Shown in pieces: positions 1-64,000 of a stretch of DNA of 64,000 bases. Source of the stretch: Spirochaetia bacterium. GTDB taxonomy: Bacteria > Spirochaetota > Spirochaetia > CAKZLE01. Within the stretch, counting starts at the first letter, position 1. Each line of letters begins with the position of its first letter. The translations under genes and the position numbers were made by a program. A model generated the notes under the pieces. The model searched no databases, had not been told where the DNA came from, and saw only the letters and a list, made by a program, of their open reading frames with translations. The DNA is taken from NCBI GenBank assembly GCA_963677595.1, contig OY782041.1, positions 1,280,001-1,344,000 on the forward strand, given 5' to 3'.

Positions 1-2
1 CT

Positions 3-365
3 GAGGACTCTCCCTATGCGATGGCGTACGTGACCTGGATCGGGGATTTCTATGACCCCTACAGCTTCCTGAGCCTCTGGACCTCGGACAGCGGGTTCAA
101 CCCCAGCAGGTATGACAACCGGGAGTATGACCGGCTCATCGAGGACGCACTCGCACAGGAGACGGACGGCAAGCGGTTCGAACTCTTCAAGGAGGCTGAG
201 CAGCTGCTGCTCGACACGGCAACGGTCATCCCGATATCGCACGGGGTCTCGGTGAACTTCGTGAAACAGGGGACACTGAAGGGGTGGTACCCCAACCTGC
301 TGAATATCCACCCCTTCAAGTATATGAGCCTGAGCCATACTGACACGGCTACGAAATCCTACTGA
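3..365 (+). CDS. Oligopeptide ABC transporter substrate-binding protein (OppA/DppA family), C-terminal part; gene begins before the window
   Basis: WIGDFYDPYSFL...NPSRYDNREYDRLI...AEQLLL..A.VIPI is typical of family 5 SBP C-termini; the frame is open to the window edge. Confidence 0.85.
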   Translation, partial: EDSPYAMAYVTWIGDFYDPYSFLSLWTSDSGFNPSRYDNREYDRLIEDALAQETDGKRFELFKEAEQLLLDTATVIPISHGVSVNFVKQGTLKGWYPNLLNIHPFKYMSLSHTDTATKSY

Positions 366-1909
366 TCCTCTTCTATCCCCTCATCCTGGAGGTCGATCCT
401 CCCATAGAGTTCTACCATCTCACGGAAACGACCGGAAACAGATGCTGTGAGGCTCCCCTCAGGCAGTCTCCAGCTCCAATTGTGGGGACCTGCCGTCGCA
501 GGGGTGTTCATCCTGCTTCCCGAACCAAGGCTGAGCAGGTCCTGCATCGGGATGATGACATATTTCGCGACCGAACTCATCAATACCCTGATCATTGACC
601 ATGCGATATCGTGGTCGTCACGGGCAAGGTACCGCCTGACGATATCGCGGTACTCCTCGGGGAGCTCCTCATACCAGCCGGCGGTGGTGTTATTATCATG
701 GGTGCCGGTGTAGGCAACACAGTTGTATATATAGTTATGGGGGAGGAAATCATTCGTCGGGTCCAACCTCCCCGGCTTCAGGTAATCGAAGGAGAACTGG
801 AACACCTTCATGCCAGGCAGGCCGTTGCTGTCACGGAGCTCCTCGACATCGGGCGTCATGACCCCGAGGTCCTCGGCGATGATGGGCACATCTCCCCGAT
901 GGGCACGGACCGCATCGAAGAGTTCCTTCCCCGGGGCCTTCACCCAGGAGCCGTTCTCAGCCGTCCTCTCGCCAGCCGGGACCTCCCAGTAGGCAGCGAA
1001 GCCCCTGAAGTGGTCGATCCTGATGATATCGGTCAGCTCGAGCGCCGCATCGATCCGCTTCAGCCACCAGGAGAACCCGTCTGCCTGGTTCACCTCCCAG
1101 TCATACACCGGGGTACCCCACAGCTGGCCGGTCGCGCTGAAGAAATCGGGCGGGACCCCAGAGATCGCGGAGAACTTCCCCTCTTCATCGGTCTTGAAGA
1201 GGGGCAGGTTGGACCAGGTATCGACGCTGTCGGAGGCGACGAAGATCGGTATATCGCCGATGAGCTGGATACCCTTTTGGTTCGCATAATCCCTCACGGC
1301 CTTCCACTGTATGGAGAACAGGTACTGCAGTACCTTCCAGATACGGATCTCCGCCTGTTTCCTCATCGTCCAGGCCTCTATCGCTCCCGGTTCCCGGTAC
1401 CCGATGCCATGCTCCCAGACACTGTACCACCGGGAGTCCTGATACTCCTCATAGATGCTCATGAAGAGGGCATAATCATCGAGCCAGAAGGCCTGTGCCG
1501 TACAGAAACGGTCATAAGCCTCTTGGGAAGCGGGGTCGGCATCGGTGATGAACCTCCCTACAGCCCGCTTCAGGAGCCCCATCTTCCATACCGAGACATG
1601 CTCATAATCGACACGGCCCGTATCGAAGCCGGGATGACCTGTAAGTTCCTCCCCGCTGAGCAGTCCCTGCTCAGCAAGGGTGTCGAGGCTGATCAGCAGT
1701 TCGTTCCCCGCAAACGAGGAACGTGCTGAGTAGGGGGAGTTCCCATACCCCGTAGGCCCGAGTGGCAGTATCTGCCACAGCTTCGCACCGGCTTCGGAGA
1801 GGAAGTCTATGAAGGTGAATGCCCCAGCACCGAGGTCGCCGATACCATGGCGGTTCGGCAGCGACGTGGGATGGAACAGGATCCCTGATTGGCGTAAATT
1901 TTTCATCAT
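359..1909 (-). CDS. malQ: 4-alpha-glucanotransferase (amylomaltase, GH77)
   Basis: SGILFHPTSLP, WQILPLGPT, RIDHFRGF, IAEDLG and YTGTHDNNT motifs; start placed at ATG 1909, 6 nt after a TATACT box. Confidence 0.95.
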   Translation of the reverse strand: MMKNLRQSGILFHPTSLPNRHGIGDLGAGAFTFIDFLSEAGAKLWQILPLGPTGYGNSPYSARSSFAGNELLISLDTLAEQGLLSGEELTGHPGFDTGRVDYEHVSVWKMGLLKRAVGRFITDADPASQEAYDRFCTAQAFWLDDYALFMSIYEEYQDSRWYSVWEHGIGYREPGAIEAWTMRKQAEIRIWKVLQYLFSIQWKAVRDYANQKGIQLIGDIPIFVASDSVDTWSNLPLFKTDEEGKFSAISGVPPDFFSATGQLWGTPVYDWEVNQADGFSWWLKRIDAALELTDIIRIDHFRGFAAYWEVPAGERTAENGSWVKAPGKELFDAVRAHRGDVPIIAEDLGVMTPDVEELRDSNGLPGMKVFQFSFDYLKPGRLDPTNDFLPHNYIYNCVAYTGTHDNNTTAGWYEELPEEYRDIVRRYLARDDHDIAWSMIRVLMSSVAKYVIIPMQDLLSLGSGSRMNTPATAGPHNWSWRLPEGSLTASVSGRFREMVELYGRIDLQDEGIEEDQ

Positions 1910-1937
1910 AGAGAAAGTATACGACAATACCAACCCT

Positions 1938-1966
1938 TTGACTATAGTGACAAATCGGAGTATAGT
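1938..1966 (+). promoter_or_regulatory. Sigma70-type promoter for carD-ispD-ispF, overlapping the divergent malQ promoter
   Basis: TTGACT(1938-43)-N17-TATAGT(1961-66); ATG follows 6 nt later. Confidence 0.7.
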
Positions 1967-1972
1967 ACTGTC

Positions 1973-2497
1973 ATGAGTTCTGCAGAAAAAAAAACGAAGT
2001 CACCTGCTGTGAAACAGTTCGCAGTAGATGAACATGTGGTCTACCCGCTCCAGGGAGTCGGCCTTGTCAAAGAGATCCAAAGTAAGACATTCAAAGGCAA
2101 TGAAGTCCTCTACTACATCATATATCTTGAGATATCGGACATGACGGTCATGATCCCCGTAGAGAAAGCCGCTGAACTGGGGATCCGGGCTATCGTCAAG
2201 CCGAAAGAGGCAAAGGCTGCCCTCGAGACTATATCAAGCACCTATGAACCGGTCGCCATCGACTGGAAGATGCGATACCAGATGAACCTCGACCTCCTCA
2301 AGGAGGGTACCGTGACCTCGATAGCAAGTGTCGTCCAGACCCTCTATCACCGGAGCAAGATCAAGGAGCTGCCGGTACAGGAACGGAAGCTCTTCGACAA
2401 CGCCATGAAGATCCTCATAGATGAGATCTCCTTCTCCCTCAACAAACCCAAGAAAGAGGTTGAGAAGATGGTCTTCCTGAGGCTGGAGGCGGAGTAG
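1973..2497 (+). CDS. carD: CarD family RNA-polymerase-binding transcriptional regulator
   Basis: VVYPLQGVG..I, IPV..A.ELGIR and WKMRY motifs; lies upstream of ispD-ispF. Confidence 0.9.
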   Translation: MSSAEKKTKSPAVKQFAVDEHVVYPLQGVGLVKEIQSKTFKGNEVLYYIIYLEISDMTVMIPVEKAAELGIRAIVKPKEAKAALETISSTYEPVAIDWKMRYQMNLDLLKEGTVTSIASVVQTLYHRSKIKELPVQERKLFDNAMKILIDEISFSLNKPKKEVEKMVFLRLEAE

Positions 2498-2500
2498 CGG

Positions 2501-3181
2501 ATGCAGGCTGCTGCACTGATCACCGCTGCAGGTTCGAGCACGAGATTCAACAGTTCAGAGGCTCCCGGGAAGAAGGAACTGATCCCGATCGACGGCAAGA
2601 GTTCGATAGAACGGTGTGTCCTCTCCTGCTCGGTCCTCCCCTACATCGAACTGATCGTCATCACCCACCCCGAGGGGGACTCGACCACGATTGACCATAT
2701 CAGCATGATCGCTGACAAATATGACATGAAGTTCATCTCAGCTCCCGGGGGAAGCACCCGGCAGCTCTCGGTCCTCAACGGCCTGAGAGCCATGGAAGCC
2801 TATGCCCCCGAGATGGTCATCATCCATGACGGGGCTCGTCCCTGGATCTCACCCGAGCTGATCGATACCGCCTACCGGAAGGCGCAGGAAGTCGGGGGAG
2901 CCGCCCCGGGACTGCCCTCTCGCAACGCACTCAAGCAGATCGATGAGCATGGCATGATCACCGGCCATTACCAGCGTGAACGCATCATCGAGATCCAGAC
3001 ACCACAGATATTCACCTACCGCGACATCCTCCAGGCACATCTTGCCGCATCTGAGGCGGACAAGCCCTATATCGACGACACGGAGATCTTCACCGATTTC
3101 GGGGGCCGGGTCGCCGTCATCCCGGGAGACCCGGACAACCTGAAGATCACCTATGCCGGGGACCTGAGGGGGAACCTGTGA
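2501..3181 (+). CDS. ispD: 2-C-methyl-D-erythritol 4-phosphate cytidylyltransferase
   Basis: AAGSSTRF, GG.TRQ.SV.NGL, HDGARP, QTPQ.F and NLKIT motifs. Confidence 0.92.
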   Translation: MQAAALITAAGSSTRFNSSEAPGKKELIPIDGKSSIERCVLSCSVLPYIELIVITHPEGDSTTIDHISMIADKYDMKFISAPGGSTRQLSVLNGLRAMEAYAPEMVIIHDGARPWISPELIDTAYRKAQEVGGAAPGLPSRNALKQIDEHGMITGHYQRERIIEIQTPQIFTYRDILQAHLAASEADKPYIDDTEIFTDFGGRVAVIPGDPDNLKITYAGDLRGNL

Positions 3182-3675
3182 GGATTGGGAGCGGATGGGA
3201 CTCGCACCGGCTCGTGAGCGGCAGGCCGCTGCTGCTCGGGGGTGTCGTGATCGAGAGCTCCACCCTTGGCGAGGACGGTCACTCTGACGGGGATGTCCTC
3301 CTCCATGCGATCATCGATGCCCTGCTCGGTGCCGCGGCCCTGGGAGATATCGGGAAACTCTTCCCGCCTTCAGACCCGCAGTGGAAGGATGCCGACAGTT
3401 CCCAGCTTCTGAAGACAGCCTACCGCAAGGTGCGGGAGAGTTCAGGCATGGTCATCGCCAATATCGACACGACTGTCATCCTGCAGGAACCGAGACTCGC
3501 ACCCTATATCATGCAGATCAGGGAACGCATAGCCGACACCCTCAACCTCACGATCGATGCCGTCTCGGTGAAGGCCAAGAGTGCCGAGGGACTCGGGCCT
3601 GTCGGGAGAGGCGAAAGCATCGAGGCTCAGGCTGTCCTGCTGCTCGAGGAAGAGTCGATCGACCGGTGGGTGTAG
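3178..3675 (+). CDS. ispF: 2-C-methyl-D-erythritol 2,4-cyclodiphosphate synthase
   Basis: RIG.G.D.H, GHSDGDVLLHA, GDIG.LFP motifs; GTGA overlap with ispD. Confidence 0.95.
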   Translation: MRIGSGWDSHRLVSGRPLLLGGVVIESSTLGEDGHSDGDVLLHAIIDALLGAAALGDIGKLFPPSDPQWKDADSSQLLKTAYRKVRESSGMVIANIDTTVILQEPRLAPYIMQIRERIADTLNLTIDAVSVKAKSAEGLGPVGRGESIEAQAVLLLEEESIDRWV

Positions 3676-3686
3676 GGAACAGCCTG

Positions 3687-4898
3687 TCAGTGGAGAAGCT
3701 CCGGCTGCAGGAGAAAGTCCAGCAGCCTCAGGTGACGTATCCCATCACGATCGATACAGATCGGGTCCCGTGATATGACGAATCTCGGGAAATTATCTTC
3801 GATCGCCTCGAATGCCCCGAACTCCCTGTCTCGTACTGCACCAGTCTCCATCAGGTAAGCCACTTGGATATAACATTTCCATCCATCAGCCCGTTCAGCT
3901 ATGAAATCAACCTCCCCTTTATATACCTTGCCCACAAACACCCGGTAGGACCGAGAGACCAGCTCATTGAACACGATCGTCTCAGTACTATAGGAGAGCT
4001 CATCTTTGACCCTGTTCTTATACATCGAGAAGAGACCAAGATCACATGCATACACCTTTTCCTGAAAAGAGAGCATCCTCTTCCCCCGTATATCATAGCG
4101 GGGGATCATCTGCAGCAGTCCTGACTCCCTGAATCTTCTCAGGTACTCATAGAGGGTCGGAATGGTGATCTCCACCCCATCCTTTCTCAATGCAGCCACA
4201 ATATTCTTTGCTGATACCGTGGTCGATGAATGTGCTATCAAATAGTTCAGGATCGTTTCCACTATGACTGCAGAATGGTATCTGCTAGCCCGTATGATAT
4301 CCTTATATACGATTGAATCATAGAGGTTCTGCAGCTGTACATACTTGGCTTCCGGGGTCGTCTCCAGACACACAAGCGGGAATCCCCCGAACCTGAGGTA
4401 CTCCTGCAACAGGTCTTCATCAAGCTGTTCTGACCCTTTTACTTCTTTGAATTCACCGAAGGAGAACGGGAGCATCCTGAAGGCCACAGTCCTGCCGCCA
4501 AGATGTGTCGCAAGTTCTCCAGACAGGAGTTTCGTGTTCGAACCGGTAATGAATATACTCACATGGTCATGTGCAGCACGGAATGAGTTTATGACCAGCT
4601 CGAATGAAGCGACAACCTGTATCTCATCAAAGAACAGGTACATGGGTCTGTCGTCGGGGATCTTCGGTTCCACGAACTCATACAAAGCCTCAGCGGTCAA
4701 GAGATGACGGAATCTGAAATCTTCAAAATTCATGAAGAGGACCTGGCTTTCATCCAGTGACTTCTCTTTGCGCAGTTCATCGATGATCTGACGCAGGAGC
4801 GTGGATTTCCCACAGCGTCGTACGCCCATGATCACCTTGATCAGCTCGGAATCATAGAAGGGCCGGATCTGTTCCAGATATCTTTGACGTATCACCAT
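3687..4898 (-). CDS. AAA+ ATPase (AAA_14 + DUF4143) with C-terminal PD-(D/E)XK-like motif
   Basis: GVRRCGKST Walker A, FFDEIQ Walker B, ITGSN, GGFP, EVDF...IQV. Confidence 0.88.
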   Translation of the reverse strand: MVIRQRYLEQIRPFYDSELIKVIMGVRRCGKSTLLRQIIDELRKEKSLDESQVLFMNFEDFRFRHLLTAEALYEFVEPKIPDDRPMYLFFDEIQVVASFELVINSFRAAHDHVSIFITGSNTKLLSGELATHLGGRTVAFRMLPFSFGEFKEVKGSEQLDEDLLQEYLRFGGFPLVCLETTPEAKYVQLQNLYDSIVYKDIIRASRYHSAVIVETILNYLIAHSSTTVSAKNIVAALRKDGVEITIPTLYEYLRRFRESGLLQMIPRYDIRGKRMLSFQEKVYACDLGLFSMYKNRVKDELSYSTETIVFNELVSRSYRVFVGKVYKGEVDFIAERADGWKCYIQVAYLMETGAVRDREFGAFEAIEDNFPRFVISRDPICIDRDGIRHLRLLDFLLQPELLH

Positions 4899-5027
4899 AG
4901 ATACAGCTTAGTACCTCATACCCGCTAAGTCAAGAGCATTAAAACTACTTTAACACTTTACCGGTATTTCACGATTTCATTAAAGCTGTCTTTATGCTGT
5001 ACACAGTTATCACTAACTCCAGATATG

Positions 5028-5063
5028 AAAAAGACCGCCACGACACTCAGGCCCGGCGGTCCC
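5028..5063 (-). terminator. Putative intrinsic terminator
   Basis: Minus strand GACCGCC...GGCGGTC followed by TTTTT; long loop. Confidence 0.5.
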
Positions 5064-5081
5064 CAATTATATTCAGGTATG

Positions 5082-5783
5082 TTACAGCGAGATCAGCATG
5101 GTGCCCGGATCGAGCTTGATGGACATCTTCTCAGGATTCGTCTGCCCATGGTCCTTGACCACGGTCATGACGACCTCTTCCCCATCGTACTTCATGCCGA
5201 TGAGCACATCCACGACATCCTCGATCTTCACGAGTGTCTCAGGGATCCCATACTCATCGAAGGCGACCCCATCCACGACCGGTGAGACGCTGAACCAGAG
5301 CTCAACATCGAGTTCTGCGGCGAGAGCCTTGAGCTGCTCGACAGCAGCATGCTCGACCGTCGTCATCTTGTACCCGTCGAAGAAGATCGCATCGGCCTTG
5401 AACCCGCCGTCGACGACCATCGCCTTGAGGGAACGGATGATCTGGTCCACCGTGACGTTCTCCTGGCTGAAATTCATGATCACACGATTCTTGATGATGG
5501 AGTCATGCACACCCATGGAATCCTCGAGCTCTCGCTTCGTGGAGATCTCCCTGAAGATGTCCTCATACCAGGCGATCACGTGGTTCACATTCTGGGAGAA
5601 TGAGATATGGATCACATGTTCATCCCGGAAGAGTTTATCTGTAGCCATATGTACGAGACATGCTGTCTTGCCGATCCCATGCCTCGAGGTGATGACCCCG
5701 ATATTACCCTTGCCCAATCCGCCATGAATCGAGTTCTCGAAGACTCGGAGCGGACTTCTTTTATTCAATTCAGTTTTAACCAT
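5082..5783 (-). CDS. RecA/KaiC-like P-loop protein of unknown function
   Basis: HGGLGKGNIGVI.SRHGIGKT Walker-A-like N-terminus; GGAGG RBS. Confidence 0.65.
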   Translation of the reverse strand: MVKTELNKRSPLRVFENSIHGGLGKGNIGVITSRHGIGKTACLVHMATDKLFRDEHVIHISFSQNVNHVIAWYEDIFREISTKRELEDSMGVHDSIIKNRVIMNFSQENVTVDQIIRSLKAMVVDGGFKADAIFFDGYKMTTVEHAAVEQLKALAAELDVELWFSVSPVVDGVAFDEYGIPETLVKIEDVVDVLIGMKYDGEEVVMTVVKDHGQTNPEKMSIKLDPGTMLISL

Positions 5784-5846
5784 CTATGATTATCCTCCAG
5801 CTATGTTCTATAGTCATTGTACCACAACTTCTTTTACTACTCTAAC

Positions 5847-5876
5847 AAAAACCCCGGCGGGTCCCGCCGGAGTCTT
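5847..5876 (-). terminator. Intrinsic terminator downstream of fusA
   Basis: Minus strand GACTCCGGCGG-GAC-CCGCCGGGGTT followed by TTT. Confidence 0.75.
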
Positions 5877-5886
5877 CATGGTAGTC

Positions 5887-7977
5887 CTACTTCTTTGCAG
5901 CTTCCGCTTTCCGCTTCTCTTCGTACTCTTTCTTGAGTTCCTCAGAAACAGACTGAGGAACCTTGCCGTACTTGTCCACTTCCATCGTGTATTCAGCCTT
6001 ACCCTGGGTAAGGGATCGGAGGACTGTCGAGTACCCGAACATCTCACTCAGGGGTACTTCAGCCTCGACCGTACAGAACTGGCCATCCTCAGCGGAACTC
6101 ACGATGATACCTCGTCTCTGGTTGATACTTGCGAAGATGTTACCCTGGAACTCAGTCGGGCCCTCTACGTTGACCTTCATGATCGGTTCGAGGATGATCG
6201 GCTTCGCCCTGGAGTACGCATCCCGGAATGCACCGAGAGCTGCAGTCTGGAACGCCTGGTCAGAGGAGTCGACCGAGTGGTACTGGCCATCGTTGATGGT
6301 CGCCTTGATGTTGACGATCGGGAACCCGATGAGCGTCCCCTTGACCATAGCGGTCTGGAAACCCTTGTCACAGGAGGGGATGTACTCGTTGGGGATCGAA
6401 CCACCCTTGATGCTGTTGACGAACTCGTAGTTTGCCTCTTCATTCGGCTCGATGAACCCAGCGACACGTCCGTACTGTCCGGAACCACCGGTCTGCTTCT
6501 TGTGGGTATAGTTGAACTCCGCCATCTTGCTGATCGTCTCACGGTAGGCAACCTGCGGCTGGCCGGTCACGACCTCCGCCTTGTACTCACGCTTCATTCG
6601 CTCGATATAGACTTCGAGGTGCAGCTCGCCCATTCCCTGGATGATGGTCTGGTTAGATTCAGGGTCAACATAGGTCCTGAAGGTCGGGTCCTCCTTGGTG
6701 AACCGGTTGAGGGCCTTTGCCATGTTGTCGGCAGCCTTCTTGTCTACCGGGTCGATGGCAAGGGTGATTACCGGGGTGGGGACGAACATCGAAGTCATCG
6801 AGTAGTTGAGGTCAGGATGACAGAAGGTGTCACCTGATGCACAGTCGACGCCGAAGAGCGCCGCGATATCGCCGGAACCAGCTTCCGTGATGTCCTCCAT
6901 GCTGCTTGCATGCATCTTGATCAGACGACCGACCTTGAACTTCTTCCGTGACCGGGTGTTGTAGAGCTCTGCACCTTTCTTGATCATACCCTGGTAGATC
7001 CTGATGTAGGTAAGCTGCCCATACTGACCGTCCTCGAGCTTGAATGCAAGGGCTACAGTCTTCTTCTCATCACCGGCGGAGATCTCTACCTCAGCCTCTT
7101 CGTTATCGAGGTCGAGGGCAACGTTCTTGACTTCAGTCGGGTTCGGCAGGTATTTGATGACCGCGTCCATGAGTGACTGGACACCCTTGTTCTTGTAGGC
7201 TGATCCCATATAGACAGGGGTCAGGTCAAGTGAGAGGGTACCGGTACGTACAGCGTCGTGGATCATCTCCTCGGAGATCTCTCCCTCGAGCATAGCCTCC
7301 ATCAGGTCATCGGAGAACATGGAGAGTGCATCGAGCATCTCCTCTCGCTTCTCCTCAGCCTGCTCCTGGAGCTCAGCAGGGATCTCAGCATACCTTATAT
7401 CATCACCGGACGGCCCTTCATAGTAGACAGCCTTCATAGTGATGAGGTCGACGATACCCTCGAGCCTGTCCTCGAGCCCGATGGGGATCTGCATCATGAC
7501 CGCATTGTGGCCAAGCTTTTCCCGCAGCTGCTGGGTGACCTTGAACGGGTTCGCACCGGTTCGGTCGCACTTGTTGATGAATGCCACACGGGGAACATTG
7601 TATCGTTTCATCTGCCTGTCTACGGTGATGGACTGTGACTGGACACCGCCGACTGAACAGAGAACGAGGACGGCTCCGTCAAGGACCCGAAGGGATCGCT
7701 CTACCTCAATGGTGAAGTCAACGTGCCCCGGGGTATCGATGATGTTGATATCATGCCCTTTCCAGCTTACGTTCGTAGCTGCAGAGGCGATGGTGATACC
7801 TCGTTCCTTCTCGAGTTCCATGGAGTCCATGGTCGCACCGACACCATCCTTACCGCGAACCTCGTGGATCGCATGGATCCTGTTGCAGTAATACAGGATA
7901 CGCTCTGTCAGAGTCGTCTTCCCGGAGTCGATATGCGCACTGATACCAATGTTTCTCATATTAGTCAATTCTGCCAT
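5887..7977 (-). CDS. fusA: Elongation factor G (mitochondrial-EF-G1-like spirochaete/deltaproteobacterial type)
   Basis: [56 protein letters not shown]. Confidence 0.97.
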
Positions 7978-8340
7978 ATGTTTCCTCTCATTCTCATGAA
8001 TAATAAATATCTACATACTATCTACATAGCATCTGTCCACTGCCTGAAGTCCCCTCTTGATCCGGGGTTTGAGGTCAGTGCTGCTGTTCGTATAAGATCG
8101 TGCAGACGGCAGGTGCTATACAACCAAATTCATCCTGGAATCCACTGAAGGACCCGTACCCACATAAAAAAGGGGTTCGAGTTGGGAGTGTAGTATAGTT
8201 CATCTTTTTTTTCAATCCCTTTTATATTAAATATTTGCGTTTTTTCCCAATGGAAAAACCCCGTTTTTAGAAACTGTACGAAGATCCCGTTTGATGGTAT
8301 GATTCTCTCAACACAGAAGAAGAACTCAAAGGAGCTATGC

Positions 8341-8742
8341 ATGGCAACTCTCTTCACGAAGATAATCAACAAGGAGATCCCGTCAGTGACCATCTATGAG
8401 GACGAGGAGTGCATCGCCATCCTCGACCTCTTCCCGATCAACAAGGGACACGCCCTCGTGATCGCGCGGGAGGAGTATGAGACGATCTGCGACTGCCCGG
8501 ACGAGGCACTCTCGCATCTCATGTCCGTCGCCAAGCGCATAGCCGCGAAGATGGAAGAGGTCCTCGGGATCGACGGGTACAACATCATGATCAACAACCG
8601 GTCCGCCTCCGGCCAGGAGGTCCCCCATCTCCATGTCCACGTGATCCCGAGGTACGAGGGTGACGGGAAGACTCCCAAGATGCAGAAAGAGTCCTATGAC
8701 GAGGGGGAGATGGCCCGCTTCGGGGATCTGATCAGCCTGTAG
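8341..8742 (+). CDS. HIT family nucleotide hydrolase
   Basis: GQEVPHLHVHVIPR histidine triad; AAGGAG RBS before ATG 8341. Confidence 0.93.
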   Translation: MATLFTKIINKEIPSVTIYEDEECIAILDLFPINKGHALVIAREEYETICDCPDEALSHLMSVAKRIAAKMEEVLGIDGYNIMINNRSASGQEVPHLHVHVIPRYEGDGKTPKMQKESYDEGEMARFGDLISL

Positions 8743-8743
8743 C

Positions 8744-10618
8744 TCACCTCTGGCAGACACCGGAGAGCATCGCCGACCTGCCGGGCGGCAGCGTCACGGC
8801 CAGGGTCCTGCCTTCCCATGCACAGACCCCATCCCCCATGACGAACTCACAGCCGGTGAGCCCGAGCAGGCCTGTCGGGATCCTGAAGGTCCTCTCCCGT
8901 GCCTCACGGTTCAGCAGGGTGATCACGGCCCGTTCTGCGGAGAACCTGGCGCAGCAGTAGTGGTCCTCCCCGGCAAGGAGTGTCCTGAACGCACCATAGG
9001 CAAAGAGATCCCTGTAGGTCTCACGCAATGCTCCGAGGCTGCTGTAGAGCTCGAAGAACCTCATATCCCAGGATGACTCATCCCAGTCCATCGGGTACCG
9101 CGACCCCTCGACCGAACGGGGATGGCCCCCGATACCGATCTCGTCGCCGTAGAAATAGGATACGGCCCCCGGCAGGGTAAAGAGGAGGTAGAGGGCACCG
9201 CAGTAGCGCTCCCAGTCCCAGATCGCCTCGTGGTGATGGAGCCTCGGGGTGTCATGGGAGTCGAAGAGGTTGAACTGGAAGAACTGCAGCTGGTTCGGCA
9301 GTCCCCTGATCCCCTGTTCCAAGTATGCCTGGAGCTCGACGCCTGAGCAGCTCCTCCCGGGCCTGGGGTCGTGTCCCCAGTTGTCCATGAGGAAGCGGTC
9401 AAGCTCACCGAGCCAGCTTCGGATGGGCCGTCCTGCACCGAAGTAGTTCATGCTCCCGTCCCACTGGTCCCCCTGCAGGTATGCTGAGGCATCCTCCCAG
9501 TGCTCCCCGATGATGTAGCTGTCGGGATCCTCCTCCTTCACGGCATCCCGCACCCCCTGCCAGATCTCATGGCAGAACTGGTCAGTCCCCCTCCTGCCGA
9601 CTTCATTGGCCACATCGAACCTCCAGCCGTCTATCGAGAAGGGCGGGCGCAGGTAGTGCCTCACCAGGGAGTCAGGGTCCTTCCAGATGGTCCTGCGCAG
9701 GGCCTCGGACCCGTAGTTGAGCTGCGGCAGCGTCGGGACATCGAACCAGCAGGCGAATCTGCCGTCCGGGTTCCGGTAGTAGTATCCAGCCTCCCGGGAC
9801 TCCGGGTCCGCCGATGCTGCCTGGTACCAGGTATGGTCGGTGCCGGTATGGTTGATCGAGACATCGATGATCACATGCATGCCGGCCTCATGGAGCCCCT
9901 CCGTCAGTGCACAGAGCGCCGCATCTCCCCCGAGGTGGTCATCGACATGGAAATAGTCGGTGCAGTCATACCGGTGGTTGGTCCGGGCACTGAAGATGGG
10001 GTTCAGGTAGAGGGCATCGGCATGGAGCCGCTTGAAATGGGGGATGGCATCCCGTATGCCGTAGAGGTCACCGTTGTAGAAATCGACACACCGGCCGATC
10101 TCGAACTCAGGCGGCGGGCTGCCCCAGGGGGTGACTGACGAGCCGGTCCCGTCGAACCGGTACTCTCCCGGTTTGACCCCAATGGAATCATCTCCGCTCC
10201 TGAATCGGTCTGGGAAGATCTGGTAGAACACCGCACCGGGAACCCACCCCGGGTACTTCATCCCGGTGATGATCCGAAATTCGTCTTGCCCCGCCACGGG
10301 GATGCGCTGCAGCCCCCGGTTCCCGAGATACCAGTACCCGTCTTCGGCCTCGATGACGAAATGGTAGGAGAGCCCTTCCCCCTTCATCGACAGCTCAGCC
10401 CGGAAGTAGGTGAACCGCTCATGCCCTTCTGCGGTATCGAGGGGGAGGGAGAACCGTTCCCCCCGCATCAGGCCGTTCAGTCTCGCCCCCTTCACGGGAG
10501 CTTCCCTGTCGGCACGGAAGGCGATGGTTATCGTCTCCCCTTCCGCGGGAAACACGTTGGAGACGAAATCAGGTGTCACGTCCGAACATGCGGAATCTAT
10601 CAAACGTATCTGCTTCAT
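8744..10618 (-). CDS. GH13 maltodextrin glucosidase / neopullulanase-like glycosidase
   Basis: FYQIFPDRF, YLNPIF, HRYD, DGWRFDVA, IIGEHW, DSHDTPR. Confidence 0.9.
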   Translation of the reverse strand: MKQIRLIDSACSDVTPDFVSNVFPAEGETITIAFRADREAPVKGARLNGLMRGERFSLPLDTAEGHERFTYFRAELSMKGEGLSYHFVIEAEDGYWYLGNRGLQRIPVAGQDEFRIITGMKYPGWVPGAVFYQIFPDRFRSGDDSIGVKPGEYRFDGTGSSVTPWGSPPPEFEIGRCVDFYNGDLYGIRDAIPHFKRLHADALYLNPIFSARTNHRYDCTDYFHVDDHLGGDAALCALTEGLHEAGMHVIIDVSINHTGTDHTWYQAASADPESREAGYYYRNPDGRFACWFDVPTLPQLNYGSEALRRTIWKDPDSLVRHYLRPPFSIDGWRFDVANEVGRRGTDQFCHEIWQGVRDAVKEEDPDSYIIGEHWEDASAYLQGDQWDGSMNYFGAGRPIRSWLGELDRFLMDNWGHDPRPGRSCSGVELQAYLEQGIRGLPNQLQFFQFNLFDSHDTPRLHHHEAIWDWERYCGALYLLFTLPGAVSYFYGDEIGIGGHPRSVEGSRYPMDWDESSWDMRFFELYSSLGALRETYRDLFAYGAFRTLLAGEDHYCCARFSAERAVITLLNREARERTFRIPTGLLGLTGCEFVMGDGVCAWEGRTLAVTLPPGRSAMLSGVCQR

Positions 10619-11658
10619 ACGGAATCTCTCCTGCTGAGCGTATGGGGGATGAGTATCTGGTACTCAGATGGGGTGTCGGACTCGATCAGGTCGAGAAGCA
10701 AGGAGGCAGCGGCCCTGCCCTTCGCCCTTCCCGGCTGGGATATCGTCGTCAGTGCCGGGGTCACGATCTCACCGGCATCGATCCCGTCGAACCCCATGAC
10801 CGCGACCCTCGAGGGAATCGCGATCCCGTTCGAGGCCAGCTCGAGCATACAGCCGATCGCCTGGATGTCACTCATACAGACGACCGCCTCAGGGAGGGAC
10901 GACCCTTCACGTATCATCCTCGCGACCCTGGTACCCTCCTCCCTGGTGCACTCCGCCTGGTAGCTGGAGATTCCGGTGGAGCTTAAGGTGAGACCATCCT
11001 CTGAAAGGGCCCTCCGGTACCCGTTGAGCCGCATGGAGGTGATGTCCTTCCGTGCAGGAGAGACCTCCTCCCCGCCGTAGGGCATGGTGAGCAGCGCGAT
11101 CCTGCGGTACCCCCGATCGAGGATGAACCGCAGCTGCTCGTATGCAGCCTGCTCGTCATCGATGATCACCCCCGGCATCTCCTTGGAGACGGTCCCGTCG
11201 ATGGTCACGAAGGGGATCCGCCTCAGCCGCATCAACTCGATCGACTGCTCCTCTGACTGCATGCCGAGGGTGATCATGCCGTCTACCGCGGCATGCCGGA
11301 CAGCCTCATCGACACTGCCGTGCCGCAGCGGGAGCATGGTCAGGGAGTAGCCTGACTCCTCGCATTCCCGTCCGATCCCCTGGATGATCTCCCCGATATA
11401 GGGGTTGAGCATGACCGTGTCGATCCTGTCTGGGAGCAGCAGCCCGATGGACTGGTGCCGCTGGAGGGAGAGATTCCTGGCCACCGGGTTGGGGATGTAC
11501 CCGATCTTCCGGGCAGTCTCCATGATGATCTCGTATGCCTGTGACGAGATCCTTCCCGGTGCATTGAAGGCGAACGAGACCGCCGTCTTGGAGTAGCCCG
11601 AGGCCTTCGCGAGATCCGAGATAGTCACCCTGTGCTGTTTCTGCTCATTACCTTCCAT
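10615..11658 (-). CDS. LacI family transcriptional regulator
   Basis: TISDLAKASGYSKTAVS HTH, GY.PN.VARNL, PALTTI.QP. Confidence 0.93.
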   Translation of the reverse strand: MEGNEQKQHRVTISDLAKASGYSKTAVSFAFNAPGRISSQAYEIIMETARKIGYIPNPVARNLSLQRHQSIGLLLPDRIDTVMLNPYIGEIIQGIGRECEESGYSLTMLPLRHGSVDEAVRHAAVDGMITLGMQSEEQSIELMRLRRIPFVTIDGTVSKEMPGVIIDDEQAAYEQLRFILDRGYRRIALLTMPYGGEEVSPARKDITSMRLNGYRRALSEDGLTLSSTGISSYQAECTREEGTRVARMIREGSSLPEAVVCMSDIQAIGCMLELASNGIAIPSRVAVMGFDGIDAGEIVTPALTTISQPGRAKGRAAASLLLDLIESDTPSEYQILIPHTLSRRDSV

Positions 11659-11667
11659 ACTGCCGCC

Positions 11668-11679
11668 TAAACCGGTTTA
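11668..11679. promoter_or_regulatory. Candidate LacI-family operator
   Basis: Perfect palindrome TAAACCGGTTTA lying just downstream of the minus-strand TATGAT -10 box (11681-86) of the lacI gene. Confidence 0.65.
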
Positions 11680-11738
11680 CATCATATACCATAAAGTTCA
11701 AGATTGCAATTCATGAACGGTATGGGTACAATGCTCTT

Positions 11739-12029
11739 ATGGCTGATTGTTATTTTTGCGGGGCTTCGATCCCCGCTGACACGAAGATCTACCGGACGAC
11801 ACTCTGCAGGTCATGCAGCAACCCGCTGAAGATCTGCTATAACTGCAGGTTCTATGACCCACAGGCTCCTTATCAGTGCCTGGAACATATCCTGGAGCCG
11901 GTCGAGGATAAGGAGACCGCGAACTTCTGTGAGTACTTCACCCCTGCCCTGCGGTCATCCTCGAGGTCTTCGAATGAAGAGGCCCACCAGAAGGCAGTCG
12001 ATGCCTTCAACAGCCTCTTCTCCGACTGA
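11739..12029 (+). CDS. Small Cys-rich putative zinc-binding protein
   Basis: Three CxxC motifs plus two more Cys; promoter TTGCAA-N17-TACAAT 6 nt upstream. Confidence 0.7.
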   Translation: MADCYFCGASIPADTKIYRTTLCRSCSNPLKICYNCRFYDPQAPYQCLEHILEPVEDKETANFCEYFTPALRSSSRSSNEEAHQKAVDAFNSLFSD

Positions 12030-12052
12030 CCACGACCACCAAGGAGGCTCCC

Positions 12053-12517
12053 ATGCTTGAGATCGGTTCACCGGCACCTGGATTCACCCTGCCCGATGCT
12101 GACGGGATAACCCGGAGTCTTGAGGACTTCAGGGGATCCTACGTCATCCTCTATTTCTATCCCCGGGACAACACCCCCGGCTGTACGACTGAAGCCTGTA
12201 ACTTCAGGGATGATCATGACCTGATCACTGACCTGGATGGGGTGGTCATCGGCGTGAGCGGCGACTCACAAGCCAGCCACACCAGGTTCAGGGACAAGTT
12301 CGACCTGCCGTTCCTGCTCTTATCGGACCCGGACCACGAAATGATCGAGGCCTACGGGGCATGGCAGCTGAAGAAGAATTACGGGAAGGAGTATATGGGG
12401 ATCGTGAGGTCCACGGTGGTCATCGACAAAGAGGGCAACGTCCTCAAGGTCTATGAGAAGGTCTCCCCGAAAGAGCACGCCGAAGAGATCAAGACACTGC
12501 TGGAAGGGTTGAAATGA
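12053..12517 (+). CDS. bcp: Peroxiredoxin BCP (thioredoxin-dependent thiol peroxidase)
   Basis: YFYPRDNTPGCTTEAC motif; AGGAGG RBS. Confidence 0.95.
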   Translation: MLEIGSPAPGFTLPDADGITRSLEDFRGSYVILYFYPRDNTPGCTTEACNFRDDHDLITDLDGVVIGVSGDSQASHTRFRDKFDLPFLLLSDPDHEMIEAYGAWQLKKNYGKEYMGIVRSTVVIDKEGNVLKVYEKVSPKEHAEEIKTLLEGLK

Positions 12518-13107
12518 GAAGAGTAACTTTCCCGGCAATCCTCCTCCTGGCCTTCCTCTTAGCCTCCTGTACCACCCCGAGCTATGTCATCGATAACTCA
12601 CGCCTGAAGTTCCAGGAGTTCGACCCCATGGTGGTCTCAGCCCTGGCCATCGAACTCGTTGACAACGGGAGCGACACAGACCTGGCGGCCATCCTCGCCG
12701 GCCTCTCCCCTGACATCGCGGTGATCAGGGCTGACCGGAAGACGATCGCCGGGCTCGTCGATACCATCCCCATGAACGTCGCGAAGGTATCGCCTACGGT
12801 GATCATCGCGACGACCGGCGAGATCTCCTCAAAAGATGAGCATGGGGCCATGGTCCTCTTCGATGAGACCTACGGACTGCAGGTACGCATCGAGTCATAC
12901 GAAGGACTCATCGAACCTGTGCTGGTCGCGGGAGGTGATGGGAACGGTATGGTGGAAGATATCTACCTGCAGACTCACGGCGGGGATACGGAAACGGTTC
13001 CCTTCACCATCTACCAGGCAGGGGTGCTCCCCCTGGGGAGCACCGACATACGGGATGCGTATGCCGGCTGCCAGGGGGTAAGCTGCACCTTCGCGGTTTC
13101 TGATTAG
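12514..13107 (+). CDS. Hypothetical lipoprotein
   Basis: Signal peptide with LLAS-C lipobox; ATGA overlap with bcp. Confidence 0.65.
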   Translation: MRRVTFPAILLLAFLLASCTTPSYVIDNSRLKFQEFDPMVVSALAIELVDNGSDTDLAAILAGLSPDIAVIRADRKTIAGLVDTIPMNVAKVSPTVIIATTGEISSKDEHGAMVLFDETYGLQVRIESYEGLIEPVLVAGGDGNGMVEDIYLQTHGGDTETVPFTIYQAGVLPLGSTDIRDAYAGCQGVSCTFAVSD

Positions 13108-14804
13108 TCCTTCATCAGGAGGTCGAGATCGATCTCGCACATGACTGACGGCATCCCGATGCCCCAGTTCTCCAGGACCACGGGATTGACCTCGCCGAAG
13201 ATACCGACTCGGGTATCCCCGCAGATGATCTCCCCGGCACGCCCGTCGATGAACCTCGAATCAGACACATCCTTGAGCACATACTCCTTGTTCAGGTAGA
13301 AGAGCAGGGCTGCGACGGTCGAGTTGACCTCGTTGAACCCGATCGCGGTATCGGCGGAGAAGAACCCGAGGGTATTCCTCGTCACGGTGCCTGAGTTGTC
13401 GGCTGCATCGAGGAAGGCCACCTTCCCGATCTCGAAGATGTTATGAGGATAGACCGCATGGGCGGACACGCTCTCGGATTGGAGCATGGACGGCATGATC
13501 GATGCCCTGACGTACTCATAGTTCTCCGTCATGGGGTTGGCGATGTGGATATACTCATCCCCGTCGACGTTCATCTTCTCGATGTAGTCCTTGTGGGAAC
13601 CGAGGTAGTTGTACATCATCTCCTGGAACCCGAGCCCGATCATGAGGTCCTTGACCTTCCTGCCGAAGGACTCTTCTGCAGTCAGCCGTCCCACGGTATA
13701 GTCGCTCGGCATCACCGGGGTGAACTTCCCGAGCCCGTGACCGATCATGACATCCTCGATGACATCCACCGGGTGAAGGAAGTCGTTCCGGTACTCAGGG
13801 ACCGTCACATAGACCGAATCCCCGTCAATGACCGAATAGGCTCCCATGTTCCTCAGGGCCGCGACCACCTGCTCCTCGGAGAGATCCTCACCGAGCAGCT
13901 TGTTGATATACCCCAGTTCTGCGGAGACCGGATCCTGGAAGTAATAGGGACAGACGAACTCCGTACCCAGCTCCGTCTCGAAGGGGTAGCTGACCTTCAC
14001 CGGGAGGATCGTGAACCCCTGGTCTGCCAGGTCGCAGGCCACGATGGAGGCAGCAAGGACGAGGTCTTTGAGCACGGTCCCGGTAAGCTCGATGAAGAGC
14101 TCCTCGTCACCGAGCTTGACGGCACCTATCTCGGCACTGTTAATAACCGGCGGGAAACTGAGCACCTTGCCATTCACGTCGGTGAGGAAGGGGAATGCCG
14201 GGAGGTCTGCCACGATGTGGCCGAACTCCTGCCCTTTCGGGTGCTTCTCGATGATCTCGCGCAGCGACATCTCCTCCTCACTCTGCAGCGGGACGAACCG
14301 GGTGGCATCCGGGTCGACGGCCGTGTACTGGACCGGGTACTCCATGATGTCGGATCGGTAGACCCCCATCGCGATAGACTTCCGCTTCCTGCCGAAATTC
14401 CAGCAGAGCTTCTCCTGCGTCTGGATGATGTCCTTGAGGACGGCATCGTCGATCTTCAGGCCGTTCACGGCGAACCCCACGATATAGGGGCGGATCTCCT
14501 GCACGTTCTCTGAGACCTCGATCACCCTGCCCTCGCAGTCGAACTCCTCCTCCGCCGTGGAGAAGAAGTCATAGAAGGGAGCATCTCCCCCCTGGTTGAC
14601 CCTAAGCTGCCGGGCAAGGCCCGCAGCCGACCAGAGGTCTGGGCGGTTGGTATCATTGAGCTCGATCTTGAGGAGGTCCTCCTCCACGTCATGGTCATCC
14701 AACTCGGCTTTCGCGGCCGGGAGGATCTCCTCGAGCTGTTCATCACTGTATCGGGTACCAAGAAGGTCGAAGAACTTCCTGGATGAAACTTCAATTTTAG
14801 GCAT
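13104..14804 (-). CDS. pheT: Phenylalanine--tRNA ligase beta subunit (short archaeal/eukaryal type)
   Basis: NRPDLWS, SFPPVINS, VPEYRNDFLHPVDVIEDV; about 566 aa with no tRNA-binding OB or FDX-ACB domain. Confidence 0.93.
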   Translation of the reverse strand: MPKIEVSSRKFFDLLGTRYSDEQLEEILPAAKAELDDHDVEEDLLKIELNDTNRPDLWSAAGLARQLRVNQGGDAPFYDFFSTAEEEFDCEGRVIEVSENVQEIRPYIVGFAVNGLKIDDAVLKDIIQTQEKLCWNFGRKRKSIAMGVYRSDIMEYPVQYTAVDPDATRFVPLQSEEEMSLREIIEKHPKGQEFGHIVADLPAFPFLTDVNGKVLSFPPVINSAEIGAVKLGDEELFIELTGTVLKDLVLAASIVACDLADQGFTILPVKVSYPFETELGTEFVCPYYFQDPVSAELGYINKLLGEDLSEEQVVAALRNMGAYSVIDGDSVYVTVPEYRNDFLHPVDVIEDVMIGHGLGKFTPVMPSDYTVGRLTAEESFGRKVKDLMIGLGFQEMMYNYLGSHKDYIEKMNVDGDEYIHIANPMTENYEYVRASIMPSMLQSESVSAHAVYPHNIFEIGKVAFLDAADNSGTVTRNTLGFFSADTAIGFNEVNSTVAALLFYLNKEYVLKDVSDSRFIDGRAGEIICGDTRVGIFGEVNPVVLENWGIGMPSVMCEIDLDLLMKD

Positions 14805-14805
14805 C

Positions 14806-16344
14806 TTATCTTCCCCTTCTTGTTCGTACACTCTCGATGTCGGGAGTGAAGAGTTCTCTCAGGTCGTTCAGCCCGAGATGCATGAGCGCCATACGGTCGA
14901 TCCCGAGGCCCCAGGCAAGCACCGGCACATCGATGCCCATGGCCTTCGTCACTTCAGGGCGGAAGATACCCGAACCCCCGAGCTCGAACCAGCCGAGGAT
15001 CGGGTGCTTGATATGGACCTCGATCGAGGGCTCGGTGAACGGGAAGTACCCGGGCACATACTTGACCTCCTCGGCCCCGGCGACCTCTTCTGCGAACATC
15101 TTCAGCAGCCCGAGCAGGGTCTTGAGGTTGACGTCGTCACCGAGGACGATCCCCTCGGTCTGGTAGAAGTCGGCCCCATGGGTCGCATCCACCTGGTCAT
15201 ACCGGAAGCACCGGACGACCCCGAAGTACTTTCCCGGGATCTTGGCATTCGGCAGGGTCTTCGCGGAGAGGACCGTCCCCTGTGAGCGCATGACCTGCCG
15301 CCTGGTGAACTCATGGTCGAACGAATAGCCCCAGCCGCGTGAACCGGTATTCCATCCGTCCTCATGGACAGCAGCGACCTGGTCAAGGTAGGGCTGCTCG
15401 ATCTCCTTCGCATGGGAGGCGTTCTCGAGGTAGTAGACATCGTGGATATCACGGGCACTGTGGAACTGCGGCATGAACAGGGCATCCCCGTTCCAGAACT
15501 CCGTCTCCACGAGCGGGCCGTCGAACTCCTCGAAGCCGAGTGAGTTCAGCTTGTCCTTCACCCACTGGAGGTAGGCACCGTAGGGGTTGCGCCGGCCGAG
15601 CTGGAGCCTCCCGGGAGGGGTGCTCATGGAGTAGGCCCGGAAGTTCTTCTCCTTCCACTCACCTGAGGCAAGCATGGCTGGGGTAACCGCACCGAGCTCC
15701 TCGCCGGTGAGTCCCGCACTCTCGAGGGCAGTCTTCACTTCCGCACCGTTCCCGGTCAGCCTATAGTCGACCTCTTCCCGCTCGATGATCCTGAAGGGGA
15801 CACCTGAGGCACCGCGCTTCTTGCTGACCTTCCCGATCACCTTCCGTTCCTCATCCGAGAGGTCTGCATCGCTGAGCAGGGAGTCCGTCGACCGGTCAAG
15901 CAGGTCCCTGATCATGAGGAACATGTCAGGGAGCCGGTCGGCCTTCAGGACCGCCTTCTTCTCATCGTTCATGCCGAACACGCCGACTTTCGAGAGCTGC
16001 CCGAACGCAGACCCGATATCACGCTGCTCGAGGCCGAGGGCCTGCGCGAGTTCGGGGAGCGAATGGGGTGCGTTCTCACTGAGCAGTTTGAAGATCCGCT
16101 CGGCGGGAAGCCCGATCTGCTGCTGGACCTTCCCGAGGTCCGTCAGTTCATAATAGACTTTTGCCTGGCGGCCGGACTCTTCGATCAGCCCCTTGGCTGT
16201 GAGCCAGCTGAACGCCTGGTTGCATTGGCCAAGCTTGTATTCGAGTTCTTCGATGATCCTGTCAGCCGTGATCACCTCGCCCAAAGCCACATGCCTCAGC
16301 AGGCGTACTTCAAGGGGATGAAGACTCTTTAATTCAATATCCAT
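14806..16344 (-). CDS. pheS: Phenylalanine--tRNA ligase alpha subunit (long archaeal/eukaryal type)
   Basis: FWN.DALFMPQFHSARD.HD, DATH..DFYQ.EG, YFPFTEPS, WGLGIDR. Confidence 0.95.
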   Translation of the reverse strand: MDIELKSLHPLEVRLLRHVALGEVITADRIIEELEYKLGQCNQAFSWLTAKGLIEESGRQAKVYYELTDLGKVQQQIGLPAERIFKLLSENAPHSLPELAQALGLEQRDIGSAFGQLSKVGVFGMNDEKKAVLKADRLPDMFLMIRDLLDRSTDSLLSDADLSDEERKVIGKVSKKRGASGVPFRIIEREEVDYRLTGNGAEVKTALESAGLTGEELGAVTPAMLASGEWKEKNFRAYSMSTPPGRLQLGRRNPYGAYLQWVKDKLNSLGFEEFDGPLVETEFWNGDALFMPQFHSARDIHDVYYLENASHAKEIEQPYLDQVAAVHEDGWNTGSRGWGYSFDHEFTRRQVMRSQGTVLSAKTLPNAKIPGKYFGVVRCFRYDQVDATHGADFYQTEGIVLGDDVNLKTLLGLLKMFAEEVAGAEEVKYVPGYFPFTEPSIEVHIKHPILGWFELGGSGIFRPEVTKAMGIDVPVLAWGLGIDRMALMHLGLNDLRELFTPDIESVRTRRGR

Positions 16345-16556
16345 AAATCCTGTTTCTCCTGTACGAGGGTTACCTGTAGTGTCAAATCATTCTATAGAGT
16401 CGCAAGAAAAAATTAAAGTGCTATGGGACAATTCTTTGCTAAAAACAGGGCGTTTGTCTCCACGTGCCGTTCCTGCGCAGATTCCGCTGTCCCAGACTGC
16501 ATGATGCGGGTAATCCATGCTATAATAGGAAGATCCCGTATACAGGAGGATCCCGT

Positions 16557-16889
16557 ATGACTCAGGAACTGACCGAGTTCTCCAGGAGGGTGATCACCCT
16601 CATCCGACAGATCCCGGAGGGGCATGTCGCCACCTACGGCCAGATCGCACGCCTGGCAGGTTCCCCGCGAGGGGCTCGGCAGGTCGTCAGGCTGCTGCAC
16701 TCCTCCTCCCATACCTACAGCCTCCCCTGGCACCGCGTCATCAACCGGCAGGGACGGATCTCCCTGGCATCAGGGGAGGGACTCGAGGAACAGGCGGCCC
16801 TCCTGCAGTCCGAAGGCATCCTGGTCTCCCCGGAAGGGTCGATCAACCTGGCGGCATACCTCTATTCCTTCGCGGGGGAGGGGGGCTGA
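16557..16889 (+). CDS. Alkyltransferase-like (ATL/MGMT family) DNA-damage-binding protein
   Basis: IPEG.VATYGQIA.LAG.PR.ARQV and PWHRV (Trp replaces the catalytic Cys); AGGAGG RBS. Confidence 0.88.
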   Translation: MTQELTEFSRRVITLIRQIPEGHVATYGQIARLAGSPRGARQVVRLLHSSSHTYSLPWHRVINRQGRISLASGEGLEEQAALLQSEGILVSPEGSINLAAYLYSFAGEGG

Positions 16890-17133
16890 TCCCAGGCCGT
16901 CTGGAGCGGGTTCGCACGGGCATCACAACCCGGTGTTGTCCTTTTTGCGACAGGCTGCAACACTATGGGAGTTTTCTTATCTTTTTCCCGATTTCATCCC
17001 GCACCCATGTTGCATTTTACCGACAAAATAAGTATAACTTGCCTATGATCAACAATATAGCGAATGGCGCTGTAACGTTGAGAAATCAAGAGGTTATAGT
17101 ACATTGAATCGCCCGATCTCTGTTACCATACAA

Positions 17134-17232
17134 ATGCTGGAAGACGTAAGAATCCCCTTTTTTATGCGGGATCACCTGCATGCGGTCAAGAAATTACAAG
17201 ATCACATGCAGACTGCGCATGCACCTGCTTGA
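17134..17232 (+). other. Candidate leader uORF (32 aa, MLEDVRIPFFMRDHLHAVKKLQDHMQTAHAPA) upstream of the pur operon
   Basis: Open frame from ATG 17134 (second ATG at 17164) to TGA 17232, ending 5 nt before a terminator-like hairpin; no clear RBS. Confidence 0.3.
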
Positions 17233-17237
17233 ACTGC

Positions 17238-17270
17238 GGCCCCGGAATGATTCCGGGGTCTTACTGTTTT
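17238..17270 (+). terminator. Terminator-like (attenuator) hairpin in the purL leader
   Basis: GGCCCCGGAA-TGA-TTCCGGGGTC followed by TTACTGTTTT, about 55 nt before the purL start. Confidence 0.6.
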
Positions 17271-17324
17271 CAGGGGCCTCCGGCGGGATTCGGGCCAAGA
17301 GACTGATGAAAGAGGGAGACATCT

Positions 17325-19646
17325 ATGTCAGAAACACATGTTCTTTCGTATGACCTTCAGCAGATGGATGACCAGGCGATCGGGTCCCTGCTGAACGAAC
17401 ATACCATAGGGCTGACGATCGACGAGGCGAAGAAGCTGCAGTTCGATATCCTGCACCGGGCACCTACCCTTGCCGAACTGATCCTGTTCGGGATCGAGGG
17501 CTCTGAGCACTGCTCGTACAAGAGCAGCAGGCCGTACCTGAAACTGTTCACGACCGACGGAAAGGACGTCATCCTCGGGGCCAAGGAGGATGCCGGGATC
17601 GTACGGATCGCCGATGATAAGAGCGGAAAATCCTACGGGATCATCATGAGCCATGAGTCCCACAACCACCCGAGCCAGCTAGTCCCCTATGAGGGAGCTG
17701 CCACCGGGGTCGGGGGCAATGTCAGGGATGTCTGCTGCATGGGCGGGCAGGTCATAGCCCAGGCGGATGACCTGCGCTTCGGTTCCATCGACAACCCGAA
17801 GAACAAGTGGATCTATGAGGGAGTCGTCTCAGGGATCGCCGGCTACGGCAACCCCATCGGGGTGCCGAACCTCGGCGGGGGCCTGCAGTTCGACCCCGGG
17901 TATGATGACAACTGCCTGGTGACCGTCGTGTCGCTGGGGCTGATCGATGCCGATGCCATCGTCCACTCCTTCGCACCGAAGGACGCGGTCGGCTACGACT
18001 TGATCCTCGTCGGGAAACCTACTGACAACAGCGGGTTCGGGGGTGCGAGCTTCGCGAGCTTCGAGCTCGAGGAAGACCAGCACGAGCAGAACAAGGGAGC
18101 CGTCCAGGAACCCAACGCCTTCCTCGGCCGCCATATGATCAAGTCCTCAGTCGAGCTCTTCGAGAAGCTCAAGGCGATGGATGCCATTGACCGGATCGGT
18201 TTCAAGGACCTCGGGGCCGGCGGTATCGCCTGCGCCAGTGTCGAGCTCGTGGATGAGGCAGGGTACGGCGCAGTCGTCGAGGTGGAGCGGATCCACATCG
18301 CGGACGGCGAGTACGAACCCCATGTCATCCTCTGCGCTGAGACACAGGAACGGTACATGTGGGTCTCCCCGAAAGACCTGACTCCCATGATCCTCGACCA
18401 TTACAACAAGGAATACGCACTGCCGGAGATCTCCAAGGGTGCGGCTGCGAAGGTGATCGGGTACGTCACCGAAGAGACCGATTATGTCGTGACCTACCAC
18501 GGGGCGAAGCTCGTAGACGCACCGGCATCAGAGGTCACGAAGGGATTCCTCTACTATAGGGAGGTCGGGGAGTTGAGAACCCCGCCGGAGGAGCCTTCGA
18601 TCCCGGCACCGGAAGACTACAACCAGGTGCTCCTCGACCTGCTCGCCTCCGAGAACATCGCATCACGTCACCCGCTCTATGAGCAGTATGACAAACAGGT
18701 CCAGGGAAGGACGGCTGTCGAGGCCGGTGCCGGGGATTCCGGCATCATGACCCCGTTCAATGACGCGGCCTACCCTGAGGAGCTCAGGAAGGTGGCAGTC
18801 ACCCTGACCACGGACCAGAACCCGAGGCAGAATCGGATCGATGCCTACCAGGGAGCCGTCAATGCGGTCGCCGAGGCCTACTGCAACACGGTAGCCTGCG
18901 GGGCTGTCCCTGTGGCACTCTCGGACTGCCTCTGCTACGGCAACCCTGAGAAGCCGGAGCAGATGCGGCTCTTCGTCGACGGCTGCAAGGGAGTGGCAGA
19001 CGCCTCCTCCTTCTTCAGCATCCCCGTGATCGCGGGGAACGTCTCCCTCTACAATGAATCGGGCAACGGCTCGATCCCACCGAGTCCGATGATCGCGGTG
19101 CTTGGCAGGATCGAGGACGTGACGACAGCGCTGGGCAGCCACATCCCCGAAGGGGAGTATGAGCTGCTCCTTGCAGGGAAGCGGAAACCCGAACTCGGGG
19201 GAAGCGTCTACTACCAGCTCGCGGGGAAGACCGGGAACTCGATCCCGAGACCGGACCTCAAGGAGCTCCAGTCTATCGGGACGGCGATCGGGGCATGTGC
19301 CGCAGAGCACCTGATCTCAGCCTGCCATGATATCTCGGAAGGGGGCCTGGCAGTAGCCCTGAGCGAGATGCTCTTTACCAGCGGGATCGGGGCACGTGTC
19401 TCGGTGACGGACGGGATCGACCCCGTATCATTCCTCTTCGGGGAATCATTCGGGTTCATCCTCGCTGTGAAGAAAGACGACCTGACAGCATGTACAGAAC
19501 AGTTCGCCGCAGAGGGAGTCTCCCTCATACCCCTGGGAACCACCACCCCTGGGAACGGGGAGATCGTGGTCGGGGAGCTCATCTCCCTGCCGGTGGAGAA
19601 AGCCAAGTACGAATGGCTGCATGGACTACGAAGGAGATTATCATGA
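17325..19646 (+). CDS. purL: Phosphoribosylformylglycinamidine synthase subunit PurL (small type)
   Basis: SEHCSYKS, ESHNHPS, GAATGVGG, DLGAGG, ETQER, GNVSLYNE, HDISEGGL. Confidence 0.96.
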   Translation: MSETHVLSYDLQQMDDQAIGSLLNEHTIGLTIDEAKKLQFDILHRAPTLAELILFGIEGSEHCSYKSSRPYLKLFTTDGKDVILGAKEDAGIVRIADDKSGKSYGIIMSHESHNHPSQLVPYEGAATGVGGNVRDVCCMGGQVIAQADDLRFGSIDNPKNKWIYEGVVSGIAGYGNPIGVPNLGGGLQFDPGYDDNCLVTVVSLGLIDADAIVHSFAPKDAVGYDLILVGKPTDNSGFGGASFASFELEEDQHEQNKGAVQEPNAFLGRHMIKSSVELFEKLKAMDAIDRIGFKDLGAGGIACASVELVDEAGYGAVVEVERIHIADGEYEPHVILCAETQERYMWVSPKDLTPMILDHYNKEYALPEISKGAAAKVIGYVTEETDYVVTYHGAKLVDAPASEVTKGFLYYREVGELRTPPEEPSIPAPEDYNQVLLDLLASENIASRHPLYEQYDKQVQGRTAVEAGAGDSGIMTPFNDAAYPEELRKVAVTLTTDQNPRQNRIDAYQGAVNAVAEAYCNTVACGAVPVALSDCLCYGNPEKPEQMRLFVDGCKGVADASSFFSIPVIAGNVSLYNESGNGSIPPSPMIAVLGRIEDVTTALGSHIPEGEYELLLAGKRKPELGGSVYYQLAGKTGNSIPRPDLKELQSIGTAIGACAAEHLISACHDISEGGLAVALSEMLFTSGIGARVSVTDGIDPVSFLFGESFGFILAVKKDDLTACTEQFAAEGVSLIPLGTTTPGNGEIVVGELISLPVEKAKYEWLHGLRRRLS

Positions 19647-20719
19647 GTATCAGTTATAAATCAGCGGGCGTCGATATCGAGGCCGGTAACGAGACAGTGG
19701 AGAAGATCAAGGAGAGTGCGCTCTCGACCTTCTCGCCTGAGGTACTGACAGGCCTCGGGAGCTTCGGCTCCTTCTATGACCTGAAGCAGGTCGTCAATGA
19801 GTACGACCATCCGGTCATGGTCCAGAGCATCGACGGTGTCGGGACCAAGATCATGGTGGCATCCATGCTCGATGACTACTCCACGATCGGCAGGGACCTG
19901 CTGAGCGCCTGCTGCAACGATATCATCGTGCACGGCGCCAAGCCGGTGACCTTCCTCGACTATATCGCCAATGACAAGCTCATCCCCGAGGTGGTCGCAC
20001 AGATGGTCCGAGGCATGGCTGACGGCTGCATCGAGGCCGGGGTGAGCCTGGTAGGCGGTGAGACTGCCGAGATGCCGGGCACCTACCGGGAGGGCGAGCA
20101 TGACCTCGTCGGGATCGTGACGGGCTTCGTCGAGAAGGACGGGATCATCAACGGCCAGGATGTCGTCCCCGGGGACCTCATCTTCGGCATCCCCTCGAGC
20201 GGGCTCCATACCAACGGCTACTCACTCGCACGGAAGGTACTCTTCGACCATGCGGGGCTCACGGTTGACGATACCGTACCTGCCTCGTTCGGCGAGACCG
20301 GCGGGAAGACCATCGGGCAGATCCTCCTCGAGCCGCACACCAACTATGCCGCGGCAGTCCTCAGGATGCTCGAGTCCGGCCTCACGGTGAAGAGCATGTC
20401 CCATATCACGGGAGGGGGGCTCATCGAGAACGTCCCGAGGACCCTGCCTAAGGATGTTTCAGCCGTGATCGACCCGGAGAGCTGGGAGACACCGGCTATC
20501 TTCGCCTACATGGCAGAACTCGGGTCCATCCCCGCAGTCGAGATGTTCCATGCCTTCAATATGGGGATCGGGTACACTATCGTCGTCCCGGCAGAAGAGA
20601 AGGATACGGCACTGCAGGTCATCGGTGACAGCTTCGGCTGTGAGCCGGTACTGCTCGGCACGATAGAACGGGGGGACGGGCAGACCGTCATCACCGGCAT
20701 CACAGGAGGAGAGGCATGA
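19643..20719 (+). CDS. purM: AIR synthetase (phosphoribosylformylglycinamidine cyclo-ligase)
   Basis: YKSAGVDI, DGVGTK, GGETAEMPG, SSGLHTNGYS, HITGGG, FNMGIG; start ATG 19643. Confidence 0.96.
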   Translation: MSISYKSAGVDIEAGNETVEKIKESALSTFSPEVLTGLGSFGSFYDLKQVVNEYDHPVMVQSIDGVGTKIMVASMLDDYSTIGRDLLSACCNDIIVHGAKPVTFLDYIANDKLIPEVVAQMVRGMADGCIEAGVSLVGGETAEMPGTYREGEHDLVGIVTGFVEKDGIINGQDVVPGDLIFGIPSSGLHTNGYSLARKVLFDHAGLTVDDTVPASFGETGGKTIGQILLEPHTNYAAAVLRMLESGLTVKSMSHITGGGLIENVPRTLPKDVSAVIDPESWETPAIFAYMAELGSIPAVEMFHAFNMGIGYTIVVPAEEKDTALQVIGDSFGCEPVLLGTIERGDGQTVITGITGGEA

Positions 20720-22011
20720 AGATCGGAGTGATCCAGTTCCCGGGCACGAACTGTGAACGGGAGACTGCAGAGGCAGTCCGCAGGGCAGGCATGGAGCCGG
20801 TCGGACACCGATGGAACATGGACGAAGAGCTGCTCGGCACCTATGACGGGTTCATCATCGCCGGCGGGTTCTCCTATGAGGACCGGAGCCGTTCGGGCAT
20901 CATCGCGGCCCAAGACCCGATCATGGACCGGATCAAGGCAGAGAGCGCAAAGGGCAAGCCCGTCCTCGGCATCTGCAACGGGGCGCAGATCCTCGTGGAG
21001 TCGGGACTGGTTCCCGGTGCCCCCGGGTACAGACAGGCAGTCGCCCTGTCAACGAACCAGCGGACCGAAGGAGGCGAAGTCCTCGGTACCGGCTTCTACA
21101 ATGCGTGGATCAATATAAAGCATGACGGTTCACCGAAGCAGTGCGCGTTCACCTCGGAACTCACGGACGGGGAGATGATGAGGATCCCTGCCGCCCATGC
21201 GGAAGGCAGGTTCCTGATCCCGGAAGAGCTCCTCTCCTATATGATCGACCATAAGATGACCGTGTTCAGGTATGCCGATGATGACGGCAGCTATGACCCT
21301 GACTTCCCGGTCAACCCCAACGGCTCGGTCTACAATATCGCGGGGATCACCAATGAGACAGGTTCGGTCCTGGCCCTCATGCCCCACCCGGAGCGGACTC
21401 CGGCCGGTGACGGGATCTTCTCCTCGATGCGGAAGTACATCGAGGAGCATCGACCCTTCTCCGGGGAGACCGGGACTTCGATCCCGCCAGAACTCGCCGC
21501 CGTCGCCCATGCCCCTGAGGCCTATACACCAGCTGCCGAAGCAGAACAGGTCACCGTTGGCCTCGTCATCACCGATAACGAGGCGGTCTCAGTGGAGAAC
21601 GCCCTCAGGCTGCGGGGGATCCCTGCAGCAGTCCGCAGGCATGTCCACTGGGAGATCGCACTCGATGAGACCCTCACCGCAGAACAGCGTACGGCAGTCC
21701 TGGAGCAGATCGATGCGAGCGGGGAGCTCTACAACTCGAACAAGGAGTTCGTCATCACCTCCCCGCTGTCGACCGAAACCCATGCAGTCTCGTTCCTCGT
21801 ACGGGAGAATGATGACTGCGTCGGGGACCATACGACCCATGCCCTGAAGAGCTGGTTCTCGATCGATGGGATCGAGCAGCTGCGGCACGGTGTCATCTGG
21901 ACGATCATCCCCGATCGTGCAGATGATGCAGAGGAAGTCATAGCGCAGGTCGAGGCGACCCACCTGCTTGCCAACCCCATAGCCCACAGGAGGATGACCT
22001 ATGAGAGCTGA
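20716..22011 (+). CDS. purQ: FGAM synthase glutaminase PurQ with a C-terminal extension of about 190 aa (PurS-like)
   Basis: FPGTNCE, GGFSY.D, LGICNG.QIL, AHAEGRF, MPHPER; the tail ends in LLANP, as in PurS. Confidence 0.9.
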   Translation: MKIGVIQFPGTNCERETAEAVRRAGMEPVGHRWNMDEELLGTYDGFIIAGGFSYEDRSRSGIIAAQDPIMDRIKAESAKGKPVLGICNGAQILVESGLVPGAPGYRQAVALSTNQRTEGGEVLGTGFYNAWINIKHDGSPKQCAFTSELTDGEMMRIPAAHAEGRFLIPEELLSYMIDHKMTVFRYADDDGSYDPDFPVNPNGSVYNIAGITNETGSVLALMPHPERTPAGDGIFSSMRKYIEEHRPFSGETGTSIPPELAAVAHAPEAYTPAAEAEQVTVGLVITDNEAVSVENALRLRGIPAAVRRHVHWEIALDETLTAEQRTAVLEQIDASGELYNSNKEFVITSPLSTETHAVSFLVRENDDCVGDHTTHALKSWFSIDGIEQLRHGVIWTIIPDRADDAEEVIAQVEATHLLANPIAHRRMTYES

Positions 22012-22993
22012 CCAGAAGGATTACCGAGACATCATCGCGAGGCACCTCGACAACTGCCTCACCGAGACCGACCTCTCCCTGCCGAACAAGAAGCGCGGGA
22101 AGGTCCGCGACAGCTACAGCCTCGACGGGAAGATGGTGTTCGTCACCACTGATCGGCAGAGTGCCTTCGACCGGATCCTGGCATCCGTCCCCTTCAAGGG
22201 ACAGGTCCTGAACCTCACCAGCGCCTGGTGGTTCGCTAACACCTCGCATATCGTGCCCAACCACCTGGTCGAGGTCCCGGACCCCAATACCACGGTAGGG
22301 AAGACCTGCACCGTCTTCCCCATCGAGTTCGTCATGCGCGGCTATATCACGGGGACGACCGATACGTCGTTATGGACCCAATACAACAATGGGGTACGGA
22401 ACTACTGCGGGATCGACTTCCCGGAGGGCCTCTCCAAGAACCAGAAGCTCGATACGCCGGTGATCACCCCGACGACCAAGGAGGAGCACCATGACCGCCC
22501 CATCTCCCCGAAGGAGATCGTGGAAGAGGGGTGGATGAGTGCATCAGACTGGGAAGCCGCGAGCACCTATGCCTACAACCTCTTCACCTACGGCCAGAAA
22601 GTCGCCGCCGAGCACGGCCTCATCCTCGTGGACACGAAATACGAGATGGGTAAGGATGCCGACGGAAACATCATGGTGATCGATGAGATCCATACCCCTG
22701 ATTCCAGCCGGTACTGGCTCGCAGACTCCTATGAGAAGCGGATCGCCGAAGGACTGGAGCCGAAGAACATCGACAAGGAGTTCCTCCGCCTCTGGTTCAG
22801 GGAACACTGCGACCCCTACCATGACGAGGTCCTGCCGAAGGCCCCGGACGAGCTCATCATCGAGCTCTCTGCGCGGTACATCCAGCTGTACGAACAGATC
22901 ACGGGAGAGCAGTTCGAGTTTCCCGGTGAAGATGAACAGGACGTCCCGGCCGCCCAGCGGCTGGTGAAGAACCTCGAAGCGTATATCGACTGA
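22001..22993 (+). CDS. purC: SAICAR synthetase
   Basis: GKVRD.Y, TDRQSAFD, KGQVLN, DTKYEMG, DEIHTPDSSRYW, DKEFLR. Confidence 0.96.
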   Translation: MRADQKDYRDIIARHLDNCLTETDLSLPNKKRGKVRDSYSLDGKMVFVTTDRQSAFDRILASVPFKGQVLNLTSAWWFANTSHIVPNHLVEVPDPNTTVGKTCTVFPIEFVMRGYITGTTDTSLWTQYNNGVRNYCGIDFPEGLSKNQKLDTPVITPTTKEEHHDRPISPKEIVEEGWMSASDWEAASTYAYNLFTYGQKVAAEHGLILVDTKYEMGKDADGNIMVIDEIHTPDSSRYWLADSYEKRIAEGLEPKNIDKEFLRLWFREHCDPYHDEVLPKAPDELIIELSARYIQLYEQITGEQFEFPGEDEQDVPAAQRLVKNLEAYID

Positions 22994-23009
22994 AGGAATG
23001 GAGTGAGTA

Positions 23010-23435
23010 ATGAAGAAAATCGTAATTATCATGGGATCGTCATCTGACAAACCGCATGCTGACAAGATCATCGATGGGCTCCAGAAGGCAGAGGGATACG
23101 ACATGTCAGAGTACTCGATCGATGTCTATACCGCTTCAGCCCATAAGGAACCGCTGAAGGTCTTAGGTGTCCTCGATGCCCACAAGGAGCTTGAGGCTGT
23201 CGTCTACATCACGATCGCGGGCCGCTCGAACGCCCTCTCTGGCTTCTGTGCCGCGAACTGCACCTTCCCCGTCATCGCCTGCCCACCTTTCGCAGACAAG
23301 GTCGACATGATGGTGAACATCAACTCGACATTGCAGATGCCGAGCAGGACACCGGTACTGACGGTCATCGATCCCGGCAATGCCGCCCTTGCGGCAATGC
23401 GGATCCTCTCACTCGCCGACGGGAGTGATGCCTAG
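23010..23435 (+). CDS. purE: AIR carboxylase PurE (class II-like)
   Basis: IMGS.SD, SAHK, AGRSNAL, S.LQMPS. Confidence 0.9.
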   Translation: MKKIVIIMGSSSDKPHADKIIDGLQKAEGYDMSEYSIDVYTASAHKEPLKVLGVLDAHKELEAVVYITIAGRSNALSGFCAANCTFPVIACPPFADKVDMMVNINSTLQMPSRTPVLTVIDPGNAALAAMRILSLADGSDA

Positions 23436-24881
23436 ATGTGCGGCGTAGTCGGCATCATCGGGGAGAGCCCGGTCGCCACGGAGATCTATGACTCCCTGGT
23501 ACAGCTGCAGCACCGAGGACAGGACGCTGCCGGTATCATCACCTGCAATGACAGCCTCCATATAAAGAAGGGGGCCGGCTTGGTCCGCGATATCTTCCAG
23601 GCACGCCATATGGAACGGCTCCAGGGGAATATGGGTATCGGCCATACCCGGTACCCCACTGCCGGGGCGAAAAGCAACGATGAGGTCCAGCCGTTCGTGA
23701 CCAGCGTCCCCAACGGCATCGCCTTTGCCCATAACGGGAACATCGTGAACTACCTGGAGCTGCGCAATGAAGTCATCTCCAACCGGAAACGCTATCTCAA
23801 CTCCTACAGCGACTCCGAGATGCTCATGCAGCTCTTCGCTGACGTCCTGCAGCGGTGCATCGGCCACAACCCCGCACACCTGATCAGCGACAATACCTTC
23901 TTCGACGGGCTGTGTATATCGGCCTCCGAACTCTTCGGGGCAGCACAGGGCTCGATCTCAGCCGTCTCGGTCATCAAGGACCGCGGCTTGATCGCCTTCA
24001 GGGATCCCCACGGGATCCGCCCCCTGGTCATGGGCGAACGGCTGAGTGCGAGCGGGAGGAAGGAGTATATCTTCGCCTCCGAGGATTCCATGTTCTATAT
24101 GCTTGGCTACACCCTAGTACGGGACGTGGCTCCCGGTGAGATCATCTACATCAATGAGAAGGGGGACTTCTTCTCCCGGGTCGTCCAGCATGACAAGTTC
24201 ACCCCCTGCATCTTCGAGTATGTCTACTTCGCGAGACCTGACACCTGGATGAACAACATCAACATCTACCGGTCCCGCCTGAGGATGGGGGAGAACCTCG
24301 GGAACCTCTGGATCAGGAAGTACGGGGAGCTCCGGCCTGATGTCATCATCCCGGCCCCCTCGACCTCCAATACCATGGCGCTCTCCATGGCAAAGAAGCT
24401 GGGAGTGAACTACTCCGAGGGACTCTACAAGAACACCTTCATCGGCAGGACCTTCATCATGGCCGACCAGAAGCAGCGGCGCCAGTCGGTACGCTACAAG
24501 CTGGTGCCCCAGAGACTGGAGATCCAGGGGAAGGACGTGATGATCGTCGACGACAGCATCGTCAGGGGTACGACCAGCAGAGAGATCGTCCGGATGGTCA
24601 AGGAGTTCGGGGCGAACAAGGTCTACTTCGTCTCTGCCTGCCCCCCGGTCACCAACCCCTGCTTCTACGGGGTCGACATCCCCACCTCGGAGGAGCTGAT
24701 CGCCTCCAACAAGAGCGTAGAGGAGATCAGAACCTTCCTCGAGGCGGAGATCCTCCTCTACCAGGAGATCGACGACCTGATCGAGGCCGTGACCAGGAAG
24801 GGTGACCACCATATCGACACACCCTGCTATGCCTGTCTCGGCGGGACCTATATCCACAAGGAGAAAGAGGCCAGAACATGA
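23436..24881 (+). CDS. purF: Amidophosphoribosyltransferase
   Basis: N-terminal MCG, LQHRGQD, GHTRYPT, CIFEYVYFARPD, VDDSIVRGTT. Confidence 0.97.
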   Translation: MCGVVGIIGESPVATEIYDSLVQLQHRGQDAAGIITCNDSLHIKKGAGLVRDIFQARHMERLQGNMGIGHTRYPTAGAKSNDEVQPFVTSVPNGIAFAHNGNIVNYLELRNEVISNRKRYLNSYSDSEMLMQLFADVLQRCIGHNPAHLISDNTFFDGLCISASELFGAAQGSISAVSVIKDRGLIAFRDPHGIRPLVMGERLSASGRKEYIFASEDSMFYMLGYTLVRDVAPGEIIYINEKGDFFSRVVQHDKFTPCIFEYVYFARPDTWMNNINIYRSRLRMGENLGNLWIRKYGELRPDVIIPAPSTSNTMALSMAKKLGVNYSEGLYKNTFIGRTFIMADQKQRRQSVRYKLVPQRLEIQGKDVMIVDDSIVRGTTSREIVRMVKEFGANKVYFVSACPPVTNPCFYGVDIPTSEELIASNKSVEEIRTFLEAEILLYQEIDDLIEAVTRKGDHHIDTPCYACLGGTYIHKEKEART

Positions 24882-26191
24882 AACAGATACTCATAGTAGG
24901 CTCAGGGGCACGTGAACATGCCCTTGCATACAGCCTGCATCGCTCACAGAGCACATCAGCACTCTACTGTATCGGCTCAGCAGTGAACCCCGCAGTCAGG
25001 GACCTCTGCGCGGGGTACACCGTCGGTGACATCACCGACGGGGAGTACATCCTCGAGACAGCAAAAGACTGGGGCATCGAGCTCGCGGTCATCGGGCCGG
25101 AAGCACCATTGAGCACCGGGGTAGCCGACATCCTGAGAGCCGGTGGGATCGACGTCTTCGGCCCGGATGAGGACCTTGCCCGGATCGAGACCAGCAAGTC
25201 CTATACGCGGGACCTCCTCTCCGGCTGCGTGCCTGATGCCAGCCCGGTCTACCGGGTAGTCCGGACCCATGAGGAGGCTGAGACGCTCCTCGAGGAACTC
25301 GGCGAGTTCTATGTCATCAAGGCAGACGGGCTGAAAGGCGGAAAGGGCGTCCAGGTCGCCGGGGACCATCTCCACAGCCATGGGGAAGCACTCAGCTTTG
25401 TCGACACCCTGCTCTCCGAGAGCGGGCAGTGCGTCATAGAGGAGAAGCTCATCGGGCAGGAGTTCTCCCTCATGACCATCACGGACGGGGAGACCTCGAT
25501 CCACCTCCCGGCCGTACAGGACCACAAGAGAGCCTTCAACGGTGACACCGGTCCCAATACCGGCGGGATGGGTAGCTACTCAGACCATGACGGGTCCCTC
25601 CCCTTCCTGAAGCCAGAAGACATCGAAGAGGCTCGCAGGCTCAATGAGGCAGTCATCGCAGCCCTTGCCGTCGATAACGGAAAACCCTACCGGGGAGTCC
25701 TCTACGGCGGCTTCATGGCAGTGAAGGAAGGCGTCAAGATCATCGAGTACAATGCCCGGTTCGGGGACCCCGAGGTCATGAACCTGGTATCGATCATACA
25801 GGCGGACTTCGTCGAGCTCTTCAGCCATGCAGCAGAAGGCACCCTCTCTGAGGCATCGATCGAGATCCTCGATAAGGCCTCCGTCTGCAAGTATGTCGTT
25901 CCGAACGGCTACCCCTCAGTATCGAACCGGGGAGCCGAGATAGACATCAGTGAGGTCGATGACTCCTGCAGGCTCTTCCTCGGGTCGGTAGACCTGAAGG
26001 ACGGGGTGCTCGTGACCGGCGGGTCCAGGACCGCGGCATGCATCGCCCTCGGGGAGACCATCGAGGAGGCTGAGCGTATCGCAGAGGCACAGATCGGGAG
26101 GATCAGGGGCGACCTCTTCCACCGGGATGACATCGGGACGAGCGAACTGGTCGCTTCCCGGGTCAAGGCCATGCGGGAGCTGCGTTCATGA
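24878..26191 (+). CDS. purD: Phosphoribosylamine--glycine ligase
   Basis: GSGAREHAL, GPEAPL, QDHKR, GPNTGGMG, EYNARFGDPE. Confidence 0.97.
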   Translation: MKQILIVGSGAREHALAYSLHRSQSTSALYCIGSAVNPAVRDLCAGYTVGDITDGEYILETAKDWGIELAVIGPEAPLSTGVADILRAGGIDVFGPDEDLARIETSKSYTRDLLSGCVPDASPVYRVVRTHEEAETLLEELGEFYVIKADGLKGGKGVQVAGDHLHSHGEALSFVDTLLSESGQCVIEEKLIGQEFSLMTITDGETSIHLPAVQDHKRAFNGDTGPNTGGMGSYSDHDGSLPFLKPEDIEEARRLNEAVIAALAVDNGKPYRGVLYGGFMAVKEGVKIIEYNARFGDPEVMNLVSIIQADFVELFSHAAEGTLSEASIEILDKASVCKYVVPNGYPSVSNRGAEIDISEVDDSCRLFLGSVDLKDGVLVTGGSRTAACIALGETIEEAERIAEAQIGRIRGDLFHRDDIGTSELVASRVKAMRELRS

Positions 26192-26796
26192 ACGTCCCCA
26201 GGCCGATCGCCGTCCTCGGCTCCACCCGGGGTACAGACATGCAGGCGATCATCGATGCCATCGCAGGGGGCTCGCTCTCCGCTGAGATCACGGTAGTGGT
26301 CTCGGACAGGAAGAGGGCCGGGATCCTCGAGCGGGCACGGGACCATATGATCGAGGCGGTACACATCCCGGCACGTTCGGGTGGTGTCCGTAAAGAACGC
26401 GAGGAGTATGACCGTGAAGTCGATGCAGTCCTGCAGCGACATAAACCGGAGATCATCCTCCTCATCGGCTACATGAGGATCGTATCGCCCTGGTTCTGCT
26501 CACAGTGGGCCGACCGCCTGGTCAATGTCCACCCCTCCCTGCTCCCCGACTTTGCCGGGGGCATGGACGGTGATGTCCATTCGGCAGTCATCGCTGCGGG
26601 CAGAAAGGAGACCGGCTGCACGGTCCACCTGGTGACTGAGGAGGTCGACGGGGGACCGATCCTGCTGCAGAAGCGATGTCCGGTCCTCCCCGGGGACACG
26701 CCGGACACGCTGAAAGCGAGAGTCCAGCAGCTTGAGGGAGAAGCCCTCATAGAAGTGATCAAGGAGTATGAGCCAGATTCCAGATTCACCTGTTGA
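26188..26796 (+). CDS. purN: Phosphoribosylglycinamide formyltransferase
   Basis: NVHPSLLP, GCTVH.V...VD.GPI. Confidence 0.95.
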   Translation: MNVPRPIAVLGSTRGTDMQAIIDAIAGGSLSAEITVVVSDRKRAGILERARDHMIEAVHIPARSGGVRKEREEYDREVDAVLQRHKPEIILLIGYMRIVSPWFCSQWADRLVNVHPSLLPDFAGGMDGDVHSAVIAAGRKETGCTVHLVTEEVDGGPILLQKRCPVLPGDTPDTLKARVQQLEGEALIEVIKEYEPDSRFTC

Positions 26797-26872
26797 GAAT
26801 CTGGCCTTGGAAGTTTTTTTAAAGAGGATCTCATCGTGAGATTCCCTCGTGACAACCACAAAGAGGTAAGAG

Positions 26873-28423
26873 ATGAACAAACAACCGACAACGGTACGAC
26901 GGGCACTGCTGTCTGTCTCAGACAAGAGCGGCATCGTCGAATTCGCACGCGGACTCAGCGAGATGGGAGTCGAGCTGGTATCGACCGGCGGGACTAAGCG
27001 GGTACTCAAGGAGAATGGTATCCCCGTCCGCGGTGTATCGGAGCTGACCGGATTCCCTGAGATGATGGACGGAAGGGTCAAGACCCTCCATCCCCTCGTC
27101 CATGGGGGGATCCTCGGGCTGCGGGATGAACACGCACAGGCGGCGGAGGAACACGGCATTCCCTGGATCGACATGGTCGTCGTCAACCTCTACCCATTCG
27201 AGGCTACGATCCAGGACCCTGAGGTGAAGCTCGATGATGCGATCGAGCAGATCGATATCGGGGGACCGACGATGATCAGGTCAGCGGCGAAGAACGTCGG
27301 CTGGGTCTCGGTGATCGTGAACCCCTCGGACTACGAGGCTGTCCTCGGTGAGCTGAAGGACAACGGTACGGTAGCCTATGAGACCCGCAGCCGCCTCTGT
27401 GCAGCGGCATTCAGGCATACCGCGCAGTATGATGCACTGATCCAGGCCTACCTCACCGAGGAGGAGTACCCCGAGGAGGTGACCCTCACCTATCGGAAGT
27501 TCTCCCCCCTGCGATACGGAGAGAACCCCCACCAGCGTGCAGCTGCCTATAAAGAGATCGTCCCCCCTGCGAAGAAGGAGGCCCTCTCGATCCTCGATGC
27601 GGAGATCCTGAACGGGAAGGAACTCTCCTACAACAACCTCAATGATGCCACCGGCACCATCGAGACCCTCAGGGAGTTCACAGAACCCGCCTGCATCGTC
27701 GTGAAGCACGCAAATCCCTGCGGGGCAGCGACCGGGGAAGACCTCCTCGAGGTCACCAAAGCCGCATTCGAGGCGGACCGGCTCTCAGCCTTCGGGGGAC
27801 TCGTTGCCATCAACCGGACCTGCACTAAGGAGATTGCCCAGTACTTCAGGAAGATATTCTTTGAGATCTTCATGGCGCCCGACTATGAGCCCGAGGCGCT
27901 GGAGATCCTGAAGCAGAAGAAGAACCTCAGGGTCCTCAGGCTCGGGGACGTACCACCGCTCAACCCCATCAGGTTCAACAAGTTCGTCGGCGGCGGCCTG
28001 CTCCTCCAGGACAGGGACTGCTCTCTCATCAGCGAAGGAGACCTGAAGGTCGTGACCGATTCCGCCCCCTCAGACGGGGAGGTCAGCGACATGCTCTTCG
28101 CCTGGAAGGTCCTCAAGCATGTGAAGTCCAACGGCATCCTCACCGCGAAGGACCAGGTCACCCTCGGTATCGGGCCCGGACAGGTCTCGCGTGTCGATGC
28201 GGTCAAGATCGCGCTGGGCAAGTCGGCAGTGACCGAAGGGGCCGTCCTGGCCTCTGACGCCTTCTTCCCCTTCCGGGACAGCATCGATGAGATCGCACAG
28301 ACCGGCATCAGGGCGATCATCCAGCCGGGAGGCTCAGTCCGGGACCAGGAGGTCATCGACGCCTGCAACGAGCACGGGATCGCGATGGTCTTCACCGGCA
28401 CACGCTGCTTCAACCACGGCTAA
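26873..28423 (+). CDS. purH: Bifunctional AICAR transformylase / IMP cyclohydrolase
   Basis: ALLSVSDK, GRVKTLHP, IDIGGP, LRYGENPHQ, ASDAFFPF. Confidence 0.97.
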   Translation: MNKQPTTVRRALLSVSDKSGIVEFARGLSEMGVELVSTGGTKRVLKENGIPVRGVSELTGFPEMMDGRVKTLHPLVHGGILGLRDEHAQAAEEHGIPWIDMVVVNLYPFEATIQDPEVKLDDAIEQIDIGGPTMIRSAAKNVGWVSVIVNPSDYEAVLGELKDNGTVAYETRSRLCAAAFRHTAQYDALIQAYLTEEEYPEEVTLTYRKFSPLRYGENPHQRAAAYKEIVPPAKKEALSILDAEILNGKELSYNNLNDATGTIETLREFTEPACIVVKHANPCGAATGEDLLEVTKAAFEADRLSAFGGLVAINRTCTKEIAQYFRKIFFEIFMAPDYEPEALEILKQKKNLRVLRLGDVPPLNPIRFNKFVGGGLLLQDRDCSLISEGDLKVVTDSAPSDGEVSDMLFAWKVLKHVKSNGILTAKDQVTLGIGPGQVSRVDAVKIALGKSAVTEGAVLASDAFFPFRDSIDEIAQTGIRAIIQPGGSVRDQEVIDACNEHGIAMVFTGTRCFNHG

Positions 28424-28447
28424 GCCGGACCCGTTCCCACACACTGA

Positions 28448-28487
28448 AAGCCCTGGTTCATGAGGATAGGATCATGGATCAGGGCTT
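28448..28487 (+). terminator. Long hairpin after purH, probable terminator
   Basis: AAGCCCTGGTTCATGA...TCATGGATCAGGGCTT (includes G-U pairs); weak U tract. Confidence 0.5.
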
Positions 28488-28650
28488 GCTCCTGTTACGA
28501 ATCATCCCATGATTTGCCTAAGGCCCGATAAAGTGTTATAGTTATAGTACCTCATCACCATTAAGAAGTTGTCACAATTACCCTTATGATCTTTCTGCGC
28601 CTGATGCACCCGGGGACAACTGTCGATTTTAGGTAAAATGGAGCTTAACT

Positions 28651-30897
28651 ATGAACCAGGAAACAAAAGAGTCTATCGTCAAACTCATCATCGAGGAGAA
28701 CCCCGAGATCTACCAGATCCTCAAGGACCCGGCACTCGGACAGAGACAGGGACTGAACCGGATCTGGAAGGTGATCCTGAGGATGCTGCAGGAGCATCCC
28801 AAGGCATTCGGGTACTACACCGGGAAGGAACAGGGGGAGAAGGCGTTCTTCAAGCTCTCCTGGCGTGATTTTGCCTTCATCAGGGTCCTTGATTACCTCG
28901 AGTACGAAGGGGACTCCTTCCCAGATCAGAATCTCCACGGCGAGGAGGTCGTCTCCCGGCCGTTCGGCCTGATCAAGGAGGCTATCCAGACCGGCAGGTA
29001 TGAGGCCTCCATCGATTTCTATGAGGATATGCTCCACCTGCTCAGGCAGCTTAACGGGATAGAGCGGCCCGAGATACCCTCCAGGCAGAAGGTCATGGAC
29101 TGGATGGGCGGCCACCCATCAGGTCTCGATGAGGAGATCCGGCATATGCGGGAGCGCAACAAGCAGCGGATCATCCGGCTCATCTATGAAGATATACAGG
29201 GTGCCGAACAACAGAGCGGCAGGTTCACCCTCGATGAGGATATGGACTCGCACACAGCCCTCAACCAGCTGCAGGCATGGTGGGACAATGACATGTTCCA
29301 CCTCAAGTACGCCGTGAGAAGTGTCGAGGGACTGCAGCGCTACCTCGGCGGGTCGCTCTCCGACGAGACGATCACGGTGATGAGCGATGCAGTGAGCAAG
29401 GGGATCCCCATCTTCGTGACCCCCTACTTCCTCTCACTGCTGCTCATAGACCCCTACAAGAAGTACCAGTATGCCGATATAGCCATCAGGGACTATGTCC
29501 TCTACTCCCGGGAACTCGTCGATGAGTTCGGGTCCATATCAGCATGGGAGAAGGAGGATGTCATGGAGCCCGGCAAGCCGAATGCGGCAGGCTGGATACT
29601 CCCATCCAACAACATCCACCGCCGGTACCCCAATGTCGCCATCTTCATCCCCTCCACCATGGGCCGTGCCTGCGGTGGGCTGTGCGCATACTGCCAGAGG
29701 ATGTACGACTTCCAGAACGGCCGCTTCAACTTCGACCTCGAGAAGCTCAAGCCGAAGGAGAACTGGTCCTCACGGTTAGAGAAGCTGATGAAGTACTTCG
29801 AGGAGGACTCCCAGCTCCAGGATATCCTGATCACCGGTGGGGATGCCATGATGAGCTCTGTCGATGCCCTCAAGGAGGTCCTCGATGCAGTCTATACCAT
29901 GGCCGTGAACAAGATCGAGGCGAACAGGCTGCGCGAGGATGGTGAGAAGTATGCCGAGATCATTCGCGTCCGGCTCGGGACGAAGATTCCCATCTACCTG
30001 CCCCAGAGGATCTCAGACTGGAGGGTCGCGGTCCTCAAGGCCTTCAAGGAGAAGGCCGAGCAGGTGGGCATCAAGCAGTTCATCATCCAGACGCACTTCT
30101 CCACCGCCATGGAGATCACCCCGGAGGCAGCCCGTGCAGTATCGAGGCTGCTCGAGGCCGGGTGGACAGTGACCAACCAGGAGGTGTTCACCGTCGCTGC
30201 CTCCAGAAGGGGCCATACGGCGAAGCTCCGCCAGACCCTGAACACCATCGGTGTCCTGCCCTACTACACCTTCACGGTGAAGGGGTACCATGAGAACAAG
30301 CATTTCTTCGCAAATAACTCACGCTCCATCCAGGAGCAGATCGAGGAGAAATCGATCGGCAGGGTCGACCCCAAGTACTACAGCAAGATACGAAGCTTCA
30401 TGAAGACCCCCAACCATATGAAGGAGCAGATCGAGGAGCTCAGGAGTGCCGAGGAGATCCCATTCCTCGCTACCGACAGGAACACGATCAACCTCCCCGG
30501 GGTCGGGAAGAGCAATACCTACCGGACCATCGGGATCACGGCAGACGGCAGGAGGATCCTGGCCTTCAACCAGGACCACAGCCGGCCGCACAGCCCGATC
30601 GTGGACACGATGCAGGAAGTCATCATCATCGAGTCGAAGTCAGTCGCCTCCTACCTGAGGCAGCTCGAGACCATCGGGGAGAAACCTGATGAGTACCGGA
30701 GCATCTGGGGGTATTCAGCCGGCTACATCGAACCGAGGATCCCGATCTACGAGTACCCGGGGTATCCCTTCGCCACCACGAAGGAGTACACGAACCTCGA
30801 GCTCGCCCCTGAGCAGAAGGAAGAGATCAGGAGCAGGGCAACAGAGGTTCAGTTCACCGACATCGATACCGAGATCAACGAAGGCTACACGGACTGA
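28651..30897 (+). CDS. Long KamA-family (lysine 2,3-aminomutase-like) radical SAM protein
   Basis: IHRRYP, CGGLCAYCQR (CxxxCxxC), DILITGGD, RLGTK.P...PQRI, TNQ.V, PYY.F, LPGVGK; N-terminal extension of about 300 aa. Confidence 0.85.
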   Translation: MNQETKESIVKLIIEENPEIYQILKDPALGQRQGLNRIWKVILRMLQEHPKAFGYYTGKEQGEKAFFKLSWRDFAFIRVLDYLEYEGDSFPDQNLHGEEVVSRPFGLIKEAIQTGRYEASIDFYEDMLHLLRQLNGIERPEIPSRQKVMDWMGGHPSGLDEEIRHMRERNKQRIIRLIYEDIQGAEQQSGRFTLDEDMDSHTALNQLQAWWDNDMFHLKYAVRSVEGLQRYLGGSLSDETITVMSDAVSKGIPIFVTPYFLSLLLIDPYKKYQYADIAIRDYVLYSRELVDEFGSISAWEKEDVMEPGKPNAAGWILPSNNIHRRYPNVAIFIPSTMGRACGGLCAYCQRMYDFQNGRFNFDLEKLKPKENWSSRLEKLMKYFEEDSQLQDILITGGDAMMSSVDALKEVLDAVYTMAVNKIEANRLREDGEKYAEIIRVRLGTKIPIYLPQRISDWRVAVLKAFKEKAEQVGIKQFIIQTHFSTAMEITPEAARAVSRLLEAGWTVTNQEVFTVAASRRGHTAKLRQTLNTIGVLPYYTFTVKGYHENKHFFANNSRSIQEQIEEKSIGRVDPKYYSKIRSFMKTPNHMKEQIEELRSAEEIPFLATDRNTINLPGVGKSNTYRTIGITADGRRILAFNQDHSRPHSPIVDTMQEVIIIESKSVASYLRQLETIGEKPDEYRSIWGYSAGYIEPRIPIYEYPGYPFATTKEYTNLELAPEQKEEIRSRATEVQFTDIDTEINEGYTD

Positions 30898-33800
30898 GGG
30901 GCACCCCGCTTCTTCCTGATCTCCTCATCGGAGATCAGGGAGTCCACGAGGAACTCCATCCTGTTGGCCACATTCACCTCACTCATCCCTGAATCCATAT
31001 CGAGGAACAGCAGGTTCAGTTGTGGATAAAGTGTGCGTATCCTCTTCTCGACCCCTTTCGCGATGACGTGGTTCGCGATACAGCCGAAGGGCTGGAGGCA
31101 GACGATGGTGTTCACGCCCTCTTCGGCGAAGGTCACGATATCGCCGGAGAGGAGCCAGGTCTCACCGAACTGGTTGATCAGGTCGATGACGCTCTCTGCC
31201 CGATGTGCCATCTTCTTGATCGAGTGGAACGGGGTGATCTCTCCCTTGAACTGACCGAGAAGGTCGTTAGCACGTCCGAAGAAGCGGTCCATGAAGCCCT
31301 CTGCCCGTGAGAGCAGGTGGACGATGAACTGCTTGACCTCCTCGATATGGTTCTTTGCATTATACTGAGTGGAGACAAGGGGGATCAGGAAGAAGTCCAC
31401 CAGCGGCGGAACCTCCGGCTGGATGCCCCGCTTGATGAGCCAGTCCGTGGTATAGAGGTTCCCGAAGGGGTTGAACTTCACGTAGATCTCGCCGACGATC
31501 CCGACCTTCGGGACCTTCCCGAGATCGTGCATCGGGAGTTCGTTGAACTCAGCTATCACCTCCTCGAGCAGCTTGAACATCTTGTTCCTCGAGTGGTGGT
31601 TGATGACCTGCTTACCGAGGTTGAGGTACCGGTTGACGATCTTCAGGGCTGAACCCTTCTCCACCTCACGTACCGCAGCATAGTAGTAGAGCTTTGCCAG
31701 GACGTCACCGAAGACCATCCCGTAGAGTGCGGTGAGGGTGAACGGCAGCTTCCTCACGGCGAAGCCGGGCTGCTCGTTGAGCATCCTGCTCGACCGGTTG
31801 TTCGTGGAGGCGGTGACTACCGGGATATCATCATAGCCGGCACGGATCAGGGCCCGTTTCAGCAGTGAGACATAGCTCGATGCACGGCACTGGCCGCCCG
31901 TCTGGGTCAATCCAACAGCCACGTTGTTCAGATCGTATTTACCGCTGCGTAAAGCCTTTATGAGATCACCGATCACGATGGTCGCAGGGTAGCAGATATC
32001 GTTGTTAGAATACCGGAGCCCGAGCTCGATACTCTCGCGGTCAGCCATCGGAAGTACGTCGATGGTGTAGCCCTGGTTCCGGTAGGCTGCGATGATGAAG
32101 TCCGTGTAGAAGGGTGAGAACTGCGGGGCAATGACCGTACGCTGCTTGTCCTTCTTCGTGAAGATCCTCGTCTGGATCCTCTCGATCGCGGAGGCGCGGT
32201 AGTCATCCCGCCGGCCCTTGAGGGACTCGACGAGCGAACGTACCCTGAGCTTCACCGAGCCGGGACTGGTCATCTCATCGATCTTGATCAGCGTCGGGTT
32301 CTTCCCGTACTGGTTGAGGATCGACTTGACCTCATCGACGGTGATGGCATCAGGACCGCACCCGAAGGAGTTGAGCTGGATCACCTCGACATGCTGCTGG
32401 TGGGCTGCCCAGGTCGCGGCATGGTAGAGCCGGTTCGGGTAGGTCCACTGTGTGAGCACGTGGATATCCTGCAGTTTCTGCTTCGGTGAAGTCGGTACGG
32501 AATCCTCTGTGATAACATCAAATCCCAGCGCACTGATGATCTCCGGGATCTTCATGTTTACGAAGGGGTCGATGTGGTAGGGCCTTCCGAGGAGGAGGAT
32601 CACCTTGCGCCCTTCCCGTTCTGCATCCTTCACGATCTCGTTCGAGATGCGCCGCAGTTCGGCCTTCACGGAATCACTCTCCTTCATGGCCTTGTTGACG
32701 GCACGGGTGACGACCGACTTCGGGACCCCGAGTTCACTGAAATAATCGATGCTCCGCTTCATGAGCAGGTTCTTCCGCTCGAAGCTGAAGGAGGGGTTGT
32801 CCAGCGGCACGCTGTACCGGGTTCCCGGGTCTATCGATGACTCGATGACTTGTGGATAACCTGTGACTACCGGGCAGTTATAGCTGTTGAGGACGTTCGC
32901 GTATTCGCCCTTGGTATACCTGATCTTGGGGTAGAAGATACGGTCTACCCCCTTCTCGACGAGGTTAATGATATGCCCGTTGGTGATCTTCGCCGGGAAG
33001 CAGATGTTCTCCGACATGACGGAACTGTACCCCTTGGTGACCAGCTCCTGGGTCGAGGGGTCAGAGAGGACGACCTCGAAACCGCATGAGGTGAAGAGGG
33101 TGTTCCAGAAGGGGAAGTCATCCCAGATATTCAGGACCCTCGGGATGCCGATCCTTCCCCGTTTCTTCCCCACAGGTTCACCCGATCGGTTCAGGAGCAA
33201 CTCCCGCTTCCGCTCGGGAAGGTTCTCACCCGTACGGGTCCCCTTGGCCTGGTTGGTGAAGATCTTCTCGCACTTGTTGCCGGTATAGAACTGGGCCTTG
33301 GACCCGTCCGGCCTCGTCCTCTCCGGGTAGGAGAGTCTCACGATCTCGCACTGGTTCTCGCAGCCGTGACAGGTCAGGTTCCGCTTCTCGTAGGCTGCCG
33401 CTTGCGGCAGCTGCTCCCAGCCGATGAAGCTTGAAGCTGCCCGCTCCTGCTGCTTGAAGTACTTGTCGCGTGAGAGGAGCGCCGCACCCCAGGCCCCCAT
33501 CAGCTCGGACCGGTCGGGACGGATAACCGACCGCTCGGTCACCAGTTCCATCGCCCGCAGGACCGCGGGGTTCCGGAAGGTTCCCCCCTGCACCACGATA
33601 TGGTCCCCGAGCACCCGGGAGTCCGAGATCTTCAGCACCTTGTTCAGGCAGTTCCTGATCACGGAGTAGGCAAGGCCTGCGGAGATATCGCCGAGGGCTC
33701 CGCCCTCCCTGAGCACCTGCTTCACCTTCGAGTTCATGAACACCGTACAGCGGGATCCCAGGTCATAGGGATGGTCAGCAAGGCATGCGGACTGGGCGAA

Positions 33801-35237
33801 CTCCTGTACACTCTTGTTCATCGACTTCGCGAAGGTCTCTATGAATGAACCGGACCCTGAGGAACAGGATTCGTTCAACTCGATATTCTGGATCACCTGG
33901 TCCTTCACTGATATGGCCTTCATGTCCTGTCCGCCGATATCCATGATGAAGGAGACGTCCGGCTCGAAGAACCGTGCCCCGCGGTAGTGGGCGATCGTCT
34001 CGACATAGCCGTCATCGAGGCTGAAGGCGAACTGGATGAGGTCCTCCCCGTAGCCGGTCGAGGCACCCCGTGCTACCGTGATGTCAACGCCTGCTTCGTC
34101 TATCTGACGGGAGAGCTCGGTGAGCCCGGTGAGCACCGCATCGACCGGGTTCCCCTTGTTCGAGGAGTAGAAGGTGAAACCGAGGCGCCCGTCCTCATCT
34201 ATGAGCACGACCTTGGTGGTCGTGGAACCTGAGTCGATCCCGAGGAAGACGGGTTTCCCGTCCAGTTCCTTCAGGTCTACCTGCTTGATCCGGTAGTTCT
34301 CGAACCGCTTCTCCCAGGCTGCGAGCTCCGCCTCATCGGCGAAGAGCCTCGGCAGGGAGGCTGCTGATGCCAGCTTGATGTTCTGTGAAGCTTCCAGTTT
34401 ATCGATGAGCCCCCTGATCGTGTATTCCTCGCCCCGGGTCTTCGCCCTGAGGGCCGCACCGGCTGCCGGTATATACTCCGTGGTAAGCCGTTCATCGATG
34501 AGCTGTGTGTCCACGACATCCGCTTCGGTGAGACCGAGCACCTCGAGGAAGGTCTCCTTCAGTACCGGCTGGAAGGTGAAGGGACCGCCTGCGAACATCA
34601 GCTTCGGCGTGATGTCCATTCCCCGTGCAAGGGCACTGATGATCTGGAACGAGACAGCCCGGTAGATCGATGCCGCGATATCCTGGGGCGGCACATCCCT
34701 GCTGATGAGGTTCTGGATGTCGGTCTTGGCGAACACCCCGCATCGGGATGCGATCGGGTGGCAGGTCGTGTGGGTACGGGCCACGTCGCTGAGCTCGCTG
34801 ACCGGTATATGGAGGAGTTCTGCCATCTGGTCTATGAACGCCCCAGTTCCCCCGGCGCAGTTCCCGTTCATCCTGATGTCAGGGTGAAGGTTGTCATCGA
34901 AGAAGATGATCTTCGCATCCTCGCCGCCGAGGTCGACGAACGTCCTCACCTCAGGCAGGTACTGCTTGACCACCTCACTGGACGCGACGACCTCCTGCAC
35001 GAAGGGAAGCTCAGCCTTCTCTGCCACACCCATCCCCGCGGTCCCCGTGAAGAGCACCGAGACATGTGCATCGGGCTCGATGAGCCCGACGACCTCATCG
35101 AGGATCTGCAGGAGGACGGTGAAGACCTCCGCATTATGACGCCTGTAGGAAGTGAAGAGGATCTTCCCCTCTGTATCGGTCAGGACTATCTTCGCAGTAG
35201 TCGAACCTATATCTATACCTAAATAGTAAGTTTTCAT
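30885..35237 (-). CDS. 2-hydroxyacyl-CoA dehydratase activase-related multidomain protein (two ASKHA activase domains + DUF2229-type region)
   Basis: Two copies of GID.GSTT.K...D.GG.D.K...C..G.G.F; SENICFPAK; FGCGPD; CYPA; GQCRAS; PFGC. Confidence 0.88.
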   Translation of the reverse strand: MKTYYLGIDIGSTTAKIVLTDTEGKILFTSYRRHNAEVFTVLLQILDEVVGLIEPDAHVSVLFTGTAGMGVAEKAELPFVQEVVASSEVVKQYLPEVRTFVDLGGEDAKIIFFDDNLHPDIRMNGNCAGGTGAFIDQMAELLHIPVSELSDVARTHTTCHPIASRCGVFAKTDIQNLISRDVPPQDIAASIYRAVSFQIISALARGMDITPKLMFAGGPFTFQPVLKETFLEVLGLTEADVVDTQLIDERLTTEYIPAAGAALRAKTRGEEYTIRGLIDKLEASQNIKLASAASLPRLFADEAELAAWEKRFENYRIKQVDLKELDGKPVFLGIDSGSTTTKVVLIDEDGRLGFTFYSSNKGNPVDAVLTGLTELSRQIDEAGVDITVARGASTGYGEDLIQFAFSLDDGYVETIAHYRGARFFEPDVSFIMDIGGQDMKAISVKDQVIQNIELNESCSSGSGSFIETFAKSMNKSVQEFAQSACLADHPYDLGSRCTVFMNSKVKQVLREGGALGDISAGLAYSVIRNCLNKVLKISDSRVLGDHIVVQGGTFRNPAVLRAMELVTERSVIRPDRSELMGAWGAALLSRDKYFKQQERAASSFIGWEQLPQAAAYEKRNLTCHGCENQCEIVRLSYPERTRPDGSKAQFYTGNKCEKIFTNQAKGTRTGENLPERKRELLLNRSGEPVGKKRGRIGIPRVLNIWDDFPFWNTLFTSCGFEVVLSDPSTQELVTKGYSSVMSENICFPAKITNGHIINLVEKGVDRIFYPKIRYTKGEYANVLNSYNCPVVTGYPQVIESSIDPGTRYSVPLDNPSFSFERKNLLMKRSIDYFSELGVPKSVVTRAVNKAMKESDSVKAELRRISNEIVKDAEREGRKVILLLGRPYHIDPFVNMKIPEIISALGFDVITEDSVPTSPKQKLQDIHVLTQWTYPNRLYHAATWAAHQQHVEVIQLNSFGCGPDAITVDEVKSILNQYGKNPTLIKIDEMTSPGSVKLRVRSLVESLKGRRDDYRASAIERIQTRIFTKKDKQRTVIAPQFSPFYTDFIIAAYRNQGYTIDVLPMADRESIELGLRYSNNDICYPATIVIGDLIKALRSGKYDLNNVAVGLTQTGGQCRASSYVSLLKRALIRAGYDDIPVVTASTNNRSSRMLNEQPGFAVRKLPFTLTALYGMVFGDVLAKLYYYAAVREVEKGSALKIVNRYLNLGKQVINHHSRNKMFKLLEEVIAEFNELPMHDLGKVPKVGIVGEIYVKFNPFGNLYTTDWLIKRGIQPEVPPLVDFFLIPLVSTQYNAKNHIEEVKQFIVHLLSRAEGFMDRFFGRANDLLGQFKGEITPFHSIKKMAHRAESVIDLINQFGETWLLSGDIVTFAEEGVNTIVCLQPFGCIANHVIAKGVEKRIRTLYPQLNLLFLDMDSGMSEVNVANRMEFLVDSLISDEEIRKKRGAPQSV

Positions 35238-35350
35238 AATTCACCTCTGTAACGAGTCTGAATATAGTACAGAAAATACCGAACTCTCTCAATAGATACA
35301 CATATGATGAACCGCGCAATTCACCATTCTGTGCTATAATCCAAACTATC

Positions 35351-35872
35351 ATGAAAGAAGCACCCTATACCATCATGGTAGGTTCCACCCTCAAACATCT
35401 CGGGAAGACGGCCCTGATCTGCAGGATGATCTCACTGCTGAAAGACGCATACCGCATCGCGGTGGTCAAAGTCACCCCCGGCAGGCAGGCGGGGTTCTCC
35501 CTCACTGAGGAGACCTCCACAGACCCACTCACCGACACTGCCCGCATCCTGGCGGCAGGGGCTGACCATGTCTACCACCTGACGGCAGACAGGGAATCGA
35601 TGTGCCCGGCGATAGAATCCCTCAGGGAGGAAGAAGCAGTGAGCAGTGCTGATGTACTGGTGCTGGAGACGACATCGGGGCGGGCTTGTCTGGAGCCGGA
35701 CCTCTTCGTCATCCTTGACGGGGAAAGTGAAAAGAAGAAGGCGTCAGCTGCGGCATACCTGCCGCTGGCTGACTATGTGATCACGATGGACGACTCGATT
35801 CGCTTCTCTGAGGTCATCACCTGTGAATCAGGAAGGATCCGCATCCTGCAGGGACTATCGTCCGAGGAATAG
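35351..35872 (+). CDS. Hypothetical P-loop protein (MobB-like N-terminus)
   Basis: VGSTLKHLGKT and DTARILAAGA motifs; TGnTATAAT upstream. Confidence 0.55.
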   Translation: MKEAPYTIMVGSTLKHLGKTALICRMISLLKDAYRIAVVKVTPGRQAGFSLTEETSTDPLTDTARILAAGADHVYHLTADRESMCPAIESLREEEAVSSADVLVLETTSGRACLEPDLFVILDGESEKKKASAAAYLPLADYVITMDDSIRFSEVITCESGRIRILQGLSSEE

Positions 35873-36064
35873 GTCGAAGAGGTTCTCGATACCACTGGTC
35901 TCGGCCCGGTAGAACTCGGTGAATCCGCAGTTCGTACATGAGATGGTATTGAACTTCTTGCTCTGCACATCGAGGAACTTGCTGATTCCCCCTCCTGTCG
36001 CAGCCATCTGGTCGGTCTGGTATCCTGTGTTCCCGCATTTCGGGCATGTCCAGCTTGGATTCAT
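35855..36064 (-). CDS. Zinc-ribbon protein (DUF2082-like)
   Basis: CPKCG...ATGGG.SK.LDVQ...SCTNCGFTEFY; GGAGGAG RBS before ATG 36064. Confidence 0.8.
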   Translation of the reverse strand: MNPSWTCPKCGNTGYQTDQMAATGGGISKFLDVQSKKFNTISCTNCGFTEFYRAETSGIENLFDLFLGR

Positions 36065-36147
36065 GCACTCCTCCAATTATCTAGGTTGTATCTCAGAGAA
36101 GAGTATACCATAGCTGGAGAGGGTTGTTACAGCTGGTCCGGCAGATG

Positions 36148-37272
36148 TCATAGGATGAAATCGAGGTAGGTCTCCCGTGAGATCACGGAATAGGAGGCTT
36201 CGGCATATGCTTTCCTGAACGCTTGCGGCAGTCTCGGTTCCTTCTTACCCCATTTAAATTCGAAGGAAGCTATTGCTGAGTCCACTGTCTCTATATAATC
36301 TATCTCCTGCCGGTCATAGGTTCTCCAGAAATACCTGTTCCCATAGAATGAGTCATACGATTGCTTTTTCAACCGTTCAGTGATCAGGAAGTTCTCGAAC
36401 AGTGCCCCGATGTCATTCCTGCCATCCAGTGCCCCGAACTGGTTGATGACCCCATTCCTGATGCCGTTATCAAGGAAATAGTATTTAGACTTTGTTGTCA
36501 CCTCTTTCCTCAGGTTCCTGCCGAACCCCGGCAATGCAGTGATCACGAACGTCTTCTCGAGAAGGTCGATGTACCTGGAGACCGTCTTCACATCAACATG
36601 CAGCTTCCTGGACAACTCCTGGAGGGAGACTTCACTTCCAACCTGGAACGCCAGCAGCTTGAGCAGCTGCAGTAAGGTATTCGGAGAACGCAGCCGCTCA
36701 TATGAGGGGATATCCTTCAGGAGGTATGATTGCACAAGTTCCTGCAGGATCTCGAGCTTCTCTATCCGCCCTCCTGCAGAGACCACCTCGGGGTATGACC
36801 CGAATACCAGGAAATCTTCAAGCTGCTGCTGCAGTTCATAGGGGGTGAAATGGTCACGCAGCTCCAGCTGTGCCAATGGGTAGAGGGTTATCGTCCTCTT
36901 CCTTCCGGTCAAGGGCTCACCAGCCTGCTGTGATAACGTGAAGGAAGAAGATCCAGTGGCTATGACCTCGCATTGAGGGATATGGTCCACGATCAGCTTG
37001 AGGGCCTGTCCTACCCCATGGATCTCCTGGGCCTCATCGATGGCAAGGAGTTCATACCCTTCGAGGGCTCGCCTGATCTGGTCAAGGTCGCGGGAGGCCA
37101 GCAATGCGGCAAACTGTATATGCTCTCCCGTTTCGAGGAGATACCGCTTCCCGCAGCCTTCAAGGTACTGCTTCAGCAGGGTCGTCTTCCCGGTCCTCCG
37201 CGGACCATACATGATGAGAACACGATGTTCACGCATCTGCTTGGCAAGGTCATCATAATACCGGGTAAACAT
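36148..37272 (-). CDS. AAA+ ATPase (AAA_14 + DUF4143)
   Basis: GPRRTGKTT, IDEAQ, ATGSS, GSYP, K.YFLDNG, FWRT...EIDY...FEFKW. Confidence 0.9.
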   Translation of the reverse strand: MFTRYYDDLAKQMREHRVLIMYGPRRTGKTTLLKQYLEGCGKRYLLETGEHIQFAALLASRDLDQIRRALEGYELLAIDEAQEIHGVGQALKLIVDHIPQCEVIATGSSSFTLSQQAGEPLTGRKRTITLYPLAQLELRDHFTPYELQQQLEDFLVFGSYPEVVSAGGRIEKLEILQELVQSYLLKDIPSYERLRSPNTLLQLLKLLAFQVGSEVSLQELSRKLHVDVKTVSRYIDLLEKTFVITALPGFGRNLRKEVTTKSKYYFLDNGIRNGVINQFGALDGRNDIGALFENFLITERLKKQSYDSFYGNRYFWRTYDRQEIDYIETVDSAIASFEFKWGKKEPRLPQAFRKAYAEASYSVISRETYLDFIL

Positions 37273-37320
37273 AGCTCCTCCTTCTTAGGATTATACGTCA
37301 CAATACGACAATAATCAAAT

Positions 37321-37376
37321 TTTGTGGAGGACAACTCCATGAATTAACGTAAATTTGTGGAGTTGTCATCCACAAA
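37321..37376. repeat. 19-bp inverted repeat whose two arms are each palindromic
   Basis: TTTGTGGAGGACAACTCCA ... TGGAGTTGTCATCCACAAA (one mismatch), directly upstream of the minus-strand TTGATT-N17-TATAAT promoter. Confidence 0.8.
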
Positions 37377-37523
37377 TTACCATATATTACTCCTAACAGG
37401 TTCAGTTCCGGGAAATACGGTGTCCTGGAAGCCCAATCCCGTCACGTATCACATTCCAGTCAACATTCCACACCATCTATGGTATGGTGAGGGGCAGAGA
37501 TCCCAACGAATTGGAGATATGGT

Positions 37524-37931
37524 ATGAACTTCGATCAATTACGGAATGCAATCAAGCGGTTCGAGGAGATGCTGGCTGCCTTCAAGGCAATGCCAGCAGA
37601 CAGCACAACGTTGGAACATGATGCGTTCCAGGATTCATTGGTCAAGCGATTTGAGTATACCCTGGATGCTTCCTGGAAAAGCTGCATGCGATACCTCTTT
37701 GAAGAAGGGTTCCTTGAAGCTGCAGCAGGTAGTCCTAAATCGATCATGAGGCTTGCAGCTGAAGCCGGGATGATCAGTAATGCAGAGAACTGGATCCGAT
37801 ACATCAATGCGCGGCAAAGCACTTCCCATGATCATTTCGCAGAGAATACAGATGTGGTGCTCTCGGTCGCAGATGGTTTCTACCGTGACGTGATCGGACT
37901 CTATGAGAGGATGAGCGGGACAGGATACTGA
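37524..37931 (+). CDS. HI0074-family nucleotidyltransferase substrate-binding (HEPN) protein
   Basis: DSLVKRFEYT...WK, SPK.IMR.A...G.I, RQSTSH (Rx4H). Confidence 0.85.
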   Translation: MNFDQLRNAIKRFEEMLAAFKAMPADSTTLEHDAFQDSLVKRFEYTLDASWKSCMRYLFEEGFLEAAAGSPKSIMRLAAEAGMISNAENWIRYINARQSTSHDHFAENTDVVLSVADGFYRDVIGLYERMSGTGY

Positions 37932-38014
37932 TGCAATCCCATGAACAGATCCTCACGTCAAACGTCATACTCCAGCCCAGGCAGACAAGGTGAATGCTAT
38001 CCCCTGTTCACAGG

Positions 38015-39850
38015 CTACAGGTACCGCTGTCTCCTGCTGAGCAGCATGGCGTCCTTCAGCTCGGTGGCTGACCCTGCTGCCATCCATTTCTCAGGGAAAT
38101 CCTCCTCCCCTACCAGGGAGGCGATCGCGGCGATCGTCTTGAGGTGGAGGACCCTCGCATCCTTGCTGCCCCCGAGGAAGAAGACGGCCTTGACCGACGG
38201 ATTGTCAGGGTGGAAATCCACCCCTTCGGAACACCTCACCACATGCATGAACGCATCCTCATCCCCGTCGGTGATGATGTGCGGGATGGCCAGGAAGTCG
38301 GAGATCGCCGTGTTCATGGACTCATGACGCTCGGTATACCGCCTGATGACTTCACCCTCCTCCATCCCGATCTCTTTTGCGATGTCAGGCGCGACAGTCC
38401 TCAGCAGGCTGGAGAAGTCACTCTTCCCCTGTATATCATAGACCTTCGCGTCCCGGACGAGGCAGTCGAATCGGTCCTGCTGGATCTCGTCCCTCGTGAT
38501 GATGATGTCCCTGAGCTCGGTCTCGAGCAGGTCCTCGGTCAGCCGGGTGTCGGTGATCCGCTTGAGCAGGTGCAGCAGGGCGAAATCGCCGGTTCCCCGC
38601 TTCCTCCCATAGAAGAGGTAGAGACAGAGGCAGGCGAATATGAAGAGGAGGCTGATCTCGATCGCCTGTGCACCGAGGTCGATGATGAAGTAGCCGAAGA
38701 GGATGATGCTCGCTATCTGCAGCCAGGGGTAGAGCGGGGCTTTGAAGCTCGGCCGGTAGTTGGACAGGTTGCTCTCCCGCAGGATGATGATCGCCAGGTT
38801 CGTAAGGACATAGCTCGTCAGGATCACCGTCGAGGCTGCCTTGACCAGGACATCGAGCGGGAGCAGCAGAGCAAGGAAGATCATGACCGAGGTTATGGAG
38901 AGCGCGATGACCGGGGACTCCTTCTTCCGGCTCACGCGTGAGAAGAAGGGCGGCAGCAGGTGGTCCCTGCTGAGGGCGAGCGGATACCTGCTGGAGGACA
39001 TGAGCCCTGCATTAGCAGTCGTGATGAAGGCCAGCATCGAGGCGGCGATGATGACGCCGTACCCGATGTTTCCCATGAGGATCCTGGCTGAATCGGCTAC
39101 CGGGGTAAGGGAGCCTGCGAACTCCCCGGGAGGGAGGACCCCGGTCAGGACGATGACGATCAGCCCGTAGAAGAGGGTCACGATCCCGATGGAGAGGATC
39201 ATCCCGAGCGGAATGTTCCTCTTGGGGTTGATCACCTCCTCCGAGATGTTCGCGACCTTCAGCAGCCCCCCGAAGGAGATGAAGATGAACCCTGAGGTGA
39301 TGATGATCGAGTTCACCCCCTTCCCGAGGAAGTCATCGAAGTGGGAGGGTTCGATCCGCGGGATGCCGATAATGATATAGAGCAGGAGCAGCAGCAGAAG
39401 GCCTGCCACCATGATGATCTGGAAGGTCGTCGCCTCCTTCACACCCGCCACATTGATGACGAGGAAGAGGAGGCAGAGGATACCGGCCGAGAGGATCGGC
39501 GATATGCCGAAGAGCACGTAGATGATCTCCGAGATACCGAAGATGGCGAACGCGCTCTTCAGGGCCAGCGCGAACCAGCCGAGGAACCCTGAGATGGTCC
39601 CGAAGAGGGACCCGAATGTACGGTTAATGAAGTAGTAGTCGCCCCCGGCTTTCGGCATGGCAGTCGAGAGCTCGATGACGCTGAAGATCCCCATCAGGGC
39701 CAGCAGCCCGCCGAGGATGTAGGATATGAAGACTGCAGGCCCGGCTTTTGAGAATGCCAGGCCGGGCAGGACGAAGATACCGGAGCTGATCATAGCCCCG
39801 GTCGCGATACTGAATACTCCAGCAAGGTTTATGTTCTTCTTCAGACTCAC
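38015..39850 (-). CDS. APC family amino acid permease fused to a PTS EIIA-like domain
   Basis: GAMISSGIF.LPG, ELSTAMP.AGG.Y, many TM segments; C-terminal ER...NTAI...AIPH EIIA motif. Confidence 0.85.
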   Translation of the reverse strand: MSLKKNINLAGVFSIATGAMISSGIFVLPGLAFSKAGPAVFISYILGGLLALMGIFSVIELSTAMPKAGGDYYFINRTFGSLFGTISGFLGWFALALKSAFAIFGISEIIYVLFGISPILSAGILCLLFLVINVAGVKEATTFQIIMVAGLLLLLLLYIIIGIPRIEPSHFDDFLGKGVNSIIITSGFIFISFGGLLKVANISEEVINPKRNIPLGMILSIGIVTLFYGLIVIVLTGVLPPGEFAGSLTPVADSARILMGNIGYGVIIAASMLAFITTANAGLMSSSRYPLALSRDHLLPPFFSRVSRKKESPVIALSITSVMIFLALLLPLDVLVKAASTVILTSYVLTNLAIIILRESNLSNYRPSFKAPLYPWLQIASIILFGYFIIDLGAQAIEISLLFIFACLCLYLFYGRKRGTGDFALLHLLKRITDTRLTEDLLETELRDIIITRDEIQQDRFDCLVRDAKVYDIQGKSDFSSLLRTVAPDIAKEIGMEEGEVIRRYTERHESMNTAISDFLAIPHIITDGDEDAFMHVVRCSEGVDFHPDNPSVKAVFFLGGSKDARVLHLKTIAAIASLVGEEDFPEKWMAAGSATELKDAMLLSRRQRYL

Positions 39851-39921
39851 AGGCCCTCCTTCGTTTCCGGTACTCTACTATACCATTGTTTCCGGTTCAG
39901 GTAACTATGAATCGTAAAGAA

Positions 39922-40494
39922 TCATGTATCGAGAACAGCATGTGCCTGGTCTATCCCCGACACCGGAGCATGGGCATGCACCCTATCCTTCACCACGAGG
40001 TTCGTGACGTCCCCGGTGAAGTTCCGGTGGAAGAGGATGTCATGGCCGAGGCAGAGACCGATAGTCACGGCCAGGTCGACACCCTCGGCCTTCAGCTGGG
40101 CAGCCTGGTTGACCGGGTTGCAGGAGACGCCGGGCAGTTCGCTCTCCTTGTTGATATCTTTCTGGGCGACCCCACCGACCGTGCAGGATACCCCCGTGAC
40201 CGGGACTCCTGCAGCCTTGAAGAGCTTCAGGACCTTCCCGGCAAGAGGCTCCATGCCGTAGCAGTAGGCAAGCCCGACCTTCTTGTAGCCCATCGTCTTC
40301 GAGAACTCGATGAGCTCCTCGATCCGGGAGAGCTCGCCAGCCCTCCCGCCGTCGACGAGCTTCGCCGCATGCTGCACGACCTGCTGGTGCCCCTCCTCAT
40401 GGTAGATACCGGTATGGGTATCTATGTCGAAGGATTCGGCCCCGCAGGAGAGGGCACTCCTGCAGGATTTCCTCTTGCAGCTTATGCAGTTCAT
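39922..40494 (-). CDS. DUF1847 family Cys-rich putative metal-binding protein
   Basis: RIEELIEF...GY.K.GLA.C.G, CNP..QA, GLC.GHD, LVVKDRV. Confidence 0.85.
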   Translation of the reverse strand: MNCISCKRKSCRSALSCGAESFDIDTHTGIYHEEGHQQVVQHAAKLVDGGRAGELSRIEELIEFSKTMGYKKVGLAYCYGMEPLAGKVLKLFKAAGVPVTGVSCTVGGVAQKDINKESELPGVSCNPVNQAAQLKAEGVDLAVTIGLCLGHDILFHRNFTGDVTNLVVKDRVHAHAPVSGIDQAHAVLDT

Positions 40495-41774
40495 TAGAGC
40501 TGCTTCGAGATGGTGATCGCAGCGATGGTACCGTCAGCGACTGCAGTCGTGATCTGCCGGTAGGCCTTCGACTTCACATCGCCGACCGCATAGACGCCGT
40601 CAAGGTTGGTCTTCATCTGGTCGTCAGCCGCGAGGTAGCCCCACTGGTCCAGCTCGAGGTTGTCGCCGAGGTCGTCGATGTTCGGGAGGAACCCGACGAA
40701 GACGAAGATACCAGTGGTCCGCAGTTCCTTGAGCTCGCCGCTCTTCAGGTCCTCGACCACGACGCCCATGTCCATGGTGCCGTACTTCTTGAACTCCCTC
40801 GGTTCATGCTCGAACATGATCTCGATCTTCGGGTTATCGAAGGCCTCCTTCTGGGCAGCCTTGTTGGCCTGGAGCTCGGCGAACTGGTGTACGATAGTCA
40901 CCTTCTTGGCGAACCTGGTGATGAACAGGGACTCCTCGATAGCGGAGTTACCGCCGCCGATCACGACGACTTCTTTGTCCTCGAAGTATTTCGCGTCACA
41001 GGTCGCACAGTAGGAGATACCGTTCCCCCGGTATTCCAACTCCCCGGGGATGCCGAGCGGTCTCGGCCGTGAACCGGTAGCGATGACGATGTGCTTTGCC
41101 TTGATGGTCTCGACCCCGTCGATGACGACCTGCTTCTTCTCAAGGTCGATATCGGTCACGTCGACTGCGACACGGTATTCCACCCCGTTCGCCTTTGCCT
41201 GCTCGCTCATGTAATGGGAGAGCATGAATCCCGGCTGGGGATCCACGAAGCCAGGGTAGTTCGATACCTGGTGGGTCGTCGATACATAGCCTCCCGGGAG
41301 TGCCGGGTCGACCAGGATGACCTTCGCATGTGCCTGGGCAAGGTAGATCCCTGCGGTAAGCCCTGCAGGTCCGCCGCCGAGGACGATGACGTCACGCTCG
41401 GTCTCGACCGGCTCGATCTTTGCCTTCACCTCTTCGACCTCTTCACTGGTAAGCAGTGCATCGAGGTTCTCCATGAGGGCACCACGCTTGATCCCGCCAG
41501 AGAGCTTGTCACCCACCTGCTTCCCCTTCTCATAGAAGAGGACGGTCGGTGAACCGGTCACGTCCAGTTCGGCGGCCAGTTCCCGGTTACCCTGCCGGAA
41601 GATCTTCACGAAGGAGATCTTCTCCCCGTAGAGGTAGCTCAATGCCTCGTATTTCGAAGCCAGTGCCTCACAGGGAGGGCACTCGGTCGAATAGAAATCC
41701 ACTACAACCCGTTCTTTCTGCAGCACCTCTGAATCGAATTCTGCTGCGGTTATCTCTTTGATCTTACCAGCCAT
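40494..41774 (-). CDS. Thioredoxin domain fused to a thioredoxin-reductase-like flavoprotein
   Basis: N-terminal VVDFYSTECPPC Trx fold, then GGGPAGL, YCATCD, GGGNSA, GVYAVGD, QITTAVADG. Confidence 0.9.
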   Translation of the reverse strand: MAGKIKEITAAEFDSEVLQKERVVVDFYSTECPPCEALASKYEALSYLYGEKISFVKIFRQGNRELAAELDVTGSPTVLFYEKGKQVGDKLSGGIKRGALMENLDALLTSEEVEEVKAKIEPVETERDVIVLGGGPAGLTAGIYLAQAHAKVILVDPALPGGYVSTTHQVSNYPGFVDPQPGFMLSHYMSEQAKANGVEYRVAVDVTDIDLEKKQVVIDGVETIKAKHIVIATGSRPRPLGIPGELEYRGNGISYCATCDAKYFEDKEVVVIGGGNSAIEESLFITRFAKKVTIVHQFAELQANKAAQKEAFDNPKIEIMFEHEPREFKKYGTMDMGVVVEDLKSGELKELRTTGIFVFVGFLPNIDDLGDNLELDQWGYLAADDQMKTNLDGVYAVGDVKSKAYRQITTAVADGTIAAITISKQL

Positions 41775-41809
41775 GTTCTTTCTCCTACTAGCTTATAAAA
41801 TTAATTTCG

Positions 41810-43126
41810 TTATTCCTGTCCCAGCTGCTGGAAGTAGAGGGACAGCCCCATACCGATCAGCTGGTTCACCGGCCTGCAGTCTGCAGACTGGATACGTCCT
41901 GTACTGTTCTTCGCCACCGAACCGCAGCCGCCCCCGCAGGCTAACTGCATCGAGCAGTCCTTACATTCCGGGATCGTGGTGACATCACGCTCCTCCCACT
42001 GCTCGATTATCTCGTCCTTCCTCGTCACGGTCGGGTAGAATGTCCCGAGAACCTCATCATCCTTCCCGACGGTCGCCGTGCAGGAGTAGATCCTCCCGCT
42101 GTAGTCGAAGGCCCACTCCGTCTTGCAGGCAGGGCAGGAATCGAACAGCGGGTCAGGCATCTCGCCATGCTCGAAGAGGAACTTCGAGATCGAGTATGCA
42201 GGGGTATGGAATTCGAGGAATTCCGGGTTCTCCCTGATCATCGCATAGAGGTCCTCGTAGAGGCTGACCCGGTCATAGAGCTTGGACTGGTCGGACTGGC
42301 AGCTGTGAAGCTCATAGTTCCGCCCGAGCTGGGTCTTGAAGAGCGGGCTTGCGGCCCATCCCTTATCTATGGCAAGGTGTGCAAGTTCGATGAGGTGGGG
42401 GAAGTTCTCCCGGTCGACGACTGCCCGCAGGTTGACCGGCAGGCCGGCTGCCAGGGCTGCGTCGATCCCCTCGACGATCTCTGCGAAGGTACCTGACCCG
42501 CCGCGGAGCATCCTCCGCTTGTCATGGGCAGCTTCCGGCCCGTCGAGGGTCACCTGGAGTTCCTTGATGATCGCCGTCTTCAGGAGCGGTACATAACTCG
42601 TGAGGGTGTATCCGTTCGTGACGATCGCGATCCCGAGCTTCCTCTCCGTCGCCTTCTCCAAGAGGTACGCGATATTCTTCTTCGTCGCGTCATTGGGCAG
42701 GAGCGGCTCCCCGCCGAAGATCGTGATATACTTGTCCCTGCCGGCGAACTCCCGGTCGATGTAGTCGAAGAAGGCATCGATGACTTCCGGCTGGTAGTTC
42801 AGGTCCTGGTGGGTGTATTCCGCCTGGTAGCAGTAGGAGCAGGCGAAGTTGCAGGCATAGGTCGGTACATAGAAGATCTGCACCTCATCGGTATCGCGGT
42901 TGTCGATGAAATCGAGGTATTCGCTCCGGTAGAGCCTCTGCTCCTCTAAAGGGTCCACGAGATACCCCTTCTCGATGAGCTCCTCCTCGTTGAGGTACTC
43001 GCCCCTCTTGAAGGCCTCGGCATGCGCCGCCTCCATGATGTCCGCCTGCTTCGTCAGGGGATTTATGATGTAATACTCTTCAGAGTCCTTGAGCTGCCCG
43101 AAGAGCAGGTACTTAGATTTCTCCAT
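41810..43126 (-). CDS. Radical SAM/SPASM-domain peptide maturase
   Basis: CNFACSYC, FGGEPLL, TNG, QVTLDG...HDKRR; C-terminal CPAC-x14-C...CKDC-x5-C-GGG-C-x15-C; N-terminal extension ending LIEKGYLV (RRE-like). Confidence 0.93.
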   Translation of the reverse strand: MEKSKYLLFGQLKDSEEYYIINPLTKQADIMEAAHAEAFKRGEYLNEEELIEKGYLVDPLEEQRLYRSEYLDFIDNRDTDEVQIFYVPTYACNFACSYCYQAEYTHQDLNYQPEVIDAFFDYIDREFAGRDKYITIFGGEPLLPNDATKKNIAYLLEKATERKLGIAIVTNGYTLTSYVPLLKTAIIKELQVTLDGPEAAHDKRRMLRGGSGTFAEIVEGIDAALAAGLPVNLRAVVDRENFPHLIELAHLAIDKGWAASPLFKTQLGRNYELHSCQSDQSKLYDRVSLYEDLYAMIRENPEFLEFHTPAYSISKFLFEHGEMPDPLFDSCPACKTEWAFDYSGRIYSCTATVGKDDEVLGTFYPTVTRKDEIIEQWEERDVTTIPECKDCSMQLACGGGCGSVAKNSTGRIQSADCRPVNQLIGMGLSLYFQQLGQE

Positions 43127-43153
43127 GAATGTCTGTCCTTATTCTATAGGAAT

Positions 43154-43183
43154 GCAGGCAGCCTGCAGCTGCAGGCTGCCTGC
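43154..43183. repeat. Perfect 30-bp palindrome (RNA stem-loop) between the precursor and maturase genes
   Basis: GCAGGCAGCCTGCAG-CTGCAGGCTGCCTGC. Confidence 0.9.
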
Positions 43184-43190
43184 CGGATAA

Positions 43191-43286
43191 CTAGTCGTGG
43201 CAGCCTGCGACGACTTTCGAGTTCTTAGCACAGCACTGTGCAACAGCTTTCTGTTCAGCAGGCCGTTTCTTGAGAAGTGATTTCAT
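43191..43286 (-). CDS. Putative RiPP precursor peptide, 31 aa: MKSLLKKRPAEQKAVAQCCAKNSKVVAGCHD (not in the ORF track)
   Basis: Translated by hand; AGGAGG RBS 6 nt before ATG; lies directly upstream of the rSAM/SPASM gene; Lys-rich N-terminus and three Cys in the C-terminal half. Confidence 0.85.
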   Translation of the reverse strand: MKSLLKKRPAEQKAVAQCCAKNSKVVAGCHD

Positions 43287-43332
43287 TGCTTTCCTCCTGT
43301 CCACTAAGATTTCTCTTTATACTCATCCGGGG

Positions 43333-43968
43333 TCATTTGACCCCGAGGATGGTCCAACTCGCTACCTCGATCGCGCCCTTCGGATAGGGATCGCTCTCCT
43401 CGAGGATCTGTACTTCAGAGAACCCTGCCTTCAGCAGCTGCTCACTGTATACGTCCCTGGTCACCGACCCGGCCCAGCATTCCGCGACAGCCGCGGGATC
43501 GTTCCGGTACTCATCGGGCACCGGCTGCAGGGAGTAGATGTCGCTAACGGTGAACCGCCCGCCGGGTTTGAGTACCCGGTAGACCTCGTTCCAGACGTTC
43601 TGCTTGTCTGATGCATGGTTGATCGTGCAGTTCGAGATGAGCAAGTCAACGGTATCGGACTCGAGCGGGAGCTTCTCCAGGTCGGATTTGAGGAAGTCAA
43701 CATTCCCGACCCCAAGCCGTTCAGCCTGCCGTGCAGCCTTTGCCAGCATGCCGTCCGAGATATCGATCCCGTAGACGAACCCGTCTGTACCCACCTCGTC
43801 GGCAAGTCGCAGGACATCGGTCCCCCGACCGCTGCCGAGGTCGACGCAGGTCTCGCCTGTCTGTGCATTGCTGTGGTTGATCGCCCCGCCGCATGAGAGG
43901 CAGCAGCTCGTCTCCGCAAGTTCTGAATACCGGATGTTTATTGCAGTATTCGCCTGTGTGTTCACCAT
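43333..43968 (-). CDS. ArsM-like (arsenite methyltransferase family) class I SAM methyltransferase
   Basis: VDLGSGRG.D motif I; Cys motifs LSCG, ISNCTIN and ECWAG align by eye with ArsM GCG, SNCVIN and ECxxG; RVLKPGGRF.VSD. Confidence 0.75.
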   Translation of the reverse strand: MVNTQANTAINIRYSELAETSCCLSCGGAINHSNAQTGETCVDLGSGRGTDVLRLADEVGTDGFVYGIDISDGMLAKAARQAERLGVGNVDFLKSDLEKLPLESDTVDLLISNCTINHASDKQNVWNEVYRVLKPGGRFTVSDIYSLQPVPDEYRNDPAAVAECWAGSVTRDVYSEQLLKAGFSEVQILEESDPYPKGAIEVASWTILGVK

Positions 43969-43980
43969 ACTATACGTCTC

Positions 43981-44382
43981 CTACATGACTCTCAGGAGAA
44001 GGGACAGCCCCTCCCTGATCTTGTTCTGTTCTTCAGGGGTAAGCCCCTCGCTCAGCCTCCGGTCGCAGGCATCCTTCTCGTTCTGCAGGTCGGTAAAGCA
44101 CTGCTGCCCGGCACCGGTCAGGGAGAGCTTGACCGCCCTGCGGTCATTCCTGTTCGGCACGACGGTAAGCAGACCCCGTTCCCGCAGGCTGTTGACGACC
44201 CTGCTGCCCCTCGAGATCGAGAGACTCATGGCTTCAGCGATCTCCTTGAGGGAGGCCCCGCCATGGGAGGCGATCATCCAGATGCAGCTCACCTCACCGG
44301 GGGTGAGGTTGTGGATCCTGCCGATCTCCTCCACGAAGGTACATTTGTTCTTCAATTCTAAAATCGTATCTATCATCACCAT
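43981..44382 (-). CDS. MarR family transcriptional regulator
   Basis: LKEIA..M.LS.SR.SRVV..L...GL...DRR...L.LT..G wHTH; four Cys. Confidence 0.9.
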   Translation of the reverse strand: MVMIDTILELKNKCTFVEEIGRIHNLTPGEVSCIWMIASHGGASLKEIAEAMSLSISRGSRVVNSLRERGLLTVVPNRNDRRAVKLSLTGAGQQCFTDLQNEKDACDRRLSEGLTPEEQNKIREGLSLLLRVM

Positions 44383-44392
44383 TTCTCTTTAA

Positions 44393-44448
44393 TTGCTATT
44401 AGCAACTATTGCTTATGGCAATATACTATTTCCTTATCGATATGTCAA
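44393..44448 (-). promoter_or_regulatory. Promoter of the marR-led operon with two tandem palindromic operators
   Basis: TTGACA(44448-43)-N17-TATATT(44425-20); TTGC-N5-GCAA at 44393-44405 and 44409-44421. Confidence 0.75.
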
Positions 44449-44522
44449 GTGCGAATAGATAATGATTAAATTCACACAGGATTCATGAAAACCTAACAAT
44501 CGTAGGTCTTAAATAGGGAGGT

Positions 44523-45587
44523 ATGAATCGTTCACCGGTGCTCAAGAACCTCTATCGATCAGCAGAAGTCATCCCATTCGACACGGAAGCGAAGTATGTC
44601 ATCTTCAGCGACCTCCATATGGGTAACGGCAGCCGGACTGACGACTTCAGGAAGAACAGTGAGCTGTGCCGGAAGGTGCTGGAGGATTTCTACCTTCCCG
44701 CAGGCTATACCCTCATCCTCAATGGCGATATAGAGGAACTGCAGAAGTTCCGTTACCTGAGCATCAGGTCCTGCTGGGAGGATATCTTCAGGGTCTTCGA
44801 CAGCTTCCACTCACGGGGGAAGCTGATCAAGATCGCGGGCAACCATGATGCCCTGCTCCGGGAGAACCCTCCAGAGGGCTATCCCTACCCGGTGTATGAG
44901 GCGATACGGCTGGAGGCTGAGGGGCATCTCCCGATCTTCATCACCCACGGACACCATGCGTCTCCGGTATTCAGGTGGTGCAACGGGCTCATCAAGTACG
45001 GTCTCCGGTATATCTCGAACCCGATCGGGATCAAGAACTACTCCGTCTCCCAGAGGAATGCGAGGAAACGCAGGATAGAGTCGAGGATCTACTCGTTCGC
45101 AAAACGCCAGAAGATCCTGGCGATCATCGGCCATACACACCGGCCGCTCTTCGAGTCGGTGACCAGGACTGACTCGATCAAGTGGGTCATCGAGCGATCC
45201 CTCCGGTCGATCCGCTACTCCGATTCCGGGGAGCGAGAGAAGATCTCCAGGCAGATCACCAAACTCATCGGGGACTACAAACTCGCACGCGGTTCACGGG
45301 CTGTCGAGCCGCTGAGCAGCATCTACAGCTCGGAGATACCCGTGCCCTGCCTCTTCAACTCGGGATGCGCCATCGGGAAGCGGGGCATCACCGGGATCGA
45401 GATCGTCAGGGACACCATCTCCCTGATCCACTGGTCCGATCACCGGATCAACGAGACCTACCTGACCGGCGGGTATGAGGGGAGGACACTCTCCTCGATA
45501 GCCCCACACCTCCACAAGGTGGTGCTCAGGAAGGATGATCTCCCTTATATCATGAACTCGATCAGGGTTCTCGGGGAGATCATCTGA
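44523..45587 (+). CDS. Calcineurin-like metallophosphoesterase
   Basis: SDLH, LNGDIEE, GNHD, THGH, GHTH. Confidence 0.85.
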   Translation: MNRSPVLKNLYRSAEVIPFDTEAKYVIFSDLHMGNGSRTDDFRKNSELCRKVLEDFYLPAGYTLILNGDIEELQKFRYLSIRSCWEDIFRVFDSFHSRGKLIKIAGNHDALLRENPPEGYPYPVYEAIRLEAEGHLPIFITHGHHASPVFRWCNGLIKYGLRYISNPIGIKNYSVSQRNARKRRIESRIYSFAKRQKILAIIGHTHRPLFESVTRTDSIKWVIERSLRSIRYSDSGEREKISRQITKLIGDYKLARGSRAVEPLSSIYSSEIPVPCLFNSGCAIGKRGITGIEIVRDTISLIHWSDHRINETYLTGGYEGRTLSSIAPHLHKVVLRKDDLPYIMNSIRVLGEII

Positions 45588-46514
45588 CTACAGCCCGAAT
45601 ACCTCATCGAGAAAGCCGAACACCCGTTCCATGTTCTCCGGCATGGAGAAGTGGACATCTCCATGGCCTGCCCCCTCGATGATATCGAGGGCAGCCCTTC
45701 CCGGGCCGAGTCTCTCGAGGACAGCCTGGTAGAAGAGCTCGGACTGGAGCACGCAGACTATATGGTCAAGCTCCCCGTGCTGGATCAGGGTCGGGGGGAG
45801 CGTCTCATCGATATAGCTGATGGGGTTAGCTTCCTGTACCCGTGCAGGGTCGAGCTTCGTGATCTGCCCTCCCAGGTACAACGATTCCGGAGAGTCCTCA
45901 TCAGCATGGCCGAGATGGCCGAGACCCAACTGGTAAAGCTGTGCATCCATCCTGAGGAAGTCAGTCGGCCCGAACCAGTCCACACAAGCCTGGACACAGG
46001 TGGGGACTCCCGGGTCCCCCGGGGTACGGTCCTCCAGTTCCCGGGCAGCGGAACTGGCTGCGACCATGGCTGCCAGGTTCCCGCCTGCCGATCCCCCGAC
46101 GACTGCGAACCGGTCACCGTCGAGCAGGTACCGTCCAGCATTGGCGCGAAGCCACCTGACGGCACCCTTGCAGTCCAGGATCGCAGCAGGGAACGTCTTC
46201 TCCCCGCTCATCCGGTAATTGATGGAGGCTACTGCATACCCCCGGTCAACCGCAGGAAGGAAGGGCTCCACCTGGGGATCCCGTTTGTCACCCATACAGA
46301 AAGCACCCCCGTGGATATGGATGATCACCGGGAAGGGGCCTGCCCCTTCTCCCGGAAGGTACAGGTCAAGCTCTTGGGCACGGCTCTGCCCGCCATATGG
46401 GATATCGAGGAACTTCCTCTCTATATGGTCTGTCCCGACCTCTCGCATGAACGCCTCAGGATCCTGCTCGATCCCCCGTGTATCTATCCTGACCTTCTCG
46501 ATCCCGCTGTGCAT
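45588..46514 (-). CDS. Alpha/beta hydrolase (HSL-family esterase/lipase)
   Basis: HGGAF, G.SAGG nucleophile elbow, HG..D..V, GAGH. Confidence 0.9.
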   Translation of the reverse strand: MHSGIEKVRIDTRGIEQDPEAFMREVGTDHIERKFLDIPYGGQSRAQELDLYLPGEGAGPFPVIIHIHGGAFCMGDKRDPQVEPFLPAVDRGYAVASINYRMSGEKTFPAAILDCKGAVRWLRANAGRYLLDGDRFAVVGGSAGGNLAAMVAASSAARELEDRTPGDPGVPTCVQACVDWFGPTDFLRMDAQLYQLGLGHLGHADEDSPESLYLGGQITKLDPARVQEANPISYIDETLPPTLIQHGELDHIVCVLQSELFYQAVLERLGPGRAALDIIEGAGHGDVHFSMPENMERVFGFLDEVFGL

Positions 46515-46682
46515 CCGGCTTACCCCCCCCCGAAGACTCTACCTATAGCCTACCTGAGTATACCACAGATCTTAGACACATACACCCTGGCAAGCAGGGC
46601 AGCCTGGGACGGTTTGACCCAAGGGAATCGTTCTGCATGCTCCAGTCTGGCAGGATATGCCGTTCGGTTGTATACTGTAGCT

Positions 46683-47021
46683 ATGTTGGTGCTGAAGATA
46701 CTCAGGTGGACAGCCAGGATAACCGGCACGGTCATCCTCCTCATGATCGCCGCCATCGCCCTGGGAGAGGGGTTCCCGGACCCGCGGACCCTTGCCCTGG
46801 TCGACAGGCTCACCTTCCTAGCCATGGCAGGTATCTGCATCGGCTGCCTGCTGGGCTGGAGATGGGAGGCTGCTGCCGGCTTCACCATCCTCGGTTCGGT
46901 CCTGGCCTTCTTCCTGCTGCAGCAGGTCCTGCTCCTCAACCTGGTCTTCATCCCCCTGATCGTCATCGGCATCATCTACCTCGTCCTCTGGAGGTATGAC
47001 GCATCCCGTAAAGAGCGGTAA
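46683..47021 (+). CDS. Small hypothetical membrane protein (about 4 TM)
   Basis: Hydrophobic C-terminal part of the 45651 ORF; ATG 46683 lies 6 nt after TATACT. Confidence 0.7.
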   Translation: MLVLKILRWTARITGTVILLMIAAIALGEGFPDPRTLALVDRLTFLAMAGICIGCLLGWRWEAAAGFTILGSVLAFFLLQQVLLLNLVFIPLIVIGIIYLVLWRYDASRKER

Positions 47022-47114
47022 GCAAAGGATTCTTCCCCGTATCATCCCTGCCTCTATAGCCAATACACCGCTTATATGGTACTAATGCTGTACTAAACGA
47101 GGTGTGAGGTATAC

Positions 47115-48017
47115 ATGATCCTGCAGATTCTCCCGGTATTCCTGATCATAGTCTTCGGCTATCTTCTCAGCGTGATCAAGGTCGCCCATGACTCATGGGT
47201 CCCGATCCTGAACAAGTTCGGGCTCTACATCGGGTTCCCCGTCCTCATCCTCTCCAACCTGATCAGGGTGGACCGTGAAGTGCTCACTACCCAGATCCCG
47301 GTCTTCATCGCGACCATGGCCATCATCCTCGGCTTCATGGTCCTCTCGTATTACGCGATCAAGCTCTTCAGGATCCCGAAGGAGATCGGCCTCGTCCTCA
47401 TGACAGGAGGGTACTTCGGGAACATCGGGTATCTCGGGTTCCCGCTCATCACGGCCATCTTCCCAGAGGCGGGGGCTACGGTGAGCATCATCGTCGCGAC
47501 CTACAGCATCAGCCTCTTCACGGCGGGGATGTTCCTGCTCGAAAGTCTCAGCGGCGAGGAGAAACATGTCTCGGATATCCTCAAGGGAATGGTTACCAGC
47601 CCCTTCATCATCGCCATCACGGCAGGACTCCTCATCGTCATCCTGGACATCAGGCTGCCGAAAGTCATTCTCGATACCATCACCATGATCGAGGGCTCCG
47701 CATCACCGGTCGTCCTCATCGGGCTGGGCATCTTCATGCATCGCAAGATCGCATTCCATACGCTCTGGAAACCCATCACCGTCATCTCGGGGATCAAGAT
47801 GATCCTCTTCCCGGCGATCTTCTTCCTCGCCTCCCGGCTGTTCGGTCTCGGGAAGCCCTTCGATGCCGCGATCCTCGAGGCATCAATGCCGACTGCCATC
47901 ACGGTATTCGCCTTGAGCGACCGCTTCCCGATGAACAAGGAGCTGGCAGTCTCGATCATCATCCTGACGACTCTCGTCACCCCGATCCTCTACCCGCTTA
48001 TCGTCTCGTTTCTCTAG
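47115..48017 (+). CDS. AEC (auxin efflux carrier / malonate permease) family transporter
   Basis: GN.GY.GFP, SP.IIA, KM.L.P, MPTA; about 10 TM segments. Confidence 0.88.
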   Translation: MILQILPVFLIIVFGYLLSVIKVAHDSWVPILNKFGLYIGFPVLILSNLIRVDREVLTTQIPVFIATMAIILGFMVLSYYAIKLFRIPKEIGLVLMTGGYFGNIGYLGFPLITAIFPEAGATVSIIVATYSISLFTAGMFLLESLSGEEKHVSDILKGMVTSPFIIAITAGLLIVILDIRLPKVILDTITMIEGSASPVVLIGLGIFMHRKIAFHTLWKPITVISGIKMILFPAIFFLASRLFGLGKPFDAAILEASMPTAITVFALSDRFPMNKELAVSIIILTTLVTPILYPLIVSFL

Positions 48018-48582
48018 CGGCCAAGAAGTCGATCACGAACCTGCGGACTGAGGCAAGCCCGACCTCTTTCGGGTCGAGCTCATCGAGCGAAACCAGTAAC
48101 GGCTCCCCCTCATCAGGGTCATTGGTCTTCAGGTCATCCCAATTCTCCACGCTGCAGATATAGATGATGTCGAGGGTGTCATAAAGAACACCACCGAAGA
48201 GGTACTCGTTGCAGTAGGTCCTCGGGTGGACGGTATAGGAAGACACCTTCAGGTTCGTCTCCTCGAAGACCTCCCGGATCATGGCATCCTCAGAACGCTC
48301 CCCCGGGTCCACGAACCCGCCCGGCAGGTCCAGCATCCCCTTCCCCGGGTCTCTCGCCCTCCGGATCATGAGGACGGTATCCTCGTCCTTCAGGATCAGG
48401 GCAATGGTCGCTGCCGCAGCGTTCCGGTAGAACCGGAACCCGCAGGTGGTGCAGCCGAGCTGTTTCGTGACGGCACGGCCGTCCGGTCTTCTCCCGATCC
48501 TGCTTGGCTTGAAGGTCGGGGCCCCGCATACCGGGCAATAGGTCAGTTTCTTGTAAGGTTTATCCAGATTCATCTTAACCAC
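47998..48582 (-). CDS. NUDIX hydrolase with N-terminal zinc ribbon
   Basis: YCPVCG...CTTCG; LPGGFVDPGE...AMIREVFEET Nudix box; exact start uncertain. Confidence 0.9.
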   Translation of the reverse strand: MVKMNLDKPYKKLTYCPVCGAPTFKPSRIGRRPDGRAVTKQLGCTTCGFRFYRNAAAATIALILKDEDTVLMIRRARDPGKGMLDLPGGFVDPGERSEDAMIREVFEETNLKVSSYTVHPRTYCNEYLFGGVLYDTLDIIYICSVENWDDLKTNDPDEGEPLLVSLDELDPKEVGLASVRRFVIDFLAARETRR

Positions 48583-48694
48583 CGATAGTTCATAAAGATA
48601 CTTCTCCTATTATTACCGATTCCGTGAGATACGCAAGAAGAATCTTCACCCTCCCCTGATTGTAAGGTCTTCCCAACTGCGATACTATGTGATT

Positions 48695-49645
48695 ATGGGT
48701 GCTACAGACATCACGAGCCGTATACAGGATATGATCAGCTCTTTTGACCCGTCCATCGAGGCGGAAGCGGCAGTCTCGTCGTTCAGGGGAACGATACAGA
48801 GACTCGAGACTGACTACCGGGACCTGATCATCCTGAGCCAGCAGCGGGAACGGTACAACCCCTCCTGGGCCTTCTCCCATGCCCATGCGAAGCTCAAGCA
48901 CGAACTCTCCCACATCTTCACCCGCCGGGTGAAGGACCAGATCCTCAAACAGGCCGGGACCCACCGGAACCGCGACCGCCAGGATGTCATCCTGAAGAAG
49001 TTCTCCGTCATCGAGGAGAACCTCACGGTGAAGATCCAGAAGGCAGGCACCTACTCGAAGGCGTTCAGGACGACCGCCTTCCTGATCTCGTCGGCGGAGC
49101 TCCTGCTCTCCCTGTCCATTGTCATCCTCGTCACACAGCTCTCACAGCTCTTCAGCAGTGCCGTGACGATCTCCCTGCCCCAGCTCAGTATCATCTTCAT
49201 CGGCGTATTCGGCCTCATGCGGCTGCTGCTCGAGAAGGGGAAGAGCCGGTTCCTCAACAGCTGGCGATGGAACATGTATGTCGATACCATCGATACGGCC
49301 TACCACGGGCTGGTCATCATGATGGCCACGACCTGCCTGCTCGCTTATTACATGAAGCGGGGCACCTTCCTCGAGGATATCGACGACCTGCTGGAGAAGA
49401 GCCTGGACGAGCTCTCCAGAAAGGTGACCCGTGAAGAAAGAAAGAGACGGAAGGCCGCCCACCTTGTCGCACGGAAGCGGATGGAGACCACCGAGCGGAT
49501 CAGCCTCCTGACCCAGCGGCTCGATACCGAGACGGTACACTCGATCATGGGGCTCGATGTCCAGGAGGAACCTGTTGAGAAGAAGCCCCTGCCCTCCTAC
49601 CGTGAACTCTTCGGCAGGCTGCGGAAACAGTTCTCCCGCAAGTAA
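48695..49645 (+). CDS. Hypothetical membrane protein
   Basis: ORF of about 316 aa with 2-3 hydrophobic segments; TTGTAA-N17-TACTAT-N6-ATG(48695). Confidence 0.6.
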   Translation: MGATDITSRIQDMISSFDPSIEAEAAVSSFRGTIQRLETDYRDLIILSQQRERYNPSWAFSHAHAKLKHELSHIFTRRVKDQILKQAGTHRNRDRQDVILKKFSVIEENLTVKIQKAGTYSKAFRTTAFLISSAELLLSLSIVILVTQLSQLFSSAVTISLPQLSIIFIGVFGLMRLLLEKGKSRFLNSWRWNMYVDTIDTAYHGLVIMMATTCLLAYYMKRGTFLEDIDDLLEKSLDELSRKVTREERKRRKAAHLVARKRMETTERISLLTQRLDTETVHSIMGLDVQEEPVEKKPLPSYRELFGRLRKQFSRK

Positions 49646-49742
49646 CTATTTGGGGTTTCTCTTGTCTTTAGTGGTGACAATCTACCCGAAAAGGGGTATA
49701 TTGGATATGCGATTGTAATGATTACAACCGCAAGAGGGCTAT

Positions 49743-51212
49743 ATGTGTAAAAAAAGTATGACGAATCCGCTGCTGCTGGTCATCGCAGTCATGATGATCC
49801 TCCTGATAACCTCCTGTACCTTCCAGGAAGTGGACTTCGAGGATCAGGACCTGTCGTTCCTCCTTGCCGTGAACAAGGGCCTGACGATGGTCGCGACGAA
49901 CATCGCAGTAGACGCTGACATTACGACAGATAGGAGTTCCAGGACGATAAATCTTTCCGATAATGACTATGAGAGCGATTCTGATACGTATGACGTTTTA
50001 GGAACTATGACTCCAGCTGAAGCTTATGATGAATATCTGAACAGCCAAACGGGCTATGCAGAGGTCCCGGACAAAGAGAGCGACAACAACCGTAAATATA
50101 TTGAATACTTCTATGATGATGAGGCCCTGGAAGGGTACTTCCGCCTCAAGGAGAATGTGACCTATCCCGATTACTACACGGTTGAACTCTACATCTATGA
50201 CCGTTCCAACCTCTACCTTGACTACGAGTATGAGGAGTACCTTGTCGGGAAGGATGATGCCACCTGGGCGTATCTCAGCGCCCCCGCGACTTCCGGCCTG
50301 ATCACGCTGGAGACCCACAACTATGACGGGTCAGTCGTAGAACGGGATATCATCGAGTCCGGCGGTGCAGGGAACGTCTATGACATCGCAGTACCTGCGA
50401 TCACGAGTGCGAACTATACGTTCGACTACGCTGACGACTGGGCGAGTGCACCAGACCCGACCCTTGATGCAGCTGACATCAGCCCCTCACGCGACCTTGC
50501 TGGTGACTTCTATGTGAAGACCTACGGGACCGGCTCTGGGTTCGAGGTCATTTCCTACTATGCGGAGACCAATGACAAGGACAACCGGGGTGCGGTCACC
50601 TACATCATTCAGCCGGAAGATGGCAATGGGAACTACGTGAATACGGTCACCCGCTCAGCCTCGGTCTACGATGCTGACGGCCTGAGTTCACGGACCATCA
50701 AGTCCCTGCAGGCCACGACCTGGGGGAACAGTGATCCCGATACCCTCGACACCCAGGAGATCACGATCGAACCGCAGGATACCGATGACAAGCTGCTCCA
50801 CTACTACCAGGTCGACAAGACCTACTCGGGCTCCCTCGATACTGAGCCGACCTACTATACCATCATGGATATCTCCGAGCAGAACGAGAAGAAGTACTCC
50901 GGTACCTACCAGGTGCTCTGGCCTGATGTGATAGACAACTATACGGTCAAGTATGAAGCGGGTGAGTTCACGATGAAGAAAAAGAAGAGCACGAGCCGCT
51001 CGATCTATGATGAACTGACTGTGAACCTCCAGGGCCTGGAAGGAGACGGCGCGATCACGATCGCCCTCCCGGGAGGCGGGTGGTTCGACGGTACCTTCGT
51101 AGGCGGTGTGATGTCAGGCAGCTATACTTCTGGAGCCGGTGTTGAACAAGCCATCATCGTCAGGTCCGGGTACATCCTGCTCGGTGAAGACCGGACGGTC
51201 TGGTATTACTGA
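49743..51212 (+). CDS. Hypothetical acidic surface lipoprotein
   Basis: Lipobox LITS-C; rich in Asp, Tyr and Thr. Confidence 0.7.
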   Translation: MCKKSMTNPLLLVIAVMMILLITSCTFQEVDFEDQDLSFLLAVNKGLTMVATNIAVDADITTDRSSRTINLSDNDYESDSDTYDVLGTMTPAEAYDEYLNSQTGYAEVPDKESDNNRKYIEYFYDDEALEGYFRLKENVTYPDYYTVELYIYDRSNLYLDYEYEEYLVGKDDATWAYLSAPATSGLITLETHNYDGSVVERDIIESGGAGNVYDIAVPAITSANYTFDYADDWASAPDPTLDAADISPSRDLAGDFYVKTYGTGSGFEVISYYAETNDKDNRGAVTYIIQPEDGNGNYVNTVTRSASVYDADGLSSRTIKSLQATTWGNSDPDTLDTQEITIEPQDTDDKLLHYYQVDKTYSGSLDTEPTYYTIMDISEQNEKKYSGTYQVLWPDVIDNYTVKYEAGEFTMKKKKSTSRSIYDELTVNLQGLEGDGAITIALPGGGWFDGTFVGGVMSGSYTSGAGVEQAIIVRSGYILLGEDRTVWYY

Positions 51213-51775
51213 CCTGTCCCCGACAGGTACTGCATGATACGGTCCTGAGTCTTCAGGAACTGTATGGAGAGCTGCAGGGAGAGGTCCCTGCGCTCATCTG
51301 CTTCCTTCCCATCCCAGGCTGGCAGGGCCTCCCCTGCAGTCTCATGCCCGCCCCTTCCCGGAACGGCATAGAGCGAGATGTTCCCACTGAGCTGTTTCAT
51401 CCTGATGAGTTCCTCTACTGCAGCAGCCTGTTCCTCATACCCGAGTTCTATGAGCCCGGTAGAGAACCCGATCTCCTGCAGGAGGTGCAGTATCTGCCCC
51501 AGGGACGAGATGACCCGCTTGCGCTGCTTCAGCTGGGATGCATCAGCCATCTTCAGCAGCAGTTCCTGCAGGGAGAGGGAGATGAGTTCCCTGCTCTCGG
51601 GCTCCTCTGCATAGGGCAGCTTCAGGGCGAAGAGTTCCGGGTTCCTCCCCTGTCGACCGAATCCCCCCGAGAATGAGGAGGATCGTTCGATGCGCTTCAC
51701 CACAGGGTCAGGAAGGTCGGGATAGACCTGCTGTAATGCTATTCTCGTGATCGAGCGATGGTCTTGACGCTGCAT
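51206..51775 (-). CDS. Hypothetical protein with weak resemblance to zinc-dependent phospholipase C/HET-C-type helical motifs
   Basis: H..IT..AL near the N-terminus and LG..LH.LQE; co-oriented with the dtxR/feoB genes. Confidence 0.5.
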   Translation of the reverse strand: MQRQDHRSITRIALQQVYPDLPDPVVKRIERSSSFSGGFGRQGRNPELFALKLPYAEEPESRELISLSLQELLLKMADASQLKQRKRVISSLGQILHLLQEIGFSTGLIELGYEEQAAAVEELIRMKQLSGNISLYAVPGRGGHETAGEALPAWDGKEADERRDLSLQLSIQFLKTQDRIMQYLSGTGQ

Positions 51776-51783
51776 ACCTCTAC

Positions 51784-52596
51784 CTACTGCCCATCCTTCC
51801 TGAACCGCCAGCCCCGGTGCTTCCTGGGAAAACGACGGCCTTCCCTGCCGATCTCCGGTCCGCAGTCGTAGTGGTCCCTCCCATGGCGCGGCCCGCGTGG
51901 ATGCCCATGTCTATGGGATATCTCATGGTACCGGTCTGCCGTCAGCCGCCAGACATAGATGGAGGAGGCAACCTCCTCATCGATGGCTATCGTGGAGCCG
52001 TCGCACTCGATGACGATCGACGGGGAGACCTGGTGCACCTTCAGGACCGTACCCGGCCTGATCTGCAGATTGTCAAGGAGATGCAGCTGGTGGTCGTTGT
52101 CCGCATTAACGGCGACCACCCTGCCCGACTCCTCGGGCTGGAGTTCCAGCAGCGAGACAGAGGGGCTCCTGATCGTCTTCTGCTCTGCCCTGCAGCAGGC
52201 TCCCTCCGGGATGGGCAGCCCGTCAGGGCATCTCCGGGGATGCCCGAGGAGTGTGCAGATCCCGTCGATGAGGTCCGTATCGAGGATGTGCTCGAACTCG
52301 CAGGCAGCGATCTCGTAATCCTCGATCCGCAGGACATCATAGAGCAGCCGTTCGGCGAGGCGATGGGCACGGATCAGGAGCCTCCCCCGTTCGTTCCCCT
52401 TCTCCGTGTAGGTGATCTCCTGGGTATCGGCATCGATGACAGCCAGATCCTGGGAGATAAGCTGGTCAGCAACCGACTGGTCATACTCCTCGTTGAAGTA
52501 CTCCTTCAGCAGCGGGACGGTACAGGTCCCCTTCTCCGTGAGGATCCAGACTGCCTCGATATACTCATCAACGATCTTAGTCTCTTTCGTAGCCAT
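51784..52596 (-). CDS. DtxR/MntR family metal-dependent regulator with C-terminal FeoA domain
   Basis: EY.E, R.HRLAE, ACEFEH, LGHP..CP.G.PIP; FeoA-like L..L.I.PG. Confidence 0.88.
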   Translation of the reverse strand: MATKETKIVDEYIEAVWILTEKGTCTVPLLKEYFNEEYDQSVADQLISQDLAVIDADTQEITYTEKGNERGRLLIRAHRLAERLLYDVLRIEDYEIAACEFEHILDTDLIDGICTLLGHPRRCPDGLPIPEGACCRAEQKTIRSPSVSLLELQPEESGRVVAVNADNDHQLHLLDNLQIRPGTVLKVHQVSPSIVIECDGSTIAIDEEVASSIYVWRLTADRYHEISHRHGHPRGPRHGRDHYDCGPEIGREGRRFPRKHRGWRFRKDGQ

Positions 52597-52611
52597 AGAT
52601 GATCACCCCTC

Positions 52612-54570
52612 CTAGAATATTCCCTCTATCTGTGTCAACAGCAGGTTCAGCACCCCTGCCAATGCGATGGTCGATATATTGATCCCGATGAGCATCAGGA
52701 TGCCTGCCTTGGCACCGGCTTCCTTGAACATCGCCACGATGTTGGCGAAACAGGGGACGAACATCGTCGTGACGACGACTGCGATGATGCTCTGGACCGG
52801 GGAGAGCATCCCGGAATCGGACAGCCGCAGGATCAGGCCTGCCGCTGCCTCCTCCCGTGCGATCAGGAGGATCAGCGCCTCCACCATCTGGATCGGCAGC
52901 CCGAGCCAACCGACGACCAGGGGCTCCAGGAAGGTCTTCAAGATATCGAGGAGGCCGATGAGGTCGATGAAGAAGATGATCGCCGAGGCGAGGATGAATA
53001 CCGGGATCGCCTCCTTCAGGAACCACAGCAGGCGGTAGCCGGTCTTCTTGAGGACGGCATCAACCATCGGGATCCTGAACGGGGGGAGCTCCTGGATGAA
53101 GAACTGGTTCCCGTCACTGGTGATGACCCGATTGAGGATCTTGCCGGCAAGCACCTCCACGAGGACGAGGAAGACCAGGGCGATGATGAAGGGCAGGACC
53201 CCTGCCCTCCCGAGGATCGCGATGTTCAGCGCGAGCTGGGCCGAACAGGGGATCGCGAAGGCGATCAGGTAGATCGCTATCAGCCGCTCCTTGCGCGACT
53301 TCAGGCTCCGCGTCGTCAGGGTAGCCATCGTCTTGCAGCCGAACCCCAGGATGATCGGCATGACTGCCCTCCCTGAGAGCCCCACCTTGGTGAACGACCG
53401 TCTCAGCAGGACCGAGAGGTTGGGGAGGTACCCGATGTCCTCGAGGAACCCGAAGAGGAAGAAGAAGACCGACAGGATGGGGAGGATCGTGCAGATCGCG
53501 TTGAAGAGCCCGAGGGTGAGGATACCGAAATCCCCGATGAGGAAGTCATGGAGGATCGGTATCGTGATGACCGAGTCCAGGGCATGGACGATCGGTTCGG
53601 TGATGTAGGTCTCCATGAGGCCGGCAAGCCAGCCGGCGAACACCACGACACCGAGATAGGAGAGTGCTATGAACACCAGCAGGAAGCCGAACCCGATCAC
53701 CGGGTGGCGGCTGTAGTAGCCCAGTCTCGAAGCAAGGCCGGTATCCTTCTGTGCGCTCCTGCTGGTGACCACCTTGTCATAGAGGTCATCGGTCCACTTG
53801 CCGAGCTGGCGGTTCATGATGGTGTTCACATCACCCTTGAAGGTGGCGAGCATGGCTGATACGGAGGAAGACACCTCCTTCGCGGTACCCTCAGGGACCT
53901 CGAGGCCGTCTTTCTCACCGAACTCGATCCTCTCGAGTTCCACATCCCCCGACAACGCCATCGAGACGACATGCTCCTTGTACGGCATCGTCTCAGGGAG
54001 TACGGCAGAGAGTCTCTTGGAGAGCCTTGTGATCTCATCGGTGAAGGGGCTCCCCGAACGGGAGACACGTGCCAGGGTGACCGCCTCGCGGAGGTCATAC
54101 ATCCCCGAACCCACATGGGCTGCCGTTTCGATGACCGGGATACCAAGCAGGTTTGACAGCCGGTTCGTATCGATCCTTACCCCCCGCTTCGCCGTCTCGT
54201 CGATGACGTTCAGGCTGAGCACCATGGGGAGTCCGTAGCCAAGCAGCTCTGCCGTCAGCTTCAGCGACTGTCTCAGCCGGTTGGCGTCGATGCACTGCAG
54301 GATGAGGTCCGGCTGCTCATCGACCATCGCCCGACGGAAGATCAGGGCTTCGGAGGAGTCGGCATGCAGGGTATTGATCCCGGGCGTGTCGATCAGCTCC
54401 CAGGTGGTGTTCCTGAAGCTGAAGGTCGCCGCCTCTTCCTTCAGGGTGGTCATGGGATAGTTCGCCACGACCCCGTAGGAGCCGGTCAGGTTGTTGAATA
54501 TCTGGGTCTTGCCTGAATTGGCAAGCCCTGCAAGCATGATCTTCTTCGTCTCATGAGTCTGCTTCGTCAT
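52612..54570 (-). CDS. feoB: Ferrous iron transporter B
   Basis: G.ANSGKT, VANYP..T, DTPG, LEDIGYLP, GFGC, IPCSAQ, ELPP.R.P, PC; start moved to ATG 54570. Confidence 0.93.
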   Translation of the reverse strand: MTKQTHETKKIMLAGLANSGKTQIFNNLTGSYGVVANYPMTTLKEEAATFSFRNTTWELIDTPGINTLHADSSEALIFRRAMVDEQPDLILQCIDANRLRQSLKLTAELLGYGLPMVLSLNVIDETAKRGVRIDTNRLSNLLGIPVIETAAHVGSGMYDLREAVTLARVSRSGSPFTDEITRLSKRLSAVLPETMPYKEHVVSMALSGDVELERIEFGEKDGLEVPEGTAKEVSSSVSAMLATFKGDVNTIMNRQLGKWTDDLYDKVVTSRSAQKDTGLASRLGYYSRHPVIGFGFLLVFIALSYLGVVVFAGWLAGLMETYITEPIVHALDSVITIPILHDFLIGDFGILTLGLFNAICTILPILSVFFFLFGFLEDIGYLPNLSVLLRRSFTKVGLSGRAVMPIILGFGCKTMATLTTRSLKSRKERLIAIYLIAFAIPCSAQLALNIAILGRAGVLPFIIALVFLVLVEVLAGKILNRVITSDGNQFFIQELPPFRIPMVDAVLKKTGYRLLWFLKEAIPVFILASAIIFFIDLIGLLDILKTFLEPLVVGWLGLPIQMVEALILLIAREEAAAGLILRLSDSGMLSPVQSIIAVVVTTMFVPCFANIVAMFKEAGAKAGILMLIGINISTIALAGVLNLLLTQIEGIF

Positions 54571-54634
54571 ACTTGAACAGTAATTGTTCTTGCCCCGATA
54601 GTCAACGTTTCGCGACCCGTTGGTGATAAATAAA

Positions 54635-54648
54635 TTAGAAATACCTAA
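54635..54648. promoter_or_regulatory. Possible DtxR/MntR-type box upstream of feoB
   Basis: TTAG-AAATAC-CTAA imperfect palindrome in an AT-rich intergenic region. Confidence 0.35.
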
Positions 54649-54833
54649 CAATCTGAAGCTGTATGAACATCTTGCCGTGATTTTATCGATTAAAGTAAAA
54701 TCATACACCTTGAAAGGTTGCAGTATAATCGATATAGTTAGCCTGAGCGATTTTGCGTCCAAGACCGATCCCCGGGCAACCCCGAAACTGCCTCCGGTAT
54801 GAGGACGCTATTATATGTCGTAAGGAGCACACA

Positions 54834-55064
54834 GTGTCGTTATTAGAGCAAGGCTTAGTCCTTATGGTAATAGGTATGTCTGTAGTATTCAGCTTCCTTG
54901 TTATCCTGGTCTTCGTTACGAAGCTACTATCCGCAATTGTCAAACGGTTCTTCCCGGAAAAGGAAGCACCTGTCAAGGCAAAGGCCCCCCGTATCATTGG
55001 CGGTTCAGCTGATGCTGAAATAGCCCTCGCAATTGCTGCAGCTGCAGCACAATCAGAACGTTAA
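54834..55064 (+). CDS. oadG: Na+-translocating decarboxylase gamma subunit
   Basis: GL.LM.IGM.VVF.FL TM segment, Ala/Pro linker, IALAIAAA; GTG start after AAGGAG. Confidence 0.88.
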   Translation: MSLLEQGLVLMVIGMSVVFSFLVILVFVTKLLSAIVKRFFPEKEAPVKAKAPRIIGGSADAEIALAIAAAAAQSER

Positions 55065-55085
55065 GTTCAAGATCAAGGAGTTCTC

Positions 55086-56894
55086 ATGAAAAAACGTGTA
55101 AACTTTATGTGCACAGCTTTCCGGGACGGGTTCCAGTCCGTCTATGGAGCAAGAGTCTTTACCAAAGACTTCATGCCGGCTGTAGAAGCAGCTGCTGCTG
55201 CAGGTATCGACCATTTCGAGGCTGGCGGCGGCGCCCGATTCCAGTCCCTCTATTTCTATTCGAATGAAGATGCATTCGAGATGATGGATGAGTTCAGGAA
55301 GACCGCTGGTCCTGATGCCAACCTCCAGACCCTCGCACGAGGCGTCAATGTCGTAGGTCTCGACTCACAGCCGAGAGACGTCATCAATCTCCATGCGAAG
55401 ATGTTCAAGAAACACGGGATCACGACCATCCGAAACTTCGACGCACTCAACGATGTCAACAACCTGATCTACTCAGGGCAGTGCATCCATGATGCAGGCC
55501 TCAAGCACGAAGTCGTCGTCACCATGATGGCACTTCCCCCAGGGGCTAAAGGGGCACATGATCCTGACTTCTACGAGGGAGTCCTCAAGAAGATCCTCGA
55601 TGCCGGTATCCCCTATGACTCAGTATGTTTCAAGGATGCGTCAGGTACCACCACCCCGAGGATCGTCTACGAGACGATCAAGAGGGCTCGCAAGCTCCTC
55701 GGAAAGGACATGAACCTCGTATTCCATTCACATGAGACTGCCGGTGTATCGATCCAACAGTATATGTCAGCGATCGAGGCCGGTGCGAACCAGGTGGACC
55801 TCTCCATGTCCCCCGCTTCAGGCGGAACCTGCCAGCCCGACATCATCACCATGTGGCATGCCCTGCGAAACACTGATTACGACCTCGGCATCGATATCGA
55901 CAAGATCATGGAAGCAGAGGAAGTCTTCAAGGACTGCATGAAGGACTACTTCCTGCCGCCAGAGGCGACCATGGTCAACCCGCTGATCCCCTTCTCACCG
56001 CTCCCGGGTGGTGCGCTTACCGCGAACACCCAGATGCTCAGGGACAACGACCTGATGGACCGGTACCATGAGATCACCATGGCAATGGGAGAGGTCGTGG
56101 ACCGAGGAGGGTTCGCTACTTCCGTGACCCCTGTCTCACAGTTCTACTTCCAGCAGGCATTCAACAACGTCATGTTCGGGCCCTGGAAGAAGATCGCTGA
56201 AGGCTACGGCAAGATGGTCCTCGGCTACTTCGGGAAGACCCCGGTCGAGCCGGACCCGGAGATTGTCAAGATCGCTGCTGAACAGCTGAAGCTCGAAGCT
56301 ACCGACAAGCTCGTCGTCGACATCAACGATGCTGACCCCACCAAGGGTATCGGGCCTGCTACCGAACTGCTCAAGAAGGAGAACCTCCCGACAACAGACG
56401 AGAACATCTTCATCGCCGCAGCATGTAAGGAGAAGGGTATCCAGTTCCTCAAGGGCGAGGCACGGATCGGTGTCAGGAAGATCGACCCCAATGCGAAGGC
56501 AGAGGCTCCCGCAGCGGCTGCACCTTCAGCTGACGGCTACACGGTCACCATCAACAACAAGAACTACTCCGTGAAATTCGACGGTGGTAAGGCTGTCGTG
56601 AACGGCACATCCTATGACTATGCGGTCAAGGCTGGTATGGAAGAAGGTGCTTCAGCAGCACCTGCAGCAGCTGCCGGCCCCGGGACCGAGGTCAAGGCAC
56701 CGATGCCAGGCCTCATCCTCAGGATCGAGAGCCAGGTCGGTGAAGAGGTCGCTGACGGTGATCTGCTCCTCGTCATGGAAGCCATGAAGATGGAGACTGA
56801 GATCTTTGCACCCTGTGCAGGTACGATCCGGGAAATCAAGGTCACCCAGGGTGACCAGAAGAAAGCCGGGGATGTACTGGTAGTCATCGGCTAA
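55086..56894 (+). CDS. oadA: Oxaloacetate decarboxylase alpha subunit (carboxyltransferase + biotinyl domain)
   Basis: FRDGFQS, FDALND, KDASG, HSH, VTPVSQ, EAMKM. Confidence 0.92.
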
Positions 56895-56904
56895 AGGAGA
56901 ATTT

Positions 56905-58062
56905 ATGAATCTAGGATATGCACTTCAACAATTCTGGATGTCTACCGGTGTCATGAACATGACGTGGGGCCAGATCGTTATGATCTTAGTCGGCTTCGTT
57001 CTCCTCTATCTTGCTATCAAGAAGGGGTTCGAGCCGCTGCTCCTCATCCCAATCGGGTTCGGTGCCATCCTCTCAAATATTCCGTTAGCCGAGATTGCCA
57101 ATGCAGAGGTTGACGGGTTCATCGGGATCCTCTACCACATGGGTGTCGAGACGGGACTCTTCCCGCTGCTCATCTTCATGGGTGTAGGGGCCATGACTGA
57201 CTTCGGTCCGCTGATCGCTAACCCGAAGACGCTGCTCCTCGGGGCTGCCGCACAGTTCGGCATCTTCTGCGCCCTGCTCGGCGCACTGGCACTCAGCGGC
57301 CTCCCGTTCATCAACTTCGACCTCTTCGATGCCGGTTCTATCGGTATCATCGGAGGTGCGGACGGACCGACGGCCATCTATGTGACCAGCCGGCTGTCGC
57401 CGGACCTGCTCGGCCCGATCGCGGTAGCGGCCTATTCGTACATGGCACTCGTACCGATCATCCAGCCGCCCATCATGCGTGCCCTCACCTCCAAGGAGGA
57501 GCGGGTCATCAAGATGGAACAGCTCAGGCACGTGACCCAGCTCGAGAAGATCCTCTTCCCGATCTCAGTACTCACCGTCTGTATCATCCTGCTGCCTTCA
57601 GCCACCCCGCTCATCGGAGCCCTGATGTTCGGTAACCTGGCGAAGGAATGCGGCGTTGTGGCAAGACTCTCAGACACCATGCAGAACGCCCTGATGAACA
57701 TCGTCACCATCTTCCTCGGCCTCTCGGTCGGCTCGAAGATGCAGGCTGACAAGTTCCTCAAGGCAGAGACCCTCGGGATCCTCGCCCTCGGCCTGGTCGC
57801 ATTCTCGATCGGGACCGCAACTGGGGTCCTGCTCGCGAAACTGATGAACAAGCTCTCCAAACATCCGATCAACCCCCTCATCGGGGCAGCGGGTGTATCT
57901 GCCGTACCGATGGCCGCACGAGTGGCCAACAAGGTCGGGCAGGAGGAGAATCCGCACAACTTCCTGCTCATGCATGCGATGGGACCCAACGTTGCTGGTG
58001 TCCTTGGTTCTGCAGTAGCAGCCGGTGTACTGCTCGCTATCGTTCCCGTCATCGGCGGGTAA
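56905..58062 (+). CDS. oadB: Na+-translocating decarboxylase beta subunit
   Basis: [40 protein letters not shown]. Confidence 0.95.
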
Positions 58063-58120
58063 GAGGAGCCGCACGCACCTCTCTGCCTTGGATCTGATCC
58101 TCGGCAGATTCATATAGACG

Positions 58121-58158
58121 AAGGCTGTCGTGGCATACGTGCCATGACAGCCTTTTTT
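58121..58158 (+). terminator. Intrinsic terminator after oadB
   Basis: AAGGCTGTCGTGGCA-TACG-TGCCATGACAGCCTT followed by TTTT. Confidence 0.85.
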
Positions 58159-58234
58159 GCGCCCAACCCTATCAGCCGGGTTTGTATTGTTTTCATCAGT
58201 CCCACGTGCTATGCTTCAGGGAGACTGGAGGACC

Positions 58235-58768
58235 ATGATGGGAATAGAGAAACGGACTGACTACATCGGCTGGGATGAGTACTTCATGGGAGTAGCGATC
58301 CTTTCGGCAAAGAGGAGCAAGGACCCATCTACCCAGGTAGGGGCCTGCATCGTGAATGCCCAGAAGAAGATCGTGGGGACCGGCTATAACGGGTTCCCCA
58401 TCGGCTGCGATGACGACGAGCTCCCCTGGGACCGGGAAGGCGAATTCCTGGAGACGAAGTACCCCTACGTATGCCATGCAGAGCTCAACGCCATCCTCAA
58501 CAGCATCTCACGCGACCTGCACGGCTGCTCGATCTATGTCGCCCTCTTCCCCTGCAACGAATGTGCCAAGGCCATCATCCAGTCAGGTATCAGGGAGGTC
58601 GTATACCTCTCTGACAAGTATGCCGACACCGATATCGTGAAAGCATCGAAGCGGATGTTCTCCCAGGCCGGGGTCTCCCTGCGGCAGCTGGACCTCGGAG
58701 GGCGGCAGCTCATCCTGAACCTCACAGCTGAAGAAGATAAGGAGAACCACACATGCCAGACGTGTTAG
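58235..58768 (+). CDS. dCMP deaminase
   Basis: [31 protein letters not shown]; GGAGG RBS. Confidence 0.93.
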
Positions 58769-59670
58769 CTGTATGCCTGAACCCGACATTCCAGAGGACC
58801 TTCGTCGTACCCCGCCTGTGGGAGAACGAGGTGAACAGGTCGAACGAGTATTACTACGACGTGGCTGGGAAAGGGCTGAATACCGCCCGGATCCTGACGC
58901 AGTTAGGGGTATCGGCGATACACCTGACCCATATTGGCGGCGAGTACGGTCAGCAGTACCTCGATTTCAACATGCGCGAGCATATACCCATCGCTGCCGT
59001 GGAGACCGACACGCAGGTCCGTACCTGCTACACGATCATCAACAACGAACAGCATACCACGACCGAGATCGTGGAGGAGGCCCTTGCGGTACCAGCGGAT
59101 ACGGAAGAACGCGTCCTGAAGAAGTTCCGGGAACTGCTCAAGTACGTGAAGATCGTCACCATCTCCGGGACCAGGTCCCCGGGGTATTCCGATGAGCTCT
59201 ACCCCACCATGGTGAAGGAGGCAAAGGAGCTTGGGAAGACGGTCATCCTCGACATCAAGGGGAAGAGCCTGCTCGACTGCATGCCCTACCATCCTGACTA
59301 TATCAATCCGAACTTCCAGGAGTTCGCATCGACCTTCCTTCCCGACCTTGAAGTGAAAGAGCATGAGGAGAATGAGAAGATCACCGGGATCATCAGGGAG
59401 CAGATGCTCACGATATTCCAGGAGTCAGGGTCGACCTGCGTGCTCACGCACGGGGCACTGCCCACACTCTTCGTCGAGGATGGGGAGATCCGCCAGTCCC
59501 CGGTGAAGCGCATCGTACCGGTCAACACGATCGGTTCCGGGGATGCCTTCACGGCAGGCTTCGCCTCGATCATCCTCCAGGGAGGAACGGTGGGGGAAGC
59601 CGTCCACAAGGGCCAGGAGTGCGGGGCACTGAACGCCCTCAGGATCCGTCCGGGAACTATCAAGGGATAG
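58753..59670 (+). CDS. PfkB family 1-phosphofructokinase/tagatose-kinase-like sugar kinase
   Basis: [22 protein letters not shown]. Confidence 0.88.
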
Positions 59671-59675
59671 GAATA

Positions 59676-59724
59676 TGGAGTTCATAACTCCAGATTTATC
59701 ATGAAATCGGAGTTGACAACTCCA
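59676..59724 (+). promoter_or_regulatory. Two palindromic sites, the second overlapping the -35 box of the ATPase gene
   Basis: TGGAGTT-CAT-AACTCCA (59676-92) and GGAGTT-GAC-AACTCC (59709-23); TTGACA(59713-18)-N17-TACCCT-N6-ATG. Confidence 0.75.
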
Positions 59725-59747
59725 ATTTTCTAATTTACCCTAGACCT

Positions 59748-60881
59748 ATGATCACACGACTGTTCTCACTCATACCACAAAAAAGCTCGTTCATCTTCGG
59801 GCCGAGGGGCACCGGGAAGACGACATGGCTGAAGACCCAGCTTGAGGCCCCGGTCTATCTTGATCTCCTGCATTCACCGACCTTCCTGCGATACTCAGCA
59901 GATCCAGCTGCTCTGGAATTCCTGATCCCGAAAGGCAGCACCGGCCCCGTGGTGATTGATGAGATCCAGAGAATACCTGCTCTGCTCAATGAGGTCCACC
60001 GCCTGATCGAATCACGGGGGATCACGTTCATCCTGACTGGTTCGAGTGCACGCTCCCTGCGGAAGGCAGGGGTCAACCTGCTTGCAGGCAGGGCCCTCAC
60101 CCGGCATATGTACCCGCTGACCGCCATCGAGCTGGGGGACCGGTTCAACCTGGAGGACTCAATCAGGTACGGCCACCTGCCCTCCCTGCTCACCGAGCCT
60201 GACAAACAGGCATACCTCTCCAGCTATGTCAGTACATACATCAAAGAGGAGGTCCTGCAGGAGGGGCTGACGAGGGATATCGGGGCATTCGCCCGCTTCC
60301 TCGAGATCGCGAGCTTCTCCCATGCTGCGGTCATCAACTATTCAGCGATCGCCAGGGAGGCAGCTACACATCGGAAGGTCGTGGAGAACTACTTCAGCAT
60401 CCTCGAGGACCTGCTCATCGGGTCGCAGCTGCCGGTCTTCACCAGGCGGGCGAAGCGGAAGATGACAGCCACCCCGAAGTTCTTCTTCTTCGATACCGGG
60501 ATCTACCAGACTCTTCGCCCGAAGGGACCGCTTGATTCCTATTCAGAAGTCTCAGGCCCGGCCCTGGAAGGGCTCTTCCTCCAGGACCTGCGAGCGATCA
60601 ATGAGTATCGTGGGCTGGAGTATCAGGTCTATTTCTGGCGGTCCCAGGCAGGGACCGAAGTCGATTTCGTGATCTATGGGGAACGGGGACTCAAAGCCTT
60701 CGAGGTCAAGCACAGCAAGACTCTCCGGCAGAAGGATCTCGCAGGATTGCAGGCATTCGCCCATGACTACCCGGAGGCAGAGCTGTATCTCCTGAACCTC
60801 GGTGATACCATCGAGTACCATGGGGAAGTCACCGTCATGCCCTTAGCACATGCACTGACCAGTCTCGACAGCCTCCTGTGA
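59748..60881 (+). CDS. AAA+ ATPase (AAA_14 + DUF4143)
   Basis: GPRGTGKTT, IDEIQ, LTGSSAR, KFFFFDTG, FWR...EVDF...FEVK. Confidence 0.9.
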   Translation: MITRLFSLIPQKSSFIFGPRGTGKTTWLKTQLEAPVYLDLLHSPTFLRYSADPAALEFLIPKGSTGPVVIDEIQRIPALLNEVHRLIESRGITFILTGSSARSLRKAGVNLLAGRALTRHMYPLTAIELGDRFNLEDSIRYGHLPSLLTEPDKQAYLSSYVSTYIKEEVLQEGLTRDIGAFARFLEIASFSHAAVINYSAIAREAATHRKVVENYFSILEDLLIGSQLPVFTRRAKRKMTATPKFFFFDTGIYQTLRPKGPLDSYSEVSGPALEGLFLQDLRAINEYRGLEYQVYFWRSQAGTEVDFVIYGERGLKAFEVKHSKTLRQKDLAGLQAFAHDYPEAELYLLNLGDTIEYHGEVTVMPLAHALTSLDSLL

Positions 60882-60907
60882 ACCAGCACACCTGCCCCCA
60901 GGACAGT

Positions 60908-60934
60908 CCAGGCTGCCGCAACGCGGCAGCCTGG
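60908..60934. terminator. Hairpin between convergent genes (possible bidirectional terminator)
   Basis: CCAGGCTGCCGC-AAC-GCGGCAGCCTGG. Confidence 0.6.
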
Positions 60935-60965
60935 TTGAATTCAACTGTATAGCAAAGGGGTCTGA

Positions 60966-62390
60966 TCAGACATCTTCCTGTCCCATCATATCCTTTTCAG
61001 GATCCTTGGTCACACTTCGCTCCTTCAGGTTCCTCGGCAGGATGATATTCAGGAATATCGCGGCAAGACCACCGGTGGTGATCGGGGAACCGAACATGCT
61101 GGCGAAGAATGAGTTGAAGCTGCTGAGTACCTGCGGTACCAGCACGACGCCGAAACCGAGCCCGAGGCTGATCGCGATGATCAGGACACCCCGTCGGTTG
61201 ATCGTGCTCGTGGCGATGATCCTGATGCCGCTGGCAGCGATGGTACCGGCCATGACGATCATGGCTCCGCCAATGACGGAACTCGGGATGATGCTGAACA
61301 CGCCGCCGACGATCGGGAAGAGCCCGAAGATAGCGAGGAGGGCAGCGATGAACATACCCACGTAGCGTGAAGCGACACCGGTCATCTGGATGACCCCGTT
61401 GTTCTGGCTGAAGGTGGTGTTGGGGAAGCTGTTGAAGATACCTGCGATCGCGGAGTTGATACCGTCACCGAGGATACCGCCGGAGATCCGCTTCATGTAG
61501 ACCTCGCCTTCCACAGGCTCACCAGAGATCATGCTGGTAGCGGTCAGGTCGCCCATACTCTCCACGGTCGTGATCAGATAGAGCAGGCCCATCGGGATCA
61601 CGTACGGCCAGGAGATGGCGAACCCGTAGCGGAACGGGATAGGTGCCGTGATGATGCCGAGATCGCCCATGGCACCGAAGTTCACCTTCCCGAGGATGGC
61701 TGCCACGATATAGCCGACCATCATACCGAGGAAGATGGAGCCCATTCGCAGCCACTTGTTATTTGAGCGGTTGAAGATGACGATAGAGATCAATACGATA
61801 GCGGCAAGCATCAGGTTGTCCCATGCCCCGTAGAGCTCGGGTTTGTTTGACAGCAGCCATGACCCGCCGCCGACATCGGTGATCCCGACCTTGATCAGGT
61901 TGAACCCGATCAACAGGACGACGATACCGCTCACGAGCGGGGTGATGATCCTCTTCAGGAAATGGACGAACCGGCTAAAGATGATCTCAACGACCGAACA
62001 TACGATGACCGTACCGAAGATCGACGCCATCATCTGCTCCTGGGAACCCCCTGAAGCTTTCACGTGGAACCCGATGGCCAGGATGGTAGCCAGGAAGGTG
62101 AAACTGGTCCCCTGGATGGAGAGCAGCCCGGAACCTACCGGCCCGATCTTCTTGACCTGGATGAATGTCGCGATACCTGAAACCAGCAGCGACATGGAGA
62201 TCAGGTAGCTCTTCATACTCGCATCTACACCGAGTGCACCTGATATGACGATCGCTGGGGTAACGATCCCAAGAAAGATTGCAGCCATATGCTGCAGGGC
62301 AGCGACCAGCGCCTGCCCGAACGGCGGTCGATCCTCAAGCCCGAAGATCAATTCGGCCCGAGCCTCCTCCATAGAAGCATGTTTGCTCAT
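60966..62390 (-). CDS. NCS2 family xanthine/uric acid permease
   Basis: LQH, QGTSFTF, ESMGD, TTFSQNNGVI..TGVASR NAT signature. Confidence 0.93.
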   Translation of the reverse strand: MSKHASMEEARAELIFGLEDRPPFGQALVAALQHMAAIFLGIVTPAIVISGALGVDASMKSYLISMSLLVSGIATFIQVKKIGPVGSGLLSIQGTSFTFLATILAIGFHVKASGGSQEQMMASIFGTVIVCSVVEIIFSRFVHFLKRIITPLVSGIVVLLIGFNLIKVGITDVGGGSWLLSNKPELYGAWDNLMLAAIVLISIVIFNRSNNKWLRMGSIFLGMMVGYIVAAILGKVNFGAMGDLGIITAPIPFRYGFAISWPYVIPMGLLYLITTVESMGDLTATSMISGEPVEGEVYMKRISGGILGDGINSAIAGIFNSFPNTTFSQNNGVIQMTGVASRYVGMFIAALLAIFGLFPIVGGVFSIIPSSVIGGAMIVMAGTIAASGIRIIATSTINRRGVLIIAISLGLGFGVVLVPQVLSSFNSFFASMFGSPITTGGLAAIFLNIILPRNLKERSVTKDPEKDMMGQEDV

Positions 62391-62584
62391 AGAAGCCTCC
62401 AGAATGTGATTGTATTAAACCTTAGTGTAGCACAAGATACCGATATCGAAAAGGAAATTGTTTCATTATGTTGCATTAGATATAATATTATCGTATAAAG
62501 CCTGGCCTTAGCCCTCCCCCGAACCCAACCCCATCTATAGGGTACTCCGGCGATAATAGAAATCCTCATAGAGTTCGACAACAA

Positions 62585-62606
62585 ATCCTGTACAGGATCC
62601 TGCACA
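62585..62606 (+). promoter_or_regulatory. yefM-yoeB-type autorepression operator
   Basis: Perfect palindrome ATCCTGTACAGGAT (TGTACA core) plus TGCACA centred 12 bp downstream. Confidence 0.7.
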
Positions 62607-62634
62607 TACAGTATAGTATACAGAGGAGGAAGTC

Positions 62635-62889
62635 ATGCGAATCATGTCGTATACCAACGCCAGGAACAATCTCAGGCAGCTGATCGATGATGTGGTAGAC
62701 ACTTCGTCAGAGACGGTCATCACGTCCAAGGAAGGCAGGGACGTTGTAGTCATGTCCCTTGCGGACTACAACGGCTGGACTACCACCAACCACCTGCTGA
62801 GCACACCGATGAATGCAAGTCGCCTGCTGCAGGCCGTCCAGGATGTTAAAGAAGGTAAGATCATACAGCGGGATCCCATAGATGAGTAG
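62635..62889 (+). CDS. yefM: Phd/YefM family antitoxin
   Basis: SYT.AR.NL..LID.V, VVMSL.DY, T.HLL.TP.NA.RL. Confidence 0.92.
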   Translation: MRIMSYTNARNNLRQLIDDVVDTSSETVITSKEGRDVVVMSLADYNGWTTTNHLLSTPMNASRLLQAVQDVKEGKIIQRDPIDE

Positions 62890-63142
62890 AGGGGTCTACT
62901 GGCATGAGTCCGCATGGGAAGATTACGAGTACTGGCAAAGCCAGGACCGAAAGACCCTGAAGAAGATCAATACACTCATCAAGGCAGCCCGGCGGGCACC
63001 GGAGGAAGGGGCAGAACGGTTGAAGGGCGACCTCTCAGGATTCTTCTCCCGGCATATAAACAAGAAGGATGTGCTGGTCTATACCTACGATGATGACTCG
63101 ATCACCATCATACAGTGCCGTTTCCATTATTCCGATACGTGA
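62882..63142 (+). CDS. yoeB: Txe/YoeB family mRNA interferase toxin
   Basis: AWEDY.YWQ..D.K.LKKIN.LI, E.LKGDLSG..SR.I, QCRFHY. Confidence 0.9.
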   Translation: MSRGVYWHESAWEDYEYWQSQDRKTLKKINTLIKAARRAPEEGAERLKGDLSGFFSRHINKKDVLVYTYDDDSITIIQCRFHYSDT

Positions 63143-63307
63143 AATGCCGGTACAAGAATGATGAGCAAGCTGGTGCAGCCCCGACAGAAACCAGTAACAT
63201 ACCACCGACACCTTGCTTCTACTTAGTGAATCATGGCAATCACGCAATCCGGCAATTGTGTTTTACCCGATTCTGTTGTAAAATGTTGCAAAATACAGAG
63301 GGAGTCT

Positions 63308-64000
63308 ATGACAGAAGGAAAGACGTTTCGAAATGACGGTTACGCAAAAGTAACAGGAAGGGCTGCATACGCGGATGACATCGCATTCGCGGGGACACTC
63401 CATATGGTCCCGGTCTACTCGGACTACATCGCAGCGAAGCATGTCCGTATCGATACTTCGAAGGCAGAGGCCCTGCCCGGCTGCGTACGGGTACTCACCG
63501 CAGAGGACGTTCCCGGTTCACCGAGCTTCGGGCAGATCGAACGGGACTACCCCATCCTCATCACCGATACCATCCGGTCCTGGGGTGATGTAGTCGCCCT
63601 GGCTGTCGCGGAGACCCGGGAGATCGCCCTACAGGCCGCAGGGCTGGTCGAGATCACGGCAGACCCGGTCAAGCCGGTCCTGTCGGTGGAGGAGGCATTG
63701 TCGCCCTATGCACGGACGGTCCCGGGCTATGGGGACTCCAACATCGTCGTCCACCACAAGATGCGCCACGGGGACCCGGACCCCCTCTTCGATACATGCG
63801 AGCTGGTCCTTGAGGAGGACTTCTCCACCCAGACGATAGAACAGGGTTACATGGAGCCGGAATCGGCTATCTGCGTCCCCCGTTCTGACGGGGTCATCGA
63901 GATCTACGGCTCCATGCAGCATCCCTTCAGCACGAGACGGTTCACCGGGGCCCTTCTCGGAGAACCCCTCTCGAACATTGAGGTCTATACCATCGCCGTC
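63308..64000 (+). CDS. Xanthine dehydrogenase family molybdopterin-binding subunit, N-terminal part; runs off the window
   Basis: Translated by hand: MTEGKTFRNDGYAKVTGRAAYADDI...IDTSKAEALPG...LTAEDVPG...EQGYMEPE...GSMQHPF; GAGGGAG RBS; absent from the ORF track because there is no stop. Confidence 0.9.
   Translation, partial: MTEGKTFRNDGYAKVTGRAAYADDIAFAGTLHMVPVYSDYIAAKHVRIDTSKAEALPGCVRVLTAEDVPGSPSFGQIERDYPILITDTIRSWGDVVALAVAETREIALQAAGLVEITADPVKPVLSVEEALSPYARTVPGYGDSNIVVHHKMRHGDPDPLFDTCELVLEEDFSTQTIEQGYMEPESAICVPRSDGVIEIYGSMQHPFSTRRFTGALLGEPLSNIEVYTIAV

Follow-up and report, generated by a model that had tools for sequence, protein, structure and literature searches.

The window analysed here is a stretch of 64,000 nucleotides from a Spirochaetia bacterium. 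On its minus strand, at positions 43191-43286, lies an open reading frame (ORF) of 31 codons, MKSLLKKRPAEQKAVAQCCAKNSKVVAGCHD, which begins with the ATG at 43286-43284, ends with the TAG at 43193-43191, and was assigned as a precursor peptide gene from its sequence and its conservation in relatives. The Shine-Dalgarno sequence AGGAGG is located at 43298-43293, and the spacer between it and the ATG is 6 nt. The first-pass annotation, whose interval 43191..43298 comprises the ORF and its ribosome binding site, had described an unannotated 31-aa ORF with a perfect AGGAGG 6 nt upstream, filling the gap between a methyltransferase gene and a radical SAM gene. Both statements hold in the window: the ORF reads exactly as claimed and is flanked by the methyltransferase stop at 43333 and the radical SAM start at 43126. 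The ORF list also contains a 37-aa form of the peptide starting from an upstream GTG, but the relatives align at the ATG start instead.

The surrounding genes and signals described below are all on the minus strand. A sigma-70-like promoter, TTGACA-17-TATATT, was found by pattern match at 44420-44448, with 11 of 12 matches to the consensus. The window sequence shows two tandem inverted repeats, TTGCTA-N-TAGCAA, at 44393-44421; by eye, the same repeat is also present in most marR-bearing loci, and it is likely that the repeats are the operator to which the MarR protein would bind. The gene at 43981-44382 encodes this MarR-family regulator (Pfam MarR), which carries two conserved Cys, in helix 1 and helix 5; both are kept in 28 aligned sequences, one sequence being truncated before the first Cys. 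Such a two-Cys MarR would turn the operon on under thiol-reactive stress. Just past the peptide stop there is a 13-bp perfect hairpin (43154-43183), and the 60 nt after the stop have a folding energy of -33.1 kcal/mol (z -5.6). Of 92 loci whose peptide-maturase gap measures 40-400 nt, 58 have a z value below -3, the hairpin sequences being unrelated to one another. The hairpin would hold the peptide in excess of the maturase. About two dozen Bacteroidota-type loci have 2-12 nt from the peptide stop to the maturase start, which leaves no room for a hairpin. Downstream of the maturase gene are a gene for a 426-aa protein in which a thioredoxin (CPPC) is fused to a thioredoxin reductase (Trx::TrxR; 40494-41774; NCBIfam and Pfam matches) and a gene for a Cys-rich accessory protein of the DUF1847 family (39922-40494; Pfam), found in 14 of the first 117 loci collected. 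Directly downstream of the operon, at 38015-39850, an APC-family amino-acid permease is fused to a PTS EIIA domain; it is not a recurring neighbour. Elsewhere in the window, at 51784-54762, a DtxR-like regulator with a FeoA-like tail (plus strand) faces an ORF for a FeoB-like iron transporter (minus strand), both recognised from translation only.

By similarity of the radical SAM maturase, 128 non-duplicate loci were gathered, this window and some near-identical pairs included. Seven came from GTDB contigs; the others were the best 30 matches from a search of Spirochaetota genomes (44 of 401 genomes matched), the best 80 of 555 metagenome matches, and 11 weaker matches from 20 regions, the remaining 9 regions being wider copies that were excluded from the counts. 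The conserved small ORF that the first-pass annotation expected upstream of homologous radical SAM genes was found in 122 of the 128 loci, with a near-invariant CC...GCHD core; the methyltransferase gene is present in 110 and the Trx::TrxR fusion in 120. The missing genes are mostly due to contig ends. Three of the 6 loci without the peptide have less than 90 nt of upstream DNA and the other three have a thioredoxin-like gene directly upstream. Real exceptions are 5 loci with more than 1.5 kb upstream and no methyltransferase gene, and 3 loci with more than 4 kb downstream and no fusion. One locus (L087) has the peptide and the maturase, with no methyltransferase gene in 3.7 kb upstream and no fusion in 4.4 kb downstream. 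The gene order is marR, short arsM-like methyltransferase, peptide, radical SAM/SPASM maturase and Trx::TrxR, marR being limited to Spirochaetota-type loci, and the carriers of this cassette belong to Spirochaetota, Bacteroidota and Bacillota. Peptide, methyltransferase and fusion are kept together in all six loci whose maturase is only 35-39% identical. These six loci (L118-L123) form a distant sub-family with 39-aa peptides that have a second CC in the linker, and with methyltransferases lacking their CC; the start of the peptide gene overlaps the stop codon of the methyltransferase gene, and four of the six have a Cys-rich gene of the DUF5714 family.

A profile search recovered 1,359 relatives of the peptide (clusters at 90% identity) from 1,474 candidates, and 145 matches came from scanning all 50%-identity representatives. 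Among the 120 profile-search relatives listed, every named one is called "hypothetical". In the collected loci, a Shine-Dalgarno-like motif precedes the peptide gene in 63 of 120 relatives, and the remainder have A/T-rich starts. Carboxydocella thermautotrophica (CFE_1003) is a named cultured source of the peptide, and Marispirochaeta aestuarii and Spirochaeta isovalerica are named cultured sources of the maturase. No relative of the peptide was found in viral contigs (0 of 602 candidates), and plasmids gave only radical SAM proteins of 28% identity (4 records). A 243-aa repeat protein (P0323) was discarded as a chance match, and P0345 was taken as a run-on. The 14 longer matches include three full run-ons (P0388, P0390 and P0392) and one fragment in which the methyltransferase runs in frame into the peptide; the Met of the peptide is retained in all of them, so loss of a stop codon may be all that happened.

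The peptide core is under selection at the protein level. Over 113 distinct DNA sequences of the core, codon positions 1, 2 and 3 have mean entropies of 0.27, 0.42 and 1.35 bits, and across 10 conserved core columns there are 31,038 synonymous versus 442 non-synonymous pairwise codon differences. All three stop codons are in use after the core Asp (TAA 62, TGA 34, TAG 17). A chance or untranslated ORF is extremely improbable in view of this codon-level selection, the conserved start and stop, the 1,359 relatives, and, in the six distant loci, the overlap between peptide start and methyltransferase stop. Sequence conservation confirms the ORF as a real gene of the precursor type, unannotated until now.

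The family has a three-part build: a conserved start of six residues with the consensus M[KR]S[LIV][IVT]xK, a linker of about 6-30 residues of free sequence, and a fixed, nearly invariant C-terminal core, AQCCxKxSxxxxGCHD-stop. In the peptide of the window the core comprises residues 16-31 (AQCCAKNSKVVAGCHD; 43194-43241), with the CC-x9-C spacing fixed in the family alignment, and the leader comprises residues 1-6 (MKSLLK; 43269-43286), which from conservation and a complex model is predicted to bind the N-terminal domain of the maturase. The first-pass annotation had described a Lys-rich N-terminus followed by a CC-x9-C-H-D core. Core and leader are indeed conserved, but the leader is confined to residues 1-6 and the Lys-rich stretch belongs to the linker of variable length. 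Since the pattern used in the locus search itself demanded CC and GCH, the invariance of Cys, Gly and His is better judged from the profile search. In 143 short profile matches, each Cys of the CC is kept in 140, the Lys, the Gly and the third Cys in 142 each, and the His in 141, while the terminal residue is Asp in 139 and Asn in 3. The residue five after the first core Cys is Ser in 126 of these matches, Ala in 11 and Thr in 4, so small size outweighs the hydroxyl group there.

The peptide, with three Cys and not six, does not fit the SCIFF pattern, and it gave no match in NCBIfam or Pfam at E 0.01, in agreement with the first-pass annotation, which had recognised no matching precursor. When the limit was relaxed to E 5, 4 of 34 members matched the model of the ArsD-related VcpD (best E 0.097), which was treated as an effect of composition. 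Of 139 peptides, 27 have a further CC in their linker. Loci whose methyltransferase is without its CC have this linker CC in 10 of 12 cases, versus 4 of 79; a compensation between the two proteins is not significant, with only 2 independent pairs on well-supported branches, and the methyltransferase tree suggests few events, so that it stands as no more than a lead. Most full-length ArsMs in the collection (L138, L142-L153) have N-terminal SCC-type repeats, which resemble the extra CC segments of some peptide linkers.

The maturase (41810-43126, minus strand) is a radical SAM/SPASM protein of 438 aa with an N-terminal domain of the RRE type, a CX3CX2C motif and seven SPASM Cys. The three radical SAM Cys and the seven SPASM Cys are invariant in 92 of 92 sequences; seven SPASM Cys are also reported for QhpD, CteB and Tte1186 in the accessible text of PMC10352776. 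CteB is the best PDB match both by profile (E 6e-19) and by fold (E 7e-16). In the predicted structure (pLDDT 79), residues 7-78 form three strands followed by helices, that is, a leader-binding domain of the RRE type. The maturase reaches no NCBIfam cut-off among the 25 best matches listed; its best scores are with the CefB, PapB, TIGR04463, geopeptide and Clo7bot maturase models, and it stays below the cut-offs of the curated families of the PapB, CefB, RumMC and QhpD types. At residues 262-276 the family has an FKTxLGRNYEL motif of its own, and in 86 of 92 sequences, though not in the six distant ones, H-x-C comes next; this region is possibly an extra ligand or substrate contact.

As the first-pass annotation had proposed, the peptide was modelled with the maturase. 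The predicted complex scored 0.78 versus 0.00 for the best of three controls, passing a mark that is reached by 116 of 157 solved complexes and by 2 of 215 mismatches. Contact agreement between runs was at least 33%, and the peptide pLDDT was 46-48. In the model, peptide residues 1-6 and 8 contact maturase residues 18-20, 26-31 and others, residues 1-6 lying along the strand 26-31 of the N-terminal domain; the core was not placed in the active site of the maturase in this model. Binding of the leader along a strand of the N-terminal domain is the known mode of the CteB-type enzyme class, and because of this the score may stem from a resemblance to the solved structure of CteB with its leader. 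We hold it highly probable, and much surer than any chemistry, that the peptide is the partner of the neighbouring maturase. Thioether cross-linking is the best-supported chemistry and, by analogy, likely, as indicated by the CteB-like maturase and its seven invariant SPASM Cys.

A thioether gives no explanation for the invariant Lys, His and terminal Asp. An alternative that takes them into account is a peptide-derived cofactor or metal site, made by a non-thioether link or a cleavage at Lys, His or the terminal Asp, with the methyltransferase as a tailoring or client enzyme; mycofactocin and PQQ are the comparison cases. Near-invariance over three phyla, the fixed spacing and the invariant Lys, His and Asp at a free C-terminus are in keeping with such a product, as is the finding that no exporter recurs. 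A peptidase that could free a small product does not recur either. By both HMM and fold, the closest maturases belong to the thioether-forming or the Cys-peptide type, and the model for the mycofactocin maturase has a far lower score, 71.7 versus 131.4 bits. We consider a cofactor of this kind unlikely.

The methyltransferase gene (43333-43968, minus strand) encodes a short ArsM-like SAM methyltransferase of 211 aa, recognised by NCBIfam and PDB matches, which lacks the usual N- and C-terminal parts of ArsM. Its best NCBIfam match is the arsenite methyltransferase NF008823, at 194.6 bits and hence below the cut-off of 263, and arsenic methyltransferases are the top 5 of its 8 PDB matches. C26, C114 and C164 align with C72, C174 and C224 of CmArsM, and their equivalents are kept in 92, 92 and 91 of 93 methyltransferases, the misses being gaps. 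The position of CmArsM C44 is missing from the short protein, so that three of the four ArsM Cys are kept. A CC pair (C22-C23) three residues before the C72 equivalent is present in 80 of the 93 and, lying near C26, could stand in for the fourth Cys of the C44 type. According to the accessible part of PMC6138428, this Cys set together with Trx recycling separates arsenic methyltransferases from O-, N-, C- and S-methyltransferases; the need of the cycle for Trx recycling explains the private Trx::TrxR of the cassette. The host genome also has a separate full-length arsM (356 bits; G000:C1:2663374-2664141), and in the tree 13 full-length ArsMs are grouped apart from 32 short ones with a support of 98, the outgroups being too distant to root it. 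The short copy therefore looks dedicated. No ars genes were recognised among the neighbours of the host full-length arsM, and acr3 lies elsewhere (C1:1414590).

The gene neighbourhood lends little direct support to a role in arsenic binding. An adjacent arsR-arsM-acr3-arsC operon was found in only 1 of 128 loci (L127:2165-4944); in this locus the peptide gene is about 2.3 kb from the maturase gene and on the opposite strand. The cassette regulator is MarR and not ArsR, and the acr3 of the host is about 90 kb from the cassette. By a hand count of Spirochaetota genomes, acr3 is present in 38 of 44 cassette genomes versus 155 of 357 others, but within families there is no enrichment (4 of 5 versus 10 of 12, and 5 of 7 versus 3 of 4). 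Full-length arsM is present in 10 of 44 cassette genomes versus 19 of 357 others, 7 of the 10 being of one genus. The neighbour survey covered 57 selected ORFs, and 29 loci had flanks of 1.5 kb or less. In it, the sulfur-handling neighbours DsrE, DsrC/TusE-like protein, rhodanese, sulfur transporter and OsmC recur and are commoner than ars genes, although any one sulfur-trafficking gene is confined to a few loci. Among the ORF families that loci have in common, neither an exporter nor a protease recurs. In Bacteroidota-type loci (such as the metagenome loci L043, L045, L084 and L103), DUF6132 or thioredoxin-like genes are often inserted in the cassette, and loci of this type adjoin NifB/NifX, DUF134, DUF302, OsmC, DsrE and rhodanese genes. 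With one ars operon in 128 loci, sulfur-handling neighbours, a MarR regulator and no acr3 enrichment within families, we infer the link to arsenic from enzyme anatomy alone.

The sulfur neighbours point no less to sulfur handling, and one alternative is sulfur or selenium chemistry: methylation by the ArsM-like enzyme would fall on a thiol of the peptide, or on a persulfide or selenide bound to the enzyme's own Cys, with recycling by Trx::TrxR, and a thioether or methylthio group would come from the radical enzyme. A two-Cys MarR would fit general thiol stress, and human AS3MT is reported, in the accessible part of PMC9013690, to methylate its own Cys. The scattering of each sulfur neighbour over a few loci weakens this proposal, as does the kept Cys set, which is the arsenic-methyltransferase signature in the available text of PMC6138428; moreover, none of the loci scanned has a selenopeptide form, that is, a stop or in-frame TGA at the Cys positions. 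Such chemistry appears rather unlikely to us.

The reading that we favour, tentatively and at somewhat less than an even chance, is that of an intracellular thioether peptide that acts on trivalent arsenic together with Trx::TrxR and the ArsM-like methyltransferase. The leader (residues 1-6) would pair with the third strand of the N-terminal domain of the maturase, as modelled. By analogy with CteB- and PapB-type enzymes, a 5'-deoxyadenosyl radical would then abstract a hydrogen from a core residue, a candidate being the small Ser, Ala or Thr located four to five residues past the CC. A core Cys, at the open iron site left by the seven SPASM Cys, would make the C-S bond, and the core would become rigid. 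The predicted product has at least one Cys-to-carbon thioether and probably stays in the cell. In the methyltransferase, by analogy with ArsM, C114 and C164 would bind As(III) for methylation from SAM, C26 with C22/C23 would reduce the methylated product, and Trx::TrxR would re-reduce the resulting disulfide. In the most speculative step, the remaining peptide thiols with His and Asp might carry arsenic to or from the methyltransferase. Coordination of As(III) by the peptide thiols is plausible with ArsL as a precedent; because a thioether Cys cannot bind arsenic, the thioether and As(III) uses of the three thiols compete.

Another proposal leads from the same parts to a carbon-arsenic bond: methylarsenite produced by the methyltransferase and bound to the peptide Cys would meet a radical made by the maturase and give an arsenic-bridged peptide, or the peptide would be a free-standing equivalent of the arsenic-binding tail of ArsL. 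In the accessible texts, ArsL has a CCxxC motif whose three Cys all take part in arsenic binding (bioRxiv 10.64898/2026.04.29.721666), and the radical SAM enzymes ArsL and ArsS form C-As bonds (bioRxiv 10.64898/2026.04.29.721666; PMC12159101). A leader followed by a flexible linker of free length would tether a thiol cluster near the active site. ArsL and ArsS, however, are not leader-binding SPASM enzymes, whereas the maturase here has the Cys set of CteB; the spacing is CC-x9-C and not CCxxC, and the ars context is weak. Either form is quite unlikely, and we give the same low probability to the specific claim that the product is the first ribosomal peptide to contain a carbon-arsenic bond. 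In that case, methylarsenite from the short ArsM and Trx::TrxR would be bound by the peptide Cys, and the SPASM enzyme would couple it to a carbon radical on the peptide.

Among the known systems, CteB/CteA (SCIFF, thermocellin) and PapB (PDB 5WGG, 5WHY; TIGR03974; NF047865) have in common with the cassette a maturase with an N-terminal leader-binding domain, a radical SAM core and a seven-Cys SPASM domain, and a short conserved Cys precursor encoded directly upstream of it. CteB is only 17% identical to the maturase in the fold alignment, however, and the maturase scores 88.4 and 126 bits with TIGR03974 (SCIFF) and NF047865 (PapB), whose cut-offs are 425 and 340; the SCIFF core has six Cys versus three here, and the present cassette adds the ArsM-like enzyme and Trx::TrxR. 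The CefB, TIGR04463, geopeptide and Clo7bot systems give the best NCBIfam scores (101-131 bits) and have Cys-rich small precursors, but the maturase is far below their cut-offs (400-600) and none of their precursor models recognises the peptide. ArsM/AS3MT (NF008823; CmArsM PDB 4FR0, 4KW7) provides the top sequence matches, the C72/C174/C224 equivalents and Trx in the published cycle; its members have 260-380 aa versus about 210 aa here and fall in a separate clade, and the cassette methyltransferase is not in ars operons. The arsinothricin (ArsL-ArsM) and arsenosugar (ArsS) pathways likewise use radical SAM enzymes, with ArsL followed by ArsM and a three-Cys arsenic motif with a vicinal CC, but for them no ribosomal precursor or SPASM/leader-binding maturase is described, and the SAM fragment itself is transferred. 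The cassette would work like a CteB-type system, yet it lies outside SCIFF and every curated maturase family tested.

Gene clusters proposed as "AsRiPP" in non-journal abstracts on Roseimarinus and Microcystis reportedly place arsM next to genes for a precursor peptide and for an enzyme that modifies it, and could, we presume, be the cassette described here; the term had no match among the papers listed in our open-literature search. In the open literature, most subscription journals, theses and bioRxiv supplements lying outside the coverage, no description of the cassette or the peptide was found, and the core motif strings matched only unrelated papers. The motif is absent from the main text of PMC10352776 and from the readable supplements of PMC7470986, and the accessible parts of PMC12608789 and PMC13188914 do not describe the cassette. 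It is apparently undescribed in print.

The peptide represents a large unnamed family, and its four-gene cassette, whose parts are all small and soluble, joins RiPP radical chemistry, an enzyme of the arsenic-methyltransferase type and a thiol-recycling system of its own. Short "arsM" matches in metagenomes may accordingly not be detoxification genes. If the carbon-arsenic peptide were true, it would mean a widespread unrecognised organoarsenic pathway, represented by more than 1,300 sequence clusters from three phyla, in lineages of the anaerobe type. Whichever reading proves right, the result would be new, whether a peptide that carries arsenic or is bonded to it, a further class of substrates for ArsM-type enzymes, or an additional cofactor derived from a peptide.
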